Shown here: one piece after another, positions 1 through 64,000 of the stretch
Layout of the letters: each line of letters opens with the position of its first letter
Position numbering within the stretch: the stretch's first letter is position 1
Assembly (NCBI GenBank): GCA_024679065.1
Contig: JAGIQG010000002.1
Coordinates: 80,724,001-80,788,000 of the forward strand
Reading direction: 5' to 3'
DNA length: 64,000 nt
Source of the DNA: Sphyrna mokarran
Taxonomy: Eukaryota
Notes under the pieces: generated by a model
What the model saw: the letters and a program-made list of their open reading frames with translations, nothing else
The model's database searches: none
Told to the model about the DNA's origin: nothing
Program-made: the position numbers and the translations under genes

Positions 1-1149
1 TTCTTTCCCCTGAGGTTTGGTGGTAATACTTTAATCTATTAACATTTACCATCATGGGCATTTGATTATTTTTAAAAAATAGTAATGTTTTGCTTTGAGT
101 GCATATAGTAAAATTGGTTTGTTAGAAATGTAGCTAATTTGGAAATAAATCACGCAAGATGTGTTTGCAACGCATTTGTTTTTCTCTGCAAAAGATTGAG
201 AAATTCATTTTACTTGATTATTTAAAATAATAATTGTGCATTTGTGTGAAATTTTGCTCATTGCATAACTGTATTCAGAATTACAATATATTTGATAGCT
301 TGGTATCTTGGTATGTTTGTGTATATAGGCCAAAGCATTGTTCATAATACAACACTGGAGAAACACAGCAGTGATTTAACATATCTTGTGGTAAAAATGC
401 TAATGTGGAGAATATTACTACTGTATTTATGAGATTTGTAAAATTTAAGAGACCATGGGTAAATTGTGGACCTCAACCATTAAAGTTTCACTTATGTGGG
501 TGGATGTTCTCTTTTATTTTCTTAGCTTGTTTAACTAAAATTTATTTCTATATATTGATAGGACTTGAATCAAAACAATGAACACATGACATTTTTGCTT
601 TCTGTTAAATATTGTTACATCCTCTTTTTCAATTTTGCTTTTATTAATTGTAGAAGTGACCTTTTAAATGAGCTTATCAATTATCTTGCATCCATATATG
701 TTCTGTCCATCATGGATCACTGGATAATAAATAAGAGCAGTAATTTCAGCTAGCTTTTTGACGTTTCTTCACTTTCTACACTACCACCATAATAAAACAT
801 GTGAATTCAGTCAGTTCTTCAGATGTACCACCATTATTTTCCTGGCAAAGGTCAGCTAACAGTGCAGGTGTGAAAATGAATTGATTTTCATGTCTCAATA
901 CACATTATGTAGTAGATATATCTGTGTAAGAAATGTTTAATACTTTTGGTATTAATTTTGGAGATTTGCCTATTTCTTTATGTAGAATCCTCCTCAAGGT
1001 GACACTGAATAGCATTACATTGCAATGTACAGGGCAAAAAAAAATTGCAGTCCTATTACCTTGCAGTGCTTAATGATATTGGTCATATCCTCTTGTTATA
1101 TTTTGTCCAGACATTTCCTGAAATTACTGACAAACTTAGTCTCCACTAC

Positions 1150-1490
1150 CTCTTATCAGTCATTCTATTTCCACAATAGTTAAATTCTTCCAAATTTTAG
1201 ATTATACTTTTGTGAAAAATTTATGATTTTGCCACTTTTCTATTTTGAATACTTCTGTGAGGTTAACCTAGGTCATCAATTTTCCACTGTGAACATTATA
1301 GCTTCTGCATTCTTTCCTCATGATAGCTAAACTCAGTTTATGAATTTAGTTGGCCTTTATTCTTCCATTTCTAAAGCCTGAGTATTTTTTCTATCACAAT
1401 GAGAATTGCACAAAGAATTCAGCCAGACCAGATCAATGCTTTACGTAAATTCACAACTGTTCATGTTTTTGTTGTCTACTTTCAACTGTA
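1150..1490 (-). mobile_element. Highly decayed CR1-like LINE 3' fragment
   Basis: Resembles the antisense RT C-terminal pattern (gagaattgcacaaagaattcagccagaccagatcaatgctttac). Confidence 0.35.
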
Positions 1491-3129
1491 CAGTCCCAAG
1501 ACTGAAGTCTACAGCAGAAAAGAAAATGATCTTAATTACTGGCTTCTGAGAGAGTGGATGAGTTAACCAATTGATCATGTTGTGAAAACGGTTGTTCTCA
1601 TCAATTGTTGATAAGACATTGTCATCAGTTGTGACAATGAAGTTGTTATTGATGAAATGCAACCCAGACTGAAATTGTACATATGATGGAAGGGCAGAAT
1701 TGTATAACTGGCAGTCAGGAAGTTTACGGGCCAAAATAATATTTGTAGTAGTCTGAAGTTAATGAAACTATACATAATAGGCTCTGGCACTTGTGGAAAC
1801 CCATTTATTGTGCCTGATTTCTGTTTATCAGATCGGAGGCACATTTCTTCAAGACAGAGGTGCCTCTTTTACCTAAATTATGGTAGCTTGAGTTAATATG
1901 AGCCAAAGTTCTCTGCTATAAAAGAATGCACTAGAGGATTGCTGGAGTTTTACCAGCAGAACCCAAAGCACAATTAATCTGGACCAGCAGGTTCAGTAGC
2001 TTTAGTGCAGTGGTCGTAATGTCAGCTAGAACTGAACAAGAATCAGTGTCTTATTGAGCCATATTGGCGGGTCACTCATCAGCAGTGCCCAAAATTAATG
2101 GAACCTGTCCAATTCAGACGGTATTAGAACCTATTAATGAGAGTTACATCATTTGCTAATTTTCATAGTTGGCATGTATGGCCTTGAAATCAGCTGAACC
2201 TAAAAAGAAATAATTTGCCTGTGCAAGCTGAATTAACACATGTTTATTTATCAACAGCTGATCAATGCAGTTTTAACCCTTAAACAACAAGTACTAGAAA
2301 CTAATCACATTACCTAACAATTAGCAATATTTGTGTGTGAATGCTTTATCACCATTTGCTGGAGCATAGTATGGACATGTACCATATTCTCAACAGGAGA
2401 TGCAGAGATTCAGTAGCAATTGCACGACGGAGACAAAAAAACTGAGCATACCCTTCCATGTAAATATATCTGGACTTATGTTCAGCCCTGATCTATGACT
2501 TCCTCATTAGTTATTTGATGGACAGTTATTTTAACACTAAGTGAATCTATCTGGAATGGGTTGAGACATGTCAGCCAAAATTTGCACATCGCTCTTTGTT
2601 TAGCTTAAACTTGTCAAAGCTAGTAATTACCAACAACTGAGATAGATAAGCATCTGTTATTTTATATGCATTCGGTAACCCCCCCTGAGACAGGCAAAAC
2701 GATAATCTACTTGAAGACATTTAGGACTGCACTGGTCAATCCATGACTTGATAGTGAGCGGTGTGTGCTGGAACTCCAGCCGATCTACCAATGGTTTGTA
2801 AAAAAAGAATGTCACCATTCAAAAATTTCTGTAGTGGATACTGATACCTCCTGCCTAAATAATGCAGTTCAATGCATTATTGATGCTAGCACATCAAATG
2901 GGGATGGGTAGCCATGTGTTATTTTCCAGAAGCACAAATGAATTTCTGAAAGAAAAGGATGTAAAATGGTAGTGGTGTTGAATGTGGCAACTAACTACAT
3001 AGCTTTGTAGAAATGCTAAACAACTGGAACAAAAATTGCACGTAGGATGAGTTTTAAGGTGAAAGGAAGCATGAAACTTAATATCTTAACTTTGAGTTTC
3101 TGAGGTGATCAATTAGATATGTTTTATAT

Positions 3130-3560
3130 TTCATGGGATATGGACATTACTGGAGAGGCTAACATTTTTGTTGCTTATCCCTAATTGTCCTTGAGATAGT
3201 GGTAGGAAGCTACCTTCTTGAATCACTGTGGTCCATGTATGTATGCCCATGGAGCTGTTAGGGAGGGAGATAGAGGATTTTGACTCAGTGACAAAAAATG
3301 CTGATATATTTCCAATTGAAGATGATATGTGGTTTGAGGGACACTTAGTTTGATATTTTCCCATGTATCTGCTACAATTGCCTATGAAGGTAGTAAAGGT
3401 TGTGGGTTTGGAATGTGCTATTGCAGGTACCTTGTGATCTTATACTGATATTAAGTTGGTGATGGAGGGAATGGATGGGGTGCTGATCAACAGGCCTCTT
3501 TGGATGGTCCGGAGTTTGTGTTTGCTTAAACTGCAGTCACCCAAGCAATTGGAGAGGTGT
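3130..3560 (-). mobile_element. 3' end of a CR1/L2-group LINE
   Basis: Antisense 3' UTR/ORF2 end typical of a common shark LINE; the same tail ends the SINE at 34790-35125. Confidence 0.7.
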
Positions 3561-4439
3561 TTCAAACTCAGTATATTACTTTTGTTTCTGCGTTACATTC
3601 AACAAATATTCTTCTATATGATAATTGACATAATGGTGGCAAAACTTTCAGTGGTTGTAACTTCACCAGTGAGTGTTTCTCCCAAATTTGCTGATCAATG
3701 TATTTCAGTTGGTGGCATCTTCTACTTCACATGGGACTTGCTGGCCTCTCAGTAACTGAGAAGGAAAGGGAAGAAAGAATGTTGTGAGAAAAAGTAGCAA
3801 CTGTGGGAGGAGACAAACAAGGAGAGCACAAAATGGGAAAACCATAAGTAAAAAAAAAAGGGCATTCTGAAAGAGTCCAGAACAATGTCTGCAGCACAGA
3901 TACTGAGAAGCAAACAAAGGATCAGTTCTAATGCTTATGCTGTTTGTTATGACCTGGTGAGAAAGAGTGAACTAACTCCCTTCTATTCAGCCTCCTCTGG
4001 TCACAACAAACGTTTACATTTCTTTTATATGAGGATATGCCTTTTCCATGATGGAGTGCATTTAACTATAAGCTGTGAAAAATAATAAGCCAATTTAAAA
4101 AAAGTTAGATGTTCTTGGTTGTCTTGAAGTATAGATTTGGGTTAAGTTGCTTTTTGGATGCAGTCAGATGTAAAAGTTAGTGTAATTATTATAAGATTTT
4201 AGTTTCTTAGCAGAGTTAGCTTCATGAACCATGTGGCAGAGTGGAGGGAGAGCGGCATCAGCTTGTTTCCTTTACTGAAGACTTTTTCTTGAAAGTGACT
4301 CTCACTTGCAATCTCTCTTTAGTGACTGACAGCCTTGCCTTGAAAATTTCACCATTGTGTATTTCTAAAGAGATTTGGTGGTAAAAGAAGTTGACCAGTA
4401 TTAAAATTGCAGAGGGACAGGGGGAAAAAAAAAACTTTT

Positions 4440-5400
4440 CTTGAATGAAAATGAGAACTACAAAAAGAAGCAGCAGCAGCGATTGTTGTTGAAATTGAAT
4501 TGGCAAAAACTTGAACTCGGTGGAAAAAAAAGCAAAAAGGAATCAATAGAATTCATAAGCTAAATTAAAAAGATTATCAAGCCTCTCTAGCCCAGTATAA
4601 AATGAACTCAATTAGCTTAAAATAGTTAAAGAGGACTTTATCTGGCAGAGAAATGGACAGCTTGCGTAGCAGAATTAAACTAGTATAACCTGCAGAACTG
4701 AAAAAAAGTGTGGCCTGTATGTTTAATCAGTTTAAGTTGAAACATGGCAGTAAGAATCTGCACTTGGAGCTGGAATTGAACATTCTCTCAGTGAGATCTC
4801 AAAACTATTTGTTAGGATATCTGAATCCGCATGTTTCAGAATAAAAGAATATTCTAACACTGCTTAACCTGCACATGAGCAAGTTACTAAATTGAAGAAC
4901 CATCTGAAGAAGATTACTCAGGAAGAGGAATGGAATGTATTGAAAAATCCTAAGAGGCAACATGAGGAATACAAAACTGAAAAATAAGCATAGCTTATAA
5001 AATGGACAAGACCTGGAGCATTTATAGCATAAGCTGAGAAACTTCACACATCAAAGAGAAACCAAATACGATCTGCTTTCTGAAAAGGAAAACTTATGCT
5101 ACCTATGTGAAGAATAATACTGTCAGCAAGTACAGAAATTTCAACAGGAGTATCAGCATTTGGACAAAATGTGTCGGCAGTTTTACTACATTGTTCATGA
5201 ACAAAATACTGAAGTACAACATCTTAAAGGACATGAAACAAACAAACTGAAAAAAAGAGGATCTGATAAGAAGATTGAAAGGGAGTGAATCAAACTGCCA
5301 TAAACAAATGCTTGTTTACAGACAAATCGTAATTCCAAGAATATGTGCAAGTTCATTTCTATGAAAGGCTTCAAAGAAATTCAGTAACCCTAGTTGAGGA
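4440..5400 (+). pseudogene. Decayed, unidentified coiled-coil-like reading frame
   Basis: Fragments such as QVTKLKNHLKKITQEEEWNVLKNPKRQHEEYKTEK and QQVQKFQQEYQHLDKMCRQFYYIVHEQNTEVQHLK are broken by stops and frameshifts. Confidence 0.35.
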
Positions 5401-5402
5401 CT

Positions 5403-8400
5403 GGGCAAAATTAGAGGAGACATGATGTGCTGTGGTAAAATGGCCCCATTCACTGGAGAAGCAAAGATCCACTTCTTCAATGCAGCAAACAACCAGGTCA
5501 GTGTGTCACCAGTTTGGAAGGATTAACAATGAGACTTAAACATCCAGCATATTCAATGCACTGGTGCTTGAAGGAATATGCAATGAGATTGAAGACATTG
5601 CTGCGGAGGCACCACAATAGTCTCCACCCTCACACACTCTCCCCAATAGGAGCCACAGGAGGCAGCACAAAGCCAAACGGGCAGTCAGCAGGGGCGAGGC
5701 AGGTGAAGTTGTCTGAAATACCCCAAAGTCAGCCAAATTAAACTGACCTATTTGCAAATGGCAGCGAGGCAGTGCCAGAAGAGACCGTGGCTCTCTGAGT
5801 TTAGTGACCAACTTATGCAACCTAATGCATGATAACCTGAGCTCAGAGAAGTACGTTGGTAATCCAATGCCTGTGATACCGAAAACAATAACAGCACCAA
5901 GCCTCTACTCCAATGGTGCATTCCAGAGTTCAGCTGAATTGCACAGACAGCTACTCACCTCTGCATATAACAGGTCACCAGTACTCTCTTCAAGAGATTT
6001 GGTGATTTTATTAAATACCAGCTGGACAGAGAGACAGAGCAGTCCATGAGATTCATGGCCCTGGCTGATTGTGAGTGCAAAGTGTGATCAATTGCACACA
6101 TGTAACCATTAAAGTACCCTCAGGCCAACTCGTTGCATTCATCAGCATAAAGCTGTTCTCCTGGTTAAACATTTAGATTGTGTATGACAATCAAAAATAC
6201 TTTCTGCAGATGTGCGCCAGTTATTCAGGCAGCAGCCTTGATACTTATAGAACATTACAGCACAGAACAGGCCCTTCGGCCTTCAATGTTGCGCCGACCA
6301 ATATAAAAAGCAATGCCCCTCCAAACTAAACCATTCCCTTCTCTTCCATATACTTATCAACTAACCTCTTAAACGCCACCAAACTTGGCGCATCTACAAC
6401 TGCTGCAGGCAGGGCATTCCACTCCCGAACCACCCTTTGGGTAAAGAACCTACCTCTGATATCCGTCCTATAACTATCACCCCTTAATTTAAAGCTATGC
6501 CCCCTCGTGCTAGCTTTCTCCATCCTAGGAAAAAGGTTATCTATTTCAATACTCAAAGGTGCCACACATGTTCACTTTATGGCAATCATGAAATAGATGG
6601 ATCCTTGAGGATCGAAGCTACTCTCTCTAGGCCTGGTTCATGAAGCCTATAAGGAATTCTCACACTGATGCAGAAACAAGATATAAATCTAGCTATAGCT
6701 TCACAAGGCTCATCATCAAGTAGGTTAATGGTCTACTCAAGATACATTTCCATTGTCTGGACTGCACAGGAGAAGCACTTCAGTACAATATGATTAGTTT
6801 TATGTTATGGTTTGTTGTGCCCTACACAAACTGGTCATGCGAACAGTGGGGTTGGAAGATTTAAACTTGGATGAAGAAGAGAATACACAAGCTTCACCAA
6901 AGATGATGGGAAGGATATTGTAGTTCATGAAAGATGACCTACATGATGCAAATACCAGAAAGATCAAGCTCAATGCAAGGGAGGTGAAAAACAGCCTCAC
7001 CTTCAATGATTCCAATGCTCTGACATACATTGAAGGTCAGCTGGAAAAAAATCTTCCTCTATGGCGATTGAAGTAAAATATAATTCAACTCCAAACATCA
7101 CATAAATCTTTTATCTCAGGAGTGCTGAGGCTCACATGCACTGAAAGAGGAAAACATTATGCCTGTTGCCTGACTACTAATGAGTGCTCCTGCTCTTTCC
7201 CTGCCCAATATCAGAAAACCCGTAATGACTGTAGCACACAATGTTGAGACCAAACAAAGTTTAATGCAACATATACTACATCGTATTTGCAAAGGCAAAG
7301 AAAGCCCAGTGATAAGTGATGCTCTTCTTAAAATGTTTGCAAATGTTATGGTGAGATATCAAGCATCTGCAGATGACTTTGAGGTAGGCTGTTGGTTGCA
7401 GCAGGGGAATGATATGATGTGCACCTTCTGAGACTGGACCATTTTCATTATCCGAATGATGGTTTGAAATACTCTTGGGTGTTCCGCTTGCACATCCTCT
7501 TGCAGTACTGCAGCCAAGGAAAGGCACACAAATTAAGTCCAGAGAAAATAGTCTCTCAAATACCAACCATGGTTTTAGGAGTCTCCCTTTCCAGAATAAT
7601 CTCATCACCAAGTGCTCATGGTCCTCACTCTCCATGCCAGCCAATTTCTGCATTTTTAGAGTGACTGATCACCCTGTTTCCCAGCCAGTTCTATCTCAGC
7701 AGAGATTAGAGGATATCAGAAACTTCTCCACCAGCCTTCATCTGCTTCTTCCTGTTGTGAGTCTTTTTGCCTTGCAAGCATAAATAAACAGTGAATTAAA
7801 CACCAGATTTATCGAGTAAATTGCCTTCTATGCTATGCTTCTGTGTACCTATGTCTCCCTTATGTCTGCACTCTTCAGTGAGGTACATGAGAAGGAGAAT
7901 GGGAACTCAAATGCATCCAATAATTCTGAAGCAGTCAGTGAGAACATGCATGATGGCCTGACCAATAGCCTGCAAACTGAGTGACTCCACTGTCTCTTCC
8001 AGCCCTTCATCCACAGTTGGCACTGCATTTATTCAGACTCAGCCTTGTGATCTGGAGTACAACTTTTATCCTACTCTCAAACTGCACCCAATAGAGAAGG
8101 AATAATAGCAGTGGCCCTAAGACAGCAGGAATGGAGTGAACATGTTACTGTTCAAAACCATTTCCTTATACAGAGGCCATAGCCCGCCCAACCCATTTCA
8201 ACCTGTCATGTCAACATTGACCTCTCCTCAATAGTTTCCGCACTAGTCAAAGCCTTTGTGCAACAAATTAACACAGTTGGAACCTTGCAGGGAACCCAGA
8301 CTGCAGCTGTGGTGCACCTCAATCAATATCTCACATCATTGAAAACTGCCCCCCAACAAAATTCAGTGGAAAGTTCCTCGTGCTCCATTTAGCCTCTGTG

Positions 8401-9157
8401 AAAGCTTATGCCTGGCTTGGTAATTACTGAGTAAGAATTTAGCAACACCAATTTTAAATCCAACTGATTTATTTGATAGTAAAATTGCGAGCTTTCAACA
8501 CTCTGTGTCTTCGTCAGGCAAATGCAGTGTTCTGATCTGCAATAGCACACATCAGTACAGACAGTCACAGATTGCTGCACGTGCTAAAAACATAAAAGGT
8601 ATCTGATCATGTTGTTGATATCTCGCTAGCTGTCCACCTCTGGCCTGGCATCTTTGGTCATATTGGCCTTCTTCAGCTAGCTAACAAAGAATGATCTCAC
8701 ATTATCTGGAGGATCTCAACAAGATGCTGAACCTTGGGATTGTCCCATAAGCACTTTGCAACATCACTTCAGGGGATACATTTAAGCCAACAACACATTT
8801 CTCTTTCTCTTTATTATTCCTTATTCATCAGGATCTCTTTATGCATCTGCACAATTTGTTTTCTATACTTGTGTCCTTGCTAACGCAGTCCCTCTTCCAT
8901 TCACAGGTGCTTTTAGTTACAAGTCCCTTCAGTATGTGAAGTGCTGCTTTGGATGCCTTTTAAAAATGGTGTCTCAACAGCACCTATGTCAGCAGATTTG
9001 TGACAGTCCTTTATCAGGCATCCTGCAAAATGACTTCTGGTTGCTAATTGACCATCTGAAATGTGACTGTGTTTGGCTGGCTGTTGGAGATCCATATCAG
9101 ATTTGCAGCCTTCCTGACTCAGTTCAGGAGCTAGGGGGGTCACAACTAAGTTCCACC
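5403..9157 (+). mobile_element. Decayed PIF/Harbinger DNA transposon (transposase on +, Myb/SANT-like ORF remnant on -)
   Basis: Transposase motifs GNPMPV..TA..LYSNGAFQ, VINCTHVTIK..LNI*IVYD..QMCASYSGSSLDTY, WILEDRSY, NGLLKIHFHCLDCTGEALQY, VCCALHKL (5690-7000); PRFS..TKDARPEV on - near 8620-8745; imperfect TIRs GGGCAAAATTAG / GGTGGAACTTAG. Confidence 0.8.
6249..6548 (-). mobile_element. 5'-truncated CR1 LINE 3' end nested in the Harbinger transposase
   Basis: ORF ...TRGHSFKLRG..RGRFFTQRVVREWNALP..FKRLVDKYM* plus 3' UTR with ggccgaagggcc hairpin; it splits the host sequence DTY|ILK. Confidence 0.9.
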
Positions 9158-10494
9158 TGATGTGTAAATACAACAAAAAAAATGTCAAGTGCACAGTCGA
9201 CCAGAAGCTATTTATCAAAATGTTTATGATGTCATGGACTTGCTATATATTGAAAATGTTGCAAAGAAAGCTTTGGTGGGATGATGTCTGGTAGTCTGTA
9301 GGTGGCAGTATTCTGTGAAGAGTTGGTGTGGGTCAGTTGAAGATGGGGAAGTGGCAGTCCACTTTGAGGTAAGCAAGGCTTGACAAAACCAACAGCAAAG
9401 ACCAAATTTGTTTCTGGGACTCCTCCTAGACAACTAGTTCAGAAAAACAATGATTTAGAAATGCATGACTATGGACCCAAGTGATTAGAGAGACTGAAGT
9501 GGAGGCATAGTGGAAAAGGAAGGTAGGCAGATTGCATCTACAATACACATTAGCAAAAATAAGTTTCCCACTGTTATTTTCATTCCTTTAAAAGGAATTT
9601 AATAACCAGAATGTGCTGTACAGTGCACAAGATTGTTACTGGTGTGTTGGATAAGGGTGATTCCTGGATCCAAGCAATGAACACTAATGGGAGAAGAGCT
9701 GAGAAATCTCTGGATAAGTTTAAAGTTTTATCTGTAGAACTTGATTTGAGTGGGAGTTGATGAAAATCTGTAGCTGATTATCTGAAGAAAAAGAGCTGGA
9801 ATTGTGTCTGAAGATGAGAGTCTTGAGGATAACTGGGTTTGAAATTTAACCATATCATAGGCAGAGTAGGCTGCCTGATAAATCTTTGCTGTAGTTGTTT
9901 TTTTTTTAGTGTGTAATTTACACTGACCATGATTTGGCTGTTTATTGATGCTTAATTTATGTTTCATTATTAAAGTAAAAAAAGGGAAATAAAGTTGGTT
10001 CTTATGATTTCTCTATCTGCATAAGGATTATAACACTGCTTTTGCAAAACTTGGAAGCCAATTTGCTGTAACACCACTATCTGAAACTAGAAAGATGAAG
10101 CCACTAATCACGTTCCTCATTAATTGACTTCCATTTTCTCTAAATTGGCTTTATAGGGGATTAAGTAAATTGAGATACATATTTCTTTTGCTTCATAATT
10201 TAGGTTATTGATTCACAAATAGAAGAGAATTTGATTGTGTCCAGAACTTGTGTTTTCATAGTGAAATGTTTTAAAAGAAAGCATCCCATATATTATAACT
10301 GCATGATATTGTACCCACTAAAAGTAATGGGCAATTCTGAGCAGAACCAACAAGTTTTTATTGGCAATATCATGTTTGATCATTAACTAATTAAAAAAAT
10401 ATAATCAACCAATGTACTCTCCATTACAAAGTTCACATCTCAAAGTATTACTTGTTACCTCACCAAGGATTAATGTTCAACTGAGGTATATGAT

Positions 10495-10590
10495 AAAACA
10501 GTGATTACAGTTCAAAAGTAGTTTATTTGCTGCAAAATATTTTGTGACATCTGAAGGTCATGAAAGATGCTACATAATACAGGTTACTTT
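10495..10590 (+). mobile_element. Ancient SINE 3' tail fragment (Deu/AmnSINE-like)
   Basis: acagtgattacagttcaaaagtagtttatttgctgcaaaatattttgtgacatctgaaggtcatgaaagatgctacataatacag; a related antisense copy lies at ~37008-37100. Confidence 0.45.
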
Positions 10591-10665
10591 CAGATAGCAT
10601 CATAAAGCTGCATAAAGTCCATTAACTTAATAATTATAGACACTCTGCACATTGTATCAAAAGGA

Positions 10666-10671
10666 TTTATT
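10666..10671 (-). promoter_or_regulatory. Candidate polyadenylation signal (AATAAA) of the AGR gene
   Basis: tttatt on the + strand ~180 nt downstream of the stop codon; the nearest canonical hexamer seen. Confidence 0.55.
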
Positions 10672-10851
10672 AAAATGTCATTGCTTACAAGTTGAAATGC
10701 CCAATATTGAAACAATGTTATTTACACTTTTTTTGCACATAACACAATATTAGGACAAAGACATGCAATGACTCTACAGAATGATATAGTTACAAGGGTT
10801 GCACAGAAATGTAACTAATAAAGCTTATGGGAAATTGATGATGCCAAGCTC

Positions 10852-10901
10852 TTATAATTCATGTTTCAACAGTATTTTGGCTGCCTTCATGTTTGAAGCC
10901 A
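10852..10901 (-). CDS. agr2: AGR terminal coding exon ([16 protein letters not shown])
   Basis: Pyrimidine tract ttttcccttcttctttag|, phase matches the previous exon, NMK and xxEL ending, TAA at 10854-10852. Confidence 0.93.
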
Positions 10902-13900
10902 CTAAAGAAGAAGGGAAAATGTTATTCAGATATGACACACATTAAATGCAACATTCTTGCCTATGGCAGAATTTATTGGCTTCTGTCTGTAATCACACAT
11001 TGGTTACAGTTTGCCATTTCAAATACAGAACATATCAGCCTGTATGCCAACATTGAGAGTTTGAAGGATGTTCTAGAGCAATAATCTGTTATTGTCTTTG
11101 ATAAGGTGAATGCAAAATAACAGGATAATTCTCCCATCAGGATGAGGTACTTTATTAAATCACAAGTAGGCTTACAACACAGCAATGAAGTTACTGTGAA
11201 AATTCCCTAGTCCTACACTCAGATACTGAGGAGAATTTAGCATGGCTGACTAACAGCACATAGAATCCCTACAGTGCAGATGGAGGCCATTTGGCTCATC
11301 AAGCATGCCCTGATCACAATCCCACTCAAATCCTATTCCTGCAATTTCTCATATCTACTCTGCTGTCAACCTAACCTGCTCATTTCTGGAGTGTGGGAGG
11401 AAACTGGAGCACAAGGAGGAAACCCACACAGACATGGGATGAACTTGCAGACTCCATGCAGAAAATGACCCAGCATCCCTATGATGTGTTGCAACAATAC
11501 TAACCATTGTGCCACCATGCCATCTTTAGGGTTTCTCTATTTTGAAGCCAAATCATGAAACCAGAATTTTACTGCACAGGAGACAGCCTATTAGATCTAT
11601 ACTGGTTTATCCTTTATTTTCACTGGACTTAGTACCTGTTCTAAAAGAGATTCTCCTTCCACCAGTGCATTTCATATTCTAATAAGCAGGTAATAAAATA
11701 AACTTTGTTTTGTTTCCTTCTTGGGTGCCCTTTGATAAATTCATACCTCCAATTCTTGATCAAGTGAAATATATTTTTCCTTTTACACTCAAAACCCTTC
11801 AATGTTTCATTATCAGAGCCCCTCTTACCTGCTCTGCTTTAATGAAAATAGCACCAATTTCTTTAATCTCAACAGCTGAAGTAATGCAACTACAGATGGA
11901 CCACAAGTAAAAATGAACAGTTGAATAACTTTTAGCAGTTATCACCAAGAAATTACAAATTCTGAAAAGTATCTGTTAAAAACCCAGACCTCCTAAAGTC
12001 AATTAAGTAATAATGCAATTATCTCAGGGAGCTCTACAAGAGAAGAAAACCTGTGATTCAAAAGCACTGAGCATTTGTCAAGTAACATATCGCTTAAATT
12101 TACCAATGAGGGATGTCTAAAAAGTTAATGTTCCTGATGTATACTCCTGGCTTGGCATTTTGCCTGTTGGAAGCATGCATCAGGAAATCACAAGTGTGTA
12201 CCCAGCAATTTCATGTTTTTTTGACATTTGGATATGATTCCACAGACAAAAAGCTGCCAATATCAAGTTATTCAACTGTGGATGTTAGACCAATTCTACA
12301 TGACCCTGAATCAGCACTTTGAATAGAAGTTACAGAAACTTATCACTGGTTGAACCAAAATGGGGCCACAGATTACGATCAACATTGTGACAGCCTGCAG
12401 TGCTTTATCAAAAGATGCTATTCTTGATTTTGTACAGATTCATCCAGGATTCCTGCTCCTGAGTTTCAATAGAACATTACAGGAGGTTGAAAACAGAGGG
12501 GTCAGCTTGAATGCAAGGTGGAGAATTAAAACAATCAGGACTCAGGGTCTGACTTGTAACCTGAAAAAAGTCTCACTAAGCAGTCACTCATTTTGCTTCA
12601 ATTTTATTTCCCTCTGCAGGTTCAGTTGTATCTTTTTCCTTGTTTTTGCTTTCAGGCATGTCATTCACTTGTCTACACATCTTTTGTTTCTTACTTGACC
12701 ATTCTTTGGCACTGCGTCACCAACTCTTGTCATTTAATCCCCCATATTCTAATCAACACAGATCTTCCTTTTGTTCATTTTCTACCTTCACCTTGCTGTT
12801 TCTTATACACATTGTATTTTGAATTTTTCTAGTCATCAACCTGAAATTTAATATGGTTTCTCTCCACAGAGGATGCCTAATTTAGGTATTTCCTGCATTT
12901 TCAGGTTTACAGCATGTATAGTATTTTCTTTTATATAAAAGACTGGTCAGAATTATGTCCTCCCTTGCATGTTATTGGAGTGGAATTATCTTTAGGCTCC
13001 TGCCTGCCCAATCCAGTTGTGATTTTATGCTGGAGCACTGGGCCATTTCTTTCCCAGACTTCAAATTATAGGACTAGTGGGCAAATGACAGTTCATGAGG
13101 GAGGGTGGAAAAAGACAAAGTTTCCTCTCGTGAAAAAAAAAGTCCCTTCTGACTGAGGGCTTAATGATCTCTGGGCCTCCCTCCCCACTTCAGTCTATCC
13201 CTTGACACCAATATTGCCCCCTGGTGATCTCACAGATCCCACTTTGGGACTTCTACTCTTTACCCATCCTACAAGTCCTGGGACTTCAAACAGCCCCAGG
13301 GAGTGCCTCTTCCAGGCACAGCACTGCAAAGACCGGAAGGACTGGTGAAGTCTTCATCAATCTGATTGGCTGGCAGCATTTCAAGGCAGGATTTCCTCTT
13401 GAGTGAGGTAGGGAGCCCCACCTTTTGCTGCTCAATGCTTATTTGAGTGTACTTTTGGCATTGGTGCTGTTTGAGTTGGCAGGCAAGTATTCAAGCCATT
13501 AAGAATGGTGACAAATATTTCTAGTAGTTTAAAATAAATAACATGGACTTACAGAGATCAATGTCACCAGCCTCATAAGTGTACAAACGATTGTCATACT
13601 TCCCTCTGATATCTGCTCTCACTGTTAAGGAAGGATCTGTATTCAAAGAAAGAAAACACTCAATACTTTAAAGTACACATTAAAGGCTAGGAATATTAAT
13701 ATAACTACAATAACTAAAATGTTATAATTCTTACCTACAAAGATTATCCTGGGAACATACTGACTGTCAGGCCATAAGTTTTTGTCAGTTGTCTCAAACT
13801 GTAATGAAAAATGATATGGTTGTAGTTATTGGCAATGCAAACAATACCAAGGCACATATTTAAAAGAATGCAATGTATAAACTTGTACATAGATAACACA

Positions 13901-16900
13901 AACCTAGTCATATTGACTGGGGTACATGTGAGATATAGCATGAAAGAGTCTTTCATTCTTGAAAGGGCCTAGCTGACTGAAACTCACACAGGGAAGCCTC
14001 ATAGTTGCACCCATGGTATAAGACTTAAATTCTCATGGAAATGGAAGTAATTTGGACCTTAGCCAAAATGGTACCAGAGGCCAGATATCTCACCACTGAA
14101 CGTGGCATCTCTATTTTTTGCTGGGGGTGGCAGCAAAGTGTAGCTTTGATTCAAAAGCAATTTTTGAAAAAACAACTCAGCTTTAGACATTTGAGTAAAA
14201 GCTCTAAACTTTTGGAATTCTTCTGGGATTGTTAGCAATTGAAATTTGAATAAAAAGTGGATATGCTCTGTGGCACTGTCAAAAAAATCTCCTGCCCTTT
14301 AAATTGAAGAAAAAGCCCAGCCCATTGTGACTTAGTATTTGCAATTTCAATACATGTTTGTTTATGCAAGCCTGAAAGTTATTACTATAGGATTTGTGGG
14401 GTTTAATGGCTTCCACATACTAGCATTATCACAGTGGGTGTCTGATGTTTATCTCAGTTCATCTCACCTTGGTTCCAGAGGTTGCCCCTGGTTGAATGCA
14501 ATGGAGGGGATAAGGGTAAAGGGTTGACATGGAAAATATTGGGGGGGTGGGGTGGAAAGAGAAATAAAGGTGTAATGAGTTAGTATGAATGGAGCATCTG
14601 GGGGTTCAGCGATAGGAGGCTCTGTTTTTTCCTTGCAACTGGAAACAAATCTCAGATAGACATTTAAAATTGTATACAGTTTACTCTTGCTCCATTAGCA
14701 TTGCAGGCTAGTATTGCGTTGAATCAGATTTTCTAATGCTCTGGCATTTTTACAAGAACAGTTACAGCTTTTCTACTCCAGTTTGACTGCTGGCCATACT
14801 GAAACTCAGGTACTTCATCTATGTTGCTAATGTGACTAGTTACATGTGCTTTTGCCACCTCATCATGAACCTGCTTTACTATAAAACACTGTTAGTATCT
14901 TGATAGCTTGATTTAGAAAATTTTGTCTCACTTCTCTGCTAATTTTGCTCATCCTTCACTCAACCATACTATGTATCACACACAAATCCAATAAGTATAT
15001 ACAAATACCAAACTAAACATTTGCACACCACTGCCAATAAAACCTTATCTTCTATTCTCAAATTCTTGTCACTTAATATTCCCATTATAAAATGCAAACA
15101 TTTAAAATTCTTTAATTTAAGTATTCATGGGTAAAAAGCATTCTTGCTAAATACTGCAAGTTAGACCAATGTGAAAAAAAGCTATTCCTACACAAACTGA
15201 AGGAAAATAAATCTCCAGGGTTAGAAAGGTAATAATTTCCAAGGGAGCAGAGGAGCACTGTGAATCATTAACAATCATGGGCAGTTAGTGGTCACTGGGG
15301 AATTTCTTGCAAATTGGAAACTGGCTAATATAATCCTTCTATTAGAAAGGGATAGCAAAATAGACTATTTAATATAATTGAAAATCAGTTCGAAGGCACT
15401 TGAGAATTATTGATAAAATAACAACCTGGAAAACAGCAATTAAACAAAACTAATCAGGGAAAGTCCTGCTTGACCGACAATCTTTTAATAACAGGCAGCC
15501 AAATGGAAGGTGTTAATCCTTATGGCGCTATGTAGATTTATGTAAGGCACTTAAACTCCATCCTTCAAGTTACAAAGCTCAGTGGATCAGGCAAACCCAA
15601 ATCCATTCCTTGCTCGCTCCAAAAAAAACAAAATTCAAATTGATACCATTCATGGTATCCACAAGAGAGACAAACAAGATCTATGCTAACAAGGTAAGGC
15701 ATTTTATCCCATCTTGGGCTTGATCTTAGCCAAAAGGCCTCTGTAAGGCATTTGTAAAAGTTCTCTTCATGAAAACCAACTAGTTAAGAACAAAGTTGTG
15801 AATATTTGTGGAAGAACTTGGGTGTGATAAATTGTTTGAGGAGGGGTGGGGGTGGAGATAGCATAAAAGGTGCTTATTGAGATTGTGAATGCAAGTCAAT
15901 TAGATAATCAGATGATACCAAACCAGTGCGATCAAAGGAGGTAGCCTTGATATTAAACAAAATATATAAGCGGGCTGGAATGAGAGAGATGAAGTTTAAT
16001 GCAGGTAAGTGTGAAATATTGCATGCTAGAAAAATAAGGAACATGAATGGCTCTAAAATTGTTCAGTATGAAAATTAGTGTCTTGGCAGATTGGTGCTCT
16101 GCAATGTGTTCAATGAATAGATCAAAAGACAAAAACAAAATGCAAATCAACTGATGCTATAGTCAACTATACCATATTCTGGTCAGACTGTTTGCCATTG
16201 AGAAAACTGTGCACACTATTGCTCTTCATGAATAAACACCACTGGATACTGCAAAAAGCCTCAAGATTGATCTCTAATGTTAAAGACATGCACCATGAGA
16301 GATCTGGTAACTGATTTTTTTACTTGAATATGTCAAAGGTCAAATTAGAGGTATATAAAATGGTAAACTGCATGGAAAATCTGGAGTATTATTTTGAAGT
16401 TAAACTACAAAATAGGATAAATTTATGCTAATCCAAAAAATAGCACAAATCCATTATTCTCCAGAGCACAAGTACTTTCCTATATCAATGCAGTAACAAA
16501 GTACTTTTGAATATTTTTTTCTCTTACCACAAGATTAAGCATAACAAAGTCCTCTTTTGCCATTTTCTGAATGTCCTTATTTTCAGCAAATGCTTTCTTC
16601 AGGGCTGTTAGAAGAAAATATAATGTGTAGGTGAAGAGATAGTGAATGCTACAAAATAAAGCAAAAACATTCTCAGCAGCTATTTTACTCTAAAGCACAA
16701 TTAACTATAACAATCAGACTTTAAACTGTTTGTTGAAGTGATTAGTTACCTTGACTGTATGGGCATTCATCCAGGTGGTGGATAACCATTAAAGGTCGAT
16801 TGCTGAAACATGAATACTATAATTAATTCACTGTTTAAATCTGATGAAATGAATATTTAAAGAGGTTAATAAATTCCCTTCCATAAGAGTGTTCAAATGC

Positions 16901-19900
16901 ACTTTACACAAGCAATTGTGACATTTGAGTATAATGTAACCAAAAATTATCTTAAGATATTTGAAATACTAGTAAGCACATGAACCATTTTTAGAGAATT
17001 ATACCAGGGTAGGGATGAACCAACAACTGAATTGTACCAGTATATGGTTACATCAATAATCTGGATTCAGAAACAAAAAAGTTTGCAAAGTATACCAAAA
17101 TGGAATTTGTAACTTAAATTACAACTGGATTGGACAAATAAAGGCCAATACAATAAAATATAAAGTATAGGGGCAGCATGGTGGCACAATGTTAGCACTG
17201 CTGCCTCGCAATGCCAGATATAATTCACAGCTTGGGCCTCTGTCTGTGTGGAGTTTGCACGCTCTCCGTGTCAGTGTGGGTCTCCTCTCACTTCAAGGAT
17301 GTGCAGGTTAGGTTGCTTGGCCATGCTAAATTTTCTTCTATCGTCAGAGGGAACTAGCTAAGGTAAATGCATGGGTTATTGCTGGGTAGGATTGTGGTTA
17401 GTGCAGACTTGATAGGATTCTATGATTCCATAAAGTGCTACAAATAGGAAGGGAAGAAATGAGTTAATGAAATCAATAAGGATGAATCTGAAAGAACAAG
17501 GAGTCTCAGCAGCCATAACATTAAACTCAAACTCGTAATTGTGACTGATAATGAGTAACTGTTCAACAAGTAGGGGAGAACTCTTGGAATCATTTAAGAA
17601 ACAATTCAGTTATCCAATGGGGTTACATTAAGATTCAGTAATTCATGGGCTGAATGGCTTTCCTCTGATGATTACCTACACGAATAGGCTTTGCCTTGTC
17701 CAATCGATCAAGACCTGCCAATATCAGCTGAGTAACCTTTTGCAGATCTGAACATCACTTCAAATTCTTGAGTTTGGAAAAGGCTATCCAAAATAATGTT
17801 TTGCTGCTCAGTGATTCTCTCCCTATTATTGAGGCCATTCTTCCTTGTTATTTGCCTTAAAAAGGTAATATCCTTAAAGGAGAAATAAATTTTTAATTGA
17901 CTTTTTGATATACAAGTGCAACATTGCCTCTAAGCTGTGTGGCCATACAACAAAGAATCGAACTAGCTGGGCACAAGCAATGTTCCTTTATAAGTGCATG
18001 CATGTCTGTTACAGAGACAAGATGTCTGCACCAGGAACAAAATACAAAACTAGAAAATCTTAGTTTGACAGCATGGAGCCAATTTTTGAGTCTAGATGAT
18101 CCTTTGGTCAGAGCTAATAGCTAAGAGAATCAGCGTAGATTTATACCATAAGGATACAGATGGGTGGGTGGGTGGAGAGCAGCAGGGACAAGGAGATCTG
18201 GAATAGACATATGGAAAGAAGGAGTATAAGTGAATGAGATGAAACAAAATGAAATAAAGTAAATGGAAATGGGATGAAGCTGGAGGAAAGAATTCATGCT
18301 GTGAAGTCATGCTCTTTGTGCCCTAAGAATTTAGATGAAACATGATTATAAGATGCATCAATATATACTGGAGTCCAACACTTGGTCAAGTGATATTATT
18401 TAGTGTTACATGCTGACAGAACCATGGGTATATTGCTATCCCCATATAGAACAGCTGCTGATCAGGCCTTACCTGTCTGTGCTCAAATAAGCTAATGATA
18501 AGAGTTGATCTCACTCAAATTACTAAGGCGGCCAAGACACATTATGAATGGTGCAGTGGGAATGCTACAGCATCAAAGGCAGAAGGTCAGTCACATTAAC
18601 CAGAAATGGACTGCAGACAGCCTGTATGGTGCTGCCCCTTTTGGTTGTGTAAAGTGGCAATGACTCAAGTCCTCATTCAGAGTTTGACTTTTGGAGTCCA
18701 CAGAAAGGAATAGCAGCAAGAAAGATTGACGTACAACAAGGACCCAGGAACTACATGGCCTCCATGCAACTATAAGGTGATCCTTTTCTTTTCTGAAGTC
18801 AGGGCCATAGTGAGCTGAGTACACCCTCCCTGAACAGACTCTTAATGGGTTTAGTGTGGCCAGGAGCATAGCTAAACACCAAGCTTCTGCACCATTAACT
18901 TAGGATGATCCTACTGCAACAAACTGCATTACTTTAAATAACAGAAAATGCGAGGGAATCTCAAGCAGATCTAGTAGCTTTTGGAGAAGGTATAGTTAAA
19001 ATTTTGAGTCTGTATAACTCTGCTCAGAGTTAGAGAGGGATGGATTTTATACTGAATAAGAGGGGGTGGAGCAAATTAGAAAATCAGTAACAATTGTAAG
19101 CTCAGAATCATTGAAAAAAGATTTTTTTTAAACAGCAAAGGAAGCATTAAGACTATACAAGCTGCTAATGGTGACAAAGATAGCAGAACAAAGATCAAGG
19201 TTCAGTGAAAGCAAAACATAAGAACAAGTGACAGAAGGCTGTTTGTAGGGGGTGTGGCAGAGATGTTGCATTGCAACATTTTTTTTAAAAATGGCTCAAG
19301 ATGGAGAGGAAAGCTCACAATCTGAAGCTGTTGAATGTAAATGTTGAGTCAAGAAGGCTATAAATGCTTAATCAGATGCTGCTTCTCCAGTTTGTGTTGG
19401 ACTTCACTGTCAGTATGGAAGGGAAACTGTTGATTAAGAAGCACTGTTTTTCATTGTGGTATCATCAGGACAGATGTGATGGAGGTGAAGAAACTGGCAG
19501 AATGAGGTAGAGTCCTTACAGGAAGCCAGGTACGAGAAGCTGTCAAAGTTTGTGGGCTTGTCATGAATATTGATGGTCAGTCTATCATCAGAAATGGAGA
19601 CAGATCAAGGCAAGGAAGTATTGAAGGTGGACCAAGTGAAGGAGAGAGGGGTAGAAATTGGAAGTAAACTTGATATATTTTTCCAGGTCAAGATAAGAGC
19701 ATGAAGCAACACTCAATCATTGGTGTAATGGAAAAAAAGTTGTCTGCCTGAAGAAATGAGCAGAGGTAAAAAGGTAATGAATTGCATTAGCTGGTTCAAT
19801 GACCTTGACTTCCCATGAAGACAGCTCAGAGGCCAAAGCATAATTTAAGCTAGATTTCTTTTTCCTGGTTTTAACAAACATTCACATAAAATATGAACAA

Positions 19901-21607
19901 GTTGATTGACTCAACCAAACAACAAATGTCAAAACAATGACCTAACTGGCAATTGAAACATTGTGGATTTTTTTTTAATATTGCAACTTTATGTAGGTCA
20001 GGTCTACTGATTTCTGGGAGTCTTTTCATTGTACAGACCTTTCCTTTGTCACAAGACAACTTACAAATCATTCCTTTATCTGTCAATACTGCCACAAGAA
20101 CATCCTGGAATGATATGTTAGTTACTGTCACTCCCTAAGGGGGGAGTGTCTAACATTCCAGACAGCAGTCCATTCTCAATTGATTATATTTCAAGAGAGA
20201 GCTTGGTAGATTGTGGGACATCTAGGGAAATGGGAAAATCATGGATGATCAGATTTGATTTTGCTAAATAGCAGAGCAAAGGACTTGCTTTAGCTTTATA
20301 TTTTATGGATTGTGAGCATCCTGTAGATAGGGTTTGAGAAAGTAAAATTACAGAATTAAAGAGAGCTTTTCAACTTTGATCTGGACTTTGCATAAACCAC
20401 ATACAATCCATTCTACCAATGATACTGTCATACATCATCATAGAATCTCTACAGTGCAGAATGAGACCAGTAGGCCTATTGAGTCTACACCATCTACAAT
20501 TCTACTTATTCCCACAACCACACATATTTAACCTGCTAATCTCTGATACTGGGGTCAATTTAGCACGGCCAATCACCTAACCTGCGCACCTTTGGCCTGT
20601 GGGAGGAAACTGGAGTATCAGGAGGAAACCAATGCAGACATGGAGAGAATATGCAAACTGAGGCCAGAATTGAACCTGGATTCCTGCGCTTGAGGCAGCA
20701 GTGCTAACCACTGTACCATCCCTAAATTCACAATTATTCTTTGTGACACACAAAAAGGATATTTGCATTTCACCGTACAGCTTTCTCTGACTTAAACAAG
20801 AGTGAACAGCTTTACACGTGTATTTCCTCCTTCGCTACCTCTTCATCATTCTATTTTTTTAAGCAGGGCGGAGATATTTCATTTCCTGTTTTAGCTATGA
20901 TCGTTTCAAGTGGGAGGGCCACTTTTTGAACATTCCCTTCTTCTTTGATATACATTTCGTGTAATTACTCTGTATGCATCGCCTGTTCCTATCCTGTTAT
21001 GAACCCACCCCATTAATAAGCACTGCAAGGTTTGAGTTTCCCTAAGCATGCACTCTGTGGATCATCTCGGGAATTCTTGCATTCAGCGTTTACCAGCTAA
21101 TCTGATATGTGCATGCGTGAGTCTCCTATAGAATATTAAACAAATGCAAGGAATGAGGTGTACTCGAAGGTGTACAGGTGCAGGAACAATACTGACAGAC
21201 ACTAGAGAGCGCGCTTTTGGTTAGAAATGCAGCATTACCTCTTTCTTGATTTGAAGAGTCCTTCCTCGTAAGTCTGGACCCAATTAATGTCGTCTCCCCA
21301 TCCTAAGATTAAAATTAAATGCAAACATTAACCTAGTAACCACATCGGGGGGAAGGAGGGAGAGGAGAACGCGATCCAAGTAAACTGCACACAGATAGCA
21401 AAGCATAACCAAACAAACAATGTACCCCGGGGTACTGTGAAAAGTTATAGCCACCTTACCTCTGGACAAACTGGGAGGGCATTGCTTCGTGTTTGTACTC
21501 TCGTTTTTAGCTGGAGGGCTCACAGTCTTGGATCCGGCGGCACCTCTTGCCAGACAACCTGAGACAGCCGCCAGCAGCACCAGTAGGAAAAACGGGAGGG
21601 CAGCCAT
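10852..21607 (-). CDS. agr2: Anterior gradient family protein (AGR2/AGR3/Ag1-like ER PDI-family protein), spliced CDS of 7 coding exons, 179 aa
   Basis: Exons 21607-21460, 21302-21239, 16802-16750, 16604-16528, 13798-13735, 13636-13553 and 10901-10852 (148+64+53+77+64+84+50=540 nt) are all GT-AG and in phase. They give [179 protein letters not shown]. The family is certain; the paralog name (agr2 vs agr3/ag1) is tentative. Confidence 0.93.
11148..11523 (-). mobile_element. HE1-type SINE (plus adjacent second tail fragment)
   Basis: catagaatccctacagtgcaga tail; gtgggaggaaactggagcac..ggaaacccacacagac core; tRNA-like head ending gccaccatgcc. Confidence 0.85.
12560..12912 (+). mobile_element. 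Penelope-like element terminal fragment
   Basis: Ends with gtcatcaacctgaaatttaat..tctctccacagaggatgcct..atttcctgcattttcag, the terminal module repeated at several other sites in the window. Confidence 0.5.
12945..13520. mobile_element. Non-autonomous DNA transposon (Harbinger-type termini)
   Basis: Starts ggtcagaatt; internal ctgattggctggcagc block resembles 55200-55450. Confidence 0.45.
13553..13636 (-). CDS. agr2: AGR coding exon 6 ([28 protein letters not shown])
   Basis: 84 nt, atacag| ... |gtaagt; [10 protein letters not shown] motif. Confidence 0.96.
13735..13798 (-). CDS. agr2: AGR coding exon 5 ([21 protein letters not shown])
   Basis: 64 nt, ttacag| ... |gtaaga; YVPRI motif. Confidence 0.96.
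15240..16440 (+). mobile_element. Old, decayed CR1 LINE RT region (interrupted at 15553-15741)
   Basis: NWKLANI.LL, GKSCLT, D.CKAF.KV and MKFNAGKCE motifs. Confidence 0.7.
15553..15741 (-). mobile_element. U2 snRNA-derived retroposed element with 12-bp TSD
   Basis: 15739-15719 is U2 nt 11-31 exactly; downstream are Sm-site-like TTTTTTTTGGAGC and stem-III-like sequence; flanked by TGTAAGGCACTT (15541-15552) and TGTAAGGCATTT (15742-15753). Confidence 0.8.
16528..16604 (-). CDS. agr2: AGR coding exon 4 ([26 protein letters not shown])
   Basis: 77 nt, taacag| ... |gtaaga. Confidence 0.96.
16750..16802 (-). CDS. agr2: AGR coding exon 3 ([17 protein letters not shown])
   Basis: 53 nt, tttcag| ... 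|gtaact; contains the CxxS pseudo-thioredoxin motif. Confidence 0.96.
17170..17430 (+). mobile_element. HE1-type SINE
   Basis: gggcagcatggtggcacaatgttagcactgctgcctc head, tgtgtggagtttgcac core, gattctatgatt tail. Confidence 0.9.
18935..19760 (-). mobile_element. Decayed Penelope-like retroelement (RT/GIY-YIG 3' portion)
   Basis: Penelope terminal module at 18935-19030; FFHYTND (YIDD-like) near 19710-19740 on -. Confidence 0.55.
20438..20722 (-). mobile_element. HE1-type SINE
   Basis: Complete tail, core and head in antisense. Confidence 0.9.
21239..21302 (-). CDS. agr2: AGR coding exon 2 ([21 protein letters not shown])
   Basis: 64 nt, cttag| ... |gtaatg; family signature GWGD-W-QTYEE. Confidence 0.96.
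21460..21607 (-). CDS. agr2: AGR coding exon 1 (signal peptide + N-terminal extension, ends ...SLSR G)
   Basis: ATG at 21607, hydrophobic signal peptide, donor AG|GTAAGG at 21459; probable acceptor ttctgtgccttgtgtccccag at 21637-21638. Confidence 0.93.
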
Positions 21608-21814
21608 CCTGGTGGGATTCGATTTGTATCAGAGGACTGGGGACACAAGGCACAGAATCAGCAAAATAATACCTTTCAACAATTCAACAACACGTATATG
21701 CACGTCTCAATAATTCCAGAGAGAGAGAGAAGGTTTAGGAATTGTTCTATTTTGTCAAAAATGATTTAACTTCCTTAGTGAAAATCAAAAGTAAAAGTTG
21801 CACCTCCTGTTTAC

Positions 21815-21865
21815 CTGTAAGAGGTTCTGCCGAATCCAAGCCGGGCGCTGTTCACACCGTGCTGT
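21815..21865 (-). other. Probable non-coding first exon of the AGR gene (5' end approximate)
   Basis: Donor CAG|GTAAAC at 21814, downstream of a TATA box; vertebrate AGR2 also starts translation in exon 2. Confidence 0.55.
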
Positions 21866-21889
21866 GATTCCAAGGTGCTATGTTCCCAA

Positions 21890-21945
21890 ATATATACTTG
21901 ATGTTCGCCATCCCATTGGTCACTATCCTTTAATCGCCCTCCCCA
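21890..21945 (-). promoter_or_regulatory. Core promoter candidate: TATATA (21896-21891), CCAAT (21919-21915), GC-like box (~21935-21943)
   Basis: Motif order and spacing on the minus strand upstream of the predicted first exon, inside a CpG-retaining stretch (~20.8-22.0 kb). Confidence 0.55.
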
Positions 21946-22879
21946 ATTTGGGGACGCAGGAAGAATGGACCTCACTTAGATCATCTGTAAGTAATAATTC
22001 TAATTTTGGAACTTTTTGAACACAGAACGTTCAAGGTAAAGATTGCTGGAGGTAATTTTGGCAATTTTAAATTGAGATAGTGAATTATTTAAAAAAAATA
22101 TGACATCTTTTCAAGACAAATCAGTACCTGTTGATTTCTCTGAAAGCTGACTGGTCTGTTTGCTATTGGCTGAAAGTTTTACAGACAGTATGCTAATATG
22201 TTTTAATTACATTCCAATCCACTATTGTGCTGATTCACAACTGGAGATTTGGTTTTAAATGAGTAGTGGCAACACCCCGATACTGCTTCAGCAATATTTA
22301 TGGATTTCTTTGACAGAAAATCAAGTTTATGTGGTTTTTGAATAAAGGATTTTTCAAAATGTTCTATTTTTCACATAATGGTTTCTAAAGTCAACAACCA
22401 GGGTACATCATGCATTTCTTCAGCCTGGTTTCAGTTTATTCTTTTGCCCTTTTCTTTATGATTTTAGTATACACAATGGTATTTTACAGTTACTGTATGA
22501 GTTGAATTTGGACCCTTTGAAAATTGGGGTCTTCCAGTCTTGGTTCTTCTTGTAATGCCACCAAGTAGTATTAACAACCTGCAAATCCTTCCAACACGTG
22601 CTAATGGCAGGCAATAAGAGTGGGAGAGGTTCCTGATGTGCCATGTGATTGAAAGAAAGTTGAAGCTTCTCCGACAATGTCCAGAACGCTAAAGTACAAA
22701 TTTTTAAGAAGTCTAACAACTTGTACTCCCTTAGTGATCTGTAAAACACACATAAGGTTGATTTCCCAATGTTGATCTTGAGTTGGTACTACTCCATATA
22801 AATTTAAAATTTCATTTGTCTTTATTTTTAATTTGTTCTCCCAATTTTAAAGATATTTAATCTATACATCTAAATTCTT

Positions 22880-23660
22880 TTGTTCATGCACTTCACTGGG
22901 AACTACACCATTTGAAGCATATTTCAGTTCTCTATTTATATTTCTTAAGTAAATGATCTCACATTTTTCTCTACTGAATTGCAAATGTCATTCATATTGC
23001 CTAGATATAGTGTATAGCAGAGTCCCACAATGTTTCTGCTTGTTTTCTACACTTTGTAGTTTTGAATTATTAGCCAATTTTTCCTAAATCCAGATCATGT
23101 ATATACAGTAAAATCCCTGGTCCCGATACTGATTTTTTAAAAACTTTATTCCAATCCAATCAAGTCAAATTAAATCCAATTCAGAGTCCCAACAAGTAGG
23201 GACATTCCCGATCCAAGCTGACAAAACAGGGCTCTCACCACTTGTCTTGGGCTTGATCTGTATGATCCAAGCTGATTGGAGTAGGTATAGCTCCTCCTCC
23301 AAGGCTGGATCTTATCTGTATCTTAGCCAAAAGGCCCAGATGCTGCTTTAAAAAATTGCTTCAAATGAAGCTGAAATGCAACCTAATGACTTCAACCAAG
23401 TGCAGATGTCGATACTACACTTGATCTTAGCCAGAAGGCCAAGTTGTAGAACTCCAGCACCAAGCCTAAAAACCATATATTTGTTGTAACCTTTTGCTAT
23501 CTGAATTCATTCACCTCTTTGTCCATATTGCCACACTTTAATCTGCACACCACTTTTTAAGGTACATTCTGAAAGTTTACGAAAAGACAGGGACTGAACT
23601 CCCATCTTTACTTTCAATTATTTTCTCAAAATATTTCATCAGGTTTGTCAAACATGACAT
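22880..23660 (-). mobile_element. Old decayed CR1 fragment hosting the U2-derived insertion
   Basis: ggtcccgatactgat...tgtagaactcc is the split antisense VPQGSVLGP motif. Confidence 0.5.
23144..23445 (-). mobile_element. Composite U2 snRNA-derived element: two U2 heads and two tandem hairpin cassettes
   Basis: 23440-23411 matches U2 nt 11-40 (29/30) and 23336-23320 matches U2 nt 11-27; cassettes at 23264-23311 and 23210-23258; U2 stem-IIb-like GTCCC..GGGAC follows. Confidence 0.8.
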
Positions 23661-24334
23661 ACACTTCATGAGTTTTACAATTGGATTGACTGGCAGCTTT
23701 TGAGAGTTGGACTTTCTGTCCCTGAGGGGTGACAGTCCCATTTTGATCTAGTTAATACCACACACAGCATATTAATGCTGTGGGGAAACCAGATTACATG
23801 TCGGTGACATCTGGACCGACTTTTAGCCCACTAAGTGTGAAGTAATCCCCATAAAATCCAACCCTACATACTTAAAATTTCAGAAAACTATCTCATAATA
23901 GGCTATTTTGGAATTAGAGGTGAGTTGTTAAAATAGAGTAATAACTGACTGCATCCTCCAAGGTGGAAATTTATTCGGCCTATTTGAAGACTTGTTATTG
24001 ATGGCCAGTTACAGAGTGGTTATTTTGCATTACTGTGAGAAATTATTTTACATTACTTTCATTCATGACCTGGAAGGAGTCTGTATGTTTGCAGAGGAAT
24101 GGAAGATCTGTGTGAATTTTAGGACTGTAACTGCAAATAAACTACTCTAAGTTGATCTAGGTGTGATGGAGAACTATGACCTGTTTAGTAAATTGCATTT
24201 AACTTAGCTAAAAGTACTGTTATGCACATGGTTAGGACTAATGTTATAAGTACTTAGACTCTACAGGGTAAAGTACATCAAGTCTGCTGAGAAGGAACAT
24301 GATCCTGGAATTATTCAAGATAATTATCCTAACT

Positions 24335-26085
24335 CTGTGTAGCTGTCCTGACCACCTGAGAGAGTCCACACTCAGCCCCAGGATTTGAGCGCTTTGACCT
24401 GATTGGCGAAACAGGTCACATGACTCTCAATAACCTTGTTTTTTAAAGAGGTTTGCTATATCTTTACCTCTTCAAGTCCCTTATTAACACATTCCAATAA
24501 AAGTTAAACAATTTTAAATATACATTATAACTTAATTCTTTAACATAGTTCATTATAAAGTCAGTCTATCAAGGGACCTTCTCTCCCCATGGGAGCGACA
24601 CAGCTGAACATAAGGTCCCCCAACAGTAGGGGTAAATTTGGTTTGACTTTCAGAAATTGGGCTTTCAACTTGTAAAGGTGAATCAGTGCAGATCACTTCT
24701 CCAGTTTCCACATGTGGTATGGAATAATGCCATTTGATGATATGAAATATTAGAACTCCTCGTTGATAAATGCTGTCCCAGCATTTAACAACAAGGCAAA
24801 CCATAGATGGCGAAGGTTTGCCTTAACATTTCCACTGTTGCAAAATAAGTCTTGGACTTCATTTCATAGATGTCTATTCATTTTGAGTGTTTATCTACTA
24901 TAAGTATGAACATTGTACCCAAGAATGGGTCTAGAAAATCAATGTGGAGTGTCATCCATGGCTGATATAAAAGCAAAATGCTGTGAATGCTGGAATCTGA
25001 TACAAAAACAGAACTCTGGGAAATCTCAGCAGGCCTGACAGCATCTGTGCAGAGAGAACAGAGCCAACATTTTGAGTCTTGATGACCCTTTGTCAGAAAT
25101 GGGTGACCTAGTCATTCCCAAGGCTGCACCGAGATTGCTGACAAGTAAATTTTGTTGTTGCTGGCACTGACTGTACTGTTTAGTCATGCTTTCTATACCC
25201 ATGTCTGATGTGGGGCAACCATACAAAGTTGTGAACCAAAATTTTCTTCTTGGACATCCCTGGGTAGACATCCGTCTTGACTGACCATCATATTCTACCC
25301 TGCCACCCCCCCGCCGCGCCCCCGCCCCCCGCCACCACTGCTCCCTCACAGAAGGATGCCAGCTTTGCAGCTCAATCTCAATTCATCCTTTGTTATTTGA
25401 AAGGGTTTTAGTTGTTCAGACATCCCCTGGCTGTGCTAGCCATGAAGAACCATATACTTAACTCTGGACAATATTCTATCCTTCTGAGTCCAGTAATTGA
25501 CCTTTGTATCAAGGAACTTCAAGACAAGGATATTTATAAGTGGCCAACAATAAAGTCCAATGCTATATTCTTCCAGGTGCTATTGGAGGGATGGTTTTAT
25601 CTTCTCTAAATAAACTTAGCAGGGATTTGTGATCAGTAATTATGGTGAAGTGCCATCCATAAACATATTGGTGGAATTTCTTTATCCCAGTTAGCCAATC
25701 CTTCTTTCTCGATCGGTGAGTATGCCTTTTCTGCATCACGTAAAATACTTAAAGCATAGCTGATGGGTCTTTCTAACATGTCCTTTATTTTTTTGTGTGA
25801 CAAAACAACTTCAATTTCTTAAAGAGATGCGTCACAAGTGAAAATGATTTAATTTGAATGGATTAACAACAGGATAACTGCAGGGCTTCTTTCACTTGCA
25901 GAAGACTTAATTTTGCCGTGTCTTCCAGTAACATCTCTGGTGTTTTTTTAATAATGCATGTAAAGCATAATTGACCTGTAGAACAAGTAATTGGCTTAAA
26001 TGGAGAGTCCAGATTTGCTTCATTCCAGCAAAGGAGAGATGCTCCAATCTGCAGCAAGGTCATGTATCACATAAATAACTGCTAG
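24335..26085 (-). mobile_element. Decayed Gypsy LTR retrotransposon: RNase H, integrase, PPT and partial 3' LTR
   Basis: KFHQYVYGWHFTIITDHKSLL (RNase H), PGMSKKK..ESMTKQYSQCQQ (integrase Zn-finger), ORF end ERRSLDRLTL*, purine tract 24480-24461, LTR from 24460. Confidence 0.8.
24966..25100 (-). mobile_element. Penelope-like terminal module inserted in the Gypsy remnant
   Basis: aaaagcaaaatgctgtgaatgctggaatctga..cagcaggcctgacagcatctgtgcagagagaacagag; related copies at 26105, 32010, 46015, 46380 and 60495. Confidence 0.6.
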
Positions 26086-28749
26086 GTAAATAATAAGAGG
26101 CTAATAAAAAGAAAATGTTGGAAGATCAGAGCAGGTTTGGCAGCATCTGGAGAGCAAGAAATGAGTGAGATTCTCTGGTTTCATCTGTGATGGGACTTGT
26201 TGCGAGCAAAGACAGAAAATTTGGCATTCTAACCAAAGTTCTGTTAACTTTCAGCAGTATTGGAAATCCCAGCTGCAAATGAGGATGGAAGATTGCTGCC
26301 AAAGTTTGCTACTTTCTTCCATCATTTTCTGTTCTATTTCAGATTTTCAGCACCCGCAGTATTTTGCTTTTCTGTAAGTACCCCTGTGTTCTCTTTAACT
26401 AAGTTTGACTGCGTAAAGAAAGAGGAATTTTATAGATTTTGTTTCACCTTGAATTTTTAAATCTTTCAATTCCTCTCTTCCAGAAGGCTGGCAACTGTTG
26501 ATCTTTTCTTGCCCTTCACGCTTCATAACTCTGCATAGAACCCAAGCTAAATTGTCATGTCACATCATTAATCGTTGATTCAACAATTTTTTTTAACCAG
26601 CAAAGCACTGGAAAGTGGAGGAATTGGCAGAAAAGTTTGGAAAAAATAATTAAGAAGACAGGTCAAAAATAATGAAACTGAAAGAATGGATTATACCATA
26701 AAGAAGAAATTGCTTCTGAAAATCTATAAATGGATGCAGTGACAAATGATGGGTTCACAGGGATGCTCTGCTATTGATCACAATAGCTTTCTAGGGCTGG
26801 GGGAGGTTCTTTTATTTGCCTATGAATGTAAGATATCTTTATCTTTGTGAACATGTTAGAAAAGGTTGAATGGATGGGAGGGAGGATATTGGGATGTACG
26901 AGTTCGCATTGGAAGAATGTGGAATTTGCAGCTTCTCAAAGCTGCTTAAGTTAAGGATTGTGTGTTTGAAAATGTGTAAAAAAAATCCCCATGTTTTTTC
27001 CCCTTTGATTGGATAACAGTCCTCGACAATGAAAATCAGGTCAGCAATGAAAATCTCCTGAAGTAAAGTTCCTAAATCCTTCCCCCTCCTGACAATGTTT
27101 GGGATGGGTAAAGATCTCTCCTTGCCAATCCATTGAGTAAACCTTCACAAAGACTAGAATTCAAGGTATTTAAGCCCTGCCCTCATTTCTAGCCATTTTA
27201 ATGGACTGTCAGTTGAATTGGAGAGGAATATGTTGGAAGAGGCATAGACATTTAGGGCTGTTGAATACTCAATTTATTGTTTCTGCCTAGTGAAAGTTGG
27301 TGGAGTTTGGCAATTGAAAGCCAAAGGAGCCGAACAACTAATGTTCAGCTTAACAGCCTTCTTAATTCAGGAGACAATCAGAGTGGTTTCTACATTTTGG
27401 CTAAGAACAATTAGTTTCTCATTAGTAAGTGTGGTGTTAGAGATATGCAGAGGCAATGCTGCACAATTCCAATTGAATTCAAATTCATACAATTATGATT
27501 TAAAAATACATTTGCAAATTGCCTTTTATACTTACCCCTCCTTTACAGAGAAAACTTTGGTTTAGAAATATTTTCAGACCCACTAGCAATATTTTCTTTT
27601 GGGTTAAAATATAATCTGTTTGTCACTTTAAAAATTAAAGATGATGAAACAAATATTCTTTAGTTGGTTTAAAATCATGTTACATTGTCATTACTGTGCT
27701 AATGTTTTTGCTAGTGTTAACTGGGGTGTACAGATATTAGAAATGTAAATAATTGCTTCTCTTTCTGAGGCTTCTTATCAACAAATCAAAGAAACATCCT
27801 TCTTGCCAATCCTACATTACAGCTGATCCATTCTCAGATGCTGCAGTGACCTTCTTGAGATTAGGTGAATTTAAATTGCCAAATGCTGCTGTTCTCCACT
27901 GCATTCATTGTGAAGCATTGTTCATTGGTTTTTCCCAATTTGAATACTGTTAGGGTATTGGAACTGAATAAACTGAAATTATAAAGTTGTTCAACTGAAA
28001 GATTCATGGACCTGATAGTCTCACTTCTGTGCTCAAGAATATAATCCATTTCCCTCTGTGTCATTCTCCAAGTTAATACAAACACGCATAATTAACCAAG
28101 GCAGATTTTAGTTTCAGTAAGTTCTGAAGCGCATTAAGATGATGAGTTCAGCTACCATGATTTTTTCAATTGTCGAGTTAAACTGATTTAATTTTCTTAA
28201 AAGATGAGTGGTCTGACTTCAATTTATTGATATTAAATAAACCTCAAGATATACCTCTTTATCGACCAACAAGAAACTACTGTGGATGCTGGTAAGTCTT
28301 AATATCAGTATAGTAGATTGCCTTTTAAACTACCACACCCTTATATTTCCAGAAATAATTCTTTTTATGAGGCCAGGGTTGACAGGTTTGACTGCTTGCT
28401 CAGTTGGCTGGGAACTTCAGATGGCTCTGAAAACTTGGCAACTTTTCAAAATATCATACACTCGTCATATTTCATCCGTTTGTCTGAATGATGACTAGTC
28501 TTTTGGCTATTGGCTTAAAGTCTTATTAGGTAGTTTACATGTTATAATTTATTCAAAATGACCATTGTGCTGATTCATAACTTCAGCCTTTGATTTAAAT
28601 GAATGCCAGCACATACAATATTAATAAACTTTTCTACTGCATTACCCAATATCTGTTCAAACCCATTAGCATATTTTAACAGCAAAAAGAGATTTCAATT
28701 TTTATTAACCTTTTGACTATCTATTTGGCTGATCTGGTTGATGAAAGTC

Positions 28750-28920
28750 TTAGAATCCTACAGTGCAGAAGGAGGCCATTCGTCCCATCAAGTTGGCACT
28801 GACCATAATCCCACCCAGGTCCTATCCCATAATCCCATGCATTTACCTTGGTTTGTCCCTCTGACATTAAGGAGCAATTTACATAGCCAGTTCATCTAAT
28901 CTGCGTATCTTTGGACATCT
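28750..28920 (-). mobile_element. HE1-type SINE 3' half
   Basis: tagaatcctacagtgcagaaggaggccattc tail. Confidence 0.8.
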
Positions 28921-28959
28921 TATTTTAACACATGATATAGTAACCTTTTTTTGCAAATT

Positions 28960-29270
28960 TAGCATACACATTAGGGGCAGAAGTGGGCTATTCTTCCCCT
29001 CATGCCTGTCCCAACATCCAAAAAGATCATGAATAATCTGATTGTGTCCTCAATTCCACTTTCCACCTACCCCCCTAATAACCTTTGACTCCCTTGTTAA
29101 TCAAGAATCTATCTACTTCTATCATAAAAATGCTCCCACTTTCCACTGCCTTCCAGAGAAGAGAGTTGTAAAGATACTTGACCCTCTGAGAGAAAATATT
29201 TTTTCTCATTACTTTTTTAAATGAGAGACACCTTACTTTCAAAAAAACATGCCGTAGTTCTAGTTGAAAG
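28960..29270 (-). mobile_element. CR1 LINE 3' end
   Basis: RKNIFSQRV..YNSLLWKAVE..EVDRFLINKGVKGY*. Confidence 0.8.
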
Positions 29271-30579
29271 AATTGGATTGGGAATTGAAAGGAATGAAGC
29301 ACTAAGTTTTCATGAAAAAGATCGAAACAATTGATTTTTTTGACTTCTGTATGGACACAAGAAAAAGATGGCAGAATGATGGAACTTGTTATAATATCTC
29401 AAATGGGTGATTCAAGAGAAGCTATGAATAATATTTAAGTTGGACCTTTTGCTGGTTGTATCAAATAATATGACTTATGATTTCATAGTACAAAATTCAT
29501 TTTCTGATGTTACTAAAGTGGGCTTCTTTGTCAGTAAATGATATTAACAAGGCAAAACAAACAGTAGTTAAAAACATTTTGTATTTAATTTTCTGTTTTT
29601 ATGTGTATTCACGCAACATCTGGAAGATATAAACCTATAATTTTCTTTAGAATCACATTTGTAGCAATAAGCAGCAATTGGAACTCATAGAATAAACTTT
29701 ATTGAATTAATCAACTTGTAATACGCAACTTCATTGTTCTTTACAATATGAAGTAAGCTATCGACAGATTTAGTTTTTTTTGTAAAGCCATGTTCTATTA
29801 TACAGGAAACATTACACTCCAAAGTCATGCTGTGCAATGTCCCTTAGTCTATTTGTTTTAGATATTAACCTATTTATTGTAACTGATTAATATCTGTGTT
29901 AAAGTATAATTTGCACGGATTGCATACTAATATAAAGTACAGTGTAACTTTTCTGTGAATTGTTATTACAGCTACTGAAAACAAGATAGACTTATAAATG
30001 CATACTTAGTCGCTATATTGTTTACGTCAATCCAGGTGCTATTCTGTGTATGTTTAGATTGCAAAATTATCGTTCTGAAAGAGGGTAATATTGAAAACAC
30101 ACTGGGTAAAGCATTAGTGCAAGAAGCTTTAATCATATTCAGATGATGCTGGTAATAGAGGAGTCATTTTAAATGTTTGTTAAATTCATGTATATAACAA
30201 TCAAACAGCCTTTCTTTACGCACAAGTCTTTTCCTAAACCATCTCATTCACATGCATGCTGTATTTGCTATTAGTATCTAAGAAGTACATTAATTGATTT
30301 TTTTCATACCAATATCAACTGTTACCACATAAAGACACATTCAAACCCATGATAAATGATTTTGTATTTTGCAGCCTTCTTTTAGAATTATGGTTTTTAT
30401 ATCGCTAGAGAACCAATTCATTTTACAAATAGGGGACAACATCTTCATTTGGTTGTGCTAATCTTGGTTATCAGTGAATTGCAGTCGTTAAACTTTGGAG
30501 CCTAAATTTACGTTTGAAATTTTACAATTTAGTATAATTATTAATTTTGGAGTTTTATTCCTAAATTTTCAAAACTTTT

Positions 30580-30981
30580 GAGGTGAATTTTGCTGGCACA
30601 GCAGAAATAGCCAGTAGTACTGTGAAAATGGTGAGCAATGACCTGCTGCCATTATTTTGGCTGTGTCAATAGGTGGATCTTCCAGTCCAGCTGATGATGG
30701 CCCTCCTGCAGTAGGTTCCCCAATGGCAGTTCAGGCTGTCCACAGAAAATGCCATAGACAACAGTAGGACCAGATGATTGGTGAGGAAGATCAGGTCCTA
30801 CTCAATTTTTCCCAGGCCTGCTACTGGAGTCAAGTGATAGTCCCTTTTAAAATGCTAATCATGTCCTAAGGTATACAGGCTGAAAATGCTGCAAGTTGTT
30901 CAAAGGTGCACTGACTTCGGCTCAAACAGAAAATCTTGCTGGTGTTGTGGCGGAGTGGGGGGGGGACATAAAATTCTGCTC
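30580..30981. mobile_element. Non-autonomous TIR element (MITE-like)
   Basis: TIRs GAGGTGAATTTT ... AAAATTCTGCTC. Confidence 0.6.
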
Positions 30982-32413
30982 ATCAGTTCAGCTGAGCTTG
31001 AATTATTGATACAAATATCAATGGGACTGTGAAATTTGCTTTGCATGACAAGAAAATCTAAAGGCACGAAGAAAGCTGGGGAAAAAGCAAGTGAAGATAG
31101 CTTCCTCTGAATCTTCCTAGCTTAAAATTTTTTCAGTGCTGCTTACATATATGTAATATGTTGAAGAAGGTGGGCAAATCTACATCCTCCCTTCTGGAAT
31201 TGAGGGCCAGCAAGTTAAGCACTTCGCTGTCACTTTATTCTTGAGTTAGTTTCAGTACTTATTCAGTTCTCTTTCCATCGTAGAATACAAAAACAATTTC
31301 TTTGTTGAATATTAAAATATATTTTCCATTTGAAAATAATTAGTCTTGGTTGCCTTACTTTGTAAATGATATTAAGGATTTGGAAAAGTGGTGGAGGAGA
31401 TTCAAACGTCAGGGTTGATTTTATACATATCTTAACCATGAATAAAAAAGGGACATGGATGTAAAATCTTGTGAGAACTGGAAAACAAGGTTCTTGGTGC
31501 GAGATCTTTTAAATAATTTTCCCTATCCTATGCCAGTGACGTAAAGAAGGTGGGAAATTAATTTAAAAACATCTAAATTTTAACATAATGAATGGGCTTC
31601 CCTACCATATTTCCTCCCACATTTAGAATGGGGGATGTTGCCCCAGTGCTTGTGAAAGGAGGGGGGGTGTGGTTCCCAGTAAATGTGGGAGGGAGGATTT
31701 TTAAAATGAAAATTGGGGCATCCTTTTTCGATGCTCCAGAGCAATAGTGTGATCCACGACCTCAGATTTTCTCTACACAGAGTGTCCCAATATCCAGTCC
31801 TGCAGCTGGAGAGCTGCACTCCAATTTTCTCACCTCAGCCAGCACTCTGTGCGCAAAATGCAAAATACTGACCATCCTGATATACTCCAAGAATTAAGTC
31901 TGCAAACTTCAAAAAATAGTAAATCAGAAGTGATTCAGTGATTTATAAGGGGGTTGAGAAATTAGATTGTGTTCTTAATATTCAAGGAACAAAATACTAT
32001 AAATTCTATATAAAAACATAAAATGCTGGTAATACTCAACAGCTTTGGAAGTATCTGTGGAAAGAGAAACAAAATTAGCATTTCAGGTTGATGAACTTTC
32101 GTCATTTTAACTGAAAAGGTTATGGAAGGCTGGGGGTTGCACTTACAAATTATAGAAGGACAGAACAAGATTGAATGGGTGATTCTTTTTCCAGAGAATA
32201 ATGAACATGTGAAGCAGTTTATCAGTGAGTCTGGTGAATGCTGATTCACATCAAGTCAGATCAGGTTCTGACTCTGGCTAGCGGGGAAGTCATCTTATGC
32301 AAGAGGTATAGCTCCTCTATTTAAATCAGAGTGAACATAATCTTTTGGCCTACTCTCAATTACAGGGCTTGGAGAAAAGTTTTCCAAAATTTAGTTCCCC
32401 TAATCTGCCTAAC

Positions 32414-32763
32414 GGCAGCACAGTGGCATAGTGGTTAGCGCTATTACATCACAGTGCCAGAGACCCTGGTTCAATTTCAGTCTTAAGTGACTATATGTAT
32501 GGAGTTTACACATTCTCCCAGTATCTGTGTGGTTTTCCTCTGGGTGCTCCAGTTTCCTTCCACATTCCAAAGATGTGTGGATTAGGTTGATTGGCCATAC
32601 TACATTGTCCTTTAGTGTCCCAAGATATGCAAGCTAGGGGATTAATGGGGTAAATATGTGGGATTACGGTCATAGGATCAGGGCAAAATGCTCTGTTGGA
32701 GAGTTGATGCAGACTTGATAGGACAAATGGCCTCTTTCTGTACTATAATGATTCTATGATTCT
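32414..32763 (+). mobile_element. Full-length HE1-type SINE
   Basis: tRNA-like A/B boxes (gtggcatagtggttag, ggttcaattt), core, atgattctatgattct tail. Confidence 0.92.
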
Positions 32764-32905
32764 AATTGCATTAGGGCTTTTAGCATGTTTTAATACTTTG
32801 CCCATGAGTTTATATGGATCAGGTTGGATAGAAAGATTTTGTATAAAGTATCCAAACCATATAGAACAGGCTAGATGGACAATTGGATTCACTATTAATA
32901 AATTT

Positions 32906-33180
32906 TCATAGAATCTGTATTGTGCAGAAGGAGGCCATTGTGCCCATCGTGTCTGCATCAACAACAATCCTACCCAGGCCCTATCTTACCTTAGTAGTCC
33001 CCTTGACAGGATGGTACTTTACTGGCACATCTGCCCAAGGTTCATATGATCCCGCCCGAGGCCAATGGAGATTGCTGTTTTCCAATCCTCGCCTGCCCCC
33101 GGAATCGGGATTGGCGTATCAGTAAAATTCTGGCCAAAGAGTCGATTTAGCATGGCCAATCCACCTAACCCGCACGTTTG
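32906..33180 (-). mobile_element. HE1-type SINE fragment interrupted by a MITE
   Basis: Tail at 32906-33008 resumes at 33136 (atttagcatggccaatccacctaacc). Confidence 0.8.
33009..33135. mobile_element. 127-bp MITE
   Basis: TIRs GGATGGTACTTTACTG / CAGTAAAATTCTGGCC. Confidence 0.65.
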
Positions 33181-34789
33181 AACTTCTGTATGTTTCATGT
33201 CGGTGAATGAAATTTAGGATATCAGAATGTCAACATGATGGTTAGATGTCGATGTTGCATCACAGTCCTTAGTTTCCACAGTGCAGTGTGATTTTAACTT
33301 CAAATTTATTTTAAGTTGTATCAATTGCCAAGATCGATTGCCTATTCAGAGGTAGATTCCATTAAAATAAGCAGAAGTGTGGTAAATTAATGAAACGCTG
33401 TGAAAATGTGCTCAAACAAGATTGCTGTTAAGATAAGGCAATAGTGTGTGAAATATTGGTATGTGCATCAGGATACTGAGGCCAAAAATACTCAGAAAAA
33501 TAATGACATTTTTCTGTTTGGGTAGCAGTGTGCATCGGCGCATGTCAGAGGCACAGAATAAGTTAGTGGCTTTGGCCCAACTGAAATAATCAAGAACATG
33601 CAAAAGAACCGGAAAGGTCAGTGCAAAAGAATTACATTTTGTGTTGGATTTACATGAACTTATTCATACGCCCAAAGGCCCTGTACAGCAGCCATTCGCG
33701 TCAGCCATGTACTGCCTGCTACTCTTTCATTTATCTTTAGAATACTGAACATCTCAATTTATTTCCTCCTTTGACTGTTGTGTATTAATTCTGTATTCAT
33801 TTTTCTGTTGTTAATGGATCTGCTTGCCTCACAAACAATAATGTCATAGATTTCCTCACAAACAATAATTTTACTAAATAACTGAGTCATATTGTATTTT
33901 TTGAATCCATTGGTAAGAATCTCTCTCCCTGAAGGAATTGGGTATTTTCTATTGGAGCTAAAGCTATCCCAGCCAGTTAATTGCCAAACTTTATTGTTCA
34001 TTGATTTTCAAGTTCTTTGTATTTATGTCAGATTTTAACAATTGTCTCTTGTTTCAAATCTAATTTTAGATAGAAAATCATATATGATGGCTTGGATATT
34101 ACAATATATGGAATGCAGATATATAATTAGACTCAAGAATGCAATAATGGCCCTGAGAGTGTTGCTCTCCCCCCTCTCTCGCTGTGTTAGACTAGATGCT
34201 TGTGCTCTTTATTTCATCTCCATCACTGTCTCTATTTTTATCTTTGTCCTATCACTGACTGTTGGATCCGTGCTTATTCTCTTCTACCCTTGTTTCTTGC
34301 TCCCTCTTTCATGCCTCCCTTTTCTTCCTCTTACCTCTCACCCCCTGATTTGGGTCATTCTGATCCTCTTCCATCTGATTATCTTTTTCATAATTTTCTC
34401 AGTTTGATAGTTTTCCTGAATCTCAGAAATGGTCCTTTACCCAATGGGCATGTCTGAATCTGAGACATTTCCATTGGTGACTGCAGTTCCCTTACCCCAG
34501 CATCCGTCCTCAGCTATACTTTGTAACAGTTCTGTGTGAGAGTGATGGTGGTGAGTGCTTGCTTTAATAGTCGCAACATGACCCTACTTTTTTTTTAATG
34601 ATGTCCTGATCTTGGAGCATTGGCACTTGCTGGTGGGTTCCTTGAGATGAGTTCATTTAAATCTTTCAGATGGTTGAATCCCATCTGACTGATGCTGCTT
34701 GCTCCAGTGGGAAACATTCTTGTTTTTCCATTGGCATGGGCACTTAGCCTGAAAATGGGCGAATTCTGCCCATAATTAATTGGGGGAGG

Positions 34790-35125
34790 AGACAGCGATA
34801 ATGCCATTGGACAGCTAATTCCAGAAGCCAGGCTAATGTTCTGGGAAATGTGTTCAAATCCACCCACAATTGAAAATTCAGTTCATTGATCTGGATTTGC
34901 AAACCAGTGCCGTTGATTATTGTAAAAACCCATCAGGTTCAATAATGTCCTTCAGGAGACAAAATCTGCCATCCTTATCCATTCTGGCTTGTGTGATTCC
35001 AGACACACACAAATATGGTTGACTCTTAATTGCCATCTGAAATGATCTAGCAAACCACTCAGTTCAAGGGCAATTAGACAGGGGCAACAAACAATGGCTT
35101 TATCAACGATGTCACATCCCATGAA
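34790..35125 (+). mobile_element. tRNA-derived SINE (non-HE1) with LINE-derived tail
   Basis: gttcaaatcc B box; tail caagggcaattagacaggggcaacaaac..cacatcccatgaa matches the LINE end at 3130-3200. Confidence 0.75.
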
Positions 35126-37129
35126 AGAGTTTTAAAAAGATAAAATGGCTTCCATCTAAGAATTCTGTGAAAAAATTGTCAAAGAATCTCAAATAGGTTT
35201 CCATTGTTTTGTGACACAGCAATGAGAAGACACAAGTGCATCAGCCATGCTAAATTCTCCTTCAGTGTACCCGAAGAGGCGCTGGAGTGTAACAACTAGG
35301 GAATTTTCACTGTAACTTCATTGCAGTGTTAATGTAAGCCTACTTGTGACTTTACAAAGAGAATTAAAGGAAAATGTTATTATGCAGAATGGTTAGAATA
35401 TGGATTTAATTTGCTTTTGATTTTGTTGAAACAGCTTCCATAAATTGTTTTAAAAGAAAGTGGATAATTGTTTGGTACAATGAATACTAAAAATTGTTGA
35501 AACAAGTTGGTTAAAGGGATTATTTTAGGTCACTCATATTATGGGATTGATCAAACTATCTTTTCCTGGACTGGGGCATTCTGTAAACCTGTTGTTAAGG
35601 GAGATAATTTACTATTATGATTAAGTGTATTATATTATCATTAAATGAAGAAAATCTGCATATGTATGTTTAGTATCTACTGAACAAGTATATGAAGGTT
35701 CTTGCTTTAAAACTGGAGATTAGTTAACTGATTAGCATGTCAACCATTTTTCCCTAACCTCCTACTCATCCTATTCATGAGCTGTGCATGGCTTTAGTGA
35801 CATGATATTTCAGTGTGTACTCCTGATTTAAAAATACAAGCTAAAGAATAGTTGTAGTTTCAAGTTTGGGCCTCACTCAGAGCAACTCAATTCTTAAAGA
35901 AATAGAAGGATATGAGCAATGAGACAAACAAGTGATTAAAATGGGAGAAGGCTCATCACCCAACATGAGTCAGTTGGACTGAATGGCCTGTTTCTGTCTA
36001 TTGGCAGTACCTAAGAAAGAATGATTCCTACTACAATTCGCTTGTTGTTACTTGGGCAATAAATTCGCTGCGAACCCTATAAATTAGCTTCCGTATTAAT
36101 CTATATCCCAACAGCAATTCCTTTACTGTGAAATATTTTGGGATGTATTTTGCACTGTATGTTCTGTTTCCATCTCCTATGAGGCACCAGGGTTTAAATA
36201 AATACATGTTTGTTCTTTACCACGTCCATGGTGACATATTGAGAAAGTGAAAATGATTTGTGATTCTCATTTCACAATTTTTGGTGGTAGGTAAGATTGC
36301 TGGTATCATGATAATTTGCATCATTGATTATTCTCATTTCGAAAGAATCCCTTTCAATTATTAGAGCTGCATGACCAATTCCAATGAAGATTTTGTAATT
36401 CGCCACTTTCAGAATCTGAACTCACCCAGGAATTCTCACTGCTCTGCAGAATAAGCAACTGCTCTGTAACCAGCTTCTGAGAACTACTTAAATGTTAATA
36501 AGATAATATTGATAACTTGCTTTATCAAACTCTGTGAATATTTCACTTAAGTAAACAGCTGGCCCTGCATATAACTATTATACCCTGTCTCTGATACAAT
36601 CTGACCTTTGTGTGTAACCAGTGTATTAGTTAAACAAACTTAACATATTCACCTACTATAGGAGTAGATCCAATATTTATGTTAGGTGGGGCAAGTACTA
36701 TGGAAACGAATGAAAGTAACATGACATAAATTAATGCACTTTGTCCATTCAACTAAAACAACGCTCCGTTGTAAAATAATAAAACATGACTCCTATTTAC
36801 TAATTCCATTAACTTTTTGTTCCATTGGTCAAAATATTTCAAATTTATCAAATAGCTTTATTCAGGAAAAGGATTTGACCATAATCAGAAAATAATAAGT
36901 GGAAGGGGGAAAGGTCATTTATGATATGAATGGAAAGGCAAGGTAGAAGAGTTTTAAACAGGTACTTCATAAAGTGAAAAGCCGCCTGTACTTCTTTCAT
37001 AAAAAGGAAAACTTGCATTTATATAATGGCCTTCATAACCTCACAGTGCATTAGAGCCACTTAAGTATATTTTGAACTGTAGTCCCTGTTGTAATGTTCT
37101 GAGTGATCATGGAGAAAAGACTTCAAGTA

Positions 37130-37800
37130 GGAGTAATCATTTCTTATGCAAAGGAAGATGATTATGATTGAACAACGTTAACCATTGCAGTCCCAGGACA
37201 TCATTGCTGCAGTTCTTCAGCATACTGCCTTTAGCTGTTTCTCCAAGCACATGGCACCCATTTATAAGTCAGGATGAGGGTTGTTTGCTTTTTTTTAAGA
37301 TATATTCACAACTCTTCTTATCTTGAAGTGGCACAGGCCAGCTGAGAGCAGACCATGGGTGATACCCAATGTTGATCTGATGACTGGTAAAATCCATACA
37401 TGGTAAAGTTCATACCATGTATAGCCCAGACAGTGTCTATCTTGATAGAAAAATTATGTGAATCACTCCATTGATTTTCAATGGCACCATCATTGCAGAG
37501 CTGCACACCAACAATATTCAATGGGCCACCTGACCAAACAATTAACTAGACAAGTCCTACTAACAATAAATTTATAATAACACTGCAAAGGTTGGATAGT
37601 CTGCAATAAGTAATCTCATCTTGAGCCCTCAAAGTTTTTCACTATCTGCAGGGTTCATGCCAGAAGTGTGATTGTGGGAGCAATTGCAATAACATTCAAG
37701 AAGTTCAACAACATCCAGAACAGAGCAATCAGGTAAATTGGAGCCTTTGTTGTCAGTCTCAATATCCATTGGCTACCTTACCAGCAAATTGTGACTACAA
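37130..37800 (+). mobile_element. Decayed CR1/L2-group LINE RT fragment
   Basis: Same family as 39785-40150 and 3130-3560. Confidence 0.55.
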
Positions 37801-38044
37801 GATCTGTGATTTACAACATGAATTTGCCTTCTATGATGATTTCAGGGACTTGCCAAATCAATATCTTAAAGGTATTATATGTTATATATTTTGTATGTTA
37901 TATGATCCATCTCATGTTTTATGCAATCTTGCTTTGTGCAGATTTGCCAGTTAATTCTTAACACATCACAGGAGGCAGCCAGTTTTGGTAGCAGTTTCAC
38001 ATTAAGTAGGTGAAGTAATGACAATAAATATTGCAGAAAAGATA

Positions 38045-38860
38045 CTGCAGCAAATATATTGCCAAAGCTTTTGATCTTGCACTCATCTTACACTCAGGAC
38101 AAAAGCAAGCATGTCAAATTTCAAACGATCACAAGAGTTGAAATCAGAGGAGAAAAGGAATGTTGTTTGATGACAAAGTTGACTTTAAACAGCTGAGGCA
38201 TTACAATGGAGAAAGCAATGGGAAACTGTAGGTTCCCCGTGCTTCTGGGTAATTCAAAAAAGTCAGAAGCTTGAACACATTCCTTTTGTTTGCAGAGAAT
38301 GCATCCATGATTATGACTATACGTAGACTCTAGCAAGCATTAATGAGCCATGTTATGAGCATGACTGATTTTCTTAAATTGGTTGTCAGTGTAGTTACTG
38401 GCACATTCAGGGTTTGTTCAATAAGTGCTGTCCAATCGCAGAATCACACCTAACAGTAGACATTTTGTTTTGTGTTTTGCAAGCACAGGCTGGTTGAGTA
38501 CAGTCTGTATTCTGCCTATTCTAAACGGCCAGAGGAACATGTAGTTTGATCTGATCAGCTAATTATTAGGACATATGTACTCGTATTGGCACTGGAATTT
38601 ATATATAAAATTTCTCAATAGTGTGGTAGGAAGAACTTTTTTGCTAGGATTATCCACAACCTATTTATTGATAGTGACGCCTTGTTAAAGAGGAACCTCG
38701 AAGCAAAGAGTCTGGGAATGTCTGGAATACAAGATATACTACAACCACTCACCAAGTTCAGTTTAACAGTACTTCCCTTCCATGAGACGTTTACCATTAA
38801 GAAGAATTCAGTACTAAGATGTTGAACTGAATCATGTGCAAGTGCCTTGCCAATCCCACT
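38045..38860 (-). mobile_element. Decayed Penelope-like element (GIY-YIG endonuclease region)
   Basis: NFIYKFQCQ..Y followed by the IKxHVP and CDSAIGQHL motifs on the minus strand. Confidence 0.65.
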
Positions 38861-38949
38861 TTATCCTAATTTGGATAATTTGCAAAACTAAGGTAGTCAG
38901 CATGTCTTGTGCTCCCGTGTAAGAGACCAAATAAACATGTAGCAGAGTT

Positions 38950-39130
38950 ATAGAATTATAGATTCTCATAGTGCAGAAGAGGCCATTCAACTCATCAAGT
39001 CTAAATTGATGCTGCTACAGAGTATCTTACTCAGACTCTCTCTCCCACTCTATCCCTGTAACCCCACACATTTACCATGGCTAATCCATCTAACCTGCAT
39101 ATCTTAGGGCATGAAGGGACAATTTAGCAT
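38950..39130 (-). mobile_element. HE1-type SINE 3' half
   Basis: gtgcagaagaggccattcaactcatc tail; gctaatccatctaacctgcatatc. Confidence 0.7.
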
Positions 39131-39784
39131 AATGTGTATTAATGATCCTCTAATATCAAGAAGGTTTTCAGGACCATTCTCTAAAATAAATATGTGTACT
39201 AATGTATATTTGGGGGCACTGTACTTGTGTCAAATGGATTATGAAAAATGACAATTTCAGCAAGGAGTAAAGTGCATCATCTTGAATGGGTCTACTCGCT
39301 AGAGTGTATATAAATTATTCCATTATCTCTGTTACTTCTTCAGGTTTTTCTGTGGCCGTAGGACAGAAGTGGGTAGAGAGTAGAGATTTGTCTGTGGTGT
39401 TTTTTAGGGTGTGAAGTCACAGCGCTAGGTGGAGTGAAATTCCACTAGAGACTGTGGAGTATGTTTATGTCATTCTGTGTAATGTCTCTACATTTATTGC
39501 TCTTGGGGAACAGTTGTTACCTCTGTGACTACGTTCTGTAGTTTAAAATGTGTACCCAACAAGCCTTCGTTATCTCATGTTTTAAAGATAAGGAAAAATA
39601 GCCCTAACATCTGTTATTTGCTAAAGATAAAAAATGATGAGCAATCACACAAAAATAATGGTACGGGAAGGAATCATCAAGATAGTTTTTCTAATTTTTT
39701 GAAAAATGCAATACACTTTAAAGATAGCTTCATAAATTCATAATTTTGATGTGGAATTTTACCCAAAACTGAGTGTGGCATCAG

Positions 39785-40150
39785 TGAGCCTTCGCAAAAT
39801 TGAAGTCAATAGAAATCAGAGAGAAAAATCTCCACTGGTTGGAGTCATACCTGACACTAAGGAAGATGATAGTGGTGGTTGGAAGTCAATCATCTCAGCT
39901 CTAGGGCATCACTGCTGAAGCCCCTCAGGGTAGTGTTCTAGGACCCATGATCTTCAGCTGCTTTATCAATGAGCTTCCCTGCATCCTAAGGTTAAAAGTG
40001 GGGATATTTGTGGATGATTGAACAATGTTCAGCACCATTTGCAGCTCCTCAGAGACTGAAGTAATCCATGTTCATGTGCAACAAGACCTGGACAATATCC
40101 AAGTTTGGGAAAGAAACATTTGTACCACATAAATGCCAAACAATGATCAA
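39785..40150 (+). mobile_element. CR1/L2-group LINE RT fragment
   Basis: LHWLESYL..PQGSVLGPMIFSCFINELP..IFVDD. Confidence 0.85.
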
Positions 40151-40154
40151 ACTA

Positions 40155-40527
40155 GATATTATGAGGAAGGATGTTCTTGTTCTCAAGGGAGTGCAGTATA
40201 GGTTTACCAGGCGGATCCTGGGGATGGCGGGACTGATGTATGAGGAGAGATTGATTAGGTTAGGATTGTTTTTGCTGGAGTTCAGATGAATGAAAGGGGA
40301 TCTCATAGAGATTTATAAAATTCTAACAGGACTAGACAGAAAGGATATTCCGGATGGTGGGGGAGTCCAGAACCAGGGATCGCAGTCTGAGGATTCAGGG
40401 TAGATCTTTTAGTCTGGATATGAGGAGACATTTCTTCACCCAAAGAGTGGTGAGCCCCTGGAATTCATTTTCACAGGAAGTAGTTGATGCCAAAACATTG
40501 AATCTATTCAAGAGGCAGCTGGATTTC
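40155..40527 (+). mobile_element. CR1 LINE ORF2 C-terminal fragment
   Basis: GVQYRFTRRI..YEERLIRLGLF; RRHFFTQRVVSPWNS. Confidence 0.88.
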
Positions 40528-40539
40528 GCAAGACAGATA

Positions 40540-41429
40540 TCCTGGAGTGAGACCTCTACTGTGCTCACCATCCACCAAGTGTTGACTTTGGTTCGTTTGT
40601 CTATCAGCGCTATCACCTTGGACTGAGGGCAGATGGACTCTTCACTCATGTGTTTCAATCTTGGAACTGTAGCAGATGCCCCTTCCCAATGCTCCCAAAT
40701 CTGTCTTTGCAGCTCCAGCAACTAAGGCATGACTGGATCTGAAGCCTCCTCACCTAACTCAGTCTCAGCAGCTTCCTGGCTTCCAGCAATGCTCTGAGTG
40801 CCAGCACCCTGGGCTGTCCCAATCTCCACCTGCTATGGGTCAGACAGAGCAACGTATTCACCAGATTGTGACACCAAAATTACTCTACAACTAGGTCCCA
40901 TCAAGCAGTGCATCTCTGCACCGTTGAAGGCTGTGGGCAAACATTGTGATGAGCCAATTATATCTGTGTCTGCGTATTCCTCTTCAATGGTGTTCTCAGA
41001 ACTGGAGTCAAAGATTTGGCTCAAAACCTACTCCCCCCGCCCCCCATTCCCCTACCCCACCATGCCAACTTCTCTGATGTACCTGTGAATGAGAGAAGAA
41101 GTCATTAGTGCATGGCAGGAAACAGGAGACATTACTCACAGTATGATGATCTGCTGCTTGTTGCAGTGTTGGATCCTCCTTTGAGTGAGTGACACCATCC
41201 TTGCTGGCTACCTGAATCGCTCAGTCATCATATTGTGAGAGGACCTTCATGCAACCCTTCATGAGTCTGGGACTGCTCCCTTTTGTTGTGTGCCAGTTTG
41301 TCCTGTGTGAAGACAGATGGAGAGAGTGAAAGCAGACATGTGCGAGGGCAGATGATAAAGATACCTGGCACTTGTAGATACTGAGACAAGCCATGAATGG
41401 GATGTGGACAAGACTCGCAGGGGAGTCAG

Positions 41430-41474
<45 letters not shown>

Positions 41475-41950
41475 TGTGTGTGTGTGTGTGTGTGCTGGGC
41501 GGGAGTGAGTGATGTGTTCTTTGAACTGGCAGTGAGTGAGATTCCTTGGAATATGTGACAGGTTTGCAACTGGGTGAGTTAGAGTGATGAGAAGAGTGAC
41601 TTACCCTGGCAAAACAGAGATCATTTATACTTTTTGGCATTGGATGGCTGTCCTTTCTTTGAGATGGTTGGTGCTGATCACCACTGTCACTACCTCCCAT
41701 GCTGGATTGTGGTCTTTGCTCAGAGAGTGGGTAGAGGCCATTGTGGTGAGCCTCCACTATGTCCCAGTAGGCAATCAAAAGGAGGCATCACTGAATTTAA
41801 GGGGCAGCATGTTTCTTGGTTTGGTAACCATAAATTCACAGTGGCTTTCTATTCCTTGAAGAGTGCTTTGTGCCGGGCTACCTCTAAATACGGTGCCCGG
41901 ATTAATAAATCTCTGAGGCAAATCCGAGGCGGCTCTCTACCAGTAATATG
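40540..41950 (-). mobile_element. Harbinger Myb/SANT (trihelix) gene remnant with retained introns
   Basis: DIVEAH..LYP..PAWEVVTVVIST..ERTAIQCQK..NDL..AR|gtaagt (41605); cag|DKLAHNKREQSQT (41302-41140)|gtgagt; next acceptor at 41083. Frameshifts and stops are present. Confidence 0.75.
41430..41494 (+). repeat. Compound (TG)n/(TGCG)n microsatellite
   Basis: Directly visible. Confidence 0.97.
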
Positions 41951-43628
41951 ATGTGAAATTCTGTTTATTTTTTGCACTAATTGCCACACAGTGCAGCAGA
42001 AGAACTCATTATTGGCATTGGCAGATTCAACATCAAACATTGTTGATTTCCTCGTCCAACATCAGACATTGTCGATTACTGGGATGATTCTGTCCAATAT
42101 TCATTTTAAGGGAAGAATCATTCTGTTATAGAACTAACACCACACATTCTAATACAAACAGAAACTCTTTCCATCAAGGAACCGATTAAAGTAGCTAATT
42201 TTCTCTTTGGGATTTAATGCAATGACCAGACATAATTCTGATGTTCAGATATTTAATGAAACTCCAGGACTTTTTGGGATGACTTAATGCTTTATATAAC
42301 TCAGTGATAAGTTTTCCTGCTGTTAATATTTGGGAAAAGCTTGTTTCTAAGGTAGTTTTTTTTTGCTCTCTAGCCCAGATGCTTGAGTAGTTTTAGTGCC
42401 TCTACAAATATAGGGTTGTCTGAATTTGGTGACCAGATCACTTCATGGCCTATTATTGTTATTGTATCTTCGCGCCCGTATTGTTTTTTTACCCTTTGGG
42501 GAATAGTTGGGGAGTAACGGAAGAAATTCCAAGCTGATTATCAGCCCATTGAACGCTCTTCCTTGGCAACAAGTTCTTGTCTTGGACTTGAACCTGGAGA
42601 TCTTGATTCAATGGCAGGGGGCCACTGCTGCACATCAAGGCTTCCGTCCACGGCCTGTGAAATGAAGTGATTAAGTTGTCTCCTGCTGCGTCTTGCAGAG
42701 AAACCAGAAATGCTCACCCTCAGTGCCGGGTCCCTGTGCCTAATCTGACAAGAACGCCTGCAACTAACTTCCAGCATAGGTCTGGCACAACCATCGATCA
42801 TAATGGTCAGTTGCAGCCACAAGCCTCCCTTCACCACCTTACTGCAATGTTGGCCCAGGAAGATTAGGATGCCTCTTTAATTACGACCCACTGTCTTTGT
42901 GTTAGCAAATAGAGTTGATGAACTGCACCATCAATTTTTTGCAGATTCATGCCTCTACCTGAATTTTCTTGCTCTTCACTGTCAGCCTAAGCTTCTTAGT
43001 TGTCTTCCCCCTCAATAGGTTGTCAACAGGTGCGGAATAAATTTTTGCAAAGCTTTCAGAATGTTTGACTCCCATTCAAATACTGTTTTGATTATCTGCT
43101 TTAACTTTCTGCTTTCTCCATTAATGTTCCCTTCATATCTGTCAACATCAGCACTGAAGTTTCATCAATGAACTGCCCTATGAAAATTGTTGAAGAAAAC
43201 ATACTTCCATTTTAAACCCATCTATCAACTCTAACTTGTACCTATATCAGATAACCTAGGCCACTAAGTTTCTTTCAAAGAATACTTGACACAATGAAGG
43301 AAGTGACTCAACATTGAAGTTTCCAATAATAGAAGTGTTTGGAGAATTTAAGTTAATAATATCAGACATTTCCCCACTCTAATAAGTCACAGAACAAAAT
43401 AAAGGATTTCTTAAAAAAGCAATGATGATATTTTGTACCACTGTATGTGCTTAACCTGAAAGATAACATCAAGATTCTTTGCACTCATCGTATGAGTACC
43501 ATCATTCAGAGTAAACAGAAGAAGAACCTTACAAGTGTTAATCCTTAGAGTACTGGCAACTTCCAGATCATTCCTGTTTCTAGAGTTGGATCTTTTTTAA
43601 CCGATATTTAATACAAAAAAATGTACAT

Positions 43629-44222
43629 GGGCCTGGATTTAACAGCCAGTAATGAAGGAACATTGCTTGCCATTCATCACAATTACAGCTGCCCCTTAAC
43701 TTGTGAGCTTTTAGCAGCAGTTTATGGTACTGTGATCATTTCCAGTGTGGTACCGTTTTCAGAAGATTTGGGTTGGGATTTCACATAGAGACCATGTCTC
43801 TGCCAAATAGCTTGAAAGTCAGAGTCTTGTCTGCCTGGAAGCCATGATTTTATTTGGCATGGTTTCAGCAATTAATTCTAGCATTTTCTGTTTTTATTTG
43901 AGGTAAATGGGGTTGGGGTTTACTGTTGCCAGTCAGGCTGGTCCTGGTGAGGGACGAGATAGTGTTGTGGGTAATAGGTTGCTTGTTAAGGTTGTGGGAG
44001 TAGTGCAAAGGTGGCCTGTGCTGAGGAGACATCTAAAGAAGCTGCTAGGTTTTACTGGGTGTTATCCTCAAACTGACCCTGCAACCCCCTGCCCCATTGC
44101 CAATAAAATATTGATACCAGTGGGAAAAGACCCTGTGGCAAAAAAATTGGGTATTAATTCATTTTGCCTAAGGATGGGTGGGCCATTCTCCGTGTCACTC
44201 CAAATCACTGGTAAAACATCGT
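43629..44222. mobile_element. Non-autonomous TIR element
   Basis: gggcctggatttaacagccagt ... cactggtaaaacatc; imperfect inverted termini. Confidence 0.45.
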
Positions 44223-44324
44223 ATCAGCAAAAGCAGTAAGTTGAGGGAGAGTTGGGGGTGGGGGGGTGTCACAATACTCTTGTCATCCCATCAGATTTTA
44301 TGTCCATTTATTTAGTAGCCCAAA

Positions 44325-45514
44325 TTTGATGGTGTTTTTTGAAAGGATAACCAAGAAGTTGATGAGGGCAGTGTGGTTGATGTTGTCCACATAGACTTTA
44401 ACAAGGCCTTTGACAAGGTACTGCATGGTAGGTTGTTGCACAAGGTTAAATCTCATGGGATCCAAGGTGAGGTAGCTAAATGGATACAAAATTGGCTTGA
44501 TGACAAAAGCCAGAGGGTGGTTGTAGAGGGTTGTGGTCAGTGGTCTGCCTCAGGGAACAGTGCTGGGTTCACTGTTATTTGTCATTGATATTAATGATTT
44601 GGATGAGAATATAGGAGGCATGGTTAATAAGTGCAGATGACACCAAGATTGGTGGCATAGTAGACAGGAAGAAGGTTATCTTAGACAGCAACAGGATATT
44701 GATCAATTGGGTCAGTGGACTGACGAATGGCATACTGAGTTTAATTTAGATAAATGCGAGGTGATGCATTTTGGTAGATTAAACCAGGGCAAGACTTATT
44801 CAGTTAATGGTAAGAAGTTGGGGAGAGTTATAGAGCAAAGAGATCTGGTGGTATATGTTCATAGCTCCTTGAAAGTGGAGTCACAGGTGAACAGAGTGAT
44901 GAAGAAGGCATGCTTGGTTTCATTGGTCAGAACATTGAATATAGGAGTTGAGATGTCTTGTTGAAGTTGGTTAAGGCCACACTTTGAATAGTGTGTAAGT
45001 TCTGGTTCTATTATAGAAAGGATATTATCAAACTAGAAAGAGTGCAGGAAAGATTTACTAGAATGCTACTGGGATTTGATGGTTTGGTTTATAAGGAATG
45101 GTTGAATAGACTGGGCTTTTTTCTCTGGAGCATCGTAGGCTGAAGGAGTAATCTTATAGAGGTCTATAAAATAATGATAGTCAATATAATTTTCCAAAAG
45201 TAGTGGAGTCTAAAATTAGAGGACATAGGTTTAAAGTGAGAGAAGAGATAAAAAATATCCAGAGAGGCAATTTTTTCACACAGAGGATGATGAGTGTCTG
45301 TAACAAACTGTCAGCAGTAATAGTAGAGTCAGGTACAATTTTGTCTTTTAAAAAGCATTTAGACTGTTACATGGCTAAGATGGGTATAGAGGGATATGGG
45401 CCAAAAGCGGGCAACTGGGGACTTGCTTAGGAATTTAAAAAAAGAAGAGCGGTATGGATAAGTTGGGCCGAAGGGCCCGTTTCCATGTTGTAAACCTCTA
45501 TGACTCTATGACTC
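44325..45514 (+). mobile_element. 5'-truncated CR1 LINE (RT to 3' tail)
   Basis: VDVVHIDFNKAFDKVLHGRLL, FNLDKCEVMHFG, RGNFFTQR; ggccgaagggcc hairpin and (ctatgact)2 tail; frameshifted. Confidence 0.95.
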
Positions 45515-47849
45515 CATTCCCGGGGCTGTGGTTGGACAAACATTGTGCACGATTGGTCTGAGTTAATCCAGTGGTGTTGGTTGAGGCATAAATACCAGAT
45601 CCTAACTACAGGAATATTTCAGCAACAAATGCTATATTAGAGTCAGGGTTATAGATATTCTGTTCACTAATGTAGCACAGCCTATCTTGCCTGAATTTAA
45701 ATATATGGTATGTTTAACTTAAGTTCTCCAAACATTTCTAATATTAAAAACTTCAACAACAAAACATTGTTATTAGGTAGGTATTTTCAGAAAATGACAT
45801 TTTGGGGTATGGTATTTGAGGCACGACGTGTGGTAATAAGCTCGGGAAGGACAGGTAATCATTGGTCCATGGTTCCTATGGCTTCCCACTGGACCATGAC
45901 TTGGTTTGTTGTAGACTAATTGAGATTAATCACTATGATTAGTCAACAACTACATTATAATATTATCATGTGACTAACGCATTTGGTAAGAAGCAAACAA
46001 GACAGTTCTTGAAACAAAAGCGGAAAATGCTGGAAAACCTCAGCAGGTCTAACAGCACCTGTGGAAGAAATGGAGCCAGCATTTTGAGTCAGGATGATCC
46101 TTCATCAGAACTGAAGACAAAGTGAATAAGATATAAGTTGTACTGTCCTGGGAGGATTCGAAACATGAGAGTGGAACTTCAGTTAGAATCCAGGTGGGGT
46201 AAGTTGAGATAGAGACAATCACTGAGGAAGGAAATATGGTTGTGAAAGCAAGTTTTGGTAAACACCTCACTGAATACCAGAAGGGAAATGGAAAGCAATG
46301 AAAGTATACAGGGCGAAAGAGACACTTCTTCATGGTATACATTCCTGGAAGAGAAGTAGCAATGAGTTAAACACTAAGATAAAAGCAGAATACAGTGGAT
46401 GCTAGAATTTGAAATAAAAACAAAAATGCTTGAAAATTCCAGCAGGTCTGACAGCACTTGTAGTGAGAGAATAGAGTCAACTTTGTCATTAGCTCTGACA
46501 AAGAACATAGGATCCTTATACATTGGTTCAACAACTAGGCACAAAATAATGCACCATTAATTATTATACAGAGTCAAAACAGAAAATCAGGACGATGTCT
46601 ATTCATCATTAATTGTATGTTACATTCTGGAATTTGGCTGTCCTTGACCCTAGAAGTATGCTTTAGAACTTTAGTTGACACTTCTTCTCATGGAACTAAT
46701 TGTGCATCATTTTCATGTGGTTTAGTAGCATGCAGACAATTATCAGGCAACTCAGATTCAATTAAGTCTTTCATAAAAATATTTACAACACCAGGGACTA
46801 AAGAAGTTGATGCTTCTGGAGATGGTTGTGAGAAATCATTTTGAGATGACAATTAGTCAGCATGGCATTGTCAAACTACTTTTTCTTCAGTTTGAACCAT
46901 ATCAGAAATTTCACCTGTTTTTGCTAAAACTGTGGCTCGTCCTCATTTCTCACTCGTGGCATAATTACTCATTAGCACTCAATTTTCTTATTGAAATTAG
47001 TGTTGTTTTGTCCTCATTTTTCATTTGTCAATTTGTGATTGCTATTGATGCTCTACTATCTCTGAAGTTTTCGGAGGTAATAACAAATCAGGTGAACTTT
47101 AGGTTGCATGAGTAGTATTTCTATAAGATGACAAACAGCTATTCACACAAATGATAAAACGTTTTCACTTGAAGTTTTTAAAGAATATTTCAAAGATTGT
47201 AAGAATCTTTTAGCTAATCCATTGGTCAGTAGATGCTAAGGCATCTTACAGGCATTTTATATGCTGAATACAACTTAATTGAGATAATTCTCAAATACTT
47301 ATGAAGTAAACTGTGAACAATTACCATTAATAATTTGTTCTGGTTTTCCAAATCTTGCAAAAATTTCCCCAAAATTTTCAGTAGTTTGTTCAATTGTAAT
47401 AGTGCTCATGAAAACACTTGTGATAACTTTGAGTGTACATAAATCATGCCCATGAACACATAACCCTCAAATGGACCAGCAAGATTTATATGCAATCATT
47501 GCCATGGCATTTTAGGTCCCAAAGGTGTAAAGGAGCCAAGAGTGGTATCTTTTTTATTCATGCACAATGTTGACAGTATCCCACTTCTTCTCCAATCTGA
47601 GTATTCATAACCAGCCACCAAAAATAAACATGTGTTAATTCTTTCAAACAGGTTACACCAGAATGTCCTTCATGTAGTTGTTCAAGGACTTTTCAACGTA
47701 GACTAAGAGGAATGATTACTCAGATTCTCCATAATAGACACCCAGTTTGGAAAATCCATTCAAGCTCCTTTGACACATATGGTTTAAATCAGAGTCTGGA
47801 TATGTGTTCCAGCTATCGTTCTTTACAAAACAACATCATCACCTTCCCC

Positions 47850-49590
47850 ATCGTGGGATCATTTCTGATATGTCTCAGAACTTGAGAAGCTGTCACAGGC
47901 AAATGATCTACTAGCGAAAAATAAAAAATACTAACAAAACTAGTTGGTAGCATCTGCTCAGTAAGTAAAGTTAAGTGCGACAGTGCATCAGCATTAGCAT
48001 TGCAGTCCTACTGATAATATCTTATATTGTAGGAGTATGCAGATAAGAATGATGACCATGTTTGCAATTGGCTTGCAGCTAATGATGGCCTTTACATAGC
48101 CCAAAAATAATAGTTAAACATCAATAATCAGTCAAAAGTATGAAATAATGATGAAATCTTTGCACACCAAAAATTTTACTCAATTTTTTCTTTTTGTAGC
48201 TGAGCATTGTTAGATTCAGCATTAGTCAGAGTGTACAAAGCAAAAGCTATTCATCATTCTTCATCCAAAGGTATATATAAAGTTATTACCCCTACTCCAT
48301 ATGGTGGTGTCATAAAGTACTGGAAGTTTGAGATTAAAATAAAAGACTTCTGCAAAGCATCTTTGATGTCTTTGTATGCTTTGTCTCATTCTGTTGACCA
48401 ATCCCAAGACTAGTTCACACATAATAAATTATGCAATGGCTCCAATAAGATAGCTAAGTTAGGAACAGGTTTGCCATAATAAGTCCTAAAAGGGACTTCA
48501 AATGCATTACGTTTTTTGGACATGGTGCTTCCAGAGTAGTTTCCATCTTTTTAGGTGCTTTATGTAGGCCTTTATTATCAATAACATGGTACAAATACTG
48601 GACTGAGGTAAAAGAAATCACAATTTTCTTTCTTGATATGCAGACCATGTGCTTGAAAATGTTTCAGTGTTGCTTTTAAGTTATTCAAGAACTGTTGTTC
48701 ATAGGATCCTGTAATTGGAATATAATTCAGGTGACAGTGTACACCAGAGAGACCATTTAAAGTCTGAACCCTCAATCTATGGAATGGAGCTGCTATGGTT
48801 GTAAATCCAAAAAGTAATTTTTTATAGTGAAAAAGAGCTGTATGAGAATGGTTGAAATTCAGTGTCTATATTAATCTGTAAATATGCTTATGAAAGATCA
48901 ATTTTGCTCAGTTTCTGCCCATCTGATAATCCAGCAAACAAATCTTCAATTAAAGGAAGCAGATACTGATCAACAAACAACACTGGATTTATTGTTATTT
49001 TAAAATCATCACAAATACAAATCGAACCACCTGATTTCATGATAGATACAATGAGAGAGACTAATCACTCATTATAGCGAGACCCAACATACCAGTGTTA
49101 TCAAGTCCCTATTCATTCTTCCTCCATCTTGGGATGAATTGCGTATGCTACTGCTCTTGCTTTGAGATTTTTTGGTTGACTCTTCGGCTTTATCTTGAGT
49201 TTCGCTTGAACTACTTCATTCAGCCAAGTGACTTCAAGTATACTCTTGTATTTATCCAGAAGGTGCTGTAGGTCTGTTTTGACATTGACCAATCTGTTGA
49301 CAGCGCTCCAGTTTATCTTCTCCAACCATGATCTCCCAGATTGAGCTGGAAAATTACAGTGGACCACATTGAGAGACAACTCCACTGTTTGTTCACTAAA
49401 GTTTAAGGTGGCCATGATGTAATCTTTTAATGGCACAATCTCTTCTGTGTATGCCCTTTAAAGTCATATCAGCTGGTTCTAAAGGAAGATGCTTCAATTT
49501 TTCTTGGTATGTGGTCTCAGGAATTAAAAATACAGCTATCAACCGCCATCTGAATAGTTTGTCCACTTAACTTTGAAATCACCTAGAATC
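47850..49590 (-). mobile_element. Decayed Gypsy pol (protease/RT/RNase H)
   Basis: KARAVAYAIHPKMEEE, HGLHIKKENCDFF, SVQYLYHVIDNKGLH, APCPKNVMHLKSLLGL, IFGVQRFHHYF and NANADAL motifs. Confidence 0.88.
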
Positions 49591-51104
49591 TATATCTACT
49601 TTTTCAAGGAGAATAATGTTTTCAACAGTATATGGGTACCAAGTAGCTGCGCCATACTCTAAGTGAGGTGTAATCAATGTTTGGTGCAGCATTTCCTTTA
49701 TTATAGTTGAAGAGGAAGTTCCCTTTCACAAGCCAAAATATTTTTGATGCCTGTAGGCTGCATTTTGACTTTGCACGTGTCACTTAAATTATTTTGCATA
49801 TTGATTCCTGAATAATGGCATTCTTTATTGAATTCAAATTGGGAAATTATGCTTGTAGTTGGGTATTAATAGACATTAAGTATTGCTGATTTGAATGTTT
49901 TGACATTTTTGTAAAATGAATTTCATTCCTCACAATTGGCCCATATGATGAAGTTATATAGATCTTTGGGCTAACCTCATCTGCTGCTTCAAAACTACCC
50001 TAACAGCTTGTGGAATGGAAAGGAGGAGGAAATAAAATTGAAAAGAAATGAGGTTTGTTAAAACTGCTTCATTCTATAACTATATTGGCTGTTACAATCC
50101 CAAAAAAGGTTCTGTGGAAATCTAAATCCATATTTGTAGAAGAATTAAATTGATTGTTTAACTTATTTCATAAGACAAAAGGCAAGAAACAGAAACCGGT
50201 CTGTCTGCTTTAGATTTGGCAAGTTGCGACCTGAGTTTAATTGTTTTTCTAGGATTCTGCAGGTAAATTGTCATCATTAACATTCCCAGTGCAGAGATTT
50301 GTAATATATGGGAGCACACATTGGGAATTTGAGTCTAGGAATTTCTTCCTGAATTTCCAGTGTCCAATCCCGGCATGGGAAGTTCTATTGAAATACCCAG
50401 CATGTTTTAAAGCAGTTGTGCTGCCAATATATATTTCTAGTGTCTGAGTTACCAAATTTAAATATGATACATCAGAAAAGAACACAGATTCTATACATAT
50501 TGCAATGTTGGAACTGGACCAATTGTGGGAGCTGTGATTGTAGCTTTCTACTCTCATTTCCTGGTAGTATGATATGTAACTACTGACAGTTACATGTCAC
50601 TTTTGACCCTGTAGCCAAGCTTGAATGAACTCAGAGACAGAATCACAGATTTGTCATAATGCGGAAGGAAGTCACTTGGCTCATTGTGCATGCACCTTCT
50701 CTGCAAATGAGACACTGGTCATTGAAATGCTGCATTACACATTAAACATAATTATTAATAGTAACAATCAAGTTATTGATCTGCAGATGCAAAATAGAAA
50801 GATTATTTTTGCTTTTAATTTCTTCTTCATACTTCTCTTAATTCGTTGTAACTTCTGCACTACTCCATCAATAAGACAGGTAAACAGTGAAACAGCATGT
50901 AGCTTCAGGCGGAGAGTGGGGATTGGCAGGCTGTTTCACCTTTGGAGCCATCACATCACAAGTCCAGTTCTCTTTTCAATCATCATTCATGCACAATCTT
51001 TCCTAGCAGAAGGTACTGAGTAGCACTGATTTAATCTAGGAATGCTAAAGCCAAATGCAAAAGATCGTTAACTGTTGTAACAGATACATTGTTTTGTATT
51101 CATT

Positions 51105-51402
51105 AATGTTTATTTATTAGTCAGAAGTAACCTTACATTCACCCTGCAATGAAGTCACTGTGAAAATCCCTTAGTCGTCTATTTGGCGCCTATTTGGGTA
51201 CACTGAGGGGCAATTTAGCATGGCCAATGCAACTAATGTGCACATCTTTGGACTATGGGAAAAAAACCAAAGTACCCAGAGGAAACCCATGCAGACAAAG
51301 GGGGTCGTGCAAACTCCACAGACAGTGACTCAAAGCTGGGAATCAAATCCGTGTCCTGGCGCTATGAGGCAACAGTGCTAACCACTGTGCCACCATTCTG
51401 CT
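51105..51402 (-). mobile_element. HE1-type SINE
   Basis: Head gtgctaaccactgtgccacc, core, alternative tail as at 11148. Confidence 0.88.
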
Positions 51403-51699
51403 CATAATGTGACACTAAACATAAATATTACTGAGCCATGCGCTACCTTTGTTATTGAATGCTCCATTAGGAAAAGCTAATTTTGAACTTCCTGATACCA
51501 AGATAAAATCACAGTAGCGTAATTAGACATTAGGTTGAAGTTTGCAAAATATTTTTAAGTATGAGAGGTTGGGTTGGCAATAAGACTTAATTTGAACTTT
51601 TTGGTATCAGTCCCTGATGATAGCGTGGTATCCTTAATGGCCATTAGCGTGGTATTATTAATGGATAACCCTGGTCTTTAAGCAAACATCCTGCCATAT

Positions 51700-52566
51700 T
51701 GGGCTGAATTACATAGAGTTGGGGACACACTGCAGACCTTTAAAAATATCATCTGCGGCCTGATTCTGCGATTCCATTTCCATTCCCAGTACCCTTAATT
51801 TTCAGCAGCACATGACATGTGTGTGGACAGTACCTGTTGTAAATCGGCACCTCACGCTCCCAGCCTGGTCCATTTCATCACGGTGACAGGCATCCCTTAG
51901 CTGCTCCAATTTTCATGGAGGCAAGCCAACTTTCTAATGAGTCCCTCAGTGTTGTGAACCACAATCTGAATGAGAAAAACTTGTGAAAGATAAGTTCAAA
52001 ATGTTCTTCTCATGCCCTCCATGCCAGCTCATGCCCCTGCATCTACCTCCATTAGCCACTCATTCCCTCCATGCCAATCTTTGGCACAAAGATGTACAAT
52101 TATCAACTATAAATTATATTAATTGTTATTGTATCAATGTCATATGTGAAAAAGATTTTAAAAAACCATCATTCATCCATAACTTTCTTAGAAAAAATAT
52201 TACAACCATTTAAACTGTCAATCAACTTGCACTTTGTAGCAGAAACTGCAAACGCTCAAAACCGCTTTATTTTGTGTAAATAAATGTAGATCTATTGAGA
52301 AATATGTCTGAGAAATCGCTGACAATCAAGCAATATTTCCCCTGGGTGCAGATGTTTCAACAGACTACTGAATGCCTGGGCATTCAGCCAGGAATACATA
52401 ATGTGGCATAAATTCACATGGCGACGGCATGGGGACTGTGTTGAACTGTTTCTAGGGGTGATGGGCATGACCCCAGTTAGCACTGGCAGCCTTTTCCTGA
52501 GGCCGGCACGCTTAGCGGGAAAAGTTCCTGAATCCTGCTACCCATCCCTAGGCTGAAAATCCAGAC
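51700..52566. mobile_element. Non-autonomous Harbinger-type TIR element
   Basis: gggctgaatt ... gaaaatccagac termini. Confidence 0.45.
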
Positions 52567-53665
52567 AATTTTATGATTCTCAAATGAAAGAGTTATTGTA
52601 GATTGAATAACAGATGAATCATGGCAGGTTCCAAGTAGCAAGCTTCACATGCAGAATGAAATGGCTGACGCATATACAAGATCAGGTATTGTTGAAGAAA
52701 TTTGGATAATATTTAGATAAGGCATATACTACTACATGTTTGCCATCAAAGATTATGATTAATAAAATTGAGGTGCCAACTATCTCTGTTTTCATAGGTT
52801 TATCGACAAAGATATGAAACTTGAAGCCTGTCTGAACAGACAATTCATCACCTTGTGTATCATTGCATTAAACTACTTGTATGATTTATATCACCCGAGC
52901 CACCTGAAACCTTAAACTGGCACAAGAATTCAGAGCTGTTTTAATGATATTTTGACAGTCATTGACAGGGCTGTGCGCTTAATAGGAAATGAATGCATGT
53001 CTGGTGCCAACTACTGATACAACCCATTTGCTGCATAAGATATAACCATAGCTGCCTTATACACAACTGGAAAAATCCATACAGGATGTTCTTGGTCTGT
53101 ATAGCCTCTATTGTTGATATGTACAGATCAGTTGTTGTCAGTGCAGATGATGTTATAGTGTCCTGTTTTATATGGCCTTGTTCTTCCAAGTCTCCATCTT
53201 TCAAACCTAGGTGGAATGTGCATAGTGCATGTGCCAATTTCTGTAGAAGTTGATTGTTGTGAGAGCTCAAGCTAGCAATTAGCATAATGTCAGTTGTTGC
53301 CAGGTTCATTTGAAACCTGGAAGTTATCATTGTCAAATTGAAATATTAGTATTCCCTGCCCACCAGAATGTTAATATTTGATTTGATGGAATCTAACTAT
53401 TTTTAATTCTAATGATGAAAGGGAAACGTTCTTCACCATTTATTAAATTGCAGTGCAAACAATGCAGAACTGGTGGAATGCAATTTGTTGACTATACATT
53501 GACTTTAAATCATTGCGATCATGAACAGATTGGGCTAAATTTAATGCCCTCCATTGAGACAGGTTTGGAGGTACGGGAATATTTAATCAGGGTAGAAGGT
53601 GCAGAATAGGGGCTTTGCCTCATCACCTTCCCAAGTCTGCTCTGAGTAAGTCTGAGGCTGTAAGG

Positions 53666-53996
53666 TTCATAAAGAACAAAGAACAAAGAACAAAACAGCA
53701 AGGGAAACAGGCCCTTCGGCCCAATGAACCCGCACCGCCATGCCAATGTTCCCACCTCTACCCGTGATCCCTGTCTATGTTTATAAATCTATTGATTAAA
53801 AACCAAATTTGAGACAATTTAGGGAGAATTTGTTTTGCCGATTAGTCTAAGAGCACACCTTTGGGATGTGGGAGGAAACCGGAGCACCTGGAGAAAACCC
53901 AAGCAAGCATGGGGAGAATGCGCAAACTCCCACAGACACAGGCCCAAATCCAAGTATCTGTACAGCAAGCAATAGCCACTGAGCTGTTGTGTTGCC
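53666..53996 (-). mobile_element. SINE with HE1-like core and CR1-type (agaacaa)n tail
   Basis: agaacaaagaacaaagaacaa, ggcccttcggcc, gggaggaaaccggagcacctggagaaaaccc; the same subfamily lies at 57895-58266 (+). Confidence 0.8.
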
Positions 53997-54219
53997 CATC
54001 AAATGGTCCAGGTCAAGCGTACACTAATGACGTGAAGCACTAGGATACTCTCGAAAAAAAAAATCCAAGAGCAGCACTCTCACGACCCATTGGGTGTATG
54101 CCCCTTGTTAGACAACAAGGTGGACCAAAGCACCTGTAGAATAACAACAAGTACTCCAATATCATCATCTAATTACACACTTCCTAGGGACTCCCAAGGC
54201 TCATGATCCCTATTTTAAA

Positions 54220-54933
54220 TCAGTTTTTATACCCCTTCATTCCCATTCTGTTCATGTGCCCATCTAAGTATTTCTTACATAACTCCAGAGTGCCTGCCTC
54301 CACCACTTTACTTGGGAGCGCATTCCATACCCCCACCACCATCTGTGTGAAAAAACTCCCTTTAGCATCCAAATTATACCTTACCCCCCTCACCCTAAGC
54401 CCGTGACCCCTCGTGCTATTTGAGTCCATCCTAGGAAAAAGCTTAACCCTGTTTACTCTATCTATACCCCTCATAATCTTGTACACCTCTATTAGATCTC
54501 CTCTAAGTCTACATCTTTCTAAGGAAAACAGTCCCAATTTGCCTAACCTCTCCTCGTAATTCAGACCTTCCATACCAGGCAGCATCCTGGTAAACCTCCT
54601 CTGCACTCTCTCCAGAGTCTCCACGTCCTTCCGGTAGTAAGGCGACCAGAACTGGACGCAGTATTCCAAATGAGGTCTAACCAACGTTTTATAGAACTGC
54701 AACATTAAAGGCCAGCTCTTGTACTCTATACCCCTTCCTATAAAGGCTAGCTTACTATATGCTTTCTTCACAACCTTCTCCACCTGCTCTGCCACCTTCA
54801 GAGACTTGTTCACCTGCACCCCCAGGTCCCTCTGCATTTCTATACTCCTAATAGGTCTACCCTTTATCATATACCTCCCCCCTACATTCTTTCTCCTGAA
54901 ATGCATCACCTCACATTTATCAGGATTAATCAT
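54220..54933 (-). mobile_element. CR1 LINE ORF2 C-terminal fragment with an uninterrupted 237-codon frame
   Basis: NPDKCEVMHF..RDLGV..YKTLVRPHLEYCVQFWSP..RLRGDLIEVYKI..TRGH..FFTQ. Confidence 0.95.
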
Positions 54934-56079
54934 GATTGGCCTTTACACCCTGATGCCAATTAAGAGAGCAATTATGCCCATTTAAGGGCCTCATCCTGCC
55001 TCAATTCATATTCAACCAGCGGTGGGAGGGGCAATTGCTTTGTGAGGAGCCTGAAAAGCAAATTCTTTTGGGCTTGTAGGCTCCTGGGGCATCAGTTATT
55101 GTCTGGCACTCATCAAAGGACTCAGTATCAGGAAGTCGGGGCCTGCTAAGAGCTGCCACCATTCTCCACTCCCCTCAGTACTTCACATAACCTCCATCCT
55201 ATTTTCACTCACCTGTGAGGTGGGGGTGGGTCCCTTACTGATCCTGAGCCTCTGGTTATTTCATGGCTGGCAGATACCATTACTCTCCTGAGGCACTGAC
55301 AGCAGTAAGGAGCTGCCTGTCTCTGATTGAGTGGCTGTTCTCCAGGTTTCTTGATCCCAGTAAAGGCCAGGAAAGTGCCTGACTGGTACTTAATATGGTG
55401 GGCCTTCTCCAAAGGAAGCAATGTAAGGCTCTCACCAACTCTGCAGTGATGGGGGAGAACCCCATTGTTTGAATTAGATTCCTCCCATTTCATCTGGTCA
55501 GCTTTCAATGAAATTTTGATAAGGATGAATGTATTTTGCAACCTGAAATGAACAATCCATTTTAATACAAAAAGTAATCTTACTCTAACCTCTGACACAT
55601 CACTGGGTTCCCCACATATATCCATCAATCGTGGTTTGCCTTGTTACAAAACAGTCTATTTGTGAGTCAATTGTTCTTCTTTCCAGGTGTAAATTTGCAT
55701 CGTTTTTTTACATATTTCACCATCCTTTTTGGCATTCAGCTGAAAGATCCTGGTATCAGTTGTAGGATGTGTCTGTGATAACAACCAGAAAACAACTAAA
55801 TGAATTGCCTAATATGACAGTCTGTAGCTTACACACCTACTATATCCGGGATAAGTTTTAAATGATTCCTGACCACTCCCCACTATTTATACATATACTA
55901 TCTCTTGTTCAGTTCTTGTATCAATTACATGTTAGCTTTTAAATTTATATTTTTTTCTGAGAGTTCTTATGCTCTGAAAGGTGAACAATTTGAAGGCTAC
56001 GAATAGAACATTTCACTACTTTTGACAGATAGTGAGAATTCAGAATTTCCCAGGTACAGGCTTTTAATCTGTTGTGGAA

Positions 56080-57330
56080 CATCACAGAGCCATTACAATG
56101 TAGAAGGAGGCCATTCAGCCCATTCAGTCTATGTTAGAGGGTGAAACTGATAGCATTAATGATCCTTAGTTTCCGATCTTTATCAGAAGACTTCACCATT
56201 TGATAGTCATAGATTACTTGAAACGTATTCACAGGAGCAGACCAGTTGGCCCAACTGGTTCACGATAGATTTTATATTCCACACAAACCTCCTTCCAAAA
56301 ATCTGCAAATCATATATCAGCATAACATGTTCCTTTCTACCTCAAATGTAGCTTCCACCTTGCCACCACTTGGGCAAATAATATCTCCTGAATTCCCTAT
56401 TGGATTCATTCTGATAAATGGAGGCAGTAAGTAGGACTAGAATCTGTGAATGCTCATTAGCTAAGTTCCATAAGCCTTCTATAAGTTGGTTGATATCTTC
56501 TACCTCCAAATTCCCTGCTTTCCTGCCCTGAATCATCTTGTGTACATTCCACTTATATATTAAAATGCATTATGAAGGACTTTTTATACTTTATGAGTAT
56601 TAAAGTAAAGCTGTTAAAGTATTTTTGGAAGGTGTGTCTGGCTCTTTATAACTTGCTACACCTGGTAAGATCATTAAACATTTGCAGTACTCAGTTGTTG
56701 TGCGTGGGATCATGGTATTGACTGCCCAGCCATTTCCTAATACTTGGAAATATCACTCGCGTTGGGAGCTATATCTGCTGAGTTGGAATCAGGGTCTCCA
56801 TCTTTTGCCCTTTTTTGGGCCAGCTGCATTTGTATTATGGCAACTGAAATCTGTGAAAGTCTGTGTGCTCTGGAGCAGACTTCTCCACACGTTCTTCCAC
56901 AATTTCCATTCTTTTTGGACAAAGCCTTACAGCTAATGCTTCACTCTTAAAAATTACTGCATTCCAGATTAGCAGCGTATTATTTCCCATTCCCATTTAT
57001 CCACACAGTATTTTTAAGAGTGGCCCAACCAAGGTTCAATAGAGGTTTAGCATAATTTCCCTACTTTTCAATTCTAGCCTTCTAGGCATAAATCCTAGTC
57101 CATGATTTGTGTACTTTTAATGCTCTTCCTAACCTGTTTATGCAGCTTTTAGTGATCAGTGCATTTCTAGTCAGAAATCCTTTTGTTCTGTGACCCCACC
57201 TTGATTTGCACCTTCCAAGTAATAAGTGGCCATTGTTCTCCCTACCAAATGTAATACCTCACATTTATCTGTGCCAACTATTTGCCTATCCTGTAAATTT
57301 ATCAATGCCGCCCTGTAATTTGTTGCTGTC
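56080..57330 (-). mobile_element. Old CR1 fragments (discontinuous)
   Basis: DKCEVLHLVG on -; CR1-like 3' ends at ~56085 and ~56230. Confidence 0.5.
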
Positions 57331-57435
57331 ATCCTCATTATGTTGGCCAAGCATTGGGTCAAGAATCTGAGGTTTTCTTTTTAACTGCCAACTTTTTTCT
57401 TACGTCCTATATTATTTCAACTCAGTAAAGACGTT

Positions 57436-57750
57436 ATAGAGCTGAATCCACACAGCACGGGAGGCCACTCAGCCCATTGAGTCTGCACTGCTAACAATCC
57501 CACCCAGGCCTTATTCCTATAATCCCACACACTTACCTCGCTAATCCCCCTGACAGTAGAGGCAATTTAGCACTGCCTATTCACCTCACATCTTTGCAGA
57601 GTGAGAGCAAACCAGAGTACCAGGAGGAAATCCGCACAGACATGGGGAGAATGTGCAAACGCAAAAAAAGACTGGGGCTGGAATTGAACCTGGGTACATG
57701 GTGCTGTAAGACAGGAATGCTACCCACCTACTGTGCCGCCATGCCACCCT
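57436..57750 (-). mobile_element. HE1-type SINE
   Basis: Tail, core and head in antisense. Confidence 0.85.
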
Positions 57751-57894
57751 CCTGTTTTATTACGTTGAAATGGTAATATAGCTAGTTGTTAAAGATAACA
57801 GACTAGTTATTTATGCTGCTTAATCTAAGGGGTAACACAGAACTCTCATTAGTGTATGCTTAAACTGGACCAACTGATGTGCAACACGACATCT

Positions 57895-58266
57895 CAGTGA
57901 CTATCACTGTTTGCTGTACAGGTACATGGACCTGAGTCAGATCTCCAACTTGGATTGGTGTCCATGGGAGTTGGCACATTCTTCCCGTGCTTGCGTGGGT
58001 TTTCTCTGGGTACTCCAGTTTCCTCCCACACCCCAGAAACATGCTTTTAGGCTGATTGGTGTTAACAAATTGTCCCTAAATTAGACCTCCCTTAATCTGG
58101 CACACATATAATTCTCTAAATCTGCACACCTTTATTGTGGAGTCCAAGAGACGTAGGCAAAAGTCGTAGGTAGAAGGATTGGAATGAGGCACTCACTGAA
58201 TGTTAAAATGGCGGCGCAGGCTTGTTAGGCCGAAGGGCCTGTTTCCTGTGCTGTGCTGTTCTTTGT
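57895..58266 (+). mobile_element. SINE with HE1-like core and CR1-type tail
   Basis: gggtactccagtttcctcccaca core; ggccgaagggcctgtttcctgtgctgtgctgttctttgtt tail. Confidence 0.8.
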
Positions 58267-60594
58267 TTTAAAAGTGATTTTGGAAAGAAGATAAATTTAA
58301 ATTCTGGATTGAGGTAAATGTACCACAGGGCACAACCATATTGCATACGCCCAGTGAGAAATACAGCTTGATTGTGAAGTAACCTATCAGCAGTTTTGTC
58401 TATAGTTACACTGAATAATTACACTCTTGTAATCTGAAAAATAACCTTGGGCACAAAATGAATCAGCATCCGGTTGCTTCTCCAGATCATTTAAATAGCC
58501 TATACAGCAAAAGCAGAATTATTCATTTTAGATTATGCAAGATTATGAGTAAATAATTTTTAAGATTGTGCTGAGGTTATTGAAAGATATATTAAAAAAA
58601 TTTCAGATACAATTTTATGTGAAATTATGGCTGTTTTGAGCAGTCCAGCTAACACTACTGAGAGACACTAAAGCTCTGTGTTGTGAATTCATTTAACTGA
58701 ATTGGAGAAAAAATGCCCAGCACTTTGAATTTATAATTTATTAAATTCAAAACAACCATAGAAAATGATATCTCTCTGACACCTGTTAAAAATCCCACAT
58801 TTATAAAATATTGGGTGAGATCTTCTGGTCCTGCTGATGGTGACTCCCACACCAAGAGTTCCCTGGCGGTTGCAAATAATGGGAAACCCTGTTGACAGTG
58901 GCAGAATGCGTGGAATTAAAATAATGTTCTAGTTTAATTGATTTTATATGATTTGTTCATCTGTAAATGTTATTAATTTTAGTCAGAACTGTTTATGAGA
59001 AAGTATGAAATCTAAATAATATTAATATATGGCTATGATGTTCTGGTCATATTATAGTTGCATACCAACCACACTGAAACTGTATAAAAACAGTAAATAT
59101 ATCTCTGCCTTTTATGGTTTCCTCTGAAAGTTATTCTCAGCAGATTTGTTTATGGATCTATGTTGATTAATCATTTCAATGCTGATTGGTTAGCTGATTT
59201 CTTTCATCTCAAAAATGTAAGAGTTTGTACTGTAACAAAGCTTCTGTGTATGAATCACCTTTATTAATACTGAAGGAGAAGGATGGGGTATCCTGGAAAT
59301 GCTGCTGAATGAATGACTGTATTGTCCAGTGTGCAGTCAGGTCTGGCTTTTAGTATGACGTTCAAAAAGAAACCTTTGACCCAAATTGCAACTGGCAAGT
59401 GCACAAATGTCAATTTATTTCCCAAAGCATCTGGTATTATTTGATGTTAAATGCATATCATTGATGCAAAAATTCCCAATAGCTTTTTGTTCCCCTGCGC
59501 TGACTTAGTTCACCTTTAACTACAAAAGCATCATACCTTTTAACAAGCTGTCAACCAAAACTGATAACAAGTGCATCAAGAAATGGTATCTAGGTAACTG
59601 GAAGCAGCAGTAGTAGTATCTAAAACAAAGTATTCACGTTGAAAAGTACTGCAGAATTATGGGGAGATGTGTATGTGGATAACATTTCTTGAACAAAAGC
59701 GCCTCCATTTTACCTTTGGCTATGTTTGAGGCAGTGAGCTGTGAGTTTATCACAAATACCTGATGTAAACCTTCAATGTGGATTTAAACTGAAAATTTTG
59801 CAGACAGCTCATCTATCAGGCTGGCAATTTAATTCAGCCTTTTCTGCTACTTTTCACAGGCATGAAGCCAATAGGTTTTCAACTATGATGAACAAAGCTA
59901 CAGTTACATAGGACTCTCACAGGAGGAGAGTGGGGGGAAGACAAAAGTATATTTACTCAAATTATGTTTATTTCTGAGTGGAAAGACTTGATGGGAAATC
60001 ACAAAAGCGGAAAGGTATCCATCCCAAAGCTGGAGTTTATAGAAAACATTTTTTTAAACTGAAGTTTTATATTGTGGAATGAAAACAGGCTCTTAGAATC
60101 ACTGGATATTATAATGTGTCCAAATGTCCAATTATACCTGTGCCAAACATTTGAAAGAACTACCACTTGGTGCCATTTTTTAAATACTTTATATTGTTCT
60201 ATTTTTCAAATATTTATCTTATTTTCAAAAAGTTTTCATTGAGAGGACATGCTAGGGTAGATGTTTGAATTGCTGACTGAGCATAAAACTGACATTGTGG
60301 ATCTGTAACATGAAAATGAAATTGTTTATATAGTTGATGACCAGTCCACATACCAGTTTATGCTTCAGTGGAAAATCAATTCCTGTATGTTCTGTGTAAA
60401 ATTAACCCTTCATCATTCTTTTCAATTTTGAAAGGGATTGGGGTGAATTTTGTCTTGTTGTGCCAATCAGGCATCTGGTGTTGTAATTAAGCCAAAAGTA
60501 AAATACTGCAGTTACTGGAGATCTGAAATAAAAACAAAAATTGCTTTGAAATTCAGTAGGTCACATGCCATCTGTGAAGGGAGAAGTAGTTAAT

Positions 60595-62250
60595 GGCTGC
60601 GATTTTCCGGCTGTGTTATGCTCAGCACTGATTGCATTGGTGTGGAGTGGGATCAGAGAATTGTTGGTGAGGGGTTTAGTGTGTTCTATGCTGGGCAAAA
60701 CCCCACTGCAATCCTCCCAGGCACAGCACCTGCACATAATCTGGTTTCCTCCCAGAAAGGTTGGGAAGCATTTAAATATACTGGGTCTGTTTGAAACCGA
60801 ATCTTCCCCGCATAGGATTCTCCAACCCTCAGATACAGCAAGAACTCAGTGAGAATCACCAGTGAAAAACCAGGCATGATAGCCATGCTGGAAGCAATGA
60901 GTGAGGGTGTGGGGGGGCAATGAAATGCCATGGCACAAATAACAGTGACGCAAAGAAGGGGGGTAAGGGGCCCTCAGGCCATGGGGAACTCTGCAGGGAA
61001 AAAGGGAAGTAAGGAACTTTGAGGCACAGAGAACAGTGATGGGAGGTGTCAAGAAAGCACAGACTGAAGGTTGCAAAGAAGAGAATGAGGGGAGGGGACT
61101 TAGGGAGAGGAGGGTGAAGGTAATGGACAGGCAGATACTAAACAATGTCAATGACGATTACCATATTGGAGTGCAATCGTTTAGCCTGAGCTCAATTGAC
61201 AGGCTTGGAGTCAGGCTAGTTAAGCAATAGTGTCCACTCAAGCAGCACTAATGTCTGAGCATGTTGATTGCTCCCCATTGTGTATGACTTCCAAATCCAA
61301 TGAGGGTTGTGGTTTTGAAGAACTATTGGGTGACTTAAACTTGAGGATCCCCTTAAATACGTGCCCATGGAGCACTGACTGAGTGGTATGTTCCTTATCC
61401 CTTGTTTTACATTAAAGTTCACATTGAGAAATGCACCTCATTTTTCAAACAAAGTGCAGGGCAGGACAATGCCTGGACCTGAGATAGAGTTCAGGATGCA
61501 GCTAAATGGCCATAGGTGTTGCTAATCTTCATGTGGTGTGGGGCAGTGGTGCTCATGTCTCCTCCTGTCTAATCAATTTCAAATCCCTGAGGTCTTCCAA
61601 AATGCAGAGTTGTTTCCTTGGGCCAAGAGCTACCCACTGAAGATGCAGTGGCCTCAGAGTACAGCTGAGGCAAGGCTCAAATGAGGTTATGCTGCAATTC
61701 AGACTTTGATGGAGCAAATCATAGGTGTAGTAGTGAGCTTCTTGAAGGGATGAGGTTTTAAAATATCATGTGACCCAATCAGCCAATTGGGCCAAAGAAC
61801 ACGATTCCCAGGGCTGAGTGTGGGCTTTCCTAGACAGAATCAACCCTGAAACTGTAGGAGTCAAAAACATCTTAGCGGTCTGTATATAGTTATAGCTATT
61901 CCAATAAATAGATTGTTCTAGTTCAAACCTAGTGTTTGCCGGTCACTCAAATTGCAGTAGCAATGCTGAAAATGAGGTTCTGGTGCCTGGACCGGTCTGA
62001 TGGAGCGCTAACAATTGAATCCATAAAGCGGATCGTACATCATTGTTTTCTGCTCCACCCGATACCATCTGGCACTGCATCGAGGAAAGAAGCTGCCAGA
62101 GGAGAAGGTGGAGACACTGCATGTCTCCTCTGATGAGGATGAAGGTAAAGAGGTCTTTGAAGGACAGGATGATGGCTATGAGACCATTTCTAGATGAAGC
62201 AGTCACACATCAAAGGTGCTGAGAGCGCACAGGGAGAATGACAGAGCTCT
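60595..62250 (+). mobile_element. Decayed Harbinger element, transposase C-terminus at 61440-62110, split by a solo LTR
   Basis: KSYPLK..PQSTAEAR..LMEQIIG | MLKMRFWCLDRSDGAL. Confidence 0.7.
61726..61956 (+). mobile_element. Solo Gypsy LTR (231 bp)
   Basis: TGTAGT...ATTGCA termini, internal AATAAA, decayed 5-bp TSD ATAGG/GTAGC, homology to the LTR at 24335-24460. Confidence 0.75.
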
Positions 62251-62352
62251 GTGGGTGCAATTTTACCACTTTGTCCTGCCCCATTGATGGTCGGAGCAAG
62301 CCGGTCAAATTGTGGGAAATCAGGTTCGTGCTTCTTGTATTCTTACTGGCTT

Positions 62353-63658
62353 CAAATATCTGGTGCATTCAGCCTCATGCCCATTTGTGGAAAGAGGATG
62401 AATAGATTATTTAAATATATTTAAAACACCACTTGCATGTAATTGACAGGCCTTGGATGCAATCATCCAGACTCACTTGCTTTTTTGGCCTTGCCTCGAG
62501 AGAATCTCTCCGGTGAGGAAAACACCTGGTCCCCATGAATGAGTAGAACCAGATGCCATTTGACAACCCCCCCTCCCGCCCCGAGAGACTGAGAGCAAGG
62601 GGAGATGTCCTTTGGGAAGTGCCAGAGTGGTAATGCCAAGCAGGTATCTTGGCACTTTCCATTGGGCAGCTTGATACGGTCAGAGACTGGGACCTAAAGG
62701 GGACAGAAACTGAAGGGGTGGCTGAGTGGGGGAATGACTTGCAAGGTACCTGAAGGGGCATATTGATTGGGTAGGGAGAGGGGCCTGCTGTCACTCTGCG
62801 CATGATCAAAGAGGAGAGCAGGCCCCGCTGCCGTTGGCTGGGACAGGGGATGCTATGTTGAGGCCACCTGCAGCAGCGGACAGCTGACAGATCTCTCGGA
62901 GCATCAGATTTGTAAGCTGTCTGCTGATTGCCATTGCACATGTGCAGCCATATAGATCTACACATGCGCAATTACTTCCTCTGCTGCAGCAGCAGCCTTC
63001 CTGGAGAGTTAAACCCTGTTCCACCTTCTTAAGGCTAGAAATGGTCTAACCCATTTTTTGCTACTCTGAGTACATAACATATGCAATTTGGGCTCGCTGA
63101 GAAAATAAACCTGAAATTCTCCTGTTTCCATGTTAACCAGGCAGTTAGAATCTTTCTTACAAAATGGCCCCCTATGACTTCTACCCAGGACATTCTGACA
63201 GCAGTGATAATTCCCATTGAGAAACAGGCATGACTGATGTGTCCAGTGACTGTGAGGACACACCATTAGTGTGCTGGGAAGGTTGCACACAGCACAGGAC
63301 CCAAATATTTTGTGCATTCATCTTCCTGCCCATTTCTGGCAAGAGGGTGAATAGGCTATTTAAATATATTTAAAACATCATTTGCATGTAATTGACGAGC
63401 CTGGGATGCAATCATGTGGGCTCACTTGCCTTTGTGGCCTCATCTCAAGATGATCTCTTCAGCGAGGAAAACACTTGGTCCCCATGAATGGGGAGAAGTT
63501 GTGATAACCTCACTGGTTGAACTGGAGGCTCCACCGAGAGATCGAGGGCAAGGGGGGGGTGTTTCCCTTGGGCAGTGCCAGACTGGCAGTACCAAGCAGG
63601 CATCTTGGCACTTCTCACTGGGCAGCTTGACACTGCCAAGAGTTGGACCTAAAAGGGG
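62353..63658 (+). repeat. Two diverged direct copies (~62353-62701 and ~63302-63658) of a non-autonomous DNA-transposon segment
   Basis: Shared tatttaaatatatttaaaaca..ttgcatgtaattgac..gaggaaaacac.tggtccccatgaatg..gggcagcttga..ggacctaaa. Confidence 0.85.
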
Positions 63659-64000
63659 TTGGGCATGAGGGGGCTCAGATATCTCTTTTATTTTGTATAG
63701 GAACCAAGTTTTCACTTCAGACTGACAGGAACACTGGTCATACTAACAAGGCACTCAGATTGATGAATCTCTCAGGGCACAGCAGGATGGGTCAGTCAGA
63801 GGCTGTCCTGCTCAGCGTGAAACCAGTGCCTGTTCATTTTTTGCACTAAATGTCATACAATACAGTGTAAAAAATCACTATTGGTGTCAGTGGGTCCAAC
63901 AGCATTTTCTCTGCCTTGGTGATGGGACTTTGTTGATTTCTGCGATGATTCCACCCAATAATTTTATGCTTTATGAGAAGAGATTGGTGATTGGTTGGTA

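Follow-up and report, generated by a model that had tools for sequence, protein, structure and literature searches.

The minus strand of the 64,000-nt stretch of the Sphyrna mokarran genome analysed here (hereafter the window; coordinates were read from its sequence) carries at 15553-15741 a U2-derived element of about 190 bp, which starts as an exact copy of U2 snRNA and then departs from it. The question raised by this locus is whether the element is a plain U2 pseudogene, or one member of a shark family of mobile U2-derived RNAs with rewired target pairing, as the initial annotation proposed. The parts of the element, from its 5' to its 3' side, and two neighbouring features are listed below.

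15742..15753, minus strand: 5' target-site duplication, 12 bp with 1 mismatch to the 3' copy, within a decayed CR1-like RT
15719..15739, minus strand: U2 head in the short-head form, exact U2 nt 11-31
15707..15718, minus strand: 12-nt insertion forming the hairpin 5' arm, likely a diverged duplication of U2 nt 20-31
15700..15706, minus strand: loop of the hairpin, homologous to the branch-point recognition segment of U2 (nt 32-38) and more decayed in the window copy
15678..15699, minus strand: hairpin module, 3' arm plus basal stem, running colinearly with U2 nt 39-61 but no longer pairing as stem IIa
15652..15671, minus strand: stem IIb homologue (family majority against the genome's own U2 nt 57-87, 21/31 matches)
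15629..15651, minus strand: TTGGA/TTGAA-type repeats that have expanded in the interval from stem IIb to the Sm site, also present in sister family B
15616..15628, minus strand: Sm-site homologue; the base preceding the T run is G in 43/50 and A in 6/50 scored copies
15581..15609, minus strand: stem-loop III homologue; the majority still folds (-11.2 against -15.1 kcal/mol for U2)
15553..15580, minus strand: eroded stem-loop IV region and 3' end; loop lost, with an 8-nt deletion in the window copy
15541..15552, minus strand: 3' target-site duplication, direct repeat
16528..16602, minus strand: host-gene exon of the AGR2/AGR3 family, with matches to AGR2 and AGR3 chains of human at E 7e-5 to 1.5e-4
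23145..23446, minus strand: member of sister family B elsewhere in the window, with two hairpin modules

All 21 nucleotides of the head (U2 nt 11-31, as claimed) are identical to the genome's own U2 genes, and the proposed 12-bp direct repeat with its single mismatch was confirmed at 15541-15552 and 15742-15753. The body past the head, described as U2-like, aligns with U2 at a local score of 65.8 against 37.9±5.4 for shuffled sequences (1/2000 reached the score), so the match to U2 is not limited to the 21-nt head. The Rfam RF00004 scan returned no U2 match for the window copy, and its hairpin, taken alone, is decayed (z -0.79). The element lies in an intron of the AGR2/AGR3-family gene, in sense orientation to this host gene. 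The insertion had also been said to duplicate codons of an older CR1 RT. The translated flank motifs of the decayed CR1-like RT keep the correct order on either side of the insertion, and the two sides join on the duplicated bases; the statistics are weak, with tblastn against a tiny database giving E~1e-4 for a single downstream motif and nhmmer giving E 0.1 and 0.23 for the two sides. Interruption of a CR1 RT by the element is thus plausible.

The genome's own U2 genes were located with RF00004 (48 scored matches), and one of four near-identical U2 genes clustered on C949 served as the U2 reference throughout. Alignments were controlled with 2000 dinucleotide shuffles, and the body past nt 31 was aligned locally to U2 nt ~44-170. 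The majority sequence of 30 related copies (family A) scored 92.1 against 39.4±5.7 for shuffles, none of the 2000 reaching it. Its head matches U2 nt 5-31; past the 12-nt insertion it follows U2 nt 32-55 ungapped with 16/24 matches, and six of the eight differences are transitions. Over U2 nt 32-48 alone the agreement is 10/17, the best of 30 registers by one match only. The other blocks colinear with U2 are nt 57-87 (21/31), the Sm region (10/11) and nt 125-160 (24/36). The annotation's view that a foreign cassette replaced the branch-point segment does not fit this alignment, in which the segment is mutated in place behind the insertion. The insertion itself matches U2 nt 20-31 at 6/12 positions, and a further 12 nt found in a longer form of the head match it at 9/12; from this likeness, repeated tandem duplication is the likely source of the insertion.

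In the predicted fold, the insertion is paired with the homologue of nt 39-48, and what was the stem IIa region is paired with U2 nt 22-31. The resulting 54-nt hairpin has a predicted energy of -19.2 kcal/mol (z -2.8; 8/500 shuffles), against -2.7 for U2 nt 22-50. According to this model, family A has a BSL-like hairpin that is extended and locked and whose tip is formed by the mutated branch-point segment (GCAAUG). The loop reads TGCAATG in 13/25 modules of the A/C type and AGCTATG in 13/32 modules of the B1 type, and an Rfam scan of the hairpin module found no ribozyme or other family. The family-A majority keeps the folds of stem IIb and stem-loop III, and the loop of stem-loop IV is gone. 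The part annotated as stem-IIa-like is indeed colinear with U2, but it does not fold as stem IIa. The sequence GTAGTA, corresponding to the GUAGUA branch-point segment of functional U2, occurs in 0/57 family-A bodies. RF00004, suggested as a check, matched two of three other family-A loci, at 24.9 and 31.5 bits, both below the gathering threshold of 46 bits, and no similarity to an upstream snRNA promoter was detected in the 62 family-A loci tested. A working U2 needs stem IIa, the Sm site, the loop of stem-loop IV and the branch-point segment. It is unlikely that family-A RNA is a working variant U2, because stem IIa, the loop of stem-loop IV and, in most copies, the Sm-site A are lost; BSL-stabilising mutations are described as acting against unwinding in the available part of PMC13019295. 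The proposed rewiring of target pairing has no support, the segment being predicted to lie in the loop of a stable stem and parts essential to U2 being lost.

Family A is numerous. Searching the genome at the DNA level returned 3,290 first-look candidates, of which the 40 that were scored covered the same interval at 77-85% identity, save the self match and one partial match. A family-A 29-mer matched at 658 places with no more than 2 mismatches, exactly at 61 of these (reversed control, 0), and a binomial fit to these counts, which leaves out indels and rate variation, gave 11% decay per site and ~1,800 copies. Elements are ~205-217 bp long. Among 57 distinct copies (60 loci minus 3 duplicates), identity to the majority was 77.6-94.9% (mean 89.4%) and the best pair reached 92.6%; no young copies or signs of recent activity were seen in this sample. 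The claim of a mobile family therefore holds for retroposition, but its mobility lies in the past.

The marks of retroposition are clear in the family as a whole. Boundaries are sharp, with the U2 5' end on one side and an A/T-rich tail on the other; copies are dispersed, and their flanks look mutually unrelated. The suggested consensus and TSD count gave a TSD score of at least 8 in 9/57 copies, compared with 1.4% of 842 swapped-flank controls, so that target-site duplications above chance accompany the shared internal changes. The 5' ends cluster at the U2 5' end with variable 5' truncation, and 17/27 motif-sampled copies align only past reference position 12, their heads being truncated or decayed. 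The head occurs in two forms, the short one of the window copy and one 12 nt longer; the motif-sampled heads comprise 8 long, 1 short and 18 truncated or other, and no short- and long-head subfamilies were separated by the 24 variable body columns (min p 0.073). One copy (L175) retains U2 sequence to about nt 48. In copies elsewhere, the 3' end runs on into AGTAAA/AATAAA and then an A/T-rich tail, the motif preceding the tail in the 57 copies being GAGTAAA (21), GAATAAA (4) or AAGTAAA (4), and T4-T5 runs occur inside the element. A MITE or other DNA transposon was rejected, as terminal inverted repeats are absent and tails and truncations are present. No sequencing run recorded as RNA contained the stretch. 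Family-A pieces also occur inside longer contigs of two small presumed-RNA sets from one study of a relative (17 and 22 records in one comparison, 47 and 56 in a second), which bear on neither transcript ends nor transcript levels; a stem-loop III variant from these contigs had 0 matches in the S. mokarran assembly at up to 3 mismatches. The initial annotation was right that this is no plain U2 pseudogene: it belongs to a retroposed, TSD-making U2-derived family of many copies, and the window copy is one dead, decayed member of this old SINE family.

Family A is part of a larger U2-headed superfamily. One RF00004 match (L051) held a related insert, and a search with this insert gave 1,855 candidates, which define family B. 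It starts with U2 nt 1-38; ~60 other bases separate this from a second U2-like head, behind which come two hairpin modules, then a stem-IIb-like hairpin and finally a tail. The copy at 23145-23446 has the U2 nt 1-38 head, the second U2-like head, both modules and a Tx1-like tail. The U2 3' domain is absent altogether from family B, which nevertheless carries the module twice and stacked heads. The two motifs flanking the module co-occur exactly 2,381 times in the genome (control, 0), with several stem types between them, and GATCAAGCC in the module is conserved in all lineages. Stem pairing was scored at the first six stem positions over 104 module instances from the studied loci. Within lineages it reaches 0.90 (A), 0.94 (B1) and 0.91 (B2); across lineages, the 5' arm of A or B2 pairs with the B1 3' arm at 0.36-0.38, the reverse combination gives 0.63-0.65, and A and B2 pair with each other at 0.75-0.94. 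The majority pairs differ on both sides between lineages, that is, by double changes at several pairs. This pattern, drawn from three lineages only, points to selection for structure of the hairpin stems among the source lineages.

A candidate partner for both families is a LINE of ~5.2 kb, for which the searched piece gave 119 candidates. Its RT domain is recognised by Pfam (E 8e-18), an APE match is weak and below cut-off (E 5e-4), and ORF1 contains CCHC motifs. Among named proteins the closest belongs to a ray (77% identity), in agreement with the elasmobranch setting that the annotation had assumed, and its relatives carry APE, RT and zf-RVT. Four of seven aligned LINE 5' ends (L151, L152, L154, L155) start with a U2 head of variable length, followed directly by a short version of the module's basal stem, which may alternatively pair back on the U2 head; LINE copies have TSDs of 10-17 bp. 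Exact searches for a tail followed by U2 nt 38+ found four such junctions for the LINE end, three for family B and two for family A (control, 0 each). The LINE and both families thus each have insertions before U2 nt 38-42, and one locus (L205) nests the LINE 3' end, U2 fragments and two family-A copies. Three of the loci (L210-L212) could be insertions into promoterless U2 retrocopies. Only a minority of LINE copies is inserted after U2 nt 38, most being dispersed. U2 targeting is weak, because dispersed copies show no enrichment of U2-like targets (family A 5/28, family B 1/31, LINE 1/7, against a 13% background). Family A and the LINE have in common the rare U2 target, the nesting and the head layout; no long common 3' tail was found, and the last ~25 nt have a loose likeness by eye. 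Utopia was rejected as partner because the LINE has an APE. By its sequence, with APE, RT and the insertion site as Keno-like traits, the LINE is probably of the Tx1/Keno type.

Insertions at this site were also found in U2 loci with a putative promoter. A search with the U2 upstream region hit 8 places in the genome, and a 23-base motif common to U2 loci at about -65 to -35, on which the label promoter rests here, has nine sites, seven of them exact (control, 0). The two inexact sites (3 mismatches) were rejected as chance matches in other repeats. Five of the exact sites precede a whole U2 and two precede an interrupted one. At one of the latter (L171), ~40 kb from the U2 cluster, U2 nt 4-37 is followed by a family-B element, U2 nt 40-187 and the 3' flank; at the other (L166), U2 nt 1-38 is followed by a LINE fragment. 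Neither is shown as a master, because both are eroded and carry other repeats in their upstream regions. The annotation had advised looking for a master copy with an snRNA promoter; family A stands behind the U2 promoter motif at 0/9 sites in the assembly.

Taken together, we put at roughly 0.7 the probability that family A is a short, non-autonomous U2-derived retroposon, likely copied by a U2-targeting Tx1/Keno-type LINE and likely transcribed by Pol II from U2 promoters. The LINE would supply the enzymes; a copy landing at nt ~38 of a U2 gene would then be transcribed by Pol II from the U2 promoter with a fresh U2 head, and recurrence of this event would renew the head. Family-A heads are near-identical to U2, whereas the bodies are about 65-70% identical; such borrowing of a promoter together with a fresh head would produce near-U2 heads on diverged bodies as well as the stacked heads of family B. 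Promoter borrowing is likely for family A, by extension from family B and the LINE, in which its basis was seen, and not from family A itself. AGTAAA/AATAAA before the tail may serve as a polyadenylation signal. The hairpin would have been selected for RNA stability and for burying the branch-point segment and thereby keeping the RNA from acting as U2. Like the window copy, most insertions would have landed at random sites with no promoter and then decayed.

Other explanations were weighed against the same observations. The copies might be processed pseudogenes of one or a few divergent variant-U2 genes with their own snRNA promoter; the variant would then be a host RNA, possibly Sm-bound and with a changed branch-point loop, and its copies would never have transposed again. 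Such an origin would agree with a body colinear with the whole of U2, the retained folds of stem IIb and stem-loop III, some RAU4-6GR motif in 26/57 copies, and the occurrence of both head forms on one body with no diagnostic column, as few masters predict; the majority loop GCAAUG would in addition pair with a yUnAy-type sequence. However, no such gene was seen at the sites of the U2 promoter motif, family A has lost both the stem IIa pairing and the loop of stem-loop IV, G replaces the Sm-site A in 43/50 copies, and BSL stabilisation acts against unwinding according to the available part of PMC13019295. Family B, with its doubled module and stacked heads and no U2 3' domain, fits selfish evolution, and we regard variant-U2 genes as an unlikely source. 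A related and slightly more doubtful idea is that of a "selfish snRNA", whose source RNA would come from a U2 promoter, would carry a cap and perhaps Sm proteins, and would meet the LINE proteins and return to the nucleus by way of snRNP export and re-import; its hyper-stable BSL would present a GCAAUG loop complementary to a yUnAy-type site, and a live, possibly domesticated, splicing-active version might survive in certain sharks or within a U2 array that is not assembled.

The same U2 SINE could instead have depended on passive transcription, from host genes or neighbouring repeats, and on copying by another poly(A)-priming LINE, the insertions at the U2 site being side events. The lack of a genome-wide target preference and the family-A pieces in longer contigs of the relative's presumed-RNA assemblies speak for this, as does the flank-driven model of Kojima for SINEU in the available part of PMC4494074. 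Family-A tails that directly precede U2 nt 38+ and are nested with the Tx1 end, the head layout common to family A and the LINE, and the clustering of 5' ends at the U2 5' end argue against it, which makes passive transcription improbable. Far less credible is a Pol III SINE with the U2 head as A box and GATCAAGCC of the module as B box. The B-box pattern is GWTCRANNC, which the conserved GATCAAGCC of the module does fit in every lineage, but base pairing explains this conservation, in family A a mere ~20 nt separates the putative boxes, and T4 and T5 runs lie inside the element. Finally, a single U2 pseudogene, or a 21-nt U2 match beside an unrelated repeat, would explain why the window copy reaches no Rfam U2 score; hundreds of copies with internal changes in common and a body aligning to U2 far above shuffles leave it a negligible chance. 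The plain pseudogene is refuted by the shuffle-controlled alignment, the 29-mer copy count and the colinearity of the blocks.

Under the preferred reading of a U2-derived retroposon borrowing U2 promoters, the SINE and LINE insertions at nt 37-38 of promoter-bearing U2 loci are physical intermediates, and the finding would extend SINEU beyond crocodilians into cartilaginous fish. It gives a testable model, in which target-specific insertion provides both a promoter and a fresh head, and a likely answer to how SINEU are transcribed. The family also amounts to a natural experiment in turning the BSL of U2 into a stable hairpin whose stems are compensated. For shark phylogeny, the dead family-A copies offer practical presence/absence markers; they are also a source of false U2 or ncRNA annotation.

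Among chondrichthyan retroposons, HE1 is a SINE of cartilaginous fishes. SacSINE1 and the CmiSINEs are also non-autonomous, but have tRNA heads and L2-type tails (PMC5499810, available part, where 'snRNA' and 'SINEU' have 0 occurrences). Like U2 processed pseudogenes, of which the S. mokarran genome holds many ordinary ones, family A is U2-derived, TSD-flanked and promoterless; ordinary U2 retrocopies, however, stay close to U2 and pass the Rfam cut-off, whereas the ~1,800 copies of family A have insertions and substitutions of their own in common. Family A also resembles monomeric Alu (FAM/FLAM) and BC1/ID-type master-gene families, in which a structural RNA gene was remodelled internally and amplified by a LINE; FAM is cited in PMC4494074 as well. 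Those families have internal Pol III promoters, and U2 has an external Pol II promoter. According to the available part of PMC4640811, Keno (Tx1 clade, APE) and Utopia (RLE) insert after U2 nt 38, U2 resuming at nt 38/39. The S. mokarran elements share with them this insertion point, tandem arrays at the site and a weakened specificity, as in some vertebrate lineages; unlike them, family A is non-coding and short.

The closest likeness is to the crocodilian SINEU. In the available part of the study by Kojima (PMC4494074), no SINEU was detected outside crocodilians, Tx1-Mar LINEs, some with U1/U2 heads, were named as likely partners, and transcription was left open because U2 has no internal promoter; internal oligo-T runs were held to argue against Pol III, and transcription driven from the flanks was proposed. 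The accessible parts of four further papers (PMC5381603, PMC5786205, PMC4758252, PMC5499810) mention SINEU for crocodilians alone or nowhere. The literature searched contained no snRNA-headed SINEs in sharks or rays and no U2-promoter-driven SINEU; a Repbase or Dfam entry, which lay outside the search, is possible. As far as SINEU-1/2/3 are described in that portion of PMC4494074, they and the S. mokarran elements have in common a U2 head, a length below 500 bp, a poly(A)-type tail, TSDs, internal oligo-T and a shared internal rearrangement, and also recurrent 5' addition of U2, a likely Tx1-type partner with U2 heads and thousands of copies. SINEU-3, however, is an internally deleted U2, whereas family A retains nearly the full length of U2, expanded internally and with a covarying hairpin at the BSL. 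SINEU prefers Mariner-N4, and the only recurrent target seen for the S. mokarran elements is U2 nt 38-42; insertions in promoter-bearing U2 loci, seen here, are unreported for SINEU in the same text. The S. mokarran superfamily is probably independent of the crocodilian families. Its family A has the class features of SINEU, namely a U2 head, short non-coding dispersed copies, a poly(A)-type tail, 5' truncation and TSDs, and is, by these features, a SINEU-type retroposon outside crocodilians, unreported in the literature searched.

The best candidate among the loci for a former source-type locus is a U2 gene of Sphyrna mokarran that lies near the U2 cluster and is interrupted by an element of family B, the sister family with two hairpin modules:

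L171:1490-2040 (G000:C949), U2 gene with the upstream promoter motif and a family-B element inside

In this locus, U2 is broken after nt 37 by the family-B element, which is followed by U2 nt 40-187 and 3' flank. The upstream region holds another inserted repeat. The promoter motif is also present at L166/L098 (G000:C557), where it is followed by U2 nt 1-38, the first ~10 family-B-typical bases, and a fragment of LINE endonuclease; this arrangement is a SINE-to-LINE junction or a template switch. A Tx1/Keno-type LINE family (L149-L158) of about 5.2 kb shows ~80% identity between pairs and has U2 heads that differ in length. In one subgroup the 3' UTR is duplicated, and the duplication junction resembles the U2 target.

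Dispersed units without a promoter (L210, L212) are made up of a U2 head followed by family B and then by U2 nt 42-187 with 3' flank. They represent either read-through retrocopies or U2 retrocopies that received an insertion. In many ordinary U2 retrocopies (L037-L047), the copied sequence extends through the 3' box region and takes in 30-40 nt of 3' flank, meaning that their templates were unprocessed U2 transcripts. Among pseudogenes (L043, L048, L049, L052, L054, L055, L208, and L211), a second type of U2 sequence was found that differs in stem IIb and stem-loop III; the top matches included no intact gene of this type.

Three features were located in the window:

23145-23446, minus strand, full-length family-B copy with two U2-like heads, two hairpin modules, and an AATAAAG-type tail
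21284-21628, minus strand, exon of the AGR gene (an AGR2/AGR3-family host gene) that probably encodes the signal peptide
54220-54942, minus strand, 240-aa open frame, presumably resembling the C-terminal part of CR1 ORF2

Relative to the AGR gene, the family-B copy is upstream, at about 1.5 kb from the putative first coding exon.

Two copies of family A, the U2-derived retroposon of the window, are nested with a LINE 3' end and U2 fragments in one array (L205:1280-1850, minus strand), and one of them has a variant hairpin. A family-A-like element with another loop and another stem-loop III was identified in a related organism's contig (sets X1 and X2, aligned to window 15607-15708). This variant had 0 matches in the S. 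mokarran assembly at ≤3 mismatches and is possibly a lineage-specific subfamily. Finally, L114, L121, L108, and L109 belong to more lineages (family C and others) with differing 5' extensions and stems, and their loops, GUAAUG, are nearer to the GUAGUA of U2.

What the first reader, a model, noticed from the sequence alone, without database searches (positions are those of the whole stretch)
23144..23445. Second U2-derived element with a tandem array of constant-end, variable-hairpin cassettes and two U2 heads
Seen on the minus strand: a U2 head (nt 11-40, branch-point sequence intact), a ~65-nt linker, then a second U2 head (nt 11-27). Cassette A follows: GATCCAGCC-TTGGAGGAGG agctata CCTACTCCAA-TCAGCTTGGATC (48 nt). 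Cassette B: GATCAAGCC-CAAGACAAG tggtgagagcc CTGTTTTG-TCAGCTTGGATC (49 nt). Then come GTCCC..GGGAC (U2 stem-IIb-like) and a simple TTGGA-rich end. With the 48-nt cassette at 15678-15725 there are three units of near-identical length and ends, with different inner sequences that all still pair. Inference: structure is under selection, giving a repeat-spacer-like modular RNA built on a U2 scaffold.
Basis: partly seen in the sequence, partly recalled or inferred. Interest (0 to 1): 0.82.

Follow-up and report, generated by a model that had tools for sequence, protein, structure and literature searches.

The report
Shark retroposon rebuilt from U2 snRNA
This is most likely a small jumping element in a shark genome, made from a remodelled copy of the U2 splicing RNA in which the intron-reading part is replaced by hairpins; it resembles elements described from crocodilians and does not look like a CRISPR-style repeat-spacer array.

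Summary
The described sequence is real: two U2 heads, cassettes A and B, a stem-IIb-like hairpin, and cassette C at 15678-15725. The window is shark DNA. The finding (E2, about 310 bp) and the element holding C (E1, 189 bp, 12-bp target-site duplication) are diverged members of one family, each apparently inserted in decayed CR1 LINE coding DNA. Both follow U2's order of parts, but the branch-point region and stem IIa are replaced by a 48-nt hairpin; in the first head, which keeps the branch-point sequence, it is folded back on an antisense copy. The hairpin register is kept, but B and C are homologous, so there are two hairpin types, not three spacers. Best reading: a non-autonomous, LINE-mobilised U2-derived retroposon, closest to crocodilian SINEU-3, that grew by adding heads and duplicating a module. 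Unexplained: the loop of C matches E1's own target site (11 of 11 nt), while E2's loops do not match theirs; and a 13-of-14 match to U6's ACAGAGA region follows head 2. No other eukaryotic DNA was searchable, so copy number and cassette diversity are untested.

The parts
23133..23443 (-). E2, the whole composite element (3' boundary lies between 23139 and 23133); sense to the CR1 remnant it interrupts; no clear TSD
   Evidence: whole-element fold z=-3.76, 0 of 100 shuffles
23411..23443 (-). U2 head 1 (nt 11-40 plus CTT that extends stem I); ends 2 nt past the Keno/Utopia insertion point in U2
   Evidence: site
23379..23405 (-). Antisense arm folding back on head 1 and covering most of the branch-point recognition sequence: 16 Watson-Crick, 7 G-U, 4 mismatches, no A-C
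   Evidence: (z=-3.6; inner 35 nt z=-4.9)
23346..23357 (-). Sm-site-like U-run (AAU6AAAG) behind a 5-bp hairpin; imperfect
   Evidence: Rfam alignment
23320..23340 (-). U2 head 2 (stem I, nt 7-27)
23309..23322 (-). Linker in front of cassette A; 13 of 14 identical to the U6 ACAGAGA-box region, or AGAT slippage plus the ATACAGAT linker shared with the A/B junction
23264..23311 (-). Cassette A, hairpin type 1
23259..23263 (-). ATACA spacer between A and B
23210..23258 (-). Cassette B, hairpin type 2, homologous to C
23172..23203 (-). U2 stem IIb homolog (hairpin 23203-23186) and the following U2 nt 95-101-like motif
   Evidence: (1 match, 0 of 100 shuffles; pattern designed after seeing the match), U2 text
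23133..23171 (-). TTGGA-rich end in the place of the Sm site, AATAAA at 23150-23145, T5 then A6 (part of the A-run may be CR1 flank)
23444..23670 (-). 5' flank: decayed CR1 reverse-transcriptase coding DNA ending near the SGVPQ motif
   Evidence: 14 bits HMM; DNA score 80 vs shuffle maximum 70; frame
22790..23135 (-). 3' flank: the CR1 remnant resumes near GSVLGP
   Evidence: tblastn E=3.6e-5; 17.5 bits
15553..15741 (-). E1, second family member, 189 bp, antisense to a CR1 remnant, in an intron of an AGR3-like gene; no poly(A)
15719..15739 (-). E1 U2 head (nt 11-31, 21 of 21), running directly into cassette C
15678..15725 (-). Cassette C
15694..15704 (-). 11-mer in the loop and 3' stem strand of C identical to E1's TSD
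15581..15628 (-). U2 Sm-site and stem III remnants of E1
   Evidence: 1 of 100 shuffles; 7 of 100 shuffles; no Rfam hit for this part alone
15742..15753 (.). TSD copy at E1's 5' end; CR1 frame reads CKAF-VKV from here
15541..15552 (.). TSD copy at E1's 3' end (11 of 12 identical); CR1 frame reads YVDLCKAL up to here

Best explanation
E1 and E2 are retroposed copies of a shark family of short non-coding RNAs derived from U2 snRNA (works like SINEU). The source RNA keeps U2 stem I, stem IIb and, in E1, the Sm site and stem III, but U2 nt ~32-67 (branch-point recognition sequence and stem IIa) are replaced by a hairpin that opens at U2's own GAUCAAG and is closed by a complementary strand (shown by alignment). 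A LINE reverse transcriptase copies the RNA into new sites in trans (inferred from the TSD and from the interrupted CR1 frames); the partner is unknown, a Keno-related Tx1 element being the guess by analogy. E2 is a composite that grew by tandem duplication of the [ATACA + cassette] module and 5' addition of further U2-headed units (inferred). The hairpins were under selection in the source genes, probably to lock away the U6-pairing and branch-point segments so that the RNA keeps U2's transcription or transport signals without disturbing splicing, or as a binding site for the LINE protein (inferred, untested). The C-loop/TSD identity most likely reflects priming or joining by RNA-target complementarity at an A-rich loop, as known for tailless retrocopies, which may also have overwritten part of C.
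For: Colinearity with U2. E1 and E2 share 76 of 114 aligned columns; the tails alone align at p about 0.002-0.003. Heads and TSDs show little decay (29/30, 17/17, 21/21 vs U2; TSD 11/12; A and B 3' ends 12/12), so the E1/E2 divergence predates insertion and implies several source lineages. 12-bp TSD: 6 of 9108 comparable segments look so by chance. Both sites appear to lie in CR1 coding remnants, which cover 5-23% of the window depending on padding, reversed control 0. SINEU paper (PMC4494074): recurrent 5' addition of U2 heads, partial duplications, about 10-16-bp TSDs or none, preference for another transposon at two unrelated sites in opposite orientations, and SINEU-3 as U2 with an internal deletion of about 50 bp after nt 32 and a non-U2 3' end. 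Tailless retrocopies are primed at A-rich loops with 2-18 nt complementarity to the target (PMC5322556).
Against: Only two copies; copy number is unknown. E1 has no poly(A) and E2 only A6, whereas all SINEU groups have poly(A). E2 has no clear TSD. The CR1 identity of E1's left flank is weak (3-4 bits; DNA alignments of both E1 flanks and of E2's 3' flank did not beat shuffles) and leans on the reading frame at the junction. No Tx1 partner was identified. Plain tailless priming would delete everything 3' of the loop, yet E1 continues for 140 nt to a third TSD copy. Cassette folding is not strand-biased (A -20.1 vs -21.9, B -16.4 vs -13.5, C -7.7 vs -9.4 kcal/mol).
Confidence: 0.62

Rival explanations
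1. Retrocopies of functional variant snRNA genes: sharks keep a family of U2 paralogs with remodelled 5' domains that do a cellular job (regulatory Sm-class RNAs); E1 and E2 are passive pseudogenes, E2 a template-switch chimera of several variants.
For: Stem I, IIb, Sm site and stem III are kept with compensatory-looking changes; E1 has U2's length; 7 G-U and no A-C in the first fold-back; native U2 also has a conformation that masks the branch-point sequence (bioRxiv 2021.08.01.454689).
Against: Stem IV is not recognisable; E2 lacks an Sm site after B; Rfam scores are far below threshold (33.5 and 12.7 bits); no exact octamer within 400 nt upstream and only one near-match to a recalled 3' box motif, which overlaps the CR1 junction. 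Source genes were not seen.
Confidence: 0.17
2. RNA-guided retroposon: the variable loop is a guide that selects the insertion site (or pairs with CR1 mRNA to hijack its enzyme), and tandem cassettes carry several guides.
For: C's loop equals E1's TSD 11 of 11; any C 11-mer occurs in 20 of 127,422 other 30-nt windows; the segment sits in register in the hairpin and shares the invariant CC; E1 is full length, not truncated at the loop.
Against: A and B share at most 6 contiguous nt with E2's flanks and the first fold-back 7; no loop pairs with the window's CR1 copies better than shuffles, C included (23 of 40); B and C are homologs; C's 5' arm would pair as well with B's 3' strand, so C may be a mosaic with target DNA; one case only, noticed after the fact.
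Confidence: 0.09
3. Neutral debris: independent U2 retrocopies with snap-back inverted duplications and slippage around the palindrome GATC; the hairpins are by-products and E1 is two insertions sandwiching a TSD.
For: The first linker is plainly an inverted copy of head 1; cassette A can be read as two direct copies of a small palindrome (sequence); C is not significantly structured; tandem insertions around a TSD are described for SINEU-3.
Against: Two loci 7.5 kb apart share a non-U2 cassette and tail over about 110 nt; A keeps the length and register of B/C with unrelated sequence; wobble-only transitions.
Confidence: 0.08
4. A single-chain mimic of the U2/U6 catalytic core: U2 head, U6 ACAGAGA-like box, helix I formed in cis (GAUC-x-AGC with GCU-NN-GAUC) and an ISL-like hairpin, perhaps catalytic.
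For: 13 of 14 match to U6 directly behind head 2, 0.04 expected per window, continuing loosely as AGC and TGG against the U6 text; AGC/GC pairs invariant.
Against: 6 of the 13 matching bases are U2's own GAT and the cassette's GAT; Rfam finds no U6; no conserved bulge in the upper stem (mismatch at a different pair in A, B, C); E1 has no such linker.
Confidence: 0.04

Closest known systems
SINEU-1 and SINEU-3 of crocodilians (PMC4494074; main text read, figures and supplements not seen)
   Same: U2-derived heads that do not start at nt 1; repeated heads and partial duplications; under 500 bp; U2 broken at about nt 31-32 with loss of the branch-point region, middle U2 part kept, non-U2 3' end; insertion into another transposon in both orientations; TSD present or absent.
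   Different: Reported only from crocodilians; poly(A) tail in all groups; target Mariner-N4, not CR1; the text describes a deletion, not a replacement hairpin, fold-back or covarying module. Sequence homology could not be tested.
Keno (Tx1 clade) and Utopia, U2-targeting LINEs (PMC4640811, PMC6136364; passages)
   Same: Head 1 ends 2 nt past their insertion point (downstream U2 starts at nt 39), as a co-transcribed U2 5' end would.
   Different: No ORF; not inside a U2 gene; the other two heads end at nt 27 and 31; the downstream U2 nt 39 onward is absent.
Tailless retropseudogenes and snRNA/LINE chimeras (PMC5322556, passages and one part; PMC13174262, passages)
   Same: U2 source, TSD, complementarity between an A-rich loop and the target site, antisense head-to-head position next to LINE sequence.
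   Different: Described for L1 in mammals; they end at the priming site and carry unmodified RNA sequence, whereas E1 continues and has a remodelled body.
CRISPR-like or guide arrays (recalled, no call)
   Same: Constant ends around variable inner parts of equal length.
   Different: Two adjacent units, two types, inner parts fold on themselves, no associated protein gene seen.

Membership tests
SINEU | Head derived from U1 or U2 snRNA | tested here: met
SINEU | Short (<500 bp), non-coding | tested here: met
   189 and about 310 bp; no ORF of 110 aa or more over either element
SINEU | 3' poly(A) tail | tested here: not met
   E1 none; E2 only A6, partly assignable to the CR1 flank
SINEU | TSD or target truncation typical of LINE-mediated insertion | tested here: inconclusive
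   E1 12-bp TSD; E2 none clear
SINEU | Multicopy family with shared internal structure from master copies | tested here: inconclusive
   2 copies in 64 kb sharing 76 of 114 columns; genome not available
SINEU | Recurrent 5' addition of snRNA heads, partial duplication | tested here: inconclusive
   E2's structure fits; one composite only
SINEU | Target preference shared with a Tx1 partner | not testable with these tools
   2 of 2 copies appear to lie in CR1 remnants; no partner sequence available
SINEU | Sequence homology to SINEU-1/2/3 bodies | not testable with these tools
   Repbase not available; supplements not held
Functional U2 snRNA gene | Rfam U2 score of 46 bits or more; free branch-point sequence, stems IIa and IV | tested here: not met
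   33.5 and 12.7 bits; branch-point region deleted or folded back
Keno/Utopia | RT-encoding ORF inserted between U2 nt 38 and 39 with U2 continuing downstream | tested here: not met
Tailless retropseudogene | Copy ends at the loop that is complementary to the target | tested here: not met
   complementarity present, but E1 continues 140 nt to a further TSD copy
Repeat-spacer guide array | Many unrelated spacers matching foreign or target sequence | tested here: not met
   two types; no fourth unit; 1 of 3 loops matches its own site

The most novel reading that the evidence does not exclude
A spliceosomal-RNA-derived retroposon family in sharks in which the branch-point recognition arm of U2 has been turned into an exchangeable guide hairpin: the loop base-pairs with the target DNA (or CR1 mRNA) and sets the insertion site, and multi-cassette copies carry several guides. 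That would be RNA-programmed target choice by a eukaryotic non-LTR system, built on a snRNA.
Probability: 0.09. Interest if true: 0.92.

Novelty: new variant of a known kind. Interest (0 to 1): 0.5.

Why it matters
SINEU was reported only from crocodilians, and how such elements are transcribed is stated as an open question in that paper. A shark family that loses the same functional part of U2 but replaces it with a conserved, duplicable hairpin would be a second origin (or a very old shared one) and would make testable why the branch-point region must go. I found no description in nine literature searches (one search searched five family-specific motifs, 0 papers), but Repbase, Dfam and subscription journals were not searchable, so it may exist there as a named consensus. 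If the loop-to-target match holds genome-wide, it would be a natural RNA-guided retrotransposition system.

Tried and rejected
Further cassettes in the window: a covariance model found only the 3 training copies; next were A's own reverse strand (E=0.19) and E>=1.2. Relatives elsewhere: the one GTDB scan gave 2 bacterial hits without the cassette 3' end, taken as chance; plasmids and phages gave no match; viral and metagenome collections stayed unchecked; no eukaryotic genome collection is available. Other Rfam families on sub-regions: nothing credible, no U6. Exact 14-mer of A's loop at 32304-32317: 3.7% of all 27-mers in the window have such a match, region not structured (z=+0.41); dropped. 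B loop as guide to the CR1 QGS codons: 6-7 of 11 at two CR1 copies; dropped. Loops as antisense to CR1 RNA: not better than shuffles. DNA-level alignment of flanks to the window's best CR1 copy: 1 of 4 flanks beat all shuffles, so protein-level evidence was used. 151/152-bp periodicity of the TSD-like 12-mer: read as TSD plus chance. H/ACA RNA (ACA 14 nt after A's upper stem): no Rfam support, the would-be pocket strands pair with each other, one case; not pursued. snRNA promoter motifs (recalled consensus): no exact octamer within 400 nt. SINEU supplements could not be read; they and Fig. 1B could show whether head boundaries or bodies match.

Full report
Host and setting. The window is vertebrate DNA of 33-48% GC rich in LINE and SINE remnants. 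A signal-peptide exon at 21607-21458 matches anterior gradient protein 3-like of Mustelus asterias (86%) and of other sharks and rays, and tblastn maps seven coding exons on the minus strand from 21607 to 10855. The host is therefore a shark, probably a ground shark (inference). The finding (E2) lies about 1.5 kb upstream of the start codon, the element with cassette C (E1) in the intron between the exons at 16605-16528 and 13798-13736, both on the gene's strand.

Observation. Rfam gives U2 at 23450-23260 with 33.5 bits, E=0.0053, under the gathering score; head 2 aligns to model positions 7-26. A U2 17-mer occurs three times in the window, 0.16 expected. Cassettes A and B fold better than shuffles (z -3.45, -2.56), C does not (z -0.57). 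A covariance model of the three finds no fourth copy.

What the cassette is. In E1 the U2 head runs without a break into cassette C: the cassette's first seven bases are U2 nt 24-30. Its 3' end is a complementary strand. On the one-gap alignment the three share an outer stem, a conserved internal loop and a 10-pair upper stem; 44 of 48 cells pair, 4 of 10 upper pairs change on both sides, and slid registers pair only 29-46%. The structure was drawn from these same sequences and there are only three, so this is suggestive (25 of 500 shuffles reach 4 such pairs; 5 of 500 reach the covariation score). The inner parts of B and C are homologous (p 0.003-0.004), A is unrelated to both. So the data show two hairpin types of the same size and register, not three independent spacers.

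The family is a remodelled U2. Cassette B plus tail aligns with cassette C plus its tail at 76 of 114 columns; the tails alone give p 0.002-0.003. Against the U2 sequence printed in bioRxiv 2021.08.01.454689 (passages), E2's tail carries stem IIb and the motif before the Sm site, and E1 carries the Sm site and stem III skeleton (Rfam aligns E1 to the full model but at E=2.8, and finds nothing for the 3' part alone). These skeleton patterns were designed after seeing the matches, so their chance rates (0, 1 and 7 of 100 shuffles) are optimistic. The order is head, cassette in place of nt ~32-67, IIb, Sm site, stem III, non-U2 end. The first unit of E2 keeps the branch-point sequence, but its linker is an antisense copy of the head: 27 positions with 16 Watson-Crick pairs, 7 G-U, 4 mismatches and no A-C, z=-3.6; an alternative fold with U2-like stem I is within 1 kcal/mol and keeps the inner hairpin. 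In every unit, then, the U2 segment from GAUC onward is paired in cis or removed.

They are insertions. A window ORF is CR1-type ORF2. With such proteins, E2's flanks read as one reverse-transcriptase region broken near SGVPQ/GSVLGP (3' flank E=3.6e-5, 5' flank E=0.15 and 14 bits), E2 in sense, with no clear TSD. E1 is bounded by a 12-bp direct repeat (11 of 12), seen in 6 of 9108 comparable segments, and the frames read YVDLCKAL on the left and CKAFVKV on the right, as for a duplication inside the DFSKAFDKV motif; E1 is antisense. The left flank's CR1 signal is weak (3-4 bits) and DNA alignment supported only 1 of 4 flanks. CR1 coding remnants cover 5-23% of the window, so two of two is suggestive of a preference, no more. 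The heads, TSDs and A/B ends have barely decayed while E1 and E2 differ by a third, so the divergence arose among source RNAs.

Comparison. The SINEU paper (PMC4494074, parts 1-4 of 5 read; figures and supplements not seen) describes U1/U2-headed retroposons with repeated head addition, partial duplication, TSDs or none, preference for two unrelated sites of another transposon in opposite orientations, and SINEU-3, a U2 with about 50 bp deleted after nt 32 and a non-U2 end. It found none outside crocodilians; a 2017 review repeats that (PMC5381603, passages), and passages of papers on elephant shark and hagfish SINEs mention no SINEU. The shark elements work like SINEU but fail the poly(A) feature and could not be tested for homology, so I do not file them as members. 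Head 1 ends 2 nt past the Keno/Utopia site (PMC4640811, PMC6136364, passages), which fits a Keno-like origin or chance.

What stays unexplained. First, the 11-mer in C's loop equals E1's TSD; any C 11-mer occurs in 20 of 127,422 other 30-nt windows. Complementarity of 2-18 nt between an A-rich loop and the target is known for tailless retrocopies (PMC5322556), but those end at the loop. Two in-register events at one site, a template jump that overwrote the loop, or real guide function could each give this. Against a general guide role, E2's loops share at most 6-7 nt with its flanks and no loop pairs with CR1 better than shuffles. Second, 23322-23309 matches U6's ACAGAGA region 13 of 14 (primer from PMC10743546; 0.04 expected), but six of these bases are explained by U2's and the cassette's GAT, and Rfam sees no U6.

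Limits. No eukaryotic genome could be searched; GTDB, plasmid and phage searches gave nothing relevant, and viral and metagenome collections were unchecked. All family-level claims rest on two loci.

Verdict. Real, structured and not ordinary U2 pseudogene debris; most likely a SINEU-like retroposon family new for sharks, with a duplicable hairpin module (0.62). The repeat-spacer reading is not supported beyond one striking loop-target match (0.09). Interest 0.5.

Noticed in passing
window 10855-21607 (-): Seven coding exons of an anterior gradient protein 3-like (AGR2/AGR3) gene; E1 lies in one intron, E2 about 1.5 kb upstream.
   Followed up: partly
window 32304-32317: Exact 14-nt match to the loop of cassette A, overlapping an AG-GT donor-like site on the plus strand; background rate 3.7%, so not counted.
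   Followed up: yes
window 32415-32770 (+), with relatives near 11150-11514, 20430-20718, 51113-51401, 53816-54030, 57460-58082: tRNA-headed SINE family with a CR1-like tail (HE1/V-SINE label is recalled, from no call); the tRNA-Leu call at 20655-20727 overlaps one copy and is probably a SINE head.
   Followed up: no
window 28134-28199 (+) and 28415-28481 (-): Weak C/D-box snoRNA-like Rfam hits (SNORD57 E=0.71, SNORD19B E=2.3), below gathering scores.
   Followed up: no
window 15390-15401: A fourth, weaker copy (10 of 12) of the TSD 12-mer, giving spacings of 151, 152 and 49 nt; read as chance.
   Followed up: partly
window 23259-23263: ACA lies 14 nt after the upper stem of cassette A, the spacing recalled for H/ACA guides; no other support.
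   Followed up: no
window 62353-62702 and 63302-63657: 350-bp direct repeat at 76% identity.
   Followed up: no
protein hits P0053, P0086: CR1 ORF2 proteins 63-66% identical to the shark ORF are labelled Carnobacterium and Klebsiella on short contigs; probably vertebrate DNA contamination of bacterial assemblies.
   Followed up: no
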